Positions 1-64,000 of a stretch of 64,000 bases of DNA are shown in pieces. A program made the translations under genes and the position numbers. Numbering within the stretch: the stretch's first letter is position 1; each line of letters starts with the position of its first letter. Source of the DNA: Octopus bimaculoides (lineage: Eukaryota); NCBI RefSeq assembly GCF_001194135.2, contig NC_068983.1:79386354-79450353 (forward strand). The letters are read 5' to 3'. Under the pieces are notes generated by a model. The model did no database searches. It was given only the letters and a program-made list of their open reading frames with translations, and was not told the origin of the DNA.

Positions 1-803
1 GCCAAAGGTCATTGAGGACTGGTTTAAGGCTAAGAAAAAAACATAATAAAGAATTAATAACTTTATCTGAGATTTGTGATCTCAAAAGAGACACTTGAAA
101 AGTGAGATAACATTGAAAAAGTTTAGTGTAATGTACAGTTCAAGGTAAATTTTTTTTTTTTTTTTTGTGAATGACACGAATCATTCTCTTGGTTCTCTTT
201 TCTTTAATCTAACCTCTGAAGATCTTATGTATGAATTCAAGATAGGCAGTCTGAAGTGTGTGTATGTGTGTATGTGTGTATGTTAAGCATTGTACATTTT
301 GTAAGAAAAGATTGTAAGTTTGTAGAGGAAGGTTGAGTTAGTATCTAAGGCTGTGGTTCTCAAACACTGTTCTGTGACATGCTTGTGTACCACAAGGTAT
401 TTGTAGGGTCATGAATTTTAAAAATACCATTTTAGGTTTTAGAACTATTATTAATGTTTGGATATTGTGATGAACATATTATCCATATAACTTTGAGGTA
501 CACAAGATTATTAAACAAAATATGCAATGGTTTTCTATTTTATAAATTTTAAACTTTTATTTCAAAAAATTCAGTTTTATTTTAACTATCTATGTGAAGT
601 GTGCAAGTAATTTTAGCTTTCCATTCAAAGTGCACCATTGATTTTATCATCAATATACTACCTACACACACACACGCACACACACACGCACACACACACA
701 CACACTACCAACATGTACATAGTGGCTGAGTTCCTTTCGAGCATTAGATTTAGATGGGTTCTGAGTTGACTGAAATCATATATATATACACTANNNNNNN
801 NNN

Positions 804-842
<39 letters not shown>

Positions 843-871
843 GACCATTATTTATATATATATATATATAT

Positions 872-1248
872 AATCTTTAATTTGATGGTGGCCATGCTGG
901 ATTACCACCTCTAGTTGAACAAATCGACCCCAAGACTTAATCTTTGTTAGCCTGGTACTTATTCTATTGGTCTAGTTTGCCAAATTGCTAAATTGTGAGG
1001 ACGTAAACACACTGATATTGGTTGTCAAGCGATGGTGGAGAAACAAACACAGGCACTCACACAAATATAAACGTATATATATATATATATACAACGGGCT
1101 TCTTTCAGTTTCTGTCTGCCAAATCCACTCACAAGGCTTTGGTTGGCCTGAGGCTATAGTGGAAGACACTTGCCCAAGGTGCCATGCAGTGGGACCGAAC
1201 CCAGAACCATATGGTTGGTAAGCAAGCTACTTATCACACAGCCACTGC
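872..1248 (-). mobile_element. tRNA-derived SINE, family A head with CR1-like tail
   Basis: Reverse complement of the 3525-3910 copy: head (GTGGCTGTGTG...GGTTCGGTCCCACTGC), central (TA)n, tail ending ...CCAGCATGGCCACC. Confidence 0.8.
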
Positions 1249-1291
1249 TATGTATATATATACTACCAATACATATAAATATATATATATA

Positions 1292-1339
1292 GTAGTACCT
1301 TAGTTTTCAAACAACTCTGATTGAGAATAAATTTTGCTT

Positions 1340-1373
<34 letters not shown>

Positions 1374-1443
1374 GCGGTAGATATGGATATATATAAAGCA
1401 CGATTTATTCAAGATCAAAAGCATTCATAAACCAAGATACTAC
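1292..1443. repeat. Diverged ~55-bp inverted repeat around a (TA)n tract
   Basis: 1292-1346 aligns to the reverse complement of 1388-1443 at roughly 70% by eye. Confidence 0.6.
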
Positions 1444-1510
1444 TGTATTAAATGAATATGAGAAAGACAGGCGACTTAGTAGAATTTATTCGTATATATC
1501 ATATAACATA

Positions 1511-1860
1511 TATATTGTGCCAAAGATCCCACCAATGCCATCATGCTTCTGGACCAGTTACTGCAAAAGCCTGGGTTTCAAGTGCGCACAGCTTTTCAAT
1601 ATTCCAATATTCTCCCAAAGAGATTGAGGGACCTATACAAAGTGGATGTAGGTGTTTTCAAATTGAAACTGGACTTCTCCCTGTCAGGAATCTCAGATAA
1701 ACCTACCTCATGGCAAGAGGTACAAGTGAAGGTAGGGATATCAAACTCCCTTATTCACCAAATGCCACATATTAGAGGAGGCTCTCAATAATAACGGTGT
1801 AGCAAAACAGTGGTGCCCCAGCATGGCTGCAGCTCTGAGCTGAAACTACAAAAAACAAAA
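1511..1860 (+). mobile_element. CR1-like LINE, 3' end fragment
   Basis: Frameshifted ORF2 C-terminus (IVPKIPP...YCKSLGF / NILPKRLRDLYKVDVGVFKLKLD...SNSLIHQ), homologous to 2640-2875, followed by a 3' tail and A-rich end. Confidence 0.8.
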
Positions 1861-1888
1861 TAATATATATACTACCTATATCTACCTA

Positions 1889-1978
<90 letters not shown>

Positions 1979-1981
1979 AGC

Positions 1982-2910
1982 TATGCCTATGATACAAAAG
2001 TATTACTGACATCCTAAGACTGCAGAATGACCTGAATGCAATGTATAAATTGGCTGATGAGAATAATATGCAATCCAATGGTGAAAAATTTCAAACCCTT
2101 CACTTTCAGCCCACAAACAATCTATAGCTGTTGTACACGTCACCACCAGGCAACGTAATCCTAGAGTTAGTCGGTGCATGACCTGGGAATCCACATGAGC
2201 AACGATGCAACTTTCCATGTACATATTGCTTAGATGGCAACATTATGCAGGTGGGTAGCAGGTTGGATCCTTAGATCCTTCAGGACCAGGAACAGAGACA
2301 CAATGCTTCTGCTTTGGAGAACTTTTGTCCTCACTCATCTGGACTACTACTTTCAACTGTGGTCCCCACAGTGTGTAAAACTAATTGCAGAACTAGAAGC
2401 GATCCAACACCACTACACAGAGAAGATAGACTCAGTAAAACACATGGGCTACTGGGAGAGATTGAGGGAACTGGGACTCTACTCCCAGGAGAGGAGACGT
2501 GAGAGATATGCAGTGGTAGACATGTGGAAAATAATGGAGAGTCTGGCACCAAATTTTGGAATCGAAATTTACAACAATCCTTGAACTGGACAGCACTGCA
2601 CAGTACCAAAGGTCTCATCTCCATCGAGGATACAAACCCAATATTGTAATAGCTTGGGATTCAAGGGGCCACAACTTTTTAATGCCCTACCACAGAACGT
2701 TAAGGATCTACAAGTAGTAGACATGGAAGTCTTAAAAAAACGTCTAGACAGTTCTTTACCTGCAATTCCGGATGAAACCACATTTCAGCAGGAGGTACAA
2801 AGAAGAGCAGCAACGTCCAACTCACCAGAAGCAATACTGAAAAAATCCCCAGATGCAGTAAATGCAATGCACTAGCATGACCTCAGCATCTGGCTGAAAC
2901 CCACAAAAGA
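1982..2910 (+). mobile_element. CR1-like LINE ORF2 remnant (RT end plus C-terminal region), 5'-truncated
   Basis: YAYDTK (YADD-like), LQNDLNAMYKLADENNMQSNGEKF, LWRTFVLTHLDYYFQLWSP, YWERLRELGLYSQERRRERY, GFKGPQLFNALP; stops and frameshifts present. Confidence 0.9.
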
Positions 2911-3524
2911 TTATGTATTCAATATACTACCTAGACAAAATGACAGAGAACTGTTTTAGAAAGTGACTCATCATCTTAATCAATAGCTACAAGAGAACAA
3001 AACATTTATCTAGTAAACTTATTCAATATTAGCAGTCAAAAGGTTGTAATTAAAATAGCATTAAAGTTGTCCAAATCAGATATTAAAAATATAGCCTTCG
3101 TAGATAAAAGTATACAAGATATCGATAAACAAATTCTATGCTTTACTATGAAGTTCTCAAACTTATGCCAGCATTATGATAATGATGATTTCCACTTGGA
3201 TGCGTAAGCATTTAAGTCTGTTCTTTTTTGGGGTTTTTTTTTTTGTCAAATGATACATAGCCTAAAATTTGCAGGTTTTCTGCTAGTATGATCTTGATTT
3301 TGCTACATGCAACCGAATTGTTTGACTACTAAGAAAGAACAAATTGTTGGAAAAGATGTGGACCCCACAAGATGTAGTGTGGTGTACTCTTTAATCTTGC
3401 TGAAGATATCCTCTCAAATGTTGATGGTATGATAAAATACACTTAGTCTATGCGGTGAAGTGCATGTTGATTGAATGGCCTTCATGCTGTAAAACCTATA
3501 CCCCACAAAGAAAAATAAATAAAT

Positions 3525-3910
3525 AGGTGGAGAAGTAGCTGTGTGGTAAGAAGCTTGCTTCCCAACCACATGGTTCAGTCCCACTGTGTGGCACCTTGGG
3601 CAAGTGTCTTCTACTATAGCCTTGGGCCAACCAAAACCTTGTGAGTGGATTTGGTAGATGGAACCTGAAAGAAGCTTGTCATATATGTATGTATGTATTT
3701 CTGTGTCTGTGCTTGTCCCCCTACCATTGCTTGACAACCGATGTTAGTGTGTTTACATTCCTGTAACTTTGCTGTTCAGCAAAAGAGACCAATAGAATAA
3801 GTACTAGGCTTACAAAGAATAAATCCTGGGGTCGATTTGTTTGATTAAAGGCAGTGCTCCAGCATGGCCACAGTCAAATGACTGAAGCAAGTAAAAGAAT
3901 AAAAATAAAA
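3525..3910 (+). mobile_element. tRNA-derived SINE, family A head with CR1-like tail
   Basis: A-box-like TAGCTGTGTGG, B-box-like GGTTCAGTCCC, central TA/TG repeat, tail GTGCTCCAGCATGGCCACAG...GACTGAAGC then A-rich end; many related copies in the window. Confidence 0.85.
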
Positions 3911-5684
3911 AATATGCAACAGCCAGAATGCTAGGTTTCCTTTGTTGCTGTGTTAACTCAGAGTTTTGAGATACTGTGAAACCCACCCACCTAATGCCAG
4001 CATGGAAAGATAAATGTAAGTGGTGATGATAATGCTGATGTTGAATGATTTTCTCTGTATGATCAACTGAACAAACCTCAAAGTGTTGAATGAATTCATG
4101 TGTAAATTTATATTAGTTTACTATCATCAATCAGGAATAGTGTATTGTAATGTGATTCTTATAGTTTAGCATAGTTAACTTCTGGAACAAACTTTTTCTT
4201 CTGTTATCTTTTAAGTATGATGTTTTATCTTATGCAATCTAGAAATTGCATTGAACTGAATTAGACTCAGATGTAAATTACACAAACCTTGTCCACTATC
4301 ACACATTCTATATGCTATATATGTGTGTGTGTGTGTGTGTGTGGTTCAGAGATTTTCTATCAGATCAGAGTTCTGGTTTTCTAATTGACCAAACCCTTTG
4401 CTGGAATTGCATTTTGACATATTTCCAGATATAAGAAAACAGCTGTTCAGCTTTTAACTAACTCATTATCAGTAAAATAACTGAATGTATTTGTTGTAAT
4501 ATGATACAATGTGTTACAAATAATATTAAAAGTCAAAAGAAAGAGTTATAGGCTCATCACCTTTGAGCATGATTTAAATAATGATGATCTTGGCAATGAC
4601 TGGTTGATTCAGAAATAGAATTTTAAGTGTAAAAGTAGATCATTAACTTTAGTATATTCAATCAAAAGGCAGTGGCTATGTGATTTTTCCTTAATTAATT
4701 TCACCTTGTTGAATATCTTACTTGTCTTACATTTCTTGGAAATATTTTATTTCTCTCAGACTGCCAAAGAATTGCCTTCTTATTGCTGTTAACCTTCAAT
4801 TTTTTATTTTATTTTATTAAAAGCTTTTTTTTTTTTTTATTTCCTTACCATATGCTACTCTGCTACTCATCTGCATTTCTTGTATTAGAAAGAGAAGAAA
4901 TACATTCAAAATTACCCTATTTTTTATCCAGTGTTTTACTTATGTAACAAGTTACTGTTTCATTTTGCTATTTTATTTATGTATTTCTGAACAGCATTTA
5001 AAAAAAAAATGTGTGCTAGGTATCTTTTTTTCTTTTTTTATGTTGCTGAATGACTTAGAGAAATTTGAATAATGCTAATGATGGAACAATAGGATAAAGG
5101 AAAAGACAACAAAAAGTCTTAATGTACCTAATTCTCATGAATATTTTTAACAATAACAATGATGCAAAAAAATATTGAAGGAAAGAAATTTAGTGTGAAG
5201 AAAGACAGAAAAGCTTTCTGATGTCTATTTCGTTTTTCCCAGAGAGAAACCGTTATATTTATATTTCTTATAAGAATAATAAGAATGATATTTTACTGAT
5301 GTTGGTGGGGTTTTTTTATGTGTAAAGTTTTAGGATAACTGAAAGCAAAAATATATCCACAATCCACAACAGAGCTGTACAAAGGTTGAAGCTCTGCAAA
5401 CAGTTGGGCATGAATAGAAAAAACATTTCTATGAAGTGCAAGTGTGAAGAATAGCAAATACATATCTCTGTTAGATTAATATTTTCCAAAATATGCTTGG
5501 TCAACATAAATCAGTTGAAGGCAGTATGGTGATGCAGCTAAACTCAAATACAGTACTGGATTAGTCGAGGCCTCATGACTAGGCAAAATCTAGGTGGAAT
5601 GTTGCATTTCTTGTTCAGTATCTACAGCCTCTTTTGGCTATGAATTTTGATAATGATGGGGATATGAAATATTCAAGTATACTA

Positions 5685-6560
5685 TCATCATCAATTTTAT
5701 GCTACTTCCCCCCCCCCCACTTGCATGGGTTAAATATATTTTCTCTAGTACAGTGTCTCCCAACTTGATGCAGTCTTTTGTCACATCTTTCAAAAAATTG
5801 AATACATTGAGATCAGCTTTTACCAATTCTTCCCATATATTTCTTGGTCTTCAGGCTCCCTTCTCTACAGGTTCCCTCCTCTACAGGCTTCCTTCTCCAG
5901 ATCCATTAAAATTTCTTTATCCAAGGGTTGTCCACATCACATTCCCATACATGTACAATTTTCTCTTTTGTGCATTACATTACACTTCTTCATATCCAGT
6001 TTTACCCCCTCGCACACCTGTTCTATATTATTAAACACAACTATTACACATTGAGTGAAGCATGCTCATTGCATGTCTATCTTGCCATCTCACACTCCAC
6101 ATTCAGTATCTATATTTCACTATTTCACTGCTATGCAGTATCCTGCTTTATACAAAAAAAATCATACAGTCTGTCTTCCACTCTCATAAAGAATCCCTTT
6201 GGTGTAAACAAAGGTAGCTGATTCCTGAACATTTTCCTTCTCTATCCTCGCTCTGGTTACCATGCTTTCACAGTACCCACCTTCACTGCTAATTAAGTTA
6301 ACTCAATAACAAAAGCTGTCATCTACTTCTTCAGAGTCTCTTGGGTATTAAAAAAATTAATTTCATACATACTCTTGCTGTTAACTACTCCCATGCATCT
6401 TCAATATATGAAACTCTTTGCTGTCTGCCTGCTTCTGATTCCTCTGCATTTCCATTGCATGTACCCATAAGTTTACATAGAGTGCATACTGTAGAATTTC
6501 TGCCTCTTCCTTTTCTATATATTGTTCATGGCCATTTCCCATATAACACTAGAGTTGTGT
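5685..6560 (-). mobile_element. Decayed RTE-type LINE, 3' portion
   Basis: Minus-strand remnants DSFCY*VNLISSEGGYCESMVTRARI, RKLYMYGNVM, RPRNIWEELVKADL...DTVLEK match RTE ORF C-terminal motifs; ends in (GAT)n. Confidence 0.75.
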
Positions 6561-6699
6561 TTTTTCTATGACATTTGTCTTTGCTAGGTTTACATTTCTT
6601 TATTGACAGTTATAGTTGTATTATCATACCTTACTTTTATTTAGTCAATGACTTGATGCTAGAGCGATAATAACAATAATAATGATCATCATAATAATA

Positions 6700-6738
<39 letters not shown>

Positions 6739-7019
6739 GCCCTTTTGTTCACATACACGATCTGTAAAGAGGAAATCTGCAATCTGGGAAAACTGATAGG
6801 GTTGTGGTTTTGTGCCAGCAATAATGATAATAATCAGTCCAATGAAGTTTGTACATGCCATTCAAGTTTTAGTAACAGTGAGGTAAGTAAACTTATTGAG
6901 ACCTACAAGCTTCTTTAGATTTAAGCGGTCAGTCGTTTGACTAGTGCTATTTAATGAAATAGAGACTTGAAATATAATAATACTTGGTTTGACTAAATTA
7001 AATATGATTCATAGATTTG

Positions 7020-7250
7020 GTGTTGTTTAGCCTCCATATCTGCTCTGATTAAATGAACTCCTAGTCAAAGACTTTCTTGCCACAACCATTCTGTCTTCTT
7101 TACAAGATACATTATATCTGGGAGTACATTACCCGATGTGTCTATCTATTTTTATTTTTAAACAGTAGGATACAATTTGGGAGAGACATTTGACTACTAT
7201 TTCTAGCAGGCTCACTGACCATATGGAAGCTTGTTTGTTGGTTCAGCTAG
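7020..7250 (+). repeat. Interspersed SINE-like repeat (GTTGTTTAGCC... family)
   Basis: Related copies at ~21470, ~39200, ~42190, ~42600, ~43800 and ~53660. Confidence 0.55.
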
Positions 7251-7929
7251 ATTTGTTTTATCCCTTATTTTATATTATGGTGCTCACTACTTGTAGTGAC
7301 TGATTTTCATTTATATAAATATTGATTTTTAACTTAAGCTTAAGTTGATAATACTGAGCCCAGTATTTACCTGGAACATATTTTATTAACCGTAGATGGA
7401 AGAAAAGCAAAGTCAGTCTTAGCAAGGTTTCAACTCAGAATCTCAAGTGACTTAAGTAAACATGGTAAAGCATTCTCTTTGAACACTCTACTATTATTGC
7501 ATTGATATAAATATTATTAAAACATCTCCGTAAAACACAGAATAGTCACTACTTTGTGAGAAATAGTGATTATTTCATTGCAAGAATGAAACATGGCATG
7601 ACAGATACTAAGTATAATTATAATGGTGGTGATTATTGGCTCTAGGCTTTGGCACAATTGGTATTCTAGCAGTCTGAGTTGAAATCCTGCTGAAGTCAAC
7701 TTTGCCTTTCATTCTTTAGTGGTCAATAAATAAGGCACCATTCAAGGACTGAAATAAATTCTTTCTTTCATTCCTCTTCTCTTCCCTTTCCGATTTCAGT
7801 ACATTGCATGCTAAGAGACTCATAGAAGACATCTCACAGTGTAGCCATGAAAACAGACAGAACAACCAAATGACAATTGAAAACCATTACAAAGCTTACA
7901 AAAATATAACAAACAAAAAACATGCCTAC

Positions 7930-8450
7930 ACTCTAAGGTTGGCAATTAGAATAGGATGAGTGACACCATAGAGGCTCATTTGAGTCATTGTGGGCTTGTA
8001 GCTGTGATTGGTGAATGCAATTTTGATAATCACTACAAAATTACAGTGTTTGATTGCATGTGGATAACACTTGTATAAAGGAGATGTGAAAGGTATTGTC
8101 ATCGACATAGGAGTGTTTATTGTTAGTTATGAAAATGATAATGTAATTAACATATTACAAGAAGATTGCTGTATTGCAATAATAGGTAAATAGCTTTCAA
8201 TTTGTAATGGTGGGTAATTTCCCAGGTTTTGTAAATGGTGTTCTTTAACAGTACAGCGGTAACATTTTAGCTAACTTTAAGTATTTGAGGGTATAAGGTT
8301 GAATAGTTGATGCGCAGTAAGAATATATTAGGTGGGTTGTTTTGATTAAGCTCTGGTTAAATGTTCCAGTGGAGATTAAGAATATTATAGTAAGGCTAAG
8401 GTTATGTTTGGAGGTATCAAAAGATTGGAAAGATTTGAAAATTTTTCAGC
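7930..8450 (-). mobile_element. Highly decayed LINE RT fragment (L2/Jockey-group-like)
   Basis: Minus strand TCCTATGTCGATGACAATACC = SYVDDNT (YADD motif); similar context to the 17.5 kb and 40.5 kb fragments. Confidence 0.5.
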
Positions 8451-8920
8451 TGTAAAAAGAAAAAAAGCAGCTAGTTAGGCTTCCTCCTTTAACTTCATAA
8501 GACAATGGAGAATATTGTTGTTACTCTATAATGCCATAAATTTAATTAGGATGCACACATTTTGAAATGGTCATAAAACTCATAAATTAAGATCATATGA
8601 TGTGATAAATCTCTACTCTGTTGTGTTATAGTTTAATTGAATTTCCTTCGTTTTCTTTAAAAGGTTACATCTCACTTTCCTTTTAGTATATCTTAATCAT
8701 AAATTTAATTTCTAAAAAGGTTTTTGTCAGCATGAATAAAAATTAGGGGAACTTTTCAATGAGCTTTTTGTATGCTATCACTGGCTACAGCTTTAGTTAG
8801 CTGGTTAGATAACCAATCTTATTTAAGGTATTTAAATTTCCTCACTTTGCTATGTACTTTCACACTGGAATAATGATATCAGTTAATAATAATTTAATGG
8901 TTGAATTTTAGAAAAAGTTA

Positions 8921-9196
8921 GGTGACAGGATCGAAATGTTGTTAACTATAAAACTTCCTTTTAGATATTTTTAGCTTCCCATTGAGTTATAACCATGTTG
9001 TAATTTAAATCTATCCTCACTGCTTATTGTCTATTAATCCTGCATATCCAGAAGGACATGGTAAGTGACAGCATTGTAATGTTGGGAGTGGTAAAAACTT
9101 CATTTTGAGATATTTTTAGATCTTCATTGAGTTATAACCGTCTTGTGATTTAAAGATAACCTCATTATTTATTGTCTATTATTCTTGTGCACCCAG
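8921..9196. repeat. Diverged two-unit tandem repeat, period ~143 bp
   Basis: Shared blocks GTGACAG, AAAACTTC, AGATATTTTTAG, CATTGAGTTATAACC, TTATTGTCTATTA at 8921-9052 and 9064-9196. Confidence 0.8.
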
Positions 9197-10254
9197 TTTA
9201 CCCTCATAATCTAAAGATGAATTACATTTAGTGTTGAGATGTTTTGGTTTTAAACAAATTTAAAACTGTATTTAGTGCTAAAATTTATTTCTTCTAGAAG
9301 CTGTCAGGAGTCTTTAGAATTGCTACAAAATGGAAGATAGTAGGATTATACATTTCATTTTCAGGATGACTGCACAATATCCATTTAAATTTATTTAAGC
9401 ATCCATTCTTGTATACTGCTAGGTTTGTAATACAACATCTCAGCATGTATTACAGTTTTTGTTTCATCTTGTTCTCAAACCAGTGCATTAAAGTTTACTT
9501 ACCACTCTTCCTCTGAAATTTCTCAGCTATTAATGCATAGCACCTTTTCTCTCAATATGTATCTACTTGTACACATCATCTAGCACTCAACAATATATTT
9601 ATTTCATCTCATATGTGTTCAGCCTTTCTAATAAGTAAATGTTACACATTCAGTAGAGTATATATACCTAACTTATCTAGTCTTTGTTGGTCATTTACAG
9701 TCCATTGTCGAGGTTTTTACTACTATAAAATTACACATTTCATCCCTGTCCTTCTACGATATGAATATAGTACAAGTAGAGAAATTCATTATTTCTGATA
9801 ACAATAAAAGATTTTGAAATGTTATCTGATTAATTTATACCCTAGCTATTATTATTCCCCTAATTCTTTTCCTAATCCTATGTACATCACTCAGGTAGCA
9901 CACTTCTTAATAAGTTGTGTACTATGGAGTAATTTATTTCATATTTCATAAAACTTATTCAAGAACTCTTATTGCATTTCAAATATTTACATCTTTTCAA
10001 TGGTTCTCAGATCTTAGATTATCTATTTACTATCAAAAAATACTACAGATTGTTTCTTCAAATATTTTCCAGCTACAATGAAATCACAACAATCTGAAAC
10101 AATGTGATCAATATTTTATATGAATCTAATTTATAATGAATTGCAAATAGCGCTAGTGCCGTGATAAAATGTATCCATACAATAAAGTGCTTTCAAATAA
10201 ACAGAGAGTGTAGAATAGGATAAACTTTTTGTTCTCTTTTGAGGACATAACATC

Positions 10255-10475
10255 TCTAGTGCTGGCACCAAAATAAAATGTACCCAATACACTACTCTGC
10301 GAAAAGGTTGGTGTTAGGAAGGGTAACCAGCCATAAAAATTATGCCAGAATGGAACATATGAGTAAGATGTGGTCTGCCAACCAATAAGTCTAAATAAGA
10401 ACTGATTCAGATAGTGATGCTCTGTCCAACACATGTCAGCATGGAAAATGAAAGTAATGGTGATGATGATGATGT
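10255..10475 (+). mobile_element. SINE/RTE-type tail fragment ending in (GAT)n
   Basis: GGTTGGTGTTAGGAAGGGTAACCAGCC...CAGCATGGAAAA...(GAT)n, shared with the tails at 33985-34230 and 56630-56855. Confidence 0.6.
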
Positions 10476-12597
10476 TATTGGTGATAGTTGGGACTGTGAT
10501 AATAATTGTGGTGATGGAAATCTATTTCATATTGGAGATTTCACTTTGTTGTAGAAACTATCGCTTCTGTTACAAATTTTGTAATGCACATAAATATTGT
10601 CTGCAAATTCATGCTGGTAATGGCTGCAGCATGTATGTGATCAATGAAACCTGGCATAACAGATACTAAGTACAATTATGATGATAGTGATGATTGGCTC
10701 TAAGCTTTGGCACAATGGGTGCTCTTCGATTTGTGTCACTTTTTCTGACAAATACAATTAAGACTGGAACAATATACCATAGAATTTAGTTCCAGCTTGC
10801 CAATATAACTCTAATATTATGTTTGAATATTTTATTCCTATTTCTTACTGGTGATTTACCACAGAGTAATTGCATTGTGTAATCAGTAGATATTACAATT
10901 AATGTGAGTCAGTTTTTAAGTTCCATGTTGAAAAAAACTGTTGGCATTTCACCATTTTACTTTGTTTTATTGCAAGTAAAAAGAGCCCAAAACAAAACAA
11001 AATATAAAATGACAAGTTTTGGGGGATTATTGTCATTAATGTATTCTTATGACAACTTTTTGCTTACAAAGGCCAGAGAGAGAGAAAAAAAGAAAACGAA
11101 GAAATGACTATGTTAAAAAAAATAGATAGCCATTAAAACTACAAAGTTATTATATGTAAATGAATTTAAATCAACTAATATAAATCCTTACTGAACATCA
11201 GCTTTAAAATTTGATCAGAGATATTGATCAGTAAATATTTAAAAGATATGCAAATAGAAAACTATTTAAAGATGCAGTTACATACTGAATCAGTTCAGAC
11301 TGAAAAATAAGGCAGTCAAAAGTTAAAACTCCAGACCATATTTAGTTCACTGATTTTTATTAAATATTGAAGACGAAGAATAACACTTCAATTTTTATTG
11401 TTGGTCATAGTTGTTGCTGTGATACAGATTCTTCGAACATTGCAGCTAATAAATTCTAGTTTCTCTTTTAATTGGTATATAGGATTTAATAAAATACAAT
11501 AAATATTATGTTTGATTTTGTTTACAAAAGCTGGAAAGTTATTAAAATAAAATCGAATTTTGACATACGTATCGTGGAATTGTGATAAAATGAGCATAGC
11601 TGTACAACAGAAGAATAGTTTGATTAAAGAACTAAGGGAATCAGTATTTTAGCAGAATGTCATGAAAAACATTACAAAAAGAACTGTTGCATTGTGAACA
11701 TGATACCTGTAGCTATATAGTTGGAAATTCAATTTGCGAGACTATTGATAGGCTGAAGAAATTTTAATATAACTGATTAAATTGTAGGAAAGTATCTTAG
11801 AGGAATGGAAAAATTGGGTTCCTGTCAAACGAATTTTCTGATGTGAAAGCATTTGAAATGTTTAGTTATTTTTTCATTTAAAATTGTGCATGTATAGCTG
11901 CATGTGCATGTATGCCTAAATATATGCATATATTGTTTACTATTAAGTCTGTGTAAATAATATACATAAATCTGTGGGTATCATAGTCAGAATATCTCTA
12001 GTTCTATTGACTGAATTAAATAATGTTTCCGACAAAAAATAAATAGAACATTACTAAAAAAGGGGTAATATATTATTTGAAGGAATGACACCCATACACA
12101 TTAAATATAATTAATACAGACTAACTTTCATAAATGCATGCATATGCACACACATAGATGTAAGCATATATGTACCATAAGTATATACATATAAACATAT
12201 ATTTTGTATACACTGCTCAGTTGCACTACAACTTGTTGGAAAATATTAAAAGAGGGGACAGAAAGCAGCCATATAAGTCAAGTAAAGAAAGACAGCAATG
12301 AAAGCTATAAGTACATGTACAATACACAGAATAAAGCACAAAATGACAGAAAGACATAAAAGTACTATAAAGAGGAAAGGGTGCTTAGGCACACCAGGAA
12401 TAGTGTTGGAAAATTTTGGGAAGCATGGAATCTTTGAAGGAAAGTAGTGGAGATGGGCAATGGTAAAGGATATTGATAAATGATGATAATGAGTCTTTTT
12501 TGAAGAAGAGGAAATGATGGTTAGCAGTACAGAATGGTGATAATAGGGGTCACAAATAGATCTAATCTGATCCAACCCTTTGTTACATATGCCTTAT

Positions 12598-12636
<39 letters not shown>

Positions 12637-13084
12637 GATAAGGATGTTGAGAGATGAGAAATGAATACAAACATATTATGCCATCCCTAGTAACTTGGGT
12701 ACCATGATATGAAGAATGGGAGAGAAGATGGAGACTATTGATGAAACAAGACTCAGCAGCAGATGTAGACTCAACAAGCAACATAATGGCTGAGAAACTC
12801 AAATGTTGATATATTATACATTCCAGCCGCTCTCACTACCATTATACATACATACACATACATACGCACACATATTAGCATCCTCATTACTAAGACAATA
12901 TTCTAAGGCCAGATGTCCTTCCTGTTACTAGCCCTTGTTTTTTAAGTAAACTATTTTCAATTTCTCTGTTATTTTTTTAACTTGAGGCCACCAAGCTACA
13001 TGGGCCTATATTTTATGAGACATAAACATGGACACCATTTTTGCTCTTACAGTGGTAAAGAAAAGACATGCTAAAATATTTTCC

Positions 13085-13468
13085 CATAGTCACACACATA
13101 GAGTTTTTTATACAGTTTCTGTCAATCAAATTTTACTCATGAAGTATTGATAGTATTGATAAGCTGGAAGCTGTTGTAGAAGACTCTTGCCCAAAGTACC
13201 ATTCTGTATGATGGAATCCCAGAGTACAAGCTTGCGAAGTGAACTTTTTATCCCAGTATCCATGCCTGCACCTCATATCTTTTAGTTGTTTCAGTCATTA
13301 GACTGCGGCCATGCTGGGGCACCACCTTGAGGAATTTTAGTCAAACTAATTGACCACAACAGTTATCTTCTTCTTAAGCTGGTATTTAGTGTATCAGTCT
13401 TTTTTGCTGAACTGCTAAGTTACAGGGACATAAACACACCAACACAAGTTGTCAAGCAATTCTGGGAG

Positions 13469-13514
<46 letters not shown>

Positions 13515-13640
13515 TGGTCTTCTTTTAGTTTCCATCTAGCATATCCACTCACCAAACTTTGAGTACCACACAGTGGGACTGAACCCAGAACCTTGTAGTT
13601 GGGAAGCAAACTCCTTCCCACACAGTCACAGTCATTCCTC
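13085..13640 (-). mobile_element. Two adjacent family A SINE copies
   Basis: Head-only copy at ~13085-13270 and a full copy at ~13280-13640 with central (CA)n and tail GTGGTGCCCCAGCATGGCCGCAG on the minus strand. Confidence 0.75.
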
Positions 13641-15480
13641 TGCCAGCCAGCACAGCTGTGCATTATACAATAGAACATGCAAATCTTCGGCCAAACTCAA
13701 GAGTCATACAAGGGCCTCTCATTGCATCATCAATGACTCATTTCAACAATTCTTTTTAGCAATAGCATTGCTTGAATACAAGAAAGCAGCTACTACATAC
13801 ATACATACATGGATATATATGTATGTATACACACAGACATATACTCACATGTACATATATGTACAAACACATACACATATATATAGATTGACAGATAGAC
13901 AAAGAGATATATTGATATACTTCAGCATTCTTTCTTTTTTCTTTTTTCTTAAAGATTACTTATCTATTTTCTTTATCAATTAATGTATATGATATCCTAA
14001 CTACAGATCAACCGATCAATACAACCCCCCTTATTACTGAACCATTATTTTAAAATTTCTATTGCTATCTAGTATCTTATTGTGTAATATTTTTATCATT
14101 GAGTATCTTAAACATTTCGGTTTAATTTTGAAAATGAATCAATGAAACTGAAATATTCATTGAACATTAGTTGAGGTCTGTTTCTGTTTCAGAAATGTAA
14201 TTTACATTTTCTTGTTTAGATCCTTTAAAGCTATGATGAATATATTCTTCTCTCATGACATAATGGTCTATTTCCTTTATTTATATGATAGAACAATATT
14301 TTTATAGCTATATCTCTTCTAGATTAACTGAAGGAATAAAATCAGATGTTGAATATTAATGAAATGTATAATATCCATATTATATATTATTTCAGCTTAC
14401 TAAGGATTGCAAATGTCTATTTTGGATTTCATCTCAGCAGCTACTGAATATTATACTGCTGCATAGTTTCTCTTGATAGGGACTTCAGAATAAATGTGTT
14501 ATTATATATTTGTTTGGACCGTTTGAAATAACAGCTAAATCTCTCTCCAATCACACCCTAAAATATGAAAACACATTTGATAGAGGAACACTTTTCTTGG
14601 AAGACAGTGGCTCCCATAGTTATAATTTGAATGCCTATAGTTGCAGGTTTTCCCAAGCAGAGCTGATTAGAGCTAAACATCCAGAACACTAACTGTATAA
14701 TTAAGGCTAACACACACAGCTATCATTGCAGTCATTGCTTCAAATTTGATCAGTATAGCTATTTCAATTAGTTAATCTGAGAAGTTGACAATAAGTCCTT
14801 TATATACACACACGTGAGAGAGAGAGATAGAGAGGTGGGGGAGAGATCTGTTATTTTGAAGTTAAGTAGAGCAGCAGTATTCATAATCTATGTTCGATCC
14901 TTTCCAACTGGTAATATTGATCTAGTGGATATTTAACATGAAATTCTAAAAATTGGTGTGTAAAAGGAAAAAGGCTTGTTATGAAGGTAATTTCTCAGGA
15001 CTGCAGTCTTGTGCTGAAAAAATTGTTTAGCGTACATTTTCTGAATAAGACAAAATAAAAGTGATAATAGTGGAGAAGTATGTGCATGGGTGGCACACAG
15101 ATTACTAGGTCAGGAAAACAGAAATCATTACTGTAACTGAAAAGAATTGCATGTATATGAAGAGCTGTTGTAAAGCATTGGTGAATGAAGATCTGACAAC
15201 AATATGAAGTAAGATGCTTGTACGTCAATCAGCAACTTTTTTAAAGGAGGATGATATAATATTTGACAAGTCAAAATGAATGCTTTTTTTTTTTTTGAAG
15301 ATGAAACATGCCCTTGTTAAAAAATACAAAATATTATTAGTGACAGAGGCAGTTTTAATACCGAGAGGTAATATTTATCCCCACTTAAACGTGGATGTTC
15401 TGTTAGAACAAGTTATATTGCAGTAGATACCACAAGATAAACTCTCATATTGGCTTTTGGTGTAAAATTCACTCTTCTTT

Positions 15481-15620
15481 ATATCACTAGTACAGAGATA
15501 AAGTCCCACCACCTCCAGTTCTGAGACCACCAGATCATGTAATTTCGACCTTCTTTGGTCTAGTCAATGATGTATGCTCAACTGCTAGAGACAGCAGAAC
15601 TCATCTCCCCACCAGTGATA
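15481..15620 (-). mobile_element. Short non-autonomous element with imperfect inverted ends carrying an HHR motif
   Basis: Ends ATATCACTAGT... and ...ACCAGTGATAT in TA context; HHR fold inside. Confidence 0.55.
15528..15572 (-). ncRNA. Type I hammerhead-ribozyme-like motif, variant or decayed core
   Basis: Minus strand CATCA-TTGACTA-GACC[AAAGAA]GGTC-GAAA-TTACATGA-TC|TGGTG: stem I 5 bp, stem II 4 bp, near-palindromic stem III, AUC site. Core positions 3 and 8 are both U rather than C and G. Confidence 0.65.
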
Positions 15621-16910
15621 TATATAGAATAATAGTAAGGTTACAAAATATGCCGGTAACAAAATATGCCGGCTTTAGATATGTCAAAGACAACAACAAT
15701 ACTCTTGTCAAAGTTTCAAAGGCAAATAACTGTTGGTGTATCATGTAAGAAATCAGAAGAGCATACAGCTCTCAAAGAAAACACTACTTTTCACATAACA
15801 GAATCTTGTAAATAATATTGTCTGTGGTTTGTTCTTCCTCTCAAAATTAGAATATTTATTTAAATGAATGACCTTTAACCTATCAATAACACATTCAAAA
15901 TAATTTTTTGTATTATGCATATAGACATGATTTTAAATAAAGTTATATCTTTATCTTCATTTCATGTATAGTATATAGAGGCATTTCATGAGATTTTCAC
16001 AGTCCAAATGTCTTCCAGTTTGATCAATAGTAAATTGATTTGCCAGTTTTGTTAACTTGTATTATAAAAGAGAATTTCATTTTTCATCTCTTCTGATTTC
16101 TGGTTATTCTTATCTAAATTATAGCTTCTATTAATTTTTCTAGACAATGCAAAATAATGTTTATTACATTTATCGTGTTGACCAATCATTTTGATATAGC
16201 ATATCCTTCATCAACAGAAGCTGCTAGCCAGAAAATGATGATACACCAAAGTTTAAATCAAGCAGTTTCCTATATATCAAAAATGCTAAATTCTGCCAAA
16301 ATCATTAAAAAAAATTCTTTATGTATATGTGTGTCTGTCTAGAATAATAAAGTAACAGGACTAAATTGTAGTTTTGCAATGGACTTTGAGGGTTAGAATT
16401 TACTTATTTGAATATTTCGTTTGGCAGATTAGGAAGAGTTTCTATATGTAATGAAAAGCTGCTGAAGAAATTTGTTTATTTCTAATTGTAAATATTCTTC
16501 TAAAAACAATTAATATAGTATAAATAAAATTGAGAACTGAGAATAACAACATTCTTTGTTCTAAAATGTTATGATTAGTATTGTTCCTTTATTTCTCTGA
16601 TATTAAGTTAAGATTTGACCTTATTAAAAACGCTAACTCATAAGATAATCATCGCTAAAATTTATATATTTATTTTTGTTGGACATTTAATATCTATTAT
16701 TTAATTTACTAAGTATTCTTCAAGTGTATTAAATTCTGATAATTAGTACAATTAGTAAGAAGTATTTTAGAGCCAAACCCAAATAAATGACAGATATTTC
16801 AAAAAAGAAAGAAAAAATGGTGATATCCTTGTTAGTTAACAACATAATGTTTTATTGTATGGAGTAACATGACTTCCATAAAACAACTATTCTTTTCTAT
16901 TCTGTATAAT

Positions 16911-17122
16911 GGTTTCAAATTTTGGCATAAGGTCAGCAGATTTTGAATGGAGTGGAAGTCAATTACATCAGCTCCAGCACCTGACTAGTACTATTTTATC
17001 AACACTAAAAGGATGACAGGCAAAGCTGACCTCAGTGGAATTTGAGCTGAGAGTGTAAAGATGGACAAAATGCTGCTAACCATTTTTTCTGGCATGTTAA
17101 CAGTTCTGCCAGTTTGTTGCCT
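16911..17122 (-). mobile_element. tRNA-derived SINE, family B
   Basis: Reverse complement of the 28154-28365 and 43306-43513 copies. Confidence 0.8.
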
Positions 17123-17439
17123 TCTCTATTCTGCATACTGATATCTGCTTGTCATTCAGTCATGTTTATCAAATGTGTAAAACTCGCACAGGAGAAATCA
17201 AATAAAGATGGTAATCTTTAATTATAATTTCAGACAAGTAATTTTTCAGAATCTTTTGATAAAAGTAGATATTACTTTCTCTTGTTTCTTGCAAATGAAT
17301 TACGATCAAAGGAAAAATTTATTTTATGTGTATTGAATGTGCTGTTTCATTGGAATTCTAACATTTTAACTGAATTCAAATTTTTCAGATAAACTTTGGA
17401 TTCCTCTTAAAAAATAAAATAAGTTTTAGGCATTAGCAT

Positions 17440-18270
17440 GCTATGAGATTTAAAACAATCAGTGGTCTTTCTGACCAGAATGCAGTAATTATATTTGGAT
17501 TGGTCGCAATCTCATAACGGTGTATCTTTTATCCTTACTGACTTGCTGACTCTTGAGGAAGGGACAGTATGTTTGACCTTTGTGAGTTCTCTGAGATTGG
17601 TGAACTTGATTCCATTACTCCTCCATTTAAACTGTTCCAGGTCAACACCTGCAAGAAGGACACATGCAGGGAGCAAATTCCTGAGAACTGATATACTGGT
17701 CATAGTGTTTTGTGTAGAATTGGGTTTGAGCCCAACCAAACTGATATTTTCTTAATATGAGTGATACTTGAGTATTTTTTACTGTTAAGAGATAAAGTTG
17801 GTATAGTCCCCACTAAAGAATATTCTCAAGGACACTGTTCATAGAAGCAATGCAGGTTTGACATGTGGTGTCTCAGTTACATTTGGATGATGTGTCATTG
17901 AGGAAACATATGGAAGAATGAAAGGTTGTATCATCTTAATAAGTTAGTTTTGTTGGATATGGTGGCAAGTAGGGTTGTTCATGTATAAAAAGAAGAGAGT
18001 GGGGTTGTATGATAAAACTGAAACTTGGGTTGGAAAAACCCCTTTCAGTACATCACAATGGTATGATCAAACAGTAGCTATCAAATCAAGAGGTTGGTGG
18101 GACCCAAGAAGTTGGTGGAACTCGTAGGCAAGAAGTTTCAATTGGAGATTCACGAGCCAGGTATATTCAAAGGCTTTGCTGATGCCCAAGGCCAAACCTT
18201 GATCTTTTCCAAAACAAGAGCCTACTGGTTAGCGACATAAGGGAGTAGGTTGCCATTTATTGTCTTCTTT
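17440..18270 (-). mobile_element. Decayed LINE RT fragment (L2/Jockey-group-like)
   Basis: LALGISKAFEYTW (ALDISKAFDRVW motif), SVLSYNPTLFFLYMN (GSVLSPTLF motif), then a degenerate YADD region; many stops. Confidence 0.75.
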
Positions 18271-19965
18271 ACCAAAATATGCCTTTATTTATATTAAGTA
18301 GAGATATCTATGTATCCTTATTTTAAAATTTTCATTTACATTAGCTGTATTTAATTAAATACTCACATTTTTTCTTTCATGTTAAAGACATTTCTGCATT
18401 CCATTAATTGTTTTCCCCTTGGCATGAATAACTTGTACATTCTTTTCTACTTAAACTATCCCATGTATCATGCTGGAAATCTTCTGCAGATGGTCGCTTT
18501 CGAAACATGTATGTTTGTTTTAATAGGAAGTTAAGATATTCTAATTTTTGTTCTATAAATAGATGTATTATAATGAATGTCATGCAGAAACGCTACAGGG
18601 TGTTGATAGTAAATACAACTACCTTGTTTACTGAAAACATTTTTTTTGTTCTTGTTAGTTGTCGGATATTTTTTTTAGCGTTTTGGCATAATCATCTTGT
18701 GTTGGATAGAAATAATAATAACTACTGAAATAATAGTAACTACACCATTTAAACAAGCTTCCATCATGTGTCAGGTTACTTTCTTTTTCACATTTCCATT
18801 TAAAATATCAATTTCTAATATGTGCACAGAATGACAAGTTTTGGGGGAAGTGTATAGGTAGCAGATCATTAGATGAATGGGCACAACACCTTGCAGTATT
18901 TAGCAATATCATTTCATTTTTAGTTTAAATCCTACTGAAGTCATGATTCACTAGAAAATTGCCCATGTGATCAACAAAATCTGACCAATCACGACGTTGA
19001 ATATTGAATAAGTTCCAGCAATGATTTATTTCTTTTGGCAATCTTCATTCTGAGTCTATCAACCAGTATAAATTCAGTATGTTGTGAACGCTCCACAGAG
19101 AGCTTTGGTAGGAGTTGACCAACAGAAATGGTGGACAGTAGCTAACAACACAAAGACAATGAACAGTCAGGGGACAAACAACATTAGGAGTCAGTAATTG
19201 GCAAGCAACTAATCGCACTTTATCTGCTACTATAACTACAGTAAGAACAAAAACTGTTGATGGTTTGTCGTTCATATCATTTCTTGCATACAAAAAGAAT
19301 ATATTCTTGTTTATCAATATCTCAACAGACTCCAGTGTTTCTTTCCATACACATCTTTAAATTTCTTGAAACAAAGAAAGTGACAAAATTTAAAGAAGGC
19401 CTATCTGATACATCTACAATATCTAATTTCACAGCCCTCTGTTCTGAATTCAACTCCTGTTAGGATTAAATGGGTTTACTTTTAATGTTGATGGGGAAGT
19501 GGTGCAAGGGTGGCTAAGTGAGAATATATGTATCACACTTATTACTAAGTGCAAATGATCCTCATTTCTCTTCTTCTGAATCTTTGTTACTCTCTCTCTT
19601 CTCTCTCCTTTTTCGATTTGTAATATAAATAATATTTCCTTTATTTATATATTGAATTCTAGCATTCAAACAGGTATAGCTGTGTGCTTAGGAAGTTTGG
19701 CAACTATCTCATTTTGAATTTAGTCTTGCACTTTGCAGTACCTTGTACCAGTGTTATAGCTTAGTGATCTGACAGAATCATTAGCATGTTGGTCAAAACA
19801 CTTAGCAACATTTCTTTAGGCTCCTTTCATCCTGAGTTCATATTCTACAAAGGTCAAATTTACCTTTTGTTTTCTCAAGTTGATTACATAAAGTACCAGT
19901 GAAGCACTGTTTTTGATGTAATCAACTAGCCTCTCACCCTAGAATAGTAACCTTGTGCCAAAATT

Positions 19966-20000
19966 TTAAATGGTTATAACCCTAGGTTATAACCATTTAA
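19966..20000. repeat. 35-bp near-perfect palindrome
   Basis: TTAAATGGTTATAACC-CTA-GGTTATAACCATTTAA: 16-bp perfect arms, each containing the self-palindrome GGTTATAACC. Confidence 0.9.
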
Positions 20001-20717
20001 CATTGTAAATGAACATTAGAAGATAGAAACTATATGGAATCCTGTTCTATGGTTTAACACCAAAACCTATGTCATAAATGCCTTTAGCAGAGTTCATATT
20101 TTGTTGCAAACATTCAGGATGGGCCTCTAGTTTGAGGATGTCATCTTTTCCTCCCATCAGTCTTGGGTACTTGGATAGGGGTAAAAAGAAAATGGCAAAA
20201 GATGGATATATAATGGTATTTGCTTTTAATAGTTTTAGATCTCTTTTGAGGAATTAATATCTAATTATTTACCTCATGTGTGTATACACATACATGCAAC
20301 AGGTTTATCTGCAGTTTCCATGAACCAAATTTTATTTGAAAAGCTACTGAAGACAGTTGCCTAGGATTGCCACACTGTAGAACTGACACTAAAAGCAAAC
20401 TTCTTTACTGCATGATCATGACTGTATCTTTCTGCTTGCTTGTTTGTTTGTGTGTGTGTGTGTGTGTGAATATATAAAAGATGTTATGGCTATTGTAGAA
20501 GGCTTTTGGCTAAAGGTTAGCCTAATCAAGACAGACCTGAGGGATAAATGATAGTGCCTTTAATCAGAAATGCTTCATTAAATTTACTGAAACTTATGCA
20601 TAAACAATGCATGTGGCATCATTTTATTTTGTTTCAAATTTCATTAAATATTGCATAAATAATAACATTCTTGAAATAAAAAAAAATACTCATTAATTTT
20701 TTTTTTTTGCATAATTA

Positions 20718-20972
20718 TTAACTATTTTCATACCAACCCACCTGAGACTACCCTCGTTTATGATATAAAAAATATCTACTTTGATGTGTTAATATTTAAA
20801 TTTAAACCTTCCATCATAATTTTATGTAATTTTATGTGTTAAATGTCAAATTAATAATGGAGAAGTCGTTTATGTCACTAAACCTCCTCCAAATTCTTGA
20901 TTGTTTTAATAAAAATTAATCAAAACAGTTAGGTAGAGCATTTCATTAGAACTATGTTAATGAAAGGGTTAA
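20718..20972. mobile_element. Degenerate piggyBac-type MITE
   Basis: TTAA at 20718-20721 and 20969-20972; right end ATGAAAGGG-TTAA, diverged left end TTAA-CTATTTTCAT. Confidence 0.5.
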
Positions 20973-23900
20973 AGAGATTACGCATGTTTTTATTACATCA
21001 TTTCAAAAATGAAGTTTTTAGTCTAATTTTATATGCATTTCTTTATTTAGATATAAATTCCTCATGAATGTTGGATCATTGTGTCATTTTTCTAACAGAC
21101 AGCAGACATCATTACGTATCCATGTTAGTGACCTGACATTGCCATAACTGAAGAATTTGTCTGTTTAATCCATTTGTAGAAGTTGAAATAATAGCTGACA
21201 TTTATCAAAATTGTTTAACATTTAAATGTCTGCTTCTCTATATCAGCCTGAAGTAGATATATCTGCTTGCTTTTGTTGTCATTAATAATGATTATGATGA
21301 TGTAACCATAGTTGTTACCACTTGTTTGGTTCTAATATAATTTTCTTAGCATTATATCATATTGTATGCATGTTAAATAAAGACCAAGTCAGTTTCTAGG
21401 GAAACGTTTTGTTTTTACAAAGACACATAGACAGTTTCAAGACTAGCGTGGTGGTGGTTGTTGTTTAACCTTAGACTAACTCTGATTGAGCAAAACTGTG
21501 ATTGAAGTCATTCCAGTTGTGGCCATCCCATGTATTCAGACATGGTTTATATATATATATATATATTTTTTGTAAATTGTTTTTTAATCATTTGGTCATA
21601 AAAAGAAAGACAGCATCTATGACGCTTTTTTTTCTTCTTTTTGAGCTTCTGAGATTGATGGAAAGGAATAGAATGAATTATTCACACACTGGAGTCTGCT
21701 GAAGTCAATGAAGGACAAGGTCATAGTTTAAAAAGCCTATGACTCAAGAACATGATTGATGGTCTATTTGATGGCTTTCTACAGTTTCTGTTAAATTTCA
21801 TTCATAAGGCTTTAGTCTATTTGAGATTATAATAGAGTACACTTGCTCATGGCACCATGTAGTGGGATTGAAGCTGAAACCATACAGCAGTAAAGTAAGC
21901 TCCTTAACCACACAGCCATGTTTGCATTATTTCAGACTAAATTATCTCTGTTCCTTTTTTCTTTTTTTTTAAGTAGTGATTTAAGAGAGATTTGGCTTCT
22001 ATTTCTAGCATCTCAAGCAGTTATATAAAGGCTTCGTCATTAGCTTCTGACTGGTGGGGTTGATATATTTTTTTTTGTTTCTTGATGAGTTAAGGAATTT
22101 TTGGCTGGTATTTCTAGAATGTTGAATAACCTCATAGAGGTGCTGTTGTTGATTCATGATGCTCTTTTTCATCCCATGAGGCTTCTTTGCTGGAGTTTAT
22201 ATTGTGTGTACACATCTTGGAATTCTGAAGGCTGATATATGAAGTGTTGGTGGTAGGTTCACAGATATACAGGAATATATTATATCCCTTGCAAAATATA
22301 CCAGAATTCATATGAAACTGCCATTGATAGTTGTTACTGTCTTTGAGAAATTCACATATAATTCCATAGAAAAACAGAAGAACTTGACTAAGGTGTGTTT
22401 AATGCATAGTTGAGACACAATAAGAAAACTGAAAAGAAGAGACAAGTAAATTAGATGGTAGCTGCACTGAAGTGCTTTCAAGAAAAAGGATTTGGTGCTT
22501 TGTAATATAATAACAAAGCAATTTTTAAGTAAATCTGGCACCATGAGAGTAAAATTGGTTGTTAATGAATAAACCAACATAAAATTATCAAAACAATTAT
22601 TGGTATGTACTTTCAACCCTGTCAAGCAATATTCCTGCTGTTGTGGGAATAGGTTAAACATCATCTCAGCTGGATTCCAGTAAAGCAGTAACAAACAACC
22701 CACATAGAAAACAGAAGGTGCAGATGATTCTGTTCATTAGTTAACCTACAATCATTACTCTTAAGCTGTAAATGCAACTGTCTACGTTTTTGTTCAGGAG
22801 CCCAAATTTTTAACATGGATATCAAGTGATTGATTGTATTTTTTATTGTTTGCCAGCATAATTTTAAACTAAGGATAGATATGTTTTTCCTTTCAATATA
22901 GATCTCATATTGCAGTGTTTGATTTAAATTTTCCTGTTCTGGATTGAATCATATTTACTTTTCTCATTTAATATTTTTTGTATATTTCCTAATTTATCTT
23001 TGTTTTGATCTTAATAGTATAATGGAAAAAAGTAACTACTGAGAAATATAATATAAAGATAGAAAAATATGCAAAAAGAAATACACTTTCCCTTGGGCAC
23101 ATCTGTTTGTATTGGCTTAAAGCTATATCATTTAATCTTTACTCTAAATGTTGTAAAACTCATTTTGATTTATGATAAAATGGTTCTTAACACTGCAGTG
23201 ACCTAGAATCAACTTAATTCTTATCATTATCCTCCTACATCCTTAAATCTTTGAGATGAGAATTGTAAAAAAAAAAAAAAAAAAAAAAAAATGTGCATGG
23301 CAAATTGAAGAGATAAACATTGTTTGGGTGGAGGTCTAGAAAGTTCCTCTATTTTTATTTTTACTTCACTTTACTTATGCCACTTATTCCATTTGATTCT
23401 TGATTATCTTCCACTTATATGTCTTCTCCCATGAAAGCAGTGCCTTCCTTATCTCAAGAATGTAGAACACAAAAGAAGTATAGAGGATTAATACAAGAGC
23501 AAGCTTGAATTTGATGATATTTTCTCCTTTAAAATGCTCTTTGGTTCATAAACTATTAATTTAGTGGGCTTTCAGTCTTTCTGGATATCTTTTAAATACA
23601 GAGTATCAAGATACTTTAGCTAATGGAAATAATTGCATTTATCAGATGTTATATTTCTTAGAGTTTATCTGGAATATATATGCCATGTAAAAAAAAAAAA
23701 ATTAATTTAATTGTTTTTCTTGAAAATAGCTGCAAGGAGTTTCCAAATATTTCCATTTTAGATAAGGAATTTAATGGAAATTGAGAAGAAAATTGATAAT
23801 AAAAGAATATGTGAGCAGTATCCTCAGTTAAATGGGAGGTAGCAAAAAGGAAGGAAAGTGACCTGTTATAAATATACTATCTGCCATTTACAAGAACATC

Positions 23901-24089
23901 TAATATAGATGTATGGCCATTTATTGTAGAGTTTGTTAGCAACTGTGAAAAATGGTTAATTTTCTCATGAAATATTTTCCTTGTTTTCTTTACTCACAAA
24001 CCTTACTAAATGTTAATCAGATGGGACAGTCATCAGAACAGTGTTATTTAAAAGGAAATATGGAAAATGAATATGAGCTTGCAATTTCA

Positions 24090-25020
24090 AAGAATGACTG
24101 TGTAGTACGAAGTTTGCTTCCCAATTACAGGTTTTTGGGTCCAGTCCCACTATGTGACACCTTAGGCAAGTATCTTTTACTATAGGCCTTGGCCAGCCTT
24201 GTAAGTAGATTTGGTTGATGGAAACTGAAAGAAGCCTATCGTGTGTGTATAATATAAATGATATAAATATATGCATATATGGGTACAGGACATCACCAAC
24301 AGTAAACAACATAAAATACACAAACAAATGAGTTCACTACACAAACAATGAGAGAAACAAATAGAAAACAGGACAAGTAACATAAAGAATGACCCTTCAT
24401 CAATTGTCGACTGTCTACCTACTCCTCATTTTGAGCATTGAATGACAACATGAGTCTTTGAAGACAGTTGCTCCCATAAGTAGCAAAATAAAATTTGGGA
24501 TTTATGGAGGGTCAAAGTTGGGAACAAAAACAGGACAGTGGAGACATACAAGGAAACCAAATGAAAACAAACATGGAGAGTCGTGAGACCAGAACAAGGG
24601 TAAAATAGCAAACGCTGGAGAAATATTTTCTTTGACCAGAGAAAAAATAGACGAGAGAGAGAGATATAGGATACATCCAGTCCTGAAAGAAAAGACAGAT
24701 GATCACATGAGGAAAAGAAAGATGGAGGATGGTCACGTGTGAGCAATGAGAGAGAGTAAAGGAAAAAGAGGTGGATAGAGAGAGAGACACACAGACAGAC
24801 AGATATGTGCATGTGTGTGTTACTATCTCCTTGGCCTGACATCATATGATAGTTGTAATCAAGTGTGCCACCTTCATGCAAGTGATGTCCATCATCTTCA
24901 ATCTTCTGTGAAAACATGTTTGGTCACTGGGAAATATTACCTTACATGGAAACAGGTGAGGGTTGGTGAGAGGAAGGACATCCAGCCATTGAAATTCAAA
25001 CTGCAGCCCATGGAACTTTC
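24090..25020 (+). mobile_element. Family A SINE (head plus RTE-type tail) split by a ~520-bp insert
   Basis: Head 24090-24245, unrelated sequence ~24283-24800 inside the central microsatellite, tail resumes ~24822 (TCTCCTTGGCCTGACATC...GGAAACAGGTGAGGGTTGG). Confidence 0.65.
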
Positions 25021-28000
25021 TGAATGGCATGCCAACAAAAAATTACCTTTGAATTCTTTTAGCAGTGTAGCCCATTTGGTGATAAGCCATATTTCATGTG
25101 GCCCCCTTCTCAAGAAAGGTTACCCATACTGGTTTAAAGGCTAAAAGTTTGAAATTGTTTGTTAAATACATGCAATTATAAGCATTAAAGCCTACTTTAA
25201 AAATCAGTCACTCAGCATCAATTAGTGTTGGCTTAGAAGTATAATTAATAGCAATAACAACATGGATAACAAATTAGTTTATACTGAGAGGAACAAGAAC
25301 TACTGTTAACCTCCAGTCATCTAATCTCATTCATGTCTCAAAAATGTCATTTATTATAAATTTAATTGTAATATCAGGATTTTCTATGTATATGTGATAG
25401 AGTTAAAACTCTAGTACAGATCTACTAGGATTTTTAACTGTTCTTTCCATTTTATCATTCCATTTTAAATATTTATTTATTTATTTATTTATTTATTTAT
25501 ATCTATTTGGTATTTGAATCAATTATGAATCAATTCAGGTTCAGTCTTGTACAGGCTTCTATATGTCAATAATCAATTTGGCATTGTGGAATCAATACAG
25601 CTGCCAAGTTTGAAATATGGAATAATTGGGATCCTGTTGAAAGGCCTAGAGTTGAATAACTCAAATTAAGATACCCATAAATAGTATGAGCCTTAAAAAC
25701 CAGCCCAATATAAAAAAAAAGAAAAAAACACCCTTGATGTACAGCGAGGGATACAGAAGTATGATTGTTAGGTGGTGGTGAAATATAGTTTGTGGAGAAG
25801 GTGTGTGATGCACATACAATGATTGGTGATGAATAACTTGTATATAATGAATATTATATGTAAACCAGCAAGATAAATTGAGTGCAAATAAATTAAGAAA
25901 TTGACTAGGTTTCAAATGAGTTGATGTTCTGAAGTGAGATAAATGAACTGATAATGTTTGCTTGTGAATAGAGAGTGCATAGGTGAAACATTGTAGGAGA
26001 CTGGTATGGGAAATGCAGAGGCACATGTCATTAGAATGAATAGATTTCATAGATTGAGATTAGTTCAAACTTTGGAAAAAGTTGTTTTATCATAACCTAT
26101 TCAAAACATAGCATTTAAAAAAAAGATGTTCAAACTGATAACAACTGAGATGATAAAAAAAACTAGACAAAAACAATTATACTACCTTTTTACATAACGA
26201 TTTTAGTTTTGTTTAAGAAAAAATTAATGAGGATGGTTGGTATCAGGAAATAATGTGAAGTATTGATTATTAAATATGCTATCATTTTTCAGAATAAAAC
26301 TGTACATAATTACTATTGCAATATTTATGTAATTGATATTAATATCAATAATATTGTTTATACAATTATTCAACATTACTTTTATCTCAAGTAGATTTGC
26401 TTTGGTTATTAACATTATTCTTTTTATAAATTCTTCAGTGAAAAATTTAATCAATAGATAAAGTAAAAGTTATATACAAATTGATTTTATCAATAACAGG
26501 AAAAGGCAAAGATATAGAAATGTTTTATAAGAAAGAATAGCAATAAATTTATTACTCAGTTATTCTTTATAAAATATAAATATAGTACAATTCTGCTCGT
26601 CTGCTACCCTTTGGACTTGGATATGGCAGATTACTAAGTTTGGCAGTTGTTTTTGGTTGTTTTGTATTAATTCGGTCATTTGAAAAAAAAAGAAAAAAAT
26701 TATAAAGAAGTTTATTAACCTGTAATTTTCAGTACCTTTAATATCGGCCAATTTCTTTTCACCAGCTAAATTAAGCTTAGGAATACTACATAGTATTTTC
26801 AAGTTCCTAAATCCAAACTATAAACACAAAAGTTTTCCAAATATCCTTATCTCCATACTTGACTTAGTGTCTTCAGTGACCACTGGCTCTGAAAATCAGC
26901 CTACCCATTGAATTACTTTGCACTAAACCATTTAAAAAAAATAATGCAGTATTATTTAAGTATACCATACTTCAGTACCGTCATTTGATTCTAAATCAAC
27001 CATAAAAAGAATTGCATATTGGTCTTTTTGGTTCTAAATACCTTAAATTATTAAAGAATCCATGTTATAGTCACAAATTCTTTCTTTGCAAGCACTACAT
27101 TTTCAGTTCCTAGGGGTGATGTCAGTCACATGCTTTATTTTCACACCTTTTTTCATTTTGGTTACTTTTATTAACATGGGAAGACATTTTCACAAATGAA
27201 TGGATGATACATATAGGTAAATACAAAATACATGCTGGTAAGAGTTCTTTTCAACTTGACTGTAAACAAGAAAATGGAATCAGTGACTAGTGGTGGTGCT
27301 TAGGAATACAAAAAAAAAAAGAAAAAAAAGAAAAGAAAAATGGTGAAATGTGAAAAAGTGCAAGACAATCAGGTCTGCAGGAATATATTGGAAACCAGGA
27401 TTAAAATTATGGGAGAATGGGAAGTTAATCCTTAGACATCTTGCTACTTCATTTAGTACATTGCAATTATTTTTTTCTTTTATTATATATATAAAAGAAA
27501 TTCTGTCATATTATATACAACAGAGTTTCTATGAAAATGTGACTGAAAATTTTATTTGTGAATTTGACTTTCAAAACTTGTTGATATGTAACCAAATTTA
27601 ATGCCGCATTTTATTGATGTTTTATTTCTTCACTGTTCTTAGTATTCAGAGACTTTGTTCTTCAGCTGTGTGCATTAGAACTAAAATAATACAGAATGTT
27701 TATGGGCATATGCAAGATTAGTATCTTTCTCTTCACTCTTTTTCTTTTTGCTTGTTTATTTATTATTTTTTTTTTTTTGCATCTTGATCACAATAGAGAA
27801 ATAGTCTTGCTTGTCTATGTTGAGAAACTTGGCCATTGGTATCTATAATGGCGAATGCTATTAAATAGCAAACCAATTTCATATTAAAATATTCATATTC
27901 TTTCTTTGTTATGTCTTTTGGAAAGTAATAGTAAAATAAAGACATTTTGTCTATTGTTAACTTTTTACCAATATAAATCTATGATCACCAGCAGACTTGT

Positions 28001-28153
28001 GATTTGCTACTGCTGGCAACAATACATGGATTTAAGCCAGGTATAATTAAACTTATTTAGTAGAGAAACAACAAGGAAATTGAAACAAGTCATAAATTGA
28101 AGCCATTATCTTAACTTTTCCATTTGAAACACATCGTAATATTTCAGACATTT

Positions 28154-28365
28154 AAGGTGGTGAGCTGGTAGAATCATTAGTACACTGGGAAAAATGCTTA
28201 ATGGCAGTTTGTCTGTCTCTATGTTCTGAGTTCAAATTCTGTCAAGGTGAACTTTACCTTTCATCCTTTCAGGATCAATAAAATAAGTACCAGTTGAGTA
28301 CTGGGGTCGATCTACTTGGCTTACTCCTCCCCCAAAATTGCTGGCCTTGTGCCAAAATTTAAGAC
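28154..28365 (+). mobile_element. tRNA-derived SINE, family B
   Basis: AAGGTGGTGAGCTGGTAGAATC (A-box-like), GAGTTCAAATTC (B-box-like), body ...GTACCAGTTGAGTACTGGGGTCGAT...GGCCTTGTGCCAAAATT. Confidence 0.85.
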
Positions 28366-30454
28366 TGATAGTTCAGACATTTGTACTCCATTGTTGCACT
28401 GATTCAATACTATTTATATTGAAACTCATTGGTAAAGTTGGTTGTTTCTCTGAAGATGTTGTGGAAAGTAGAATTCTCTTAAAACTTATTCTCATATTAT
28501 ATTGCTCAGATATTTTTGTATTGAAACATACTTTATGTACCAAATATTTCAGTGGATTTTTATTTTGGTTTCATGCTTAAATTTTGAATGGCTACTAATC
28601 TTTGACTACTTGGTATTTACATATCTGTATCATACTTTCTGTGTATCTATATGGATCTAATTTATGTGGACACCAGTACATTTCAGTTATTGATGAAATG
28701 GAGAGTTGATGTCTTGGGAGATACTAAAGTTTATAGGGTTAGAATTTGAGAGAGCACAATGGATAGATGAGAAATATATGAGAAATAGTCAGAAATAAGA
28801 AACAACCTCTAATACTTCAAGAGATCTTATGATACTTTCTTTTCCTTTTTTCCAAATATAACTCTATTCTCGTAATTCATGAAGATATCTAAAGTGCATG
28901 AAGTAACAGAAATACCAAGTCATATCCTCATATCACCTAGACATATCACATCTCATCGTTATTCTTGTCATATTGATTTCTTTACATGGAAGATATCCTC
29001 AAATACACAAAGTACAAAATGGAAAGTTATAGATTTTAGCTAGTTTCTGAGTAATTATTCTTTCATACAAGAGTAAGATAACCATTTGGAATATTTTCTT
29101 TCATGAAACACCTCTTTTATGCTGCAAACTCAATATTTTTTATGTAACTAAGTACAATATATGATTGAAAGATACCAATATAAAATTATGAGTGCCATCA
29201 ACACTTTGCTGCTATTTATATTGTTAGAAATTATTATATTTTAGGTTATACTGAAAGTTGACAGGTAACCCAGTTGCAGTAAATATTTCCTGTAAGGATA
29301 TATTTTGTAATCTCAATATCAGATATTTCATAAATCAGTGCAGTTCCCCATTTTCTTTTACTTTCCCATTTCTTACTGTGTTTTTCTAAAGCATGAAGCT
29401 TTTAACTATATAGACTGATTCACACATAAACAAACTAACCCAGTTGATACCCAAAATTGGGTTTGACTTACTTGGATTTCCAATAACACTGCACTGTAAA
29501 TCATTACTATGTTGTTAATTTAGAAAAGTATCTAATTTATTTCAATCTGATGTATGACATCATAGAGCTATGTAATGGCAATATTAGTTGTTTTACATTG
29601 CTTTATACTCAAAGGAAATAATAGGTTAACAGATTTCTTTTGTGCTTTTGCACTACTGACCCAACCACAAAAACTTCTAAAGTTGTTTATATTATTAAAA
29701 CTGAAGAAAATGAAAAAAAATAAATAAATAAAAAGGCAAAACAAAAAACCTTAAATCTATTGGAATATCAGGAGTTACTAACATAAAGGATGTTCAAATA
29801 ATATTTTAGTCTTTTGTAACAGAAAATAATACACTATCACAGACCATTGATATTCTAGAGTTATTTTTATTTTTCTGTTGCAATTTTCTTGTAATATGAG
29901 GCACCCCAGGTCTCATTCTTTCTGAACAAAAGATTCTCTTATCTTTGAAAAACACATGTAAAACGTGTAATGCTGACATAAAAGTGGCCTCAAATTTTGG
30001 AACTGATAATTCTTCAGTCATTGCAAACCATGCTTCATAATTAATATAAAATTTCTGTGGATAATCAATTATTTCTTCCTAACTTCCTGCTAGATTACAA
30101 TACAAGCTCATTCATTAAATTGCCTGCTACTCTTGATAGCATTCAATATGACATATAAGTTGAGTTGGGCATCCTTTATCATATCATATTTACAATCAGT
30201 ATCCTTAGTCTTAAACATATCTGTATTGATGTATATACATGCGTGTATGTGTACACACACACACACACATAAATCAAAGTATACAATTCAAAATATGATA
30301 CAGATATTTCTAAACCAAGATGCTTTCTATGCCAGCATGGGTTAGATGGATCATCAATATTCAAATCATTTCTTATTTGGAGTTATAGCTTTCTGAAATG
30401 GGTCAGAGGACAAGATCTTGTTAATGCATTCAACTTGATTTCTATGGCTACATG

Positions 30455-30465
30455 CTCTCTCTCTT

Positions 30466-30525
<60 letters not shown>

Positions 30526-30591
30526 NNNNNNNNNNNNNNNNNNNNNNNNNNNNNNNNNNNNNNNNNNNNNNNNNNNNNNNNNNNNNNNNNN

Positions 30592-30658
<67 letters not shown>
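30455..30658. repeat. (CT)n microsatellite spanning an N gap
   Basis: Directly visible; explains the RE/SL-repeat ORFs in the track. Confidence 0.95.
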
Positions 30659-30661
<3 letters not shown>

Positions 30662-30928
30662 ATGTGTATATATATATATATATGGATAGATAGATAGTGT
30701 GTGTCTGGAGAGAAAGGGAGAGAAATTGACATGGAAACATGTAGCATAAATACATGGAAGGAAAATATATTTGAGTATACAAGTCAAAAGAAAAATATGT
30801 ATATTAAGTATATATAATTCTAACTCAAATAGCCATGCTTTTATACTCACTCTCTTACCCATATGCACAAATACACACATACATGCATAAACACATCTAT
30901 ACATGTCTTTATAGGTAGGTGTTTTTTC

Positions 30929-30975
30929 ACTTCTGTTGAAGGGATATCCCTAGTATCCAAGAAACAGCTGTAAGA
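30929..30975 (+). ncRNA. Decayed type I hammerhead motif (Penelope-like)
   Basis: CTGTTGA (A6 to U) at 30933-30939, stem II GGATA/TATCC with frayed base, GAAA 30961-30964, palindromic stem III CAGCTG, GUA site; stem I weak. Confidence 0.55.
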
Positions 30976-31946
30976 CTAGCTTTCTCTTTATAAATGTCCT
31001 GAAAATTCCACTCAGCCTTGGCTCTGCTGTCTCATTTTATTTGATACTTGTGTATGTGTGTGCATGTGTCTTAAAGACAGAAAATGATTTATTCTTACAT
31101 TGTTTGACATCCAGATTTATATATGAAGTTACATTGAATCATGTTTACTGAAAATGTTCTGCTTGCATCATTAACAATGCAAGGAGGCTATTATATTTTT
31201 CACAAATTGTATAGACTTTATACATTAATACACTGTATTTATTAAAATTCTGCTATAAAAAATAATCACATCATCAAAATTTAGCACATTGTTTCCAATG
31301 TCAAGGAAGATAGAAAAGAATTTACTTTTTCATTGCTTCTCATTTAAACTTAACTATACTGCTAAAATATTCAGATCCTTTAATCTGAGTCTCCTAATTT
31401 TTATAAAATTTGGAAGATATTAAAACATTGGCAATCCAGTATATGAAGTGTACTACGTGAATATTTCAGAAATATAAACTAAATATAAATTTAAATGTGA
31501 AACAATATTTTCTGTCTTCCACACTATATGAATCTATCTACTAACTTCTTGAAGTTATGACATTTAATTTGGAATATTACTAACAACATTCCAAATATAT
31601 ACTGTTTATGAGCAATCAGTGTGTGTGTGTGTGCGTATGCATTTACGTATAAGTGAGTTAGACGATAGAAGTAAGATTGACAATGAAAGGAAAACTAAGT
31701 GTGATAGAACAAACTGTGTTCCTGTACCTCAAACTAATACTCCAGTACAACTTTCATTCTCTCTTATGTCTTGACTCTCTTGACTTATCTCTGCTTTATT
31801 TCAAGGAAATATGAGGACCAGGTGCCTTTGCGCATGCATAAATCAGGTAAAGAATCAGTGTAAAGAATTGGTGCAAAATTTGGTAAAGAATCAGTGAGAA
31901 ATTATAACTTTATACCAAGCCAGATATATACACCTGTGTGTGTGTG

Positions 31947-33216
31947 TTGGGAGGCTGGAAAGTAATGTTGTATTTTCAAACAAATAGTCTGATGTCAGAC
32001 CACAAATAGCCTACAAGCCAATCAGTTAAAGGTGTCCTTGTGATCAACCAATCAGCATGGTGTTAATAACCAAATGTTAATGTGGACATGTACTGTGTGG
32101 GTGTATGCTCTGTCTAATCCATGGAAAAAAAGGATTAGAGTGAGCTGCATATATAGCAGTGCAAGCTATACAAATTTTATAAGGGCAACAGTGCAGCACA
32201 TGCAAGGGAGAATTTACATGTATTGTATATCCTGATAGTGTTTGGAAATGTCAAAGGTTAGTTTAACAAATTCAAAAATGTTGATTTTGATCTTTTGGAT
32301 AGTTGTCAATCAGGAAGACCAACTGTTCTCAGTAATGATGCAATGAAAATATAATTGAATAGGATTTGTATCAAAGTAATGGGAACTAATCCCAGAGGCT
32401 TAATAAACTTTGGTCCTCTGTGCAAGATCATCTTAAGCAGATTAGAAAAGAGTATAAAAAAAAGGGAAATGGGTACCTCATGAGCTGTCTTCAGAGAATG
32501 AAGCAGTGCATTCAACAATTTGCAATAGTTTGCTAATCAAGAATGAACAAATACCTTTGCTTAACTGAATTCTACCAAATGGTAAGAAATGGATTGTCTA
32601 TGCCAAGATTAATTGTAAGAGACAATGGCCATCTTCAAACCAGATCTATACCCAAAGATTTTGCTGTGTGTTTGGTGGAACACAATAACTATTGTTCATT
32701 TTAAATTACTGGAACAAAGGAAAATCATCATTGCAGAACTTTATTGTCAATAACTTGAATATGTCAATCAAATTTTGCTCTAATGAGACAACAGAAAGTC
32801 CTAATCAACAAAAAAGTAGTCAATCTGCAATATGATAATGCAAGACTACATTCAGAGAAGATGACCCAAGAGAAAATAAATTCATTAGGCTGGGAAGTTC
32901 TACTACACTCTCTTTATACACCAGACCTAGCACCTGCAGATTTTCACTTATTCTGGTCACTTGAATACTTTACCAGTGAAAAAGCATTCAGAAGCAGAGA
33001 CAGTGTTGAAATAGTACTCCAAACATTTTTCTCTTCTAAAGAACCTGATTGATTTTTTTTTTCTCTCAAGGAATCAGAAAACTGGCTTTGAGGTTGGAAA
33101 ATGTTATTGCTAATGATGGCGATTATATTTTGAATGAATAAATGTATTTATGATATGTTTTAGGCTGATCTGAATTCATTACATGAAAGGCGACATTACT
33201 TTTTGGCAACCCTAAT
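31947..33216 (+). mobile_element. Near full-length (~1.27 kb) defective mariner transposon
   Basis: KWVPHEL at ~32466, QYDNARLH, LGWEVLLHSLYTPDLAPADFHLF; right TIR CATTACTTTTTGGCAACCCTAAT, diverged left TIR TTGGGAGGCTGGAAAGTAATG. Confidence 0.9.
32783..33052 (+). pseudogene. Mariner DD34D transposase C-terminal remnant
   Basis: Supplied 89-aa ORF contains the HDNA-like and YSPDLAPSD-like motifs; the upstream part is broken by stops and frameshifts, and the first catalytic Asp region reads NGKKWI. Confidence 0.85.
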
Positions 33217-33825
33217 TTGTGTGTGTGTGTGTGTGTGTGTGTGCATGAACACACATGCACACACATTCATGCACACAGACATACTCACTGTTTCATCAAC
33301 ATCATTTTACTCCCACTTTCTGTGATTGCATGGGTTAGGTGGATCATCACAGTCCAAATCATAGGTTATTAGAAAGTTTTGCTCTTTGAGACTGGTGCTT
33401 CTATGCATCATAAGGCTTGGCTTCTAAAGCTGGGTACCCTTCTCATCACCAACCATTTGACAGTGTATTGGATGCATTTTTTTATGATCAACACTAGAAA
33501 GATTGAATTGTCCTTGATGAGAAAGGTTTAATAGAACATCACAACCTGATACCTTCTCATTCATTTGCCAGTCACTTTACAGAGTATACTAGGTGCATTT
33601 TTGTGGCACCAACCTTAAAGAGGTAGCTGTGCTCACCATTCACCTGTGGAGGAAGTGTTGTGATTTCTATTGTAACACTAATTCAGTAAGTAGGGTGTTT
33701 TGTACATAGCAGATGTATTAATTACACAGACACACTCATACAACATACACATATATCACCATATAGCAGAAACAATTACAACTTTGGCTTAACTTTCAAC
33801 CTTTTGTATAGTACATATGCAGAAG

Positions 33826-34230
33826 GTGCAGATATAGCTGCATGGTAAGAATTTCGTTTCTCACCCACATTCTGCCAGGTTTACTCCCTGTGTGATGTCT
33901 ACTATAGCTCTGGACTCACCAAAGACTTGTGAGTGGATTTTGTGAATGGAAATTGAAAGAAACCCATCATGTGTGTGTATTTGTGTCCTCTTGTCTTGAC
34001 ATTATGTGATAGTTGTGAAATTACTGCCACTACCATATTAGCAGTGTCATTCATTTTCATTATTCAGTGAGAACATGTCTGGGGCCAGGGAAATATTACC
34101 TTGCTCTGAAGCAGGTGAGTGTTGGTGGCAGGAAGGGCATCTGGTTGTAAAAAAATGAACCTCAATAAACTCCTTCTGGTTCAGTGATAAATTTGAGTGA
34201 AACAGAGTAGATATTGACATGGCAGTGTAA
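33826..34230 (+). mobile_element. Family A SINE with RTE-type tail
   Basis: Head ...GTGAGTGGATTTTG...GAAAGAAACCC, (TG)n, tail TGTCTTGACATT...GGGAAATATTACCTTG...GGAAGGGCATC. Confidence 0.75.
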
Positions 34231-35009
34231 TAGCTTCTCAATAATAGTTTCCATTCTTGAAAGCATTCTTGTTTATGTAAGTTATGAACATAGAAATTCA
34301 TATTATCAACAAGTTTAAACTGATCTGATAATCATTGCTAAAATTTCAGTTAACTGTATGATAATTAATCATAGAAAAAATTAACAGCTCAGAATCTGTT
34401 GATTAGACATTGAAGTAAAAGTCATGCATTTTAGTTGCTTTGATATGAATTAGAAAGAGAAAAACGTTTATGCAGTATTATTTGGTTAATCTAACACAAA
34501 AGATAAAAGTGGAAATTATTCTGTTAAAATATATTTTTAACTGAAGGATGTGTATCAAATTAGAAATCATAAAATTTTAACGCAGTTAAGAAAAACCAAA
34601 AGAGAGAGAGACAGAGACAGAGAGATGGAATGAATGGCATGTTTCAAATAGATATTTTCAAATATTAAAGAACACTTTTAGCATGTCAGTTTACTTCATA
34701 CTATTCATGACAGATTCCTTATGAAACTCGAAATTTATGCTGATATATCAAATTGGAGGTTAAGAGCAAGATGTTACATGACTGGTTTCTTTTCTTAAAA
34801 TTTTACAGTCAATCACACTGCTATTTGACTCTGACATTATTAAACATCTCATGGTTTTACTGGTGAATTTTGTACCATAATAATACCTTTGCCTCTTCTG
34901 GTATCACCATCTACTTATTTACATTTGTCATATGTCAAAATTATGTAAACACTTTCTGATGCATGTTGTTATTTTCTGTTTTGTTGAAGCTGCATTCAAC
35001 ACATAGTAA

Positions 35010-35310
35010 AGCTTAGTGGTTAGGGTAATGACTTATGATTGTAAAGTCATGAGTTCAATTCCTGGCAGTGCATTGTGTTCTTGAGCAAGACTTTATTTCA
35101 TGTTACTCCCAGTAAAATGAGTTGTACCTATAATTCAAAGTGCTGGCCTAGTCATATTCTGTATCACATTCAATCTCCTTGAGAACTATGTTTAGGGGTA
35201 TGCATGTCTGTGGAATGCTCAGCCACTTGCACGTTAATTTCATCAGCAGGCTATTCTGTTGATTGGATCAAGTGGAATCCTCATTGTCGTAACTGACAGA
35301 GTGCCAGTTG
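35010..35310 (+). mobile_element. tRNA-derived SINE, family C
   Basis: AGCTTAGTGGTTAGGG (A-box-like), GAGTTCAATTCC (B-box-like), then a distinct body ending GACAGAGTGCCAG. Confidence 0.6.
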
Positions 35311-36590
35311 TTGTTCAGTAAAGCAGAAGTTTGTGTTACATCATGTATAAATAAAAATAAATGCGCCTTTTTAAAGCCTAGCCAGGCTCATGGGCCTGGT
35401 TTCCTAGTTTCAATGGCATTTGTGTTCCCCAGCTGGACGGGATGCCAGTCCATCACAGAACATCATGTATATCAATTTCATATTGTTGTTTAGAGTTATG
35501 ATGTGCTCTAAACCTTTTGGCACTATTTGAAATGATTTGATTTTTGTCTGAAATCTTATTCAGTCAATAATCCTTTCTAATAAATATTATTAGTTACAGG
35601 AGTCTGTTGCAACTTATATGACTAACTTGTAGAACTTACTGTTTTATTCCATTGTAATTATTATTAATAAAGCTTGTCATTTTGGAGTTGCTTGCATTTC
35701 TGTAGTAGAATTATTGACAGTCAGACCTTTTTAGGCAACTTTTTTCTAACCCTCCTCATCTCTCCTTCATGCATAAAAATTTCTGCACGTGTGTAAAATA
35801 TAGAGGAAGTCAACTTGTGACTGAGTAAGGCCACTTCCTAAACTCAGTATGTTCATGAAAACACTAATATTTCAAGAGTTTAAGAAGTTCCTGTGCATGA
35901 ATTTGTTTGAGTGGATGAAGTGTTGCACAGTACAGAACCCACTTTTCATGATGTTTTATACTATTATAACACTAGCAGAACAACAAATGTTGAGATGACA
36001 AAATGCACTTCAGGTTTTTTTTTTTTTTTATATGAATTTATCTTCTCCTTGAAGGAAATTCTGATGAGAACTGAGGGTTCTTCACTCCCAGTGGTTTACA
36101 TGCTAATTAATCCATAGCTGGGACCTTAACAGGTGCTACTACTCTGTGTCAGAGTAGACCTCGGAACAACAGTGGCTAAGAAGTGACTCCATACTCCTCA
36201 AAACCCTTGAAATCTTGTGCCAAGACCCCACTACTGGATGCAGTTTAAAGTCATACCTAGGATATGTGTATAATATAAAGACAAAACAATGTGAATGGAA
36301 TTTGAATCCTGTGTCTGCAACAAACAATATAGCTGTGCTCACTTCTGCACTAGAGGTGATATCCCAATTTCAATCATCCAACTTAGAAGATTTAACCTAA
36401 ATAGCTAGGGTTACATATAACAGTGGCCTGTCAATGGGGTTCTCAATCCTCACAGTAACAATGTATATTATGTATATGTAATGTGTGTTGGTATTGTATA
36501 TATATATATATATATTGAGAGAAATGGTAAGACAACAAAAGAATGAAAGAGACCTCAATATTATGTAAATAGAGGAATTTATTTGTAAAT

Positions 36591-36814
36591 ATAATATGTG
36601 ACAATTATTTGGTAGCCATGATAAAACTCCAAGTTTTGGATGACAGGTCATTTTCATAGCATTTTTTTGATGGCCTGATAACTGAAGAGATGCCGGCGTG
36701 AGTTTCTGCCCCGACATCCGAAACTCGGAGTTTTATCATGGCTACCAAANNNNNNNNNNCGACATCCGAAACTCGGAGTTTTATCATGGCTACCAAATAA
36801 TTGTCACATGTTAT
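36591..36814. mobile_element. Small fold-back element with ~52-bp inverted arms containing an HHR
   Basis: 36591-36642 is the reverse complement (3 mismatches) of CATCCGAAAC...TGTCACATGTTAT; 36712-36749 is repeated at 36760-36797 across a 10-N gap. Confidence 0.85.
36671..36744 (+). ncRNA. Type I hammerhead ribozyme, intact core
   Basis: TGGCC-TGATAA-CTGAAGA(36682-36688)-stem II-GAAA(36720-36723)-CTCGGAG-TT|TTATCA-T-GGCTA. Stem I is 6 bp perfect plus 5 bp after a bulge; stem III pseudo-palindromic; GUU site after 36732; stem II has a bulged C next to the closing G-C. Confidence 0.75.
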
Positions 36815-38559
36815 GTGTGTGTGTGTGTGTGTGTGTGTGTTATAGAATAAGTCAGAAAAAATATTGTACCATTACCTGTGAGATTTGTAGTTGCATATAC
36901 TGTAAGCTATACAGCTGTGCTAACCCATTGAAGTGTAATTTGACAATCCAAATTAATAGAAGTAGTCTAAATAGTTAACATTATACATACCAGTAGCATA
37001 TATATATTGTAAAATAATTAGTGGCTAATATTCTTTATTTTCGTTCTGTAGTATATTTAGTGTCCATTCTTCCTAGTTTCATTCATATAGACATAAACAT
37101 TATAGATCATACCATCAATTACTTGTTGATTAATTGTGTGTGTATGTGTTTAGATATTAAAAGCTCACAAACAAATATACACACTCTGAAAACTATATCT
37201 TCTTGAACCATTATTTGAGGCTTTCAAATACACATATATAATTTTAAGAATTTTTTAAAATGTTTTATACTATTATCTTTATTTCTGTGCAAGTTAATGA
37301 TTTATTTAGAGCTATGATAACAGCTGCTCAGTTTTCATTTCCATATAAACTTGCTGAAACACAATACTTATCTATTTTTCACTTTAATTTAAGTTAAAGT
37401 AAAATGTTGATTAACATATAAGTAAATGAAAGAAATCAAGAGATCTAGATGTCCTCAGAGCAATAACAATGTGTTTGAATGCTGTTACTAAGTAATTGAT
37501 GGAAATCTTGGGAAAAGGTAGAAGAAATTTTTGATTTATACAATAGAATCTTGTCTCTTATTGAATGCAGACTGAAATATAGCTATGAAGAATAATTTAA
37601 ATTACATTTTTTGGTATAATTTATATATGAAATTGGTTTAATGTCAATATTGTGATATTAGCAATTTAATTGCATGTCAAGGAAATCATTTCTTAATAAA
37701 GGTAATTTCTAATTAAGAGTTTGATTAACCTCAGGTTGAATGTGATGTAGAATTATGTTAAAATGTCATAGAGAGCTTTCAAATATTTAATAACATCTCT
37801 GACCACCTGCTTATTATCTTAACTCACATTTTCTATGTGAATATAGATTGGATAGCCATACATACACGCACATATATATTTGCACAACACATGTAGCAAA
37901 TATACAAAACACTTTTTGTTTTAAAGTTTATATGTGATTATATTGCCATTAACATGAATTCTATTTTCAATGCAGGATATAGTAGGTCTTTCTTCAGATA
38001 TTTGGCTCTACATCATATTGCAAAATATTAGCGTCAAAGACAACACTTATTTTTCATTCAGGCACTCTGACATTTTATATATAATTATCTCTGTTGAGAT
38101 CAAGGGGTTCATGATTTTATATTCTTCAGAGTTACAATATATATTTGATATTCTTTTTAAATTTCAGAGTGAATCTTTTGCAAATATTACATTGGTTGAA
38201 TAGTTATTATATTTGTGGCGATTCATTTACTTAATTGATCAATATTTGTATTTGTGAATTTATTTCTGTGCTACTTTAAAAAACTGCAGATACTTGAAAA
38301 GCTCTGGCAGACTATACCTTTAATGTGTATTCTACTTTTGCAATGATTAAAAATTGTAGAAGAAACATAAAAATGATATTAAAAGATTAAATAGAATAAA
38401 TCAGATGGTTTGTTTTTCCTTTATTTCTTGTTACAACAATTAGAAGAAGAATAGTAGTCATGATTGTTGCAGATTCTCCAAACCTAACGAAATCAATGTG
38501 GTTTATGTTCTGCTTAAAATTTTGTTAGATAAAATGTAGACAAGAAGGGGATTCTACAG

Positions 38560-39120
38560 GGTTATCGTAGTGGGGAGGAATAAGTAACCGCATTCTTTTA
38601 GGATCTGGGAAAGTGTTGAGACAAAGTAGAGCGGATGAGATGAAAAAAGACAAATGCATCATGTGAGTTTGAGCAGATAAATGCAGATTGCTAGCTTTTG
38701 GAGATGTAGGACATTATAGAACTCAAAGAAAAATCTAAGAGAAGAAACCAGTCAATCCTGGTTGAATATATCTTTGACCAAAGGCATCTCAGAAGTGGTC
38801 ATTTTGTCTTTTGTTCAGAAATGGTTTAGGACAACTACATTTGACATTTTATCATTGCTTTTTTAAGTAGTAGTTTATGATTTAGGCTTGATTTGGCTGC
38901 TACTTCTTGCAGATTGAGAAACTTCATAGAGGCTTTAGTGGTTACAGTATGTTGTCTGAATGAATCATTGCCATTCAGCCAAATGACTTTCTTTTGGATG
39001 TCATCTAAGTCATGAGATTTGTGTGTATTGAAGTAGTGCCATCTCACATGTGAGCTACAATTCAAGGTTAGTTGCACTTGAATTTTGTAGAGAGTCAGCA
39101 ACTGGTCAGGGCTGGAATAT
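38560..39120 (-). mobile_element. LINE ORF2 C-terminus and 3' end (L2/Jockey-group-like)
   Basis: LTLYKIQVQLTLNCSSHVRW...DLDDIQKKVIWL resembles the LYKAQVRP.MEYCSHIW...LDRIQKKAIRL motif. Confidence 0.7.
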
Positions 39121-39341
39121 ATTCTGGCTTTAAAAGAAAACTCTGTGTATTTAGTTAGCTATTGCAACAATATTTTATATGTGAAATGTATTCCCTAGCA
39201 TTTGTTATGACTTAGAATTACTGTTTAGCTTCAGGTTATTTCTGATCAACCATTCTCATCATGAACAGATTATTTTCAGATGTGGCATATCTGGGACTAC
39301 ATTATCCAATATGTCTCTTCTTTTCTTAAAGACATTAGAGT

Positions 39342-39392
<51 letters not shown>

Positions 39393-40289
39393 TGTTTCTA
39401 GCAAGTCATGTTATTATATAAGGGTTACCTTGTTAGCTTTGCATTGTATATTGTTGATGTATAATTAATGTTGTTTCTTATTTCTTTGATATAAGTAGGT
39501 AATGTGTCCTTGTGTTGGGAAAGGAAACAAATCCTCCAAATATCTATGAGAGAACATTCTTTATGAAATTACTGAAGTGTTTTTTTTTTTCGAAGCTACT
39601 ATAAAAAATATGTCTATAGATTTTTAGTGAACCTTGTATGCATAAACAGATGTAAGTACCCTGCTTGTGTGTGTTTGTGTCTGTCAAATTCATACATATA
39701 TCCTGTAGTACATTAAAGCATTTTTCCTCTGCAAAATAGGGATAATGGTGGCCCATTGGAGAAATGGGCCCCATGAGGTAGAGTGACTGCTGCAGTGAGT
39801 GTCACTGGCCACTCTTTACAGCAACACCATTACAGTCATTACTGCGAGGCACTGCCAAGCGCCCCACTTGTTCTAGGATGTTTGGCCCAACACCCCTTAT
39901 TCCTTCAACTCCTGCTGCTTTTACTCCCCCACTCCTCACTTGTTTTTCCCTTTTGTCTTATTTCCTGTTTCTTTGTATTCAAATGTTCTTGTAGCATGAC
40001 ACAAAAATAATATTGTGTATAGAACCAAGATGTATGCATGTATTTCTACATACAATCAAATTAAAAATCTATAAATATATTGTCATATGGTATAACATAC
40101 TTTTTAAGTCATTTTTCATAAAGGCAGGACAGATAGGTCTGACATGAGGTGTCTAAGTGTAGTTAACACATGCATGAAGAACAGAAAGAAATGAGATGGA
40201 TAGGAATGCATTTAATTAGGAGTAACTGTGAGTTGGTCATTAATGTTTAGAGAGAAAAGTATAGGAGAGATAATGAAATTTTATGGTAC

Positions 40290-40870
40290 ATCAGAATCGA
40301 TAAAATGTTAGTCAGAGAGAGCTATTTGACACAAGCAGGATGGGAAGAGTTTGACAGGGAGATTTTGATCCAAGAAACGAGAGATGATGGAGACCATGAA
40401 GTGAAGAATTTGGTTGAGGGGTTCTCACTGTCACAGTTGAAATCTTTGCTGATGTCAAGGCTAACAATATTTCTTTAGCCAAAGTTCTGTAGAGTGAGAG
40501 AGCATTGATGTGTGGTGGGGATGTAGAAAGACAGTAGCCCAGTAGATATGTTTCGAGGGAAACCATACTGGCGGTCACAAATAAATGGGAGAAACTGAAG
40601 TTAAGAGATAGTTTTAATGAATATCATCATATTTGAATTGCTGGAAGTTATTCGTAATAAGTTGTTAATTGCCAGAGTCAGACAGGTTGGTCTTTTCTAG
40701 GATTGGATTCACTGTGGGGTGTTTCCAAAGACTGGCATAGATCTGGGTAGAGGAAGAATCATGGAAGAGTTAAACAATTTTAGTAGTTGGCTGTGAAGTG
40801 TGAAAGCATTGCGTTAGCAAGCTGAAACAATTTTCTTTCTGAGAGTTTACCTTGCAGGCTGGTTTTAATA
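40290..40870 (-). mobile_element. LINE RT N-terminal fragment (same group)
   Basis: IVSLDISKDFN (ALDISKAFD motif), PSSLVSWIK, preceded by degenerate WK..V.P..K and NYRPI regions. Confidence 0.7.
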
Positions 40871-42094
40871 TTCAACATTAAAGAAGGAAGTTTTATGATA
40901 AATTTCTATTGAAACATGATGGAGTGTTTAGAAACTAAATAAGTCCAGTCTCATAAAATACATTTTTGAAAAACTTAAATGAAAAGAAACTACTAATCAT
41001 TTAAATTGTATGTACATATTTTTAAATATCCTGACTCCAGTAGCACATCTCCCATAATTATAGATCTGTAGAGAAATGCAGGTAGTTTTATGTATCAAAA
41101 GTTTGAGAAGGGAACTATCAACATTGATTTACAATGTTTATTGGTTTCTATAAAAATGCCATTAAAATAATAGCATATTCCAAAGTGTATACTTAAATTG
41201 TGGCAGTGTACAGAGAGGTCTAGTAAAGTTAATTGCATGAATTTAAATAAGTTATTGGTTCATCTTAAGACTAAATGTAATAGCAAACTGTTCATTATGA
41301 AAGCAAACTTAGGCTAAATTACCCCCACACTCCTGATGACTATTCAAGCTGTGTCATCTGTTTACTTCATCTTTCTATCTATATGCATAATGTATTTACT
41401 TAGTTCTTAACTTACTTATTATTATGTATGTTTAGAACTTCTTCCATGCTATGAAAATCAAGAGAAGAAAAGCAAATTTTGTCAGATCATAATTTTACAT
41501 TCATTACAAGCAGTATATGTTTAAAACTAGAACAAGATCATGAAAGTTAAGATAACAGTTGAATATTATTGTTTTACTGATAAACATTAAAGAAATACAG
41601 CAAAATCCATTTGTTTCTTTTTTTCTTTTTTTATAGCAAATTGAAGTGAGGCAAAATTTTGTATTTCAGACTTGTAACTATTATGTGAAACAGTGTGTTG
41701 TTAGAAATAGTTTTAACTCGAGTTTAAGCAACTGCTACAACCCCACATTAAACATGAAAAAATTGGCCTTCGTAAAATTAAGACAATCTCAAGGAGAAGA
41801 GCAGTGATGAAAATAACAATATTGCTTTTTAATACTGACATGAGGCCACATATTTTTTGTAGGGGGAAAATACTCATTGATTAGAAAACAGTAACTGAAG
41901 AGTACACTGTTTTATTGATCCTGGAAGTAAAAAAGTAAAATTGACAGGAGGATTTGAACTCAAACAAAGGATATAACTAAATATGAAAAGGTATTCTTTG
42001 TTATTCCCTGACAATTTTATCCCTTTTATTCTTCTCCATAGAAAGGAATGATAATGATTAAAGAATGACTTTACATACTAACTATTTGTTTACA

Positions 42095-42730
42095 CATACA
42101 GAAAGGGATGAGCTTCTAGTTTACTGGATCTATAACCATTTTATAATACTTGATGAGAAATGAGATCAGGGTAAATCATAGATGGAGTGTTGTTGATCCT
42201 AGTTTTGCTTGATCAAACTTGGCTGGAGTTAAACAACTGAAACATCATCATCATCATTTAACGTCTGTTTTCCATGCTGGCATGGGTTAGATGGTTTGAC
42301 TGGAGATAGTAAACTGGAAAGCTACATCAGGCTCCAGTCTGTTTTGGATGATTTTTATGGTTGGAGCATGGGTGCCTCTTGCATGTCACTGGCACAGGTA
42401 CCTTTTATGTATCACTAGCACAAATGTCTTTTATGTGTGGCTGGCACTGGCCACAAAACCATTTTCTATAATTACACTAATTAACTTTTACCCAGGATTT
42501 TGTTATTTCATTATCTTAAACATCCAATTGTTGCAATTCTGCTCCGAATTATTGCTTGCTGTAATACTGTCATCGTCTAATAATGGAAAGTTGTTTCTAT
42601 AGTTTAACCCTAGACAAACTTGATCAAGCAAAACTAGGATCAACAACATTTCATCTCTTATTTCCCTTCTGACATTAAAAAATAGTTATAGATTCGGTTA
42701 GTCAGAAGCTTAACTCCTTCTGTATAGCAC
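42095..42730. repeat. Inverted pair of ~140-150-bp repeats flanking a SINE tail
   Basis: 42095-42243 versus the reverse complement of 42594-42730; 29-bp perfect core at 42188-42216 / 42620-42648. Confidence 0.8.
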
Positions 42731-43039
42731 TTGTTTGTGTTTTTAGATATAGTATAAGAGAGGAGTAGACCAAAAAAGTCTATATGTAAATCACTCTTTA
42801 TAATTATCATTATTGTTATAGAGAACAGTGAAAGGGATAAAATTGGCAGAGAAGTGGAAAGAACACTTTTGATATTTAGTTATATCCTATATTTCGGTTC
42901 AAATTTTGCCATGATTAACTTATCTTTTAGCTTTTCCGGATAAGTAATATAGCATACTCTTCAATTAATGGGAGTTGTCTAATCAATAGCATTTCTCTCA
43001 GCCCAAATATGTAGCCTTGTGTCAGTATTAAAAAATCAT

Positions 43040-43275
43040 TTTATTAACTTTAGGTTTCGTTGGAACTCCTGGACTCTTGCATATGTAGTGAACCTGCTAC
43101 CTGCAGCCTATGGTACCATGCTGTTTATTTTTTCAACTATCTAATACTTTACTGGTGATTCTGGACATGCCAAGGAGGGAAGCCTTTTGTAACACAATTC
43201 TACTGGGCACTCTGTTCCCATTTCCTTTATATTCTTCTTGATGGCTTCTGATACTGTCCCCTGAGGAGCCAACAA
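43040..43275 (-). mobile_element. R4/Dong-like (RLE endonuclease) LINE 3' end
   Basis: Frameshifted remnant resembling VGALGTV...ELLQKASLLGTSRIIRKVLD, typical of RLE element C-termini. Confidence 0.6.
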
Positions 43276-43305
43276 TGATTGACACTATTATTATCATTAT
43301 TATTT

Positions 43306-43513
43306 AAGGTAGTGAGCTGGTAGAATCATTAGCACACCTAGCAAAATACTTTGTGGCATTTCATCCATCACTATGTTCTGAGTTCAAATCCCACCAAGGC
43401 TGACTTTGTCTTTCATCCATCTGGGGTCGATAAAATAAGTACCAGTTGAGAACTGAGAGCAATGTAATCATCTTATCCCCTCCCCAGCTGGCCTTATGAC
43501 AAAATGTGAAACT
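43306..43513 (+). mobile_element. tRNA-derived SINE, family B
   Basis: Homologous to 28154-28365; followed by (ATT)n. Confidence 0.85.
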
Positions 43514-45639
43514 ATTATTATTATTATTATTATTATTATCATTATTATTATTATTATAGTTGCTTTTCTCTTACAGATAATCTGAATTTTTTTAATGTTA
43601 ATTTTTCTGTGTTTAAAGTTGAGTTGTTCCAGTTGCTTTTTAAACTCGAAATAATACTATTTCTACCAACTCAATGTTTCATTATTTCTGTCTCCTATTT
43701 GATAATATCGTGGATAATCATTATCGTTAATGATTTAATGATTGAAGTCTTAGCAGATATCTAAAATTCTTTTGTAGTTGTTACTGTTGTTTTGCCAACA
43801 GGTCATTCTTGATTCTATGTTGAAAGGCAATCCAACCGTGACTAATCCAATTCTTTTTTTTTTATATATATATCAGGAACTATATTGTCTAATGTATCCT
43901 TCTTTATTGAAAATGGCAGAGTGCAATTTGAGGAGGTTTGGCTGCTATTTTTAACAAGTTAAGTGACCATATGGAGACTCCCTTGCTGGTTCAACAAATA
44001 CTTCTGCATTTGTCTAAGCTACTAAATGCATCTTAAAATATTGAATATAATTGTAACATTAAAAGATGATTTAAATTTTAAATTAGATTACAAATAAAAA
44101 AAAACAAAAGAAATACATATTCTAATCATATCTTTTCAAACTCAAACAATGATGTAATTACAATTAGTCATATACAATTATGTTGTTTGAAAAACAATTT
44201 TAAAGCATTCAGCTGCTTCTAAATTAGACATTACATAATGTAATGATATTTATTAAACATTACTCAATGTAATAATATTGAACTTTCTCAATTCATCTGT
44301 TGTCAGTATTATTAAAAATAAATAGCTGTAGGTGATGGAGTAGCAGAATAGTTAAAACGGTGGGAGAAATTGCCCAATAATATTTGGCATTGTTCCTCTA
44401 TATTTTGGTTTTTAATCCTGTCAGGGTCTACTTAGCCTTGCAGGTATGAGCACAGGAGACTTTAAAAGAAAGAAAATGAATAGGATTGTTTGTCTGGTAA
44501 GGTCAATTCAATCAACTGTGAACTTCCCCCTACAAAACCAAAGCATTATATTAATGTAAGAAACCATTATTAAATCATAAATAGCTGAATGTTATACTCT
44601 TCTGACACACATATTATTAGGGGGAAAAAATCACTTTTCAGTTTGCTGATTTAATAAAACTGTTTGATGATGATGATGGTCTATATTTTGTGAGAAAAAA
44701 TGATCCAAAAGAAATGAAAAAAAAAAAATGCAGTTTATTTTTGTAATTTAGTTTGTTATCTCTTTCATCTCATTACCTAGATTCTTCATCTGTTTTGTTT
44801 ATTTAACTACATTTTCAACAATTCTAGGGAGAATTGGATGTTTCTGATAGACTGCAAGGTAAAATGAGTTAACAAAATGTAATTTTCATTCCTTGGTGCG
44901 TAACTAGAAATCAAGTATATGTCTTCATTTATAATAGATAATACTTTTATCATTCTCATATAACTATAATTCTTAAAGTTTCTCATTTAAATTTTAATTG
45001 GCATTGCTGGAGATGATTAGTGCTTTTCCTTGTAATTTTCTTTATTCTTTCTTTGTACGGTTGTGGGAAAATATACTAATTGTCTAGACTCTGAGATGAA
45101 AGTAGTTTTCAAAGGAACCAAGTATTTAGCTCTTTAAAGAAAAATTTAATGTTAATTTCGCTGTCTTTTTAACTTACTGCATAAATCTTACAATTCTGTT
45201 TTCTCTAAGGAATTTCAGTGTCATTTGAACAAAATTAATTGAACAAAATTATGCATTTGTACTTATCTAAAGATGTATGGTCAATAATGATATATTTGTG
45301 AAACCCTAAAAGATTAAACTATCAGTTTCAGTTTATTTTAGTTGTTCAAATAAAACTGTTTGGAATGTAATGAAATTAGAGCAATACTGCAATCATTGAA
45401 TTTAGTTCAATACTTGTTAAATAGTGAAATGTTATAAATTGCGAGGTATTTCACACTCAACTGTATTATAACATCTTAAATTAACATTCTCCAACACCTG
45501 CTGCAGCCCGTTGACATCTGAAATATGTATAAGTGGGCTGAACAATGCAGTTACTTATATTGAAAATGGTTAATGAGGGAGCCTCTACAACCTTCTAGAA
45601 ATAGCAACCAAAGTTAGCTGCAAGTCTGAAGTCCTAAAA

Positions 45640-46215
45640 TGCCTTGAACAAGCGGGTGCAGTTGTGGATTCATTGAACAAGGGTATTTAGCACTGCCAAT
45701 ATATGTGCAGGAGGACAATGGTTCAGGTCTTTGGGTCTCTGATCCTCCCTGTCCTGCTCCATAGTCATGTGACTTGGACACTGTTTGGGGCCCTTAGGAG
45801 CTGCCTGAATTCTTTTGATACCATGACATTTCACAGGATTACAGGTTACCATTTGGTTGGATTTATCCAACTAATGACTCTACTCAGAAACTGGGATGCA
45901 TTTCATTATTTGTATTATTCAGGAGCATCAGCTGACACTGTTTAGCCATGCTGCTCAATTTTCTGAGTTAGATCCTACTCACTGTATTTTCTTCACTGAG
46001 GATCCAGCTGGGTTAACAGCTCATATTGGTTGACCAGATGCCACATAGCTATGCCAGATGAAGAGATATCTTGCAGAGAGTGGGACTGACTGGCACTCTA
46101 TTTGATGGGTTACTCAAGAGGACCCAGGAATATATTGACAAATGATGAAATGGAAAATGACATGATAAATGCAGCAATGTGCTGCAATGGCACATTATTC
46201 CACACCTGATCTGAT
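45640..46215 (+). mobile_element. RTE-type LINE 3' portion (second RTE family)
   Basis: CRRTMVQVFGSLILPVLLHSHVTWTL (YGCETWTL motif), downstream HQLTLFSHAAQF / EDPAG remnants, ending ...CCACACCTGATCTGA. Confidence 0.8.
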
Positions 46216-49200
46216 GCCTTGTTATCTGAAATATCGATGGGAAAGCTGAACAATGTTCTCACTTATATCCAAAAAAGTTTGATGTTTATGGCTTGGACAC
46301 ATTTGGTCTTAGGACTGATCGATCAGGGTTGACTTGAGGATAAAGAACAACAGTAACTGTTAAGTACCCTGTATGTCGGTGAATAATCTGTTAACATTGT
46401 TGTGAAATAACACGGGTCTATCCACACTTAGGATTCCAGTTTTAGCTATTTTTGCAATTTATTTTACAAGTCAAGAATCAAAATGCTATAGAAAAGAAGA
46501 AGTTTTGGCTGCTTTATTATCCAATCTTTAGTGTTTGTTTATATTCATTTTGGCACTGTCAATTATTTGCACTTTTTTTTATGATTATCTGAACACTATT
46601 AACATAATTCATATCAAATATATTCCAGTAAAGATTGAAGGCTATTTTTTTTATTAAATATATTTTTTGCATCAGGGTTCTAAAGTGGTAATATAAACAG
46701 AATTAAAATGCTTAGGATAGTACATTCTCATGATACAAACCAATATCAAACAAATTGGAAGCCAGCACCAGCTTATCTTTCTGTTTATGCATTTCTGTTT
46801 TATTAGTTTTGAACAATTTTCTTTCCTATCAAATTTATGATCCATTTGATGTTTATGACTTTATGATTAATTTCATTTGGAGGGAAAGTATTTTGAAATA
46901 TTTATTACTGTCTGGTCTTTATGAGTGTTTCATCATTCATTCGGAAAAGTCTTCTCAGATTAGAGTAGGTTTGAGTTAGATATGCAGGTTAGATATGCTG
47001 TGGAATGGTTGTGGTCAAAGATGTCAATAAGTAGGTCATTATTATAAAGTATGTAAGAGCTGTGACTGAGACGCAAGACATTGATATTGAATTAAGCTGG
47101 CAATGGCCCTATCAAGCTATGTTTCAGTGAATCCTGATATGAGAAAGCTTTTGATTTTTAGAATTAGTGATGGATAGAGGACATAAACAGGCAGCTTCAC
47201 CGAGGGATTTCTTTGGCAAAAGTTTGCTTTATGTAGCACTCCTGGGGTTTGGGACTGCATATAAAAAGGTGTAGAGGCCTTATGTGGCTGTTTTAAAGTT
47301 AAAAAGCATAAACAGAGGAAAAACAATGTTTTTGATGTCTTTTAGAAGAAACTTTCAAGTGATGGATGTAGAAATAGTAGATGAGTAGAAACTTTCTTGT
47401 GAATGTGACATACAGTTAGTTTGTAAAGTCATTACATTTCTTCACTGAATAAAATATGGTTAACATTAGTTTACATAAAATTCTCTCATTGATTTCTTGT
47501 TTTTACTGATATATTATTCTTTTTTTTTCTCTTAGTCATTGTTATAGGCCTGTTCTTAAGAGCTTATCTGATAAATAATCCTCTAAAACAGAAATGGGTT
47601 TGTATCTCCATCTAAAATGTACAATGTGAAAACTTAAGACATATCACACTTATTTAAAAGCTAATGAATTGAAAGCAGATTTGGTTGTTAATTTCATTTA
47701 AAAATATGGTGTGCTTTTAATAATTGCAAACTATAATCATTTTAACTGTGCATTTACATATTATTTGAATGATTTTTGTTTTACCATGATCAAAACCATG
47801 TCCTAGTATATCAAAACATGTGGTAAAATGTTCTCTTGTTTAATGGTTTAGTTCTTTCTTTAATAGTGTGAGAATGCAAGAACTACATGCAGACAGAAGC
47901 ACTTTTAAATTTTACAAGAACAAACTACTAATTGCCACAATAACCACTACCTACATAAATATAAATAAATTAACAACACATCTAGAGAAGCAGTGGTCAC
48001 ATAAACGAAGGAGACTTTATGTAGCCACTCGATCTGCTAGAAATAGCAGCTAAATTTCCATGAAACCACACCCTACTGTTTATAAAAGAAAAGATACATT
48101 GGCTAAAATGTAGTTTAAATAAATGACATGATGGACACAGTTGGAACACTTTTGGTCCTGGATTTGCTTCTCCAGTGCCAGCTTGGGACTCAGCATCAAC
48201 AACATGAGAAGCAGTCATTCACAAACGTCTCCATATCCTAAGATATTGAGATGAGTTGGCTGGGGCTACCTGCCTATGGATCAGGAGTTCAAACCTATTG
48301 TATGCAATTTTGTATTTAAATTTTAGGATAGAACATTTTACAGTACATTCTGTTCACCTCCCTGCTGAAAATAGGTACTACCTCATCTACGAATAGATTC
48401 ATATCTTTCCTAGAAAGATTTATCTGTCATCTGCTTTTTCATTCTAAAATGGAAAACTAAGTACTGATCCTGAAAAAAAAAATGTTGATGTGTCAATAAT
48501 TACACCATACACACAACAGTAATTAATTATCCTCATCGTCATCATCATTGTTTTAATGTCTACTTTCCAATTGCATCTGTTAGAGTTCTTAGCAGCAGAT
48601 TTTTCTATGGTTAGATGGCCTTCCTATCACCAATCGATACCTATTTCCTAGCAAAATATTTCCGTGGCCAAATCTGGCTTTTCAGAATACTGGAAATAAA
48701 TGACATTCATATACAACAACTATGTGGTGTCAGGGCAAGGAGACACGTATATATACACACATTATATATCATGTATATATGCACACATTATATACCAGCA
48801 TGGAAAACAGATGCTAAATTATGATATATATTATGTATGACAAGCTTCTTTCAGTTTACATATACTAAATCCACTTGCAAAGCTTTGGTTGATTTGGTTG
48901 ACTCAGGGTCTTTAGAAGACATTAGCTCATGATGCCATGCAGTGAGACTGAACCCAAAACCATTTGGTTGGAAGCAAATTCCTTAACCACACATCTACAA
49001 TAATATCTTGAAAACAGAATTGGAACTTTTTGAAGTTTCTTGTATTTTAATCTCATAAACAAATATATTTACTATATTTGCTCATGTATAATTTGAGAAA
49101 TTTAATAGAAAACTTTAGGGTCAAAATTGCAAGGCAACATTAAACTCGAGTGTAAAAAATAATAAGAAATTGGGTTAAAATATATTAGTGGTTTTTATGT

Positions 49201-49731
49201 ACAAAGTGTAAAAGGTTATTTTATATTGAAGATTGCTTTGCATTAGAATAAATATAGTATGTTATTATTTCTACTGTGCCCTGTTATTGCATAGTAAGTC
49301 AAGCATAGAAGCAGAACATGGAGAGAGCAGAATGAAGGAATACTAAGGCGATTACTGAGAGAAAATTATTAAATAAATACTATAATGATTTTTATCTTTT
49401 ACTTGTTTTACTCATTGAACAGCAGCCATACTGAGGTACTGCCTTGAAAGGTTTGTTTAAATAAAATGACCATAGTACTTATATCTTTTTGAAGTCAGGT
49501 ACTTACTCTGTCAGTCTCTTTTGTGAACTGCTAAGTTACAAGGACATAAACAACCCAACACCAGTGTCAAGAGAGGGTGGGTGACAAACAGGAACATACA
49601 CATGTATGCATGTGTGTGTATATATNNNNNNNNNNNNNNNNNNNNNNNNNNNNNNNNNNNNNNNNNNNNNNNNNNNNNNNNNNNNNNNNNNNNNNNNNNN
49701 NNNNNNNNNNNNNNNNNNNNNNNNNTATATA

Positions 49732-49842
49732 TTAGGTTGAGGAAAAATTTATGTGTCGTGTTAAAATAATGCTTATTTTTATATAATTTTTTGGTGTGTA
49801 TGTTCATTTTAACACAGCGCACAAACTCTTTCCTCAACCTAG
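49732..49842. mobile_element. 111-bp mariner-type MITE
   Basis: TA|TTAGGTTGAGGAAAAATTTATGTG ... CGCACAAACTCTTTCCTCAACCTAG|TA: ~25-bp imperfect TIRs with TA flanks. Confidence 0.8.
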
Positions 49843-51107
49843 TATATATATAAAATGGGCTTCCACACAGTCTCTATCTACCACATTCACTGGTTGGCTC
49901 AGGACTATAGTAGAAAACACTTGCCTCAAGAGCTGCATAGTGGGGTTAGACTGGAATCACATGGCTGCAAAGTCATGTTGTCTTTATAATTCCATCCAGT
50001 AACATGAAATGGCCTATATGGTAATCAGATTGTAATGTTTCTTTACTTTTAATTATCACCTTTTTGTGGGAATCGTTTTGGTTAGATATCTGATTGTCAC
50101 TAGGGGTTTTATTCTGTATGTGAATGTTGTCTCAATCTGGGACTAGGTATGCATTCAAGAATATTCCAAAGATTATGCGCATGTCATCTTCATCATCATA
50201 ATTGATGTCATCATTTTATGTGTACTTACTTCCTATACTGGCACAGGTTGTATAAGTCCTTACAGTCTGAGTCATGTTGCATCCATGGTCTGATGTTCTG
50301 AAGTTGGATGTCTCTTCTATCACCAGCCACTTTATAAAGTGTACCGGGTGCATTTTTTTCTTGGCACTAACACAACAAAGTTTGAGTAGGTCTCTGTGAC
50401 ATGGGACTTAAGTGATTTCACAATCTTATGCATTCACTTTACAGTGGTCAACAAATGAACCATCAAGAAATAAGACACCTGATAATATTTAGAGATTAGA
50501 TCCCTTAAGTATTGCATTGAGGTAAATACTGTAAATATGTACTGTGGTAAGGAAGTTTATAAACTGAAAATTTGCAGTCTTGATAACAACACATCAAATA
50601 TATGCAATGGCTTTGTTTAGCTTCATGCTGATGCTGATTGAGTAGAACTTTGAGCAAAAGTATTCCAGACATGACTATCCCACCTATTTTATAAACATAA
50701 TGTATCCTGGAGTATGTTGTATGTTCCTTTGTAAGACAGAAGTAGTTTGAGTAACATTTGGTTGCTACCTCTAGCAGACCAAACAACAACATAGAAGCTC
50801 ACCTCATTAACTCATTAGGCATTTAATCAGTGTCTAAGAAGATAAGTACAGTGATTTCTTTCAAATACTAACAGGATAGTCTCTTCTATTTAATTTCAAA
50901 ATTGAAACCATTCTCTAGTCTATATTCCATATTCTGAAAAGTATCAGAGACTTACTACAGAATCTTCTTTGTAATACCAAAAATAATTCTAGTTATGAAA
51001 TAAGTTTCAATGCATATGAAAATAATGAGAAATACATTAAAAAAATATTCTTATTCTATCTATTTCTATCCTTAAAACTTCAAAATTGTTATTTATTTAT
51101 TTATTTT

Positions 51108-51146
<39 letters not shown>

Positions 51147-51675
51147 CTTTTTTTTATGAAATAATAAGCAGAGATCTGAAAAGAAAACTATTTTTTGAGA
51201 TTTATATAATATTTATTTCGGAAATGCTGAATGACACCTGAAATAAAATGTATTTCCAGTGGGTTTATGTTTTTTATGCATTATATTATTATTAGCATCT
51301 TAGTTAGCAACACCTTTTTTGGTGAAATTCATTTTTGTTTGTAAAGATGCACTATGATGAAAAAAATAAAACTTTAAAGTAATATATATCACTTCACTGA
51401 TTTACGGCAGTGTCATAATTTAGATGAATGATCGTATCTGTGCAAACTAGTAAGGTATGTGGACATTTTTTGTGTGCGCTTTCTTTCAGTGATCTCCAAA
51501 AAAAAATCTTTTGTAACTAGGTTTCGAAAGTAAAGCTTTCTTCTTTTACACATTATGAATGTATTTCTCATTTGCTATCAATACAATGACAGTATAAGAT
51601 GTTTTAACGAAAACTAATATGTTATTTGCATACTACTTTGTGCGTGCGTGTGTGTGTGTGTGAGTGTGTGCATGC

Positions 51676-51711
<36 letters not shown>

Positions 51712-52847
51712 ATTTGTATATGTCGAAATTTCTAATTTCCATGCAGAGAGAAATGTGCATGGACATGTATTCAGATGCATGCGTGTGCACACGCACACAC
51801 ACACACACAAAGATTTTTAGTCATCCTTGAAAGAAACTTGAAATATTATAAATAACATATGAAAAGATAATGGAATTTTTAAAGGATTTTCCCTTGTCTT
51901 CCAAGAACTGTTAATGCATTCAATTTTTACTTTCTGTATCGCTGGCTTTTATATATATATATATATAACTTTGGTTTAAATTTTCTCATCCTACTAATCC
52001 ATGAAACATAATATTAAGGTATTTAATTCAAGATTGCATGCCAAGAACAATTTACACTTGTAGGTATTTGCAAGATTTATCATACAATCATATTTTTCTG
52101 CAAACAAATGTTTTTGTTTAAGTAGTAAACAACACAAATAGATCTACGTATGGTTTTGTCGTTTAAATTAATTTTACACTTACAACTTCTCTACCAATGC
52201 ATCCATTTCAAGTTAAATTGATTCATTACATAAAAGCTCTTAAATTTGCTAGAACCTTGTTTGAAACACTTATTTCACCTATGAGAAAATACTTTTGACA
52301 TACATTGTTGCTTTTGAAGTAAATAATAAATGAATAATAAACTTGTAAATGGTATATACTTTGTGATGGAAAAGAGACTGGACACCATAAAAAAATAACT
52401 GTTTATGGACACCATAATAAGATAATTGTTTATTGTTTCATCTATGCTTGCATAAGTTTGATAGGTCTCTAAGAGCACATTTCATCAGTTCTTTCAATAT
52501 TGAATTGTTTAACAACTGTTGATGTGTAGTGATTGTGGCTTTGTGCCGTTGAAGGAAACTGGACAGTTATGTCCCTTTTCAAAATGTGTATTCATAGAAA
52601 CTGTGCATGTCTCCTGTAAAATGTGTAAGGTTAGCATTTGTGTTGTGTGTGTGTGTGTGTAATGTTAAAAAGAATGGAACAAATATTATGGAACAGTGAA
52701 GAGTTGTATGAAACACGTTTGGGAATGTGCAGTCTTTTAACTGCACACATATATAATACCAGAAACTTAGCCACCAGTATCCTAGAAAAAGAGTTTCAGA
52801 GAGACTTTGGAATAAATGTATATTGTCCTTTTATTAGATCATTTTAA

Positions 52848-53131
52848 CCCATAAACTGCTGGGATTTTGCTGTATGTAACACGAACTGCTGAGCCGATTT
52901 TGGGTAAAGTACTGCTTGACCAATCGACATCGATCTATCACTTGAAAAAATACTCAGTGTTTCTTAACACCTTCTGTGATTGGCTACACTGTTTCTGGGG
53001 TGAAAGGGTATCGTGTGCATACATTATACATCATCAAAATTAGGTCAGATCATGCCCTACTTCCGTGGCCATGCACGTGGCCTGTCGCACTTTTGCGTTG
53101 GCCACTGAGGTGGCCTATTGCAGTTTATGGG
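52848..53131. mobile_element. 284-bp piggyBac-type MITE
   Basis: TTAA(52844-52847)|CCCATAAACTGC ... GCAGTTTATGGG|TTAA(53132-53135): perfect 12-bp TIRs starting CCC, TTAA target duplication. Confidence 0.85.
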
Positions 53132-53373
53132 TTAAGTAAAGCAAAGTTGACCAGTGGAATTTTAATTCAGAATGTAGAGACAAAAGAAACACTGCTAAGC
53201 ATTTTGTCTTGCATGCCAAGATAAAGGTCTTCTGATCAAGCAAATAGAACCCACAAACAGACAACTAAATAAGAACATTCTTATGTCAGACATAGTCAAA
53301 AGCTCTGCTGGTGTCAGAAACAGAAGTGATTGACATACAAAATCAAGATGTTAGTATACATATCGTTTTACAG

Positions 53374-53412
53374 GAGCCATACCCATGATCACCGAGAAGA
53401 GAGTCATGGGAG
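53374..53412 (+). other. Candidate 39-nt internal exon
   Basis: tcgttttacag|GAGCCATACC...CATGGGAG|gtagat; one open frame reads AIPMITEKRVMG. No homology recognised. Confidence 0.3.
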
Positions 53413-55309
53413 GTAGATAGAAATTTAACGTAATAAAAGTTGGTCATTTACAGTTTTCTCTGTCAAATTTGAGATGTTAGAAATGACAGTGCTCTAACAG
53501 CAGATGGCAGGGTGTGGAAAACCTGGCTGTAATTATGAATATGAGAGAGTATCCAGTATGTAGGAGGTATAGTTTGATTTACTGGTGGCCATTTTGTTCA
53601 TATTGTCATAGCAGATAAATGTTGCTGGTCAAGCATGGTGTGTTAATCCCTCTAGATTTTGTCATTATTTAACCCTATGTCATCCCTGATTCAGCAGACC
53701 TATCATCAAAGGCATTAAAGCATTGGCCATCTCATCTTTTATATATATCTTGGATTACATTGTTTAATGTGTTCTCTCCTTAAATTTCAGATGGTAGTGT
53801 GCAGTTTGAGGAATATTTGGCTGCTAATTCTACAGATTGAGCGAATGCATGTTTTTGGCAGTTGGTTTGTCAGAGGCATACACAATAATGACCATCTAAA
53901 AGTAGGATTGGAGGTGGACAAGAGTGAAAGTGAGTTTACGGAGTTGATATGTCAAAGATATGAGTATATTAAATAAACTGTAACACATTATAATCATTTT
54001 TTTTAACTACACAGTCACACACACATATGTGTGTGTGACTGCATGCACGTGTGAGTGTGTGTGTATCCATGTGTGTCCCTTCAAAACGATAAATGATATT
54101 GTGTCCAATGAAAATAAAAATCTTTAATGCATTCCCTAACAGTACAATCCCTACTTGTAGTTCTGATAGCAACTAAATCCTCTCCTAATACATCTTTCAT
54201 GCCTTCTTTTATTCATGCTTAATGCAAACCTCTATTTTATCAATTATCTAGCACTGCTTAATTTTCCAAATTCAAAACAAACAAAGCAGTTAATTTGAAG
54301 AAAAGTTTTTATCCCTCTCAGTATATTTTTCTTACATCTATATTATACATTCTTTCTTTATATTTTTTTTTTATCTTAGGTTTAATACATGTACTGCTAA
54401 ATATGGCCAATCTCTCCTGGCAATTTGGCATTTTTTTTTGGATATCACCAATGATTTTTATCTTTAATTTATTTTTGTTTTCTATCTTAATATTTACACT
54501 CTCGAGTAAAAATTTTATATTGTTAATTTCTTTATTTGTTCATTTCTTTTTTTTATTAGTTTCTTGTATTTATTTATTTTGGCAAATTTGGAAACTGATT
54601 TAACTAGGTTCTGTATAACAGTAGGTCTGAGAAGGAAAAAGAAAATGCCTTATGTCAATTGTTTAGGAGATGTAATGTATAAAAACAAAGCATGCAATTG
54701 GCTTTGTTCCAATTAAGTATTGTCTTCTTTTCGGTTAATTTATGTCAGACAAAACAAGAAAATCAACACAAGATTTTTTTATCTTATTTAATTATATGCA
54801 AGTTGAAAGTTTTAATCTTATGATGTTTTGGTGAACAAGAAAGAAACCAGGTTTAACAGCAATTTCTACTAAACAGTTTCTTGTGTGTCTGTTTTGCCAT
54901 TGAGAAGATGTAAAACCAAAACTAAAAAAATTAAATGAAAGACAAATATGTTTTATTTTTTTGCCTTGCTGTAATTTTTATATTTCAAAATGACATAAAT
55001 TCAAATGGTAGCTTTTGTAACAATAGGTTATTAAATTTAGTTTTTCATTGGTTAATTTACATTTCTTTGAAATTTATTTTGTTATATTCAATGTCTCGAG
55101 GTAAGATTGAATTTAATCTGTAAAGATTATAAGAATTGTTTGCAAGAACCAAAGAAATTGTATGAATTTTGTTTCTAAACAAAATCTCTTTAAAATATTG
55201 AGGTGAAACACCTTTTCACTGGTACCAACGAGTGATTGTAACCATCATTAAAAACAGAATTATATTGTATAATATTTACTAATGATGTGTTTCAAAGCGA
55301 ATTCAGTGA

Positions 55310-55740
55310 TAGCTAATATTCTTTTCTAGTTATGGAAATAGTTTGAAATTTTAGTGGAGGAGAATAGTCAATTACATCAACCCTAATGCTTAAATGGTGC
55401 TCATTTCATCAACTCCAACAGGGTGAAAGTTAACCTTGGTTGAATTTGAACTCAGAACATAAAGAAGGACAAAATACCACTAAGAATATTGTCCAGCATG
55501 TGAATGATTCTGCCAGGTCACGGCTTTCGGTTATAACTAATAGAGCTGAAAATTTTGAGGAAGGAGCTTGTTGATTACATCAACCCCAATGTTCAACTGG
55601 TACTTATTTCATTGTTCCTGGAAGGTGGAGAGGCAAAATAGACCTTGGCAACATTTGAACTCAGAATGTAGAGGCAGAGGAATTGGTTCTAAACATTTTA
55701 ACCATGGGGCTAACAAATCTGCTAACTTGTCGCCTTACTG
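55310..55740 (-). mobile_element. Two head-to-tail family B SINE copies
   Basis: Units ~55310-55530 and ~55545-55738, each with ATTACATCAACCC...TTTGAACTCAGAA. Confidence 0.8.
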
Positions 55741-56496
55741 ATAACTAATAATAGTTTATAATGTATATTGGGCAGGATACCCTTGGATGAGAAAAGAAAA
55801 AGGGTAGACAGCTACTTACAGACTATCTTGCTGGTAAGATTAAAGCATTTAATTTAATACTAGAAAAACAGGAGCTATTTTAGTGTGATTGATAGCATGC
55901 CTGTTTGGATTGCAGAGGATGTGTGGTTCAAGTTCTGCAGGCAACTTAACATCATCCCCATCTGATCCAAAAAGGTTTTGACTAAACTTATCATGAGATA
56001 TTTACAGCTGAACTTGCTTCAAGACACATCGTAAATAAAGACTTATTTATATATTTCTCAATGTTTTATATTTGCATCCTATATGTGTTTAATATGATGA
56101 AAGAAAGCTGGGATACTGGTTTTAGTTTAAACTTGTATCACATCTTTCTGGGTTATAGAAGATGTGGTTTGAGTCCTGCATCAGCTTAACACCTATTTCC
56201 TTCAATGTATTATAAGCTATTACACAAGGCTGAATTCACTTTGGAACATATTATTAATAAAGTCTTATTTACATATTACTCTGTTTTCCTAAATTTGCAT
56301 TCTATTGTATAGTGTTCTAATTATGTAAACAAAAATAAATGTTCAAAAAGACTTTCGTAATAAACATATGATCTACATTAATGATAGATTAATGTACAGT
56401 TGAAGTGAATAATATTACGTCAATTCTCAACTATTACTTTTCTTTCATAGACAGCTTATTGTACTGTTTCTCTCTATAATAATTTTAATCATCATC

Positions 56497-56855
56497 TTAA
56501 CAAGTTTGTTTCCCAACCACTTGCATGGTCCAGTTCCCTTGAGAAGTGTTTTATATCATAACCTCCAGGCCTTAGGAGTAGATTTGGTAGATGAAAACTG
56601 AATAAAGTTCTGTGTGTGTGTGTTCATATCTCCTTGTCTTGACATTATGTAGTAGTTGAAGAGTTTCACTGTTATACAAACAGCATCCTTAATTTCAAAT
56701 TGGTGTGCGAATATGTCCAGCTATGATGAAATATTGTCTTGCTTGAAAATAGGTGAGGGTCAGTGACAGAAAAGGCAATCCAGCTGCAGGAAATCTTCAA
56801 TGAATTCTGACTCATGCAAGCTTGGGAAAGTGGATGTAAAATGATAATGATGGAT
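56497..56855 (+). mobile_element. Family A SINE with RTE-type tail
   Basis: Head, (TG)n, tail ending CATGCAAGCTTGGGAAAGTGGATGTAAAATGATAATGATG. Confidence 0.75.
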
Positions 56856-57339
56856 GTCTGTAACACTTTAGAAGTATCAGAAACTTAGGTAGAATTAATT
56901 CTTGACATCCTGTTGAAAATGAACTCAAAAGTCCAATCCTATAATGATTTCATTACATAGCAAAAAATGAATGATAGTGGAAGGGATTAACACTATCTGC
57001 CTTACATAAGACTTACTAACTTCCTTCAAAATAGCTGTAAAAAAGGTTATGGTTTGTGTGATATACCTCTCAGGACTGACTGATCAAAGCACTCTCATGC
57101 ACTATTGTCATTCAGAAAATTATGAGTTAAGCTAGATTCTGAGATTAAAACATCATTTGTTGTGTTTGCTTAATCCTAAACAAATTCTGATCAAACAAAC
57201 CTAGAATTCAATTGATCTTATTGAAGTTACAACTTTTGCTACTTGTTTTTAGATAACTCATGAAGAATTATCTAAAACTAATTGTCAACTAATTGCTTAG
57301 ATAATTACAGTTGATAGCTTTACAACTCACAGTACTAGG

Positions 57340-57790
57340 GACATGGTTGTGTGAAAAAGAAGTTTCCTTATCAACTAAACGATTTCAGCTTTGGTTCCAA
57401 CTGTGTGGTACCTTGGGCAAGTGTCTTCTGTATACCCAGGTCAAATAGTCTTTTGAGTGGATTTTGTAGATGGAAGCTAAAAGAAACCTGTCAAACATAT
57501 GTGTGTGTATGTGTGCCTGCATATGTGAGTTTGTGCAACCCTCTTTTGATATCACATGATAATTGTAAACAAGTGTCACTATCTCACAAGCTATGTCATT
57601 TATCTCCAATCTTCCATGAAAACAGTCATAGGAAAAATAGTCACGGGGAAATATTACTAAATTTGGAAACAAATAAAGTTTTTAACAAGAAAAGCATCAT
57701 GGTGTAGAAAACCTTTCTTAATGACTTCCATCTGACTCATGCAAACATGGAAACATTGATGTTAAACCTATGATGATGGTGACAGTGATA
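57340..57790 (+). mobile_element. Family A SINE with RTE-type tail
   Basis: Same layout as 56497-56855; ends ...ATGATGATGGTG. Confidence 0.7.
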
Positions 57791-57920
57791 ATGTGGCTCT
57801 GTCATAACTTACCATTCATTATGCAGAACACTTTTCAAAAAGTATTTTCTTCAGTTATTTTATTCATAATCATAATCAACATATCTACATTCCCCCACTA
57901 TGTGTGTGTATGTATGTATG

Positions 57921-57947
<27 letters not shown>

Positions 57948-57951
<4 letters not shown>

Positions 57952-59915
57952 TAGTTAAAGAATAAAAAGACTGGGTTAACGACTCAATATATCACCCCCC
58001 CCCCTCAATGAACATATATAAGAAATACAGCATAATCCGTCAAACATAAGGAATAAGAAGAAATAATGCAAGAAAAATTACACAAGAAGAATAAATAAAT
58101 AAATAAAAATATAGCATATAGTATAAAATTTTTATACACGAATATATTGTTTCAACCGATAACATGGAACTGAAAGAAATTGAGTTAAAGGTATAAAGCA
58201 ATACACGTGAATATCATTTCATAGGAGTTAAAAAAGTTAAAATTAATACGAATAAAAATTAATACGGAAGGAGTAAAAATTTCAAATATATAATATAATA
58301 TAATAAGATATAATATAAGTCGATATAGTAAAATAAAATGACATGAAGAAATGAGGTTCCATAAAGTAGTCTATCAGTTGAAAAAACAAGGACAGAAGTG
58401 ATTTAACACCACTTAGAATTAAAGTTCAAAGTTCTTCAAAGCCCTCGGGCACATTTCACGCCTCAAAACCAGTAGACACCAAAAGGCAAGTTCGCACCAA
58501 TCCGGCACACACAAGAGCGAACAACAGGCACCCAGCAGGTATCAGCAGGTAAAAGTTCAATTCCGCTCACCATGTCCAAAAAGGTTCACCACACATGAGT
58601 CAAAAACAATTACAGCACACACCAGGTATCCATCAGTAAAAACAATTTCACAAATTTCATACAATACCTATGGCCATTTTGGAGGTACACCACTGTATTT
58701 CAAAACACAATAGAGTGTAAATTGGTGCAACAATAGAGTGCAAACAGGCTGCAGTATCGAAACCTATCTACGAGGTTTCAATTCACCCTAACGTAAACTA
58801 TTACACTTGCTATTATTTGTTACTTTTAAAGAAGATGGAGGAAAAGTTTTCCTCCACCTTCTTGAAACTGTATAGAGGTAAAAATAAATTTAAAAGTAAT
58901 AAATAATAACAAATGTAATAGTTTACGTTAGGGTGAATTGAAACCTCGTAGATTGGTTTCGATACGGCAGTCTGTTTGGCTATTCTAAAATGGCAATTTT
59001 TTTTTTAATTATTTTGAATCCTCCAATTATTTACATAGGCTGGTCCATTTTGGTTATATATATTTGCTCTTTATAGAAATCATTTTTTCCCCCCCTTGTG
59101 CATGTCGTGACTTTGTACTTGTGGTTACCCTGACGAGTGGGTCATCACCAATTTACACTCTATTGTGTTTTGAAATACAGTGGTGTACCTCCGAAATGGC
59201 CATAGGTATTGTATGAAATTTGTGAAATTGTTTTTACTGATGGATACCTGGTGTGTGCTGTAATTGTTTTTGACTCATGTGTGGTGAACCTTTTTGGACA
59301 TGGTGAGCAGAATTGAACTTTTGCTTGTTGATACCTGCTGGGTGCCTGTTGTTCGCTCTTGTGTGTGCCGGATTGGTGCAAACTTGCCTTTTGGTGTCTA
59401 CTGGTTTCGAGGTGTGAAATGTGCGTGAGGGCTTTCAAGTACTTTGAACTTTAATTCTAAGTGGTGTTAAATCACATCTGTCCTTGTTTTTCAACCAATA
59501 GACTATTTTATAGTACCTCATTTCTTCCTGTCATTTTATTTTGCTATATCGACTTATATCATATTTTATTATATTATATTATTATATTATATATTTGAAA
59601 TTTTTACTCCTTCTGTATTAATTTTTATTCGAATTAATTTTAACTTTTTTAACTCCTATGAAATGATATTCACATGTATTGCTTTATACCTTTACCTCAA
59701 ATTTTTTCAGTTCCATATTATCAGTTGAAACAATATATTCGGGTATAAAAATTTTATACTATATGCTATATTTTTATTTATTTATTATTTCTTCTTGTGT
59801 TATTTCTTCTTATTCCTTATGTTTGATGGATTATGCTGTATTTCTTATATATGTTCATTGAGGAGGTGTGATATATTGAGTCATTAACCCAGTCTTTTTA
59901 TTCTTTAACTAATAT
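57948..59915. mobile_element. ~2-kb nested fold-back element, probable non-autonomous Penelope-like relic
   Basis: Outer arms 57948-58727 / 59146-59915 (~95% by manual alignment), inner arms 58741-58830 / 58889-58978 (6 mismatches in 90), innermost hairpin 58829-58863, HHR at the start of the right arm. No RT or GIY-YIG ORF seen. Confidence 0.85.
59121..59213 (+). ncRNA. Type I hammerhead ribozyme with long stem II
   Basis: TACC-CTGACGA(59130-59136)-56-nt stem II-GAAA(59193-59196)-TGGCCA-TA|GGTA. Stem I is 4 bp, stem III palindromic, AUA site after 59204. Confidence 0.7.
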
Positions 59916-60012
59916 TTTACTCTTGTATCAGTTATTCTGAGCACTTCTCCTTGCAGCCCTGTATAAAATCTATTGGTTTCCTAATAAGAAACCATTAATA
60001 TTACATATATGT

Positions 60013-60110
60013 ATACATACATACATACATACATACATACATACATACATACATACATACATACATACATACATACATACATACATACATACATACATAC
60101 ATACATACAT
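60013..60110. repeat. (ACAT)n microsatellite followed by (AG)n
   Basis: Directly visible. Confidence 0.95.
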
Positions 60111-63100
60111 AGAGAGAGAGAGAGAGAAATCACACTGTCTTGCCAACTGATAAGAATTATTTGCTGAGGAGGTCTAATAACACTGAAACATATATATTTG
60201 CTTTCAGCTGTTGGTTTTTCAGATCACATCTACTCAAATTTGCATTGTCTATTTTGTCTAAAATATTCTCTTCCCCTCTGCATATTAGAATTATATCACT
60301 TGGTTGTTTTTAGATTTTAAGTACACTTAGAGGAAGTTTATGTCTACTAATTTCTAAGATAATCTCAGTTATCAACAGGAAATTAGAATTCTCAACATAA
60401 AGGAAAAAAAATTATTAACGACTTGGATATGATAGAATATTCTTAGGAGACTAATAAATGCACAAATTTCAGTTTACAAACTATAAAAACACAACCTAAT
60501 GTTTATTTTTGTCATTTAATTTAAATAGAAAATAGAGTAATTATGTAATTTACCAAATTTTAATTTCTTATTAATCCATTCAGGTGTACACTGACTTAAT
60601 TAATAAATTTTCAGTTTCTTAGCTAAATTGTATCAGTAGTCTAGTAGTTCAACTATATGTAACTATAACAATCTATGAACTAACAACACTTTATGTAATT
60701 ACATTGCTGTGCTAAATGGAAAGGGAGACAAAACAGTGTTTACTAATTACAGTAATACTTCACTTGACGATGGCTCACTTTACAAAGCCCCAGGTTTTTG
60801 ACTTTTATGCTTCAGCTCACTTTTGTATGGTGAGCTGAAATTTTTCAAACACAAGATCCAAATTTTTAACAAAGTGCAAAAGTTTCTATTACATTAACAA
60901 ATGCTTTTGCATGTTACTGAGAAATTTGTAGAGAGCAAAAAAGAAAACAGCTTCTTCTAAGTAAACTCTAGAGTGGCTTTTTAAAAGGAAATCTACAAGT
61001 CTGTCTATGAGTGTTTGTGAATCAGTGATGGTGTGCACAAGTTTAGAGTGAGTGAAAGGGATTCAGGAAATAATTATAATAATATTTTTTTATTATAAAT
61101 AATCTTGACATTCTTCTTACTTTACATAAAATATTATTTACATTCTACTGTTGTTTTATTGCCATTTATTAACGAGTATTATAAATTTTATAGGTAAAAT
61201 ATTTTTCTGGGAATGAATTACAATTTATAACATTGTTACTATGGGAAATTATTGCTCTGCTTTATCAGTTTTCGCTTTACAAGCAGTCTCCAGGAACAAA
61301 TTTACTCATCCAGAAACAAATTAACTCATATATTGAGGCACTACTGTACTTTCATACATTCTGAGTTCAAATCTGCCTTTCATCATTTTGTGTTTGATAA
61401 AGTACCACTCAAGTACTAGGGTTGATGTAATCAATTAGCCCCCATTTTTCGAAATTTCTAGTTTTCTGCCGAAATTAGAAGCAATTATTAGCTTGAGTAC
61501 TTTTGAAGCATTGGTGTTGGCATAATTCATTATATTACTTCAGCAAATTTGTGGCCTTGTACTTTTGTAAGATATTGTTGGCTTGGTTGAATCAGTAATG
61601 TGTTTGGAAAAAAAGAAATTACAGATTTAGTTATGATCCTTTATGCTTTGAGTTCAGATCTCACTATTGCCAGTCTTATCTTTCTTCTGCCAAAGTTTCT
61701 AAAAATAAGTAGCAGTCAAGTGCTGGAGTCATTATCATCAACTACACATTCTCTGCAAATATGTAATCCTGTACTTGTGATATAAATCATTATTATATTT
61801 TATGAACATTTGAGGTGTTTAATATTCACCCAAAAATATACCAAAGACATTGTAATTCATTATACAATTTCATATTCATTAATATTTGTGAATGTACACA
61901 AAATCTTGTGCTGATAACATTTAAGAAAATTTTTATTGCTAATACGATATGGAAATAAGTGCAAGGCTAGATGCTCAACTTTTGCTGTAAATCTTGGGAT
62001 TTGGAGATTCAGAGCAAAAAGTGAACATTCAACCAAGAAATTGAGCATTTATTTATTAGATCAATATTCATCTGAAAAGATTTATACAACAATTGAAATT
62101 TGATAAATTATGAAATTATGTCTCCCCCACCCCCCAAGATTAAATTAATTTGCAAAAATGAATATTGAGTTGTGTTTAGATCTTGTAAGCTGACCATTAG
62201 TGTATCTATTTGTCCTCCCTATATATAATATTCCTGCTGAAAGCACTGATTTTAAAATTGAATATTTTACAAAAGATGATAGATTATATTTTAGAAAATA
62301 TGGAATATATCTTCTCATCAAAGGCTAGATATCAAATAAGAAAGTGTAACTTACAAAAGAGTATATTTTCAGTTTCATTGAAACATATTCTATATACGTC
62401 AGTTTGCTACTGATATATTTCATAAATTGCTAAAAGGCTGATAAGCAAAATTTAGAATCTTTAAATTGGTTTCTCTATTTGATGTGTCCACTCTTTATTT
62501 GTATATATGATCCAAAAGTTGCTATCAGCAAAATTCTGATTAACAACGATGCTCCTATTATTGATTATAATTTTTCAGTTTTATTTATTGTTTACTTACG
62601 ATGACTGTTATAAAGCATCATATTATGGTTATATTATTAAAAATAATATTTATGGATAGAATGAATTATATTAATTTAATTAATTTAAATTTTGTTGACA
62701 GTCTTTTAACTGTAATTTTCCCATAATCTTATTAATGTCACTGATCATGTTATTGTCATATTAATAATTATAAAAATAGGTGATGAATGAAGTGAGCTAT
62801 TTCAATAAAGTAAAATTTGTTAGGTATTTTTAGAAATACCATCCAACCCATGGAAAACAGATGTTGAGTGATAATATTGATGATGATGATGATGATAAAG
62901 ATTACTATGAATTTTGCATAGAGAAAAATAATACTCATTAGGTAAAGCTTGAAATTAGTGTACATACTAACAATTTCAGAATTGTAATTTAAATTATAAG
63001 ATATTAAAAATATTCCAGTAAGTCACCTTATTGAGCTTACTAGAATTTCAAATTGATATTAATGTACATGGACTCAGTCTGTTTACTAAAATATTCTTAA

Positions 63101-63557
63101 TCTAACTGGTGATAGTTAAGTAAATGAAAATTTATTCAACATATGGAACAGTTGGTTGAAATATTATTAATCCAAGATTTATTTATTATAATTTTACATA
63201 TTTTCCTGCTATATGCATAAGTATAAGAGACAACTTAACAGCAAAATACCTCATCATAATTACTAACAATCATTTTAAAATACTGCTATTGTGTTCTCAA
63301 ATAAACATAAACACACGCAAAAGTTATTGCTTACTACTGTATCATTTTAAAATTACTATGAGTATATTTAATTGAATGTTAATTTTTTTTAATGATAATT
63401 ATCAGCAAAGAACATTTTTGTGAGAGATATTTCTGATATATTTTAGGGTTTTCTTATCAACTTATAGTTGGAAGAAGAAAATGTAAAGTTAGTATTCTGA
63501 TTGTTTAACTTTTTTTCATTTGATTATAAACCAGTTCAATTTTCTTGTATATTGCAG

Positions 63558-63597
63558 GTGTGGAGCAAAAAGCTTCAGTTGACCTCTCAAACTGCTA
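63558..63597 (+). other. Candidate 40-nt internal exon of an unidentified host gene
   Basis: tttcttgtatattgcag|GTGTGGAGC...AAACTGCTA|gtaagt: strong acceptor and donor; open frames VWSKKLQLTSQTA or VEQKASVDLSNC. Confidence 0.5.
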
Positions 63598-63869
63598 GTA
63601 AGTGATAAAATTTATTTTACATCCTTTGATATGCAAACTCAAATATTGTTACATGGAATTGTTTTGGTGAAAGATATCTTAATAAGTCTAATTATGAACA
63701 TACAGTATGAGTCATGTAAGTGTGTGTTATGTGTGTGTGTAGTGAGGGGAGAGAGAGTGAGAGAGCATGCATGCAATTCAAAGAAAGCACTCACGATTGG
63801 AGGATATTTGTATTAACAGCTAGAACTAGTGCTGATCTGAATCGAACTTGATACAAATTGTGTATTTGT

Positions 63870-63918
63870 GTATATATATGCATATATATATATATACACA
63901 CATACATACATACATATA

Positions 63919-63994
<76 letters not shown>

Positions 63995-64000
63995 TATATA
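63870..64000. repeat. Compound (TA)/(TG)/(ACAT) microsatellite
   Basis: Directly visible. Confidence 0.95.

Follow-up and report, generated by a model that had tools for sequence, protein, structure and literature searches.

The locus occupies positions 57948-59915 of the analysed window, a 64-kb stretch of DNA from Octopus bimaculoides, and consists of a non-coding inverted repeat of 1,968 bp whose parts and neighbours are listed in Table 1. The preliminary description had read it as a three-level nested palindrome with outer arms of ~770-780 bp at ~95% identity, inner arms and an innermost hairpin. Both BLASTN and global alignment recovered the inverted repeat at these positions. When the element was compared with the 64-kb window by BLASTN, its arms aligned over 788 columns with 92.0% identity including gaps (E = 0), while in the global alignment of the outer arms, measured at 780 and 770 nt, 725 columns match, 37 are mismatched and 26 contain gaps, corresponding to 95.1% identity excluding gaps. 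The inner arms span 90 nt at 93% identity, and the innermost hairpin pairs 58825-58845 with 58847-58867 about G58846.

The nesting itself did not hold. Alignment of 57948-58845 with the reverse complement of 58847-59915 showed that both halves (898 and 1,069 nt) are collinear from the end to the centre, with practically no spacer at the centre of symmetry. The locus is thus one collinear palindrome broken up by arm-specific indels rather than three nested structures, and it appears nested because segments of ~27 nt and ~167 nt occur in the right arm only. The DNA fold of 58728-58990 is one hairpin with a 27-nt one-sided bulge, in which the palindrome centre is predicted to be a good cruciform nucleus, in line with the cruciform potential suggested before.

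At the termini (TTAGTTAAAGAATAAAAAGACTGGG), both arms end at the same homologous base, and the last 32 nt (ATATTAGTTAAAGAATAAAAAGACTGGGTTAA) are identical between them. Uneven divergence along the arms was considered as a sign of gene conversion and rejected, since the counts per 100 nt (4, 3, 6, 6, 10, 5, 4 and 1) do not vary significantly (estimated chi-square ~10.8, 7 d.f.). There are three large indels, and in each case it is the left arm that lacks the stretch. The 13 nt specific to the left arm (CAACAATAGAGTG) may have been filled in from a template where a deletion was joined. Inside the arms there is a single degenerate duplication of two copies, with a spacing or size of ~90-110 bp. 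According to TRF, the arms hold only short AT-rich repeats with periods of 5-15.

Table 1. Parts of the palindrome and adjoining features, with positions in the window.
Feature	Position	Strand	Remarks
Left compound microsatellite (TGTA)n(TA)n	57899-57951	.	Adjoins the element; insertion target or outermost part of an extended palindrome
Left outer arm	57948-58727	+	780 nt; A-rich (349 A, 181 T); 14 CpGs kept (aligned part)
Left-arm-only 13 nt, CAACAATAGAGTG	58728-58740	+	Near-duplicate of 58706-58717; occupies the place of the right arm's 167 nt
Left inner part of arm ('inner arm' of the preliminary description)	58741-58830	+	
Central palindrome, TTTAAAGAAGATGGAGGAAAA-G-TTTTCCTCCACCTTCTTGAAA	58825-58867	.	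Centre 58846; 19/21 positions pair
Right-arm-only segment, ~21-27 nt	58862-58888	+	One-sided bulge beside the centre
Right inner part of arm	58889-58978	-	
Right-arm-only 167 nt	58979-59145	-	No left-arm counterpart; 2 CpGs (59106, 59134); holds CTGACGAG
Right outer arm	59146-59915	-	770 nt; T-rich on the + strand; lost 9 CpGs still present in the left arm
Right-flank segment, 86 nt	59916-60001	.	Unique; between TAATAT direct repeats (59910, 59996); no CpG
Right microsatellite (TACA)n(GA)n	60002-60126	.	(TACA)n part mirrors the left (TGTA)n

The proposed lack of coding capacity was borne out, with no Pfam match for any open frame of the element or for the concatenated open frames. A 96-codon frame open in both arms was rejected as a coding candidate, since it has neither a Pfam match nor a homologue among 5.8 billion proteins and most of its differences change the amino acid (8 changes for ~11 nucleotide changes). 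No Rfam family reached the gathering score for the element. Sub-threshold Rfam matches were seen to mir-297 and mir-1277 on the microsatellites and, far below the cut-offs, to MIR7723 and mir-627 on the central hairpin; they reflect only the hairpin shape or the microsatellite. A hammerhead, and with it a Penelope-like element or retrozyme, was prompted by CTGACGAG near 59130 and discarded, as Rfam gave no hammerhead at E <= 10 in 57500-60400. No second copy or relative of the arms was found within the 64-kb window. Exact 20-31-mers of the palindrome had no match in metagenome, viral and prokaryotic collections, as expected for collections that do not include the host genome. For spurious ORF calls and exact look-ups for further copies, nothing is on record.

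The element stands out from its surroundings in CpG content at an equal G+C content (0.318 versus 0.324 outside). It contains 31 CpGs, with an observed/expected ratio of 0.62, compared with 6 per 2 kb in each of the 2-kb flanks (0.12 and 0.14) and a ratio of 0.18 for the remainder of the window. A ratio above 0.50 is reached by none of 543 further segments of 1,968 nt (Poisson p ~7e-9). This CpG-rich block stops at the ends of the palindrome: its first and last CpGs lie at 57980 and 59740, and the nearest CpGs of the flanks at 57644 and 60419. A second CpG-richer block at 51-53 kb, partly made up of (TG)n with CG interruptions, is unrelated to the palindrome. The arms have 17 CpG sites versus ~20 expected, which indicates a CpG-rich ancestor of both arms. 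Twelve of these 17 sites are kept in one arm only, corresponding to a decay in situ ~20 times faster than that of other sites. Of the 37 arm substitutions, 24 (65%) are transitions, with a concentration at CpG, and 12 lie at CpG sites. The CpG contrast together with the one-arm CpG loss indicates that the divergence is biological and, judging from the decay, that the DNA of the element is probably methylated. It further indicates that the entire palindrome is younger than the surrounding DNA, and the locus looks like a fairly recent insertion into an old, repeat-rich genome.

The substitution pattern also bears on whether a chimeric fold-back read or a mis-join created the palindrome. N gaps at 794, 30526, 36750 and 49626 mark the assembly as scaffolded, and false palindromes occur in some long-read data. 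However, the substitutions carry the signature of germline mutation and not a sequencing-error pattern, they are accompanied by multiple arm-specific indels, and the palindrome is embedded in unique sequence at both ends, with no N within 8 kb. We agree with the preliminary description that an artefact is unlikely and put its probability at next to nothing.

The right arm shows 18 GC-to-AT transitions and the left arm 6, a threefold excess (p = 0.02) that counts against a foldback element, since it would not be expected had both arms arisen together. The CpG observed/expected ratio is also lower in the right arm (0.45 versus 0.70). This asymmetry would suit two independent tail-to-tail insertions of one ~1-kb element at different times, with the right copy being the older, and the several indels between the arms are of the kind found among family members. 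The asymmetry is weak, however, with p = 0.15 when only CpG sites are counted. Moreover, the second copy would have had to insert precisely where the first one stops, leaving a 21-bp central palindrome with no spacer or target duplication in between, and no third copy exists in the 64 kb. We find such a double event barely credible.

The left edge of the palindrome lies, as reported, in a (TA)n tract (57929-57951). The ends read TA-TTAG...CTAA-TA inside the (TA)n tract, with TA at 57949-50 and 59913-14, and this TA could equally be an extension of the inverted repeat. Perfect direct repeats flanking the palindrome do not exceed 4 bp, and an unambiguous target duplication is absent. The best 8-mer comparison for a target duplication matches at five of eight positions (ATATATAT versus ATATTTTA), and only TA or ATAT is perfect, either one being confounded with the palindrome and with the mutable (TA)n tract. 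The earlier statement that no target duplication is evident is therefore right as a reading of the ends but not as a sign of absence, because the palindromic sequence of a TA or ATAT duplication would make it blend into the inverted repeat.

The flanks consist of old SINE-like repeats, 70-80% identical. The SINE-like repeats of the window resemble those of Octopus. The window further contains an RT-like ORF, whose only matches were ENA entries at 41-50% identity, while look-ups of ORFs from the window returned no recorded match. It also contains a mariner-type transposase remnant (32759-33049; TIR TTAGGGTTGCCAAAAAGTAATG, starting TTAGGGTTGCC), which shows that TA-targeting transposons were once active in this genome; a search with this fragment gave no candidates.

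The flanks also hint at the main rival origin, an inverted duplication, which we consider clearly less likely than not. A young insert of ~1 kb, for instance a retroelement, would have been copied back on itself together with the neighbouring (TA)n(TACA)n microsatellite, during integration or shortly afterwards. Snap-back or template-switching synthesis would be responsible, with either a reverse transcriptase doubling back along its own cDNA or replication folding back at the short central inverted repeat. The product would be a one-off that is not mobile as such, and the large arm-specific gaps and the 13-nt filler would mark template jumps. Runs of at least three TGTA units occur at only six loci in the 64 kb, and the chance of finding a mirrored pair no more than 100 bp away from each end is ~0.003-0.01 (post hoc). 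Once the 86 nt between the TAATAT repeats are removed, the left flank and the reverse-complemented right flank are closely similar. The mirrored (TGTA)n/(TACA)n tracts suggest that the symmetry may run past the supposed termini, which would fit an inverted duplication better than a foldback element. The spacerless centre, the absence of all three large indel stretches from the left arm, the templated-looking filler at one junction and the single-copy structure within the window point the same way, as do the (TA)n(TGTA)n or (TG)n microsatellites borne by the SINE-like repeats of the window.

However, the flanks share no homology beyond the microsatellites, and dyad-symmetric compound microsatellites exist independently in the window (63849-64000), so the mirrored flanks could be a pre-existing target. 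The turn-around would also have to match the inner boundary of the young sequence, as no CpG-rich remainder is left outside the palindrome. Neither a poly(A) tail nor another recognisable retroelement hallmark is present, and the Rfam hammerhead is lacking. Palindromes formed by fold-back or hairpin-primed replication, and their stabilisation by breaks at the centre, are established in bacteria, yeast and mouse. The present palindrome resembles them in its spacerless centre and in the clustering of indels near the centre, but replication fold-backs duplicate resident sequence of arbitrary extent, whereas here the two arms are both CpG-young and stop at one homologous base.

A foldback-type mobile element, which the preliminary description did not consider, is the most likely origin of the palindrome. 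More precisely, we see about an even chance that a non-autonomous mobile element of the foldback or long-TIR kind entered a TA of the (TA)n tract here. The shared homologous stop and the identical 32-nt termini are expected if the palindrome was the insertion unit. From the sequence we infer the following course. The palindrome would have arrived as one unit, later than the surrounding DNA and with each half originally ~1 kb long, when a transposase encoded elsewhere cut and pasted it into a TA of the microsatellite. The resulting duplication of 2 bp (TA) or 4 bp (ATAT) would now look like the outermost positions of the inverted repeat. After insertion, the halves would have diverged by ~5% through fast decay of methylated CpGs, ordinary substitutions and slippage. 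Larger indels would have built up near the centre (~27 nt at 20 nt from it and ~160 nt at 130 nt), as is known for long palindromes, whose perfect centre is unstable.

Foldback elements have very long TIRs and a small middle domain, are non-coding, and are thought to have arisen repeatedly from different superfamilies (PMC4079207). The foldbacks of Drosophila (FB, Galileo, Tetris), sea urchin and plants consist almost entirely of their TIRs (PMC4079207), as does the palindrome. Foldback TIRs are hundreds of bp long and may exceed 1 kb (PMC4079207), compared with ~0.9-1.07 kb per half in the palindrome, which also shares the small or missing middle domain and the non-coding nature of foldbacks; their non-autonomous copies are often heavily rearranged (PMC4079207). 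In contrast, described families carry arrays of tandem sub-repeats in their TIRs, and the lack of such arrays in the arms counts against a foldback element when FB, Galileo and Tetris are taken as the standard. Described foldbacks also make 7-10-bp target duplications (Mutator or P superfamily), versus at most 2-4 bp, and palindromic, here. That no perfect repeat of more than 4 bp flanks the palindrome speaks against Mutator, hAT and P, the superfamilies to which most described foldback elements belong. A further point against is that the palindrome occurs as a single copy in the 64-kb window, repetitiveness being the defining property of a transposon.

Closest in overall design, and almost the same as the palindrome, is Tc4 of Caenorhabditis elegans, a fold-back Tc1/mariner element with a DDD transposase. 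Tc4 was reportedly described by Yuan et al. in 1991 as 1.6 kb long, with ~774-bp inverted repeats, a short loop and a non-coding form that is mobilised in trans. It inserts at CTNAG, duplicates TNA and has so far been reported from Ecdysozoa only (PMC11071193). The target signature of Tc4 was looked for and rejected: with (TA)n to the left of the palindrome and ATATTTTAC to its right, there is no C-TNA...TNA-G arrangement. Other candidates were weighed as well. Palindromic MITEs of the Tc1/mariner type (MADE1, Stowaway-like) use a TA target, have a non-coding body, are shorter than 600 bp and reach high copy numbers. The palindrome is like them in its putative TA target, its wholly palindromic non-coding body and its TTAG ends, which also occur in some mariner TIRs; in contrast to these short, high-copy elements, it measures 2 kb. 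Kinship with the mariner remnant at 32.8 kb, the only one in the window, was rejected, since its TIR (TTAGGGTTGCCAAAAAGTAATG) and the palindrome ends have only TTAG in common. The target signatures of piggyBac and PIF/Harbinger were rejected as well. For piggyBac, the TTAA at 57955 and 59905 is internal, with the inverted repeat running 7 bp further out. For PIF/Harbinger, TTA at the left end and TAA at the right are reverse complements and not a direct TWA duplication.

The earlier proposal that the locus would give a very long dsRNA if transcribed agrees with the predicted folding. The minimum free energy is -1339 kcal/mol for the + strand and -1331 kcal/mol for the - strand, versus -405 +/- 13 kcal/mol for shuffled sequences, and either strand, if transcribed, would fold into an arm-to-arm duplex with ~740 bp paired. 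Such folding on either strand would be called for if the locus were a selected hairpin-RNA gene, its hairpin being diced to endogenous siRNAs against a target gene or serving as a regulated ADAR substrate, a reading close to the function suggested in the preliminary description. Hairpin-RNA loci of Drosophila are likewise young inverted duplications. Repeat editing is also widespread in cephalopods (PMC9068888). The arm differences give no indication that pairing is maintained, however: per strand, the 18 C/G-to-T/A differences comprise nine that are compatible with G:U pairs and nine that disrupt pairing as C:A. The free decay of CpGs and the large one-sided indels look neutral, the 64-kb window contains nothing related to the arms that could act as a target, and the miRNA-family matches remain sub-threshold, with no Rfam family at the gathering score. 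A selected hairpin-RNA gene is very unlikely on these grounds, and no selected function of the locus is indicated.

If the locus is transcribed, the palindrome would form a long imperfect RNA duplex subject to ADAR editing and possibly to dicing, like any young inverted repeat. Known sources of ADAR-edited dsRNA, such as inverted Alu pairs, a palindromic and heavily edited frog repeat, and young metazoan repeats (PMC526178, PMC5625713, PMC9989829), are likewise young and of low divergence and form long intramolecular duplexes. These repeats are defined by observed editing of transcripts, whereas the palindrome is known from its DNA and predicted folding. Being an ADAR substrate would not be special, because the editing of young inverted repeats is a general metazoan pattern (PMC9989829). 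An exceptionally high fraction of loci in octopus is reported to be able to form long near-perfect dsRNA (PMC5625713).

A bolder proposal, which we consider quite unlikely, is that the palindrome belongs to an undescribed family of spacerless ~2-kb foldback transposons mobile in a lophotrochozoan, possibly cephalopod, genome. Such a family would use a transposase that targets TA or ATAT and would have a Tc4-like design outside Ecdysozoa. Through its copies it would contribute, as a separate source, to the long near-perfect dsRNA that sets octopus apart as an outlier in hyper-editing.

If the locus is a copy of a foldback transposon, it would add one more family of a known kind and would be useful chiefly for repeat annotation. 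The CpG contrast offers a simple, tool-free way of dating insertions against their flanks in CpG-depleted genomes. Palindromes on the 2-kb scale are prone to recombination and breakage and can seed inversions, as with Galileo and DAIBAM in Drosophila (PMC4079207). In octopus, young inverted repeats are raw material for widespread repeat-directed A-to-I editing (PMC9068888, PMC5625713), and a catalogued family of perfect foldbacks would supply defined substrates for studying this editing pathway.

The inverted repeat at 57948-59915 is a real, correctly placed and well-preserved palindrome, simpler in architecture than first reported. When it was compared with the window by BLASTN, only two matches appeared besides itself: the reverse-strand pair of outer arms, with E = 0 and, gaps counted, 92.0% identity over 788 columns, and a less strong one at the centre. 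Aligned globally, the outer arms agree at 725 positions, with 37 mismatches and 26 gap columns; leaving gaps out, identity is 95.1%. The 90-nt inner arms (93% identity) and the innermost hairpin of the preliminary description are present too, but the three nested levels are not. Alignment of the sequence left of 58846 with the reverse complement of that to its right showed that the halves stay collinear from either end all the way inward, forming a single palindrome in which two one-arm indels mimic nesting. The halves, each ~1 kb originally, differ by point substitutions, four small outer-arm indels (3, 14, 8 and 1 nt) and two larger segments carried by the right half only. Opposite the longer of these, the left half has just 13 nt (CAACAATAGAGTG), nearly repeating the sequence 23 nt upstream. 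At the centre, TTTAAAGAAGATGGAGGAAAA-G-TTTTCCTCCACCTTCTTGAAA, 19 of the 21 positions pair and there is virtually no spacer; 58728-58990 folded as DNA into one hairpin with a one-sided 27-nt bulge (-94.5 kcal/mol, z = -24.5). Long palindromes get rearranged near the centre until symmetry is broken; the two large indels, neither more than ~300 nt from the centre, may reflect such a rearrangement. Base composition in the arms is strongly strand-asymmetric (left arm: 349 A versus 181 T), and the arms contain one degenerate internal duplication (spacing 90-110 nt) and no tandem sub-repeat arrays.

Coordinates and CpG content of the palindrome, its surroundings and repeat-derived features of the window
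Feature	Positions	Length	CpGs	CpG observed/expected	G+C	Basis
Element	57948-59915	1,968 nt	31	0.62	0.318	
Left flank	55948-57947	2 kb	6	0.12	0.322	
Right flank	59916-61915	2 kb	6	0.14	0.292	
Rest of window	1-57947		273	0.18	0.324	
Outer arms	57948-58727; 59146-59915	780; 770 nt				
Inner arms	58741-58830; 58889-58978	90 nt				
Right-half-only segment next to centre	about 58862-58888	~27 nt				alignment of halves
Right-half-only segment	58979-59145	167 nt				alignment of halves
Left compound microsatellite (TGTA)n(TA)n, abutting element	57899-57951					
Right compound microsatellite (TA)(TACA)n(GA)n	59999-60126					
SINE-like family copies	3579-3698; 1094-1244 (-); 13474-13565 (-); 24170-24256; 33898-33985; 48832-48891 (-); 57344-57535					
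Fragments resembling C-terminal part of non-LTR retrotransposon reverse transcriptases	2234-2872 (+); 45691-45942 (+)					

CpG depletion is strong across the window (observed/expected 0.18). Across 543 other windows of the element's size the ratio never exceeds 0.50, and the Poisson probability of its CpG count against ~9 expected is ~7e-9. High CpG content is confined to the palindrome, whose first and last CpGs are at 57980 and 59740, while the nearest flanking CpGs are at 57644 and 60419. The only other block nearing this level lies at ~51-53 kb (50.8-53.5 kb, up to 0.50) and owes part of its content to (TG)n with CG interruptions. Among 17 CpG sites in the aligned outer arms, five are common, three are right-only and nine are left-only, the right arm reading TG or CA at the latter. 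About 35% of the CpG copies have decayed, compared with ~1.7% per arm at other sites. The arm differences therefore carry a germline mutation signature, which contradicts an assembly artefact, already doubted in the preliminary description; this fifth-ranked explanation is extremely improbable. With 17 CpG sites versus ~20 expected, the common ancestor of both arms was near CpG equilibrium, unlike the old flanks, so the whole palindrome arrived later and is not resident sequence duplicated. Judging from these patterns, this DNA was probably subject to methylation and to decay at its present site from the time the arms were identical. Arm decay is asymmetric, the left and right arms having CpG observed/expected values of 0.70 and 0.45, and strand bias does not account for this. 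The right arm's threefold excess of GC-to-AT transitions (18 differences from C/G left to T/A right versus 6 opposite, p = 0.02) is the sole hint of two independent tail-to-tail insertions, a very improbable origin that we rank fourth.

The inverted repeat extends as far as ATAT|TAG...CTA|ATAT, with the next bases, T57947 and T59916, unpaired. The terminal 32 nt are the same in both arms and absent elsewhere in the window. No evident target duplication had been described. Perfect direct repeats around the element do not exceed 4 bp, and 8-mers match at 5/8. The ends could hold a TA duplication (element 57951-59912, with ends TTAG...CTAA) or an ATAT one (element 57952-59911); either, being palindromic, is indistinguishable from the inverted repeat. 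The Tc4 element of C. elegans has almost the dimensions of the palindrome. The ends lack the TTAA signature of piggyBac, the TWA of Harbinger and the CTNAG/TNA target of Tc4 (PMC11071193). Elsewhere in the window, a degenerate C-terminal mariner-type transposase remnant (32759-33049, + strand) matches SETMAR and Mos1 structures (E = 3e-16 to 1e-14) and was not reported by Pfam. It has TIR-like ends near 31953 and at 33186-33215, with a terminal repeat of the TTAGGGTTGCCAAAAAGTAATG type; this TIR (TTAGGGTTGCC...) has only TTAG in common with the palindrome ends.

The left end adjoins (TGTA)n(TA)n, which includes the (TA)n tract noted previously. The right array, ATATATGTATACA(TACA)n(GA)n, lies 86 nt past the element end and is the mirror image of the left one. 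Since no more than six loci of the window carry arrays of at least three TGTA units, the mirrored pair is unlikely by chance (roughly 0.003-0.01, post hoc). The 86-nt segment has a TAATAT direct repeat on each side (59910 and 59996); with it deleted, the reverse complement of the right flank reads (TGTA)n...TACATATATGTAATATTAG, resembling the left flank. Past the microsatellites there is no flank-to-flank similarity. Either a compound microsatellite with dyad symmetry received the element in its (TA)n core, or the microsatellites were once part of the palindrome. Such a dyad-symmetric array exists on its own at 63849-64000 (TGTG..(TA)n..CACA(TACA)n..(TG)n(TA)n), continuing past the window end. 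The second alternative would favour an inverted duplication that arose once, at integration, through snap-back or template switching. The lack of a spacer at the centre and the confinement of all large gaps to one arm, one with templated-looking filler, also point to this second-ranked origin, which we consider possible yet rather unlikely.

The earlier claim of no coding capacity holds. No open frame of the element has a Pfam match, and a 96-codon frame open in both arms has no homologue in a 5.8-billion-protein collection. Between arms, this frame shows 8 amino-acid differences for ~11 nucleotide changes and hence is not under coding constraint. Across the whole window Rfam gave no hit at its gathering thresholds, and at E <= 10 only sub-threshold miRNA matches of microsatellite or hairpin shape. 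Because no hammerhead appeared at E <= 10, we do not regard the CTGACGAG string close to 59130 as the core of a ribozyme. A selected hairpin-RNA gene, ranked third, is improbable, as decay of the arms is unconstrained and does not spare pairing in particular.

The window is AT-rich (~32% G+C), with four N gaps and abundant microsatellites and degenerate interspersed repeats; decayed SINE-like repeats (70-80% identical) flank the element. One SINE-like family (...GTGAGTGGATTTGGTAGATGGAAACTGAAAGAAGCC...), which we take to resemble an abundant Octopus SINE, continues into (TA)n, (TGTA)n or (TG)n microsatellites, its copies being 62-80% identical. The first reverse transcriptase-like fragment has relatives only among anonymous ENA metagenome sequences (41-50% identity). 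SINE-like copies on either side of this ORF make up the inverted arms of a second potential dsRNA-forming pair (880-1201 and 3572-3879; ~320 nt, 76-86% identity, 2.4 kb apart). A MITE-like inverted repeat (36591-36642 and 36763-36814; 52-nt arms, 94% identity) has a 120-nt spacer including the N gap 36750-36759.

We rank first a foldback-type non-autonomous transposon, at about an even chance; repetitiveness is what defines a transposon, and the search for copies covered the window, where the palindrome occurs once. This reading accounts for the discrete CpG-young block, for both arms stopping at the same point, for the absence of coding capacity and for the TA-rich target, into which a young non-coding element would have inserted. 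It also agrees with a well-known kind: in foldback elements the TIRs are very long, the middle domain is small and ORFs are lacking, and several superfamilies are considered their source (PMC4079207). On this best reading, the palindrome would add a foldback-type insertion to that kind. If transcribed, it would form a very long dsRNA, as proposed earlier: predicted folds of the two strands reach -1339 and -1331 kcal/mol, whereas shuffled sequences give -405 +/- 13; of about 885 pairs, 737 run arm to arm. Young inverted repeats are edited across metazoans as a general pattern (PMC9989829), cephalopods show widespread repeat-directed editing (PMC9068888), and in octopus the fraction of loci capable of long near-perfect dsRNA is unusually high (PMC5625713); the locus, if transcribed, would then be one among many.
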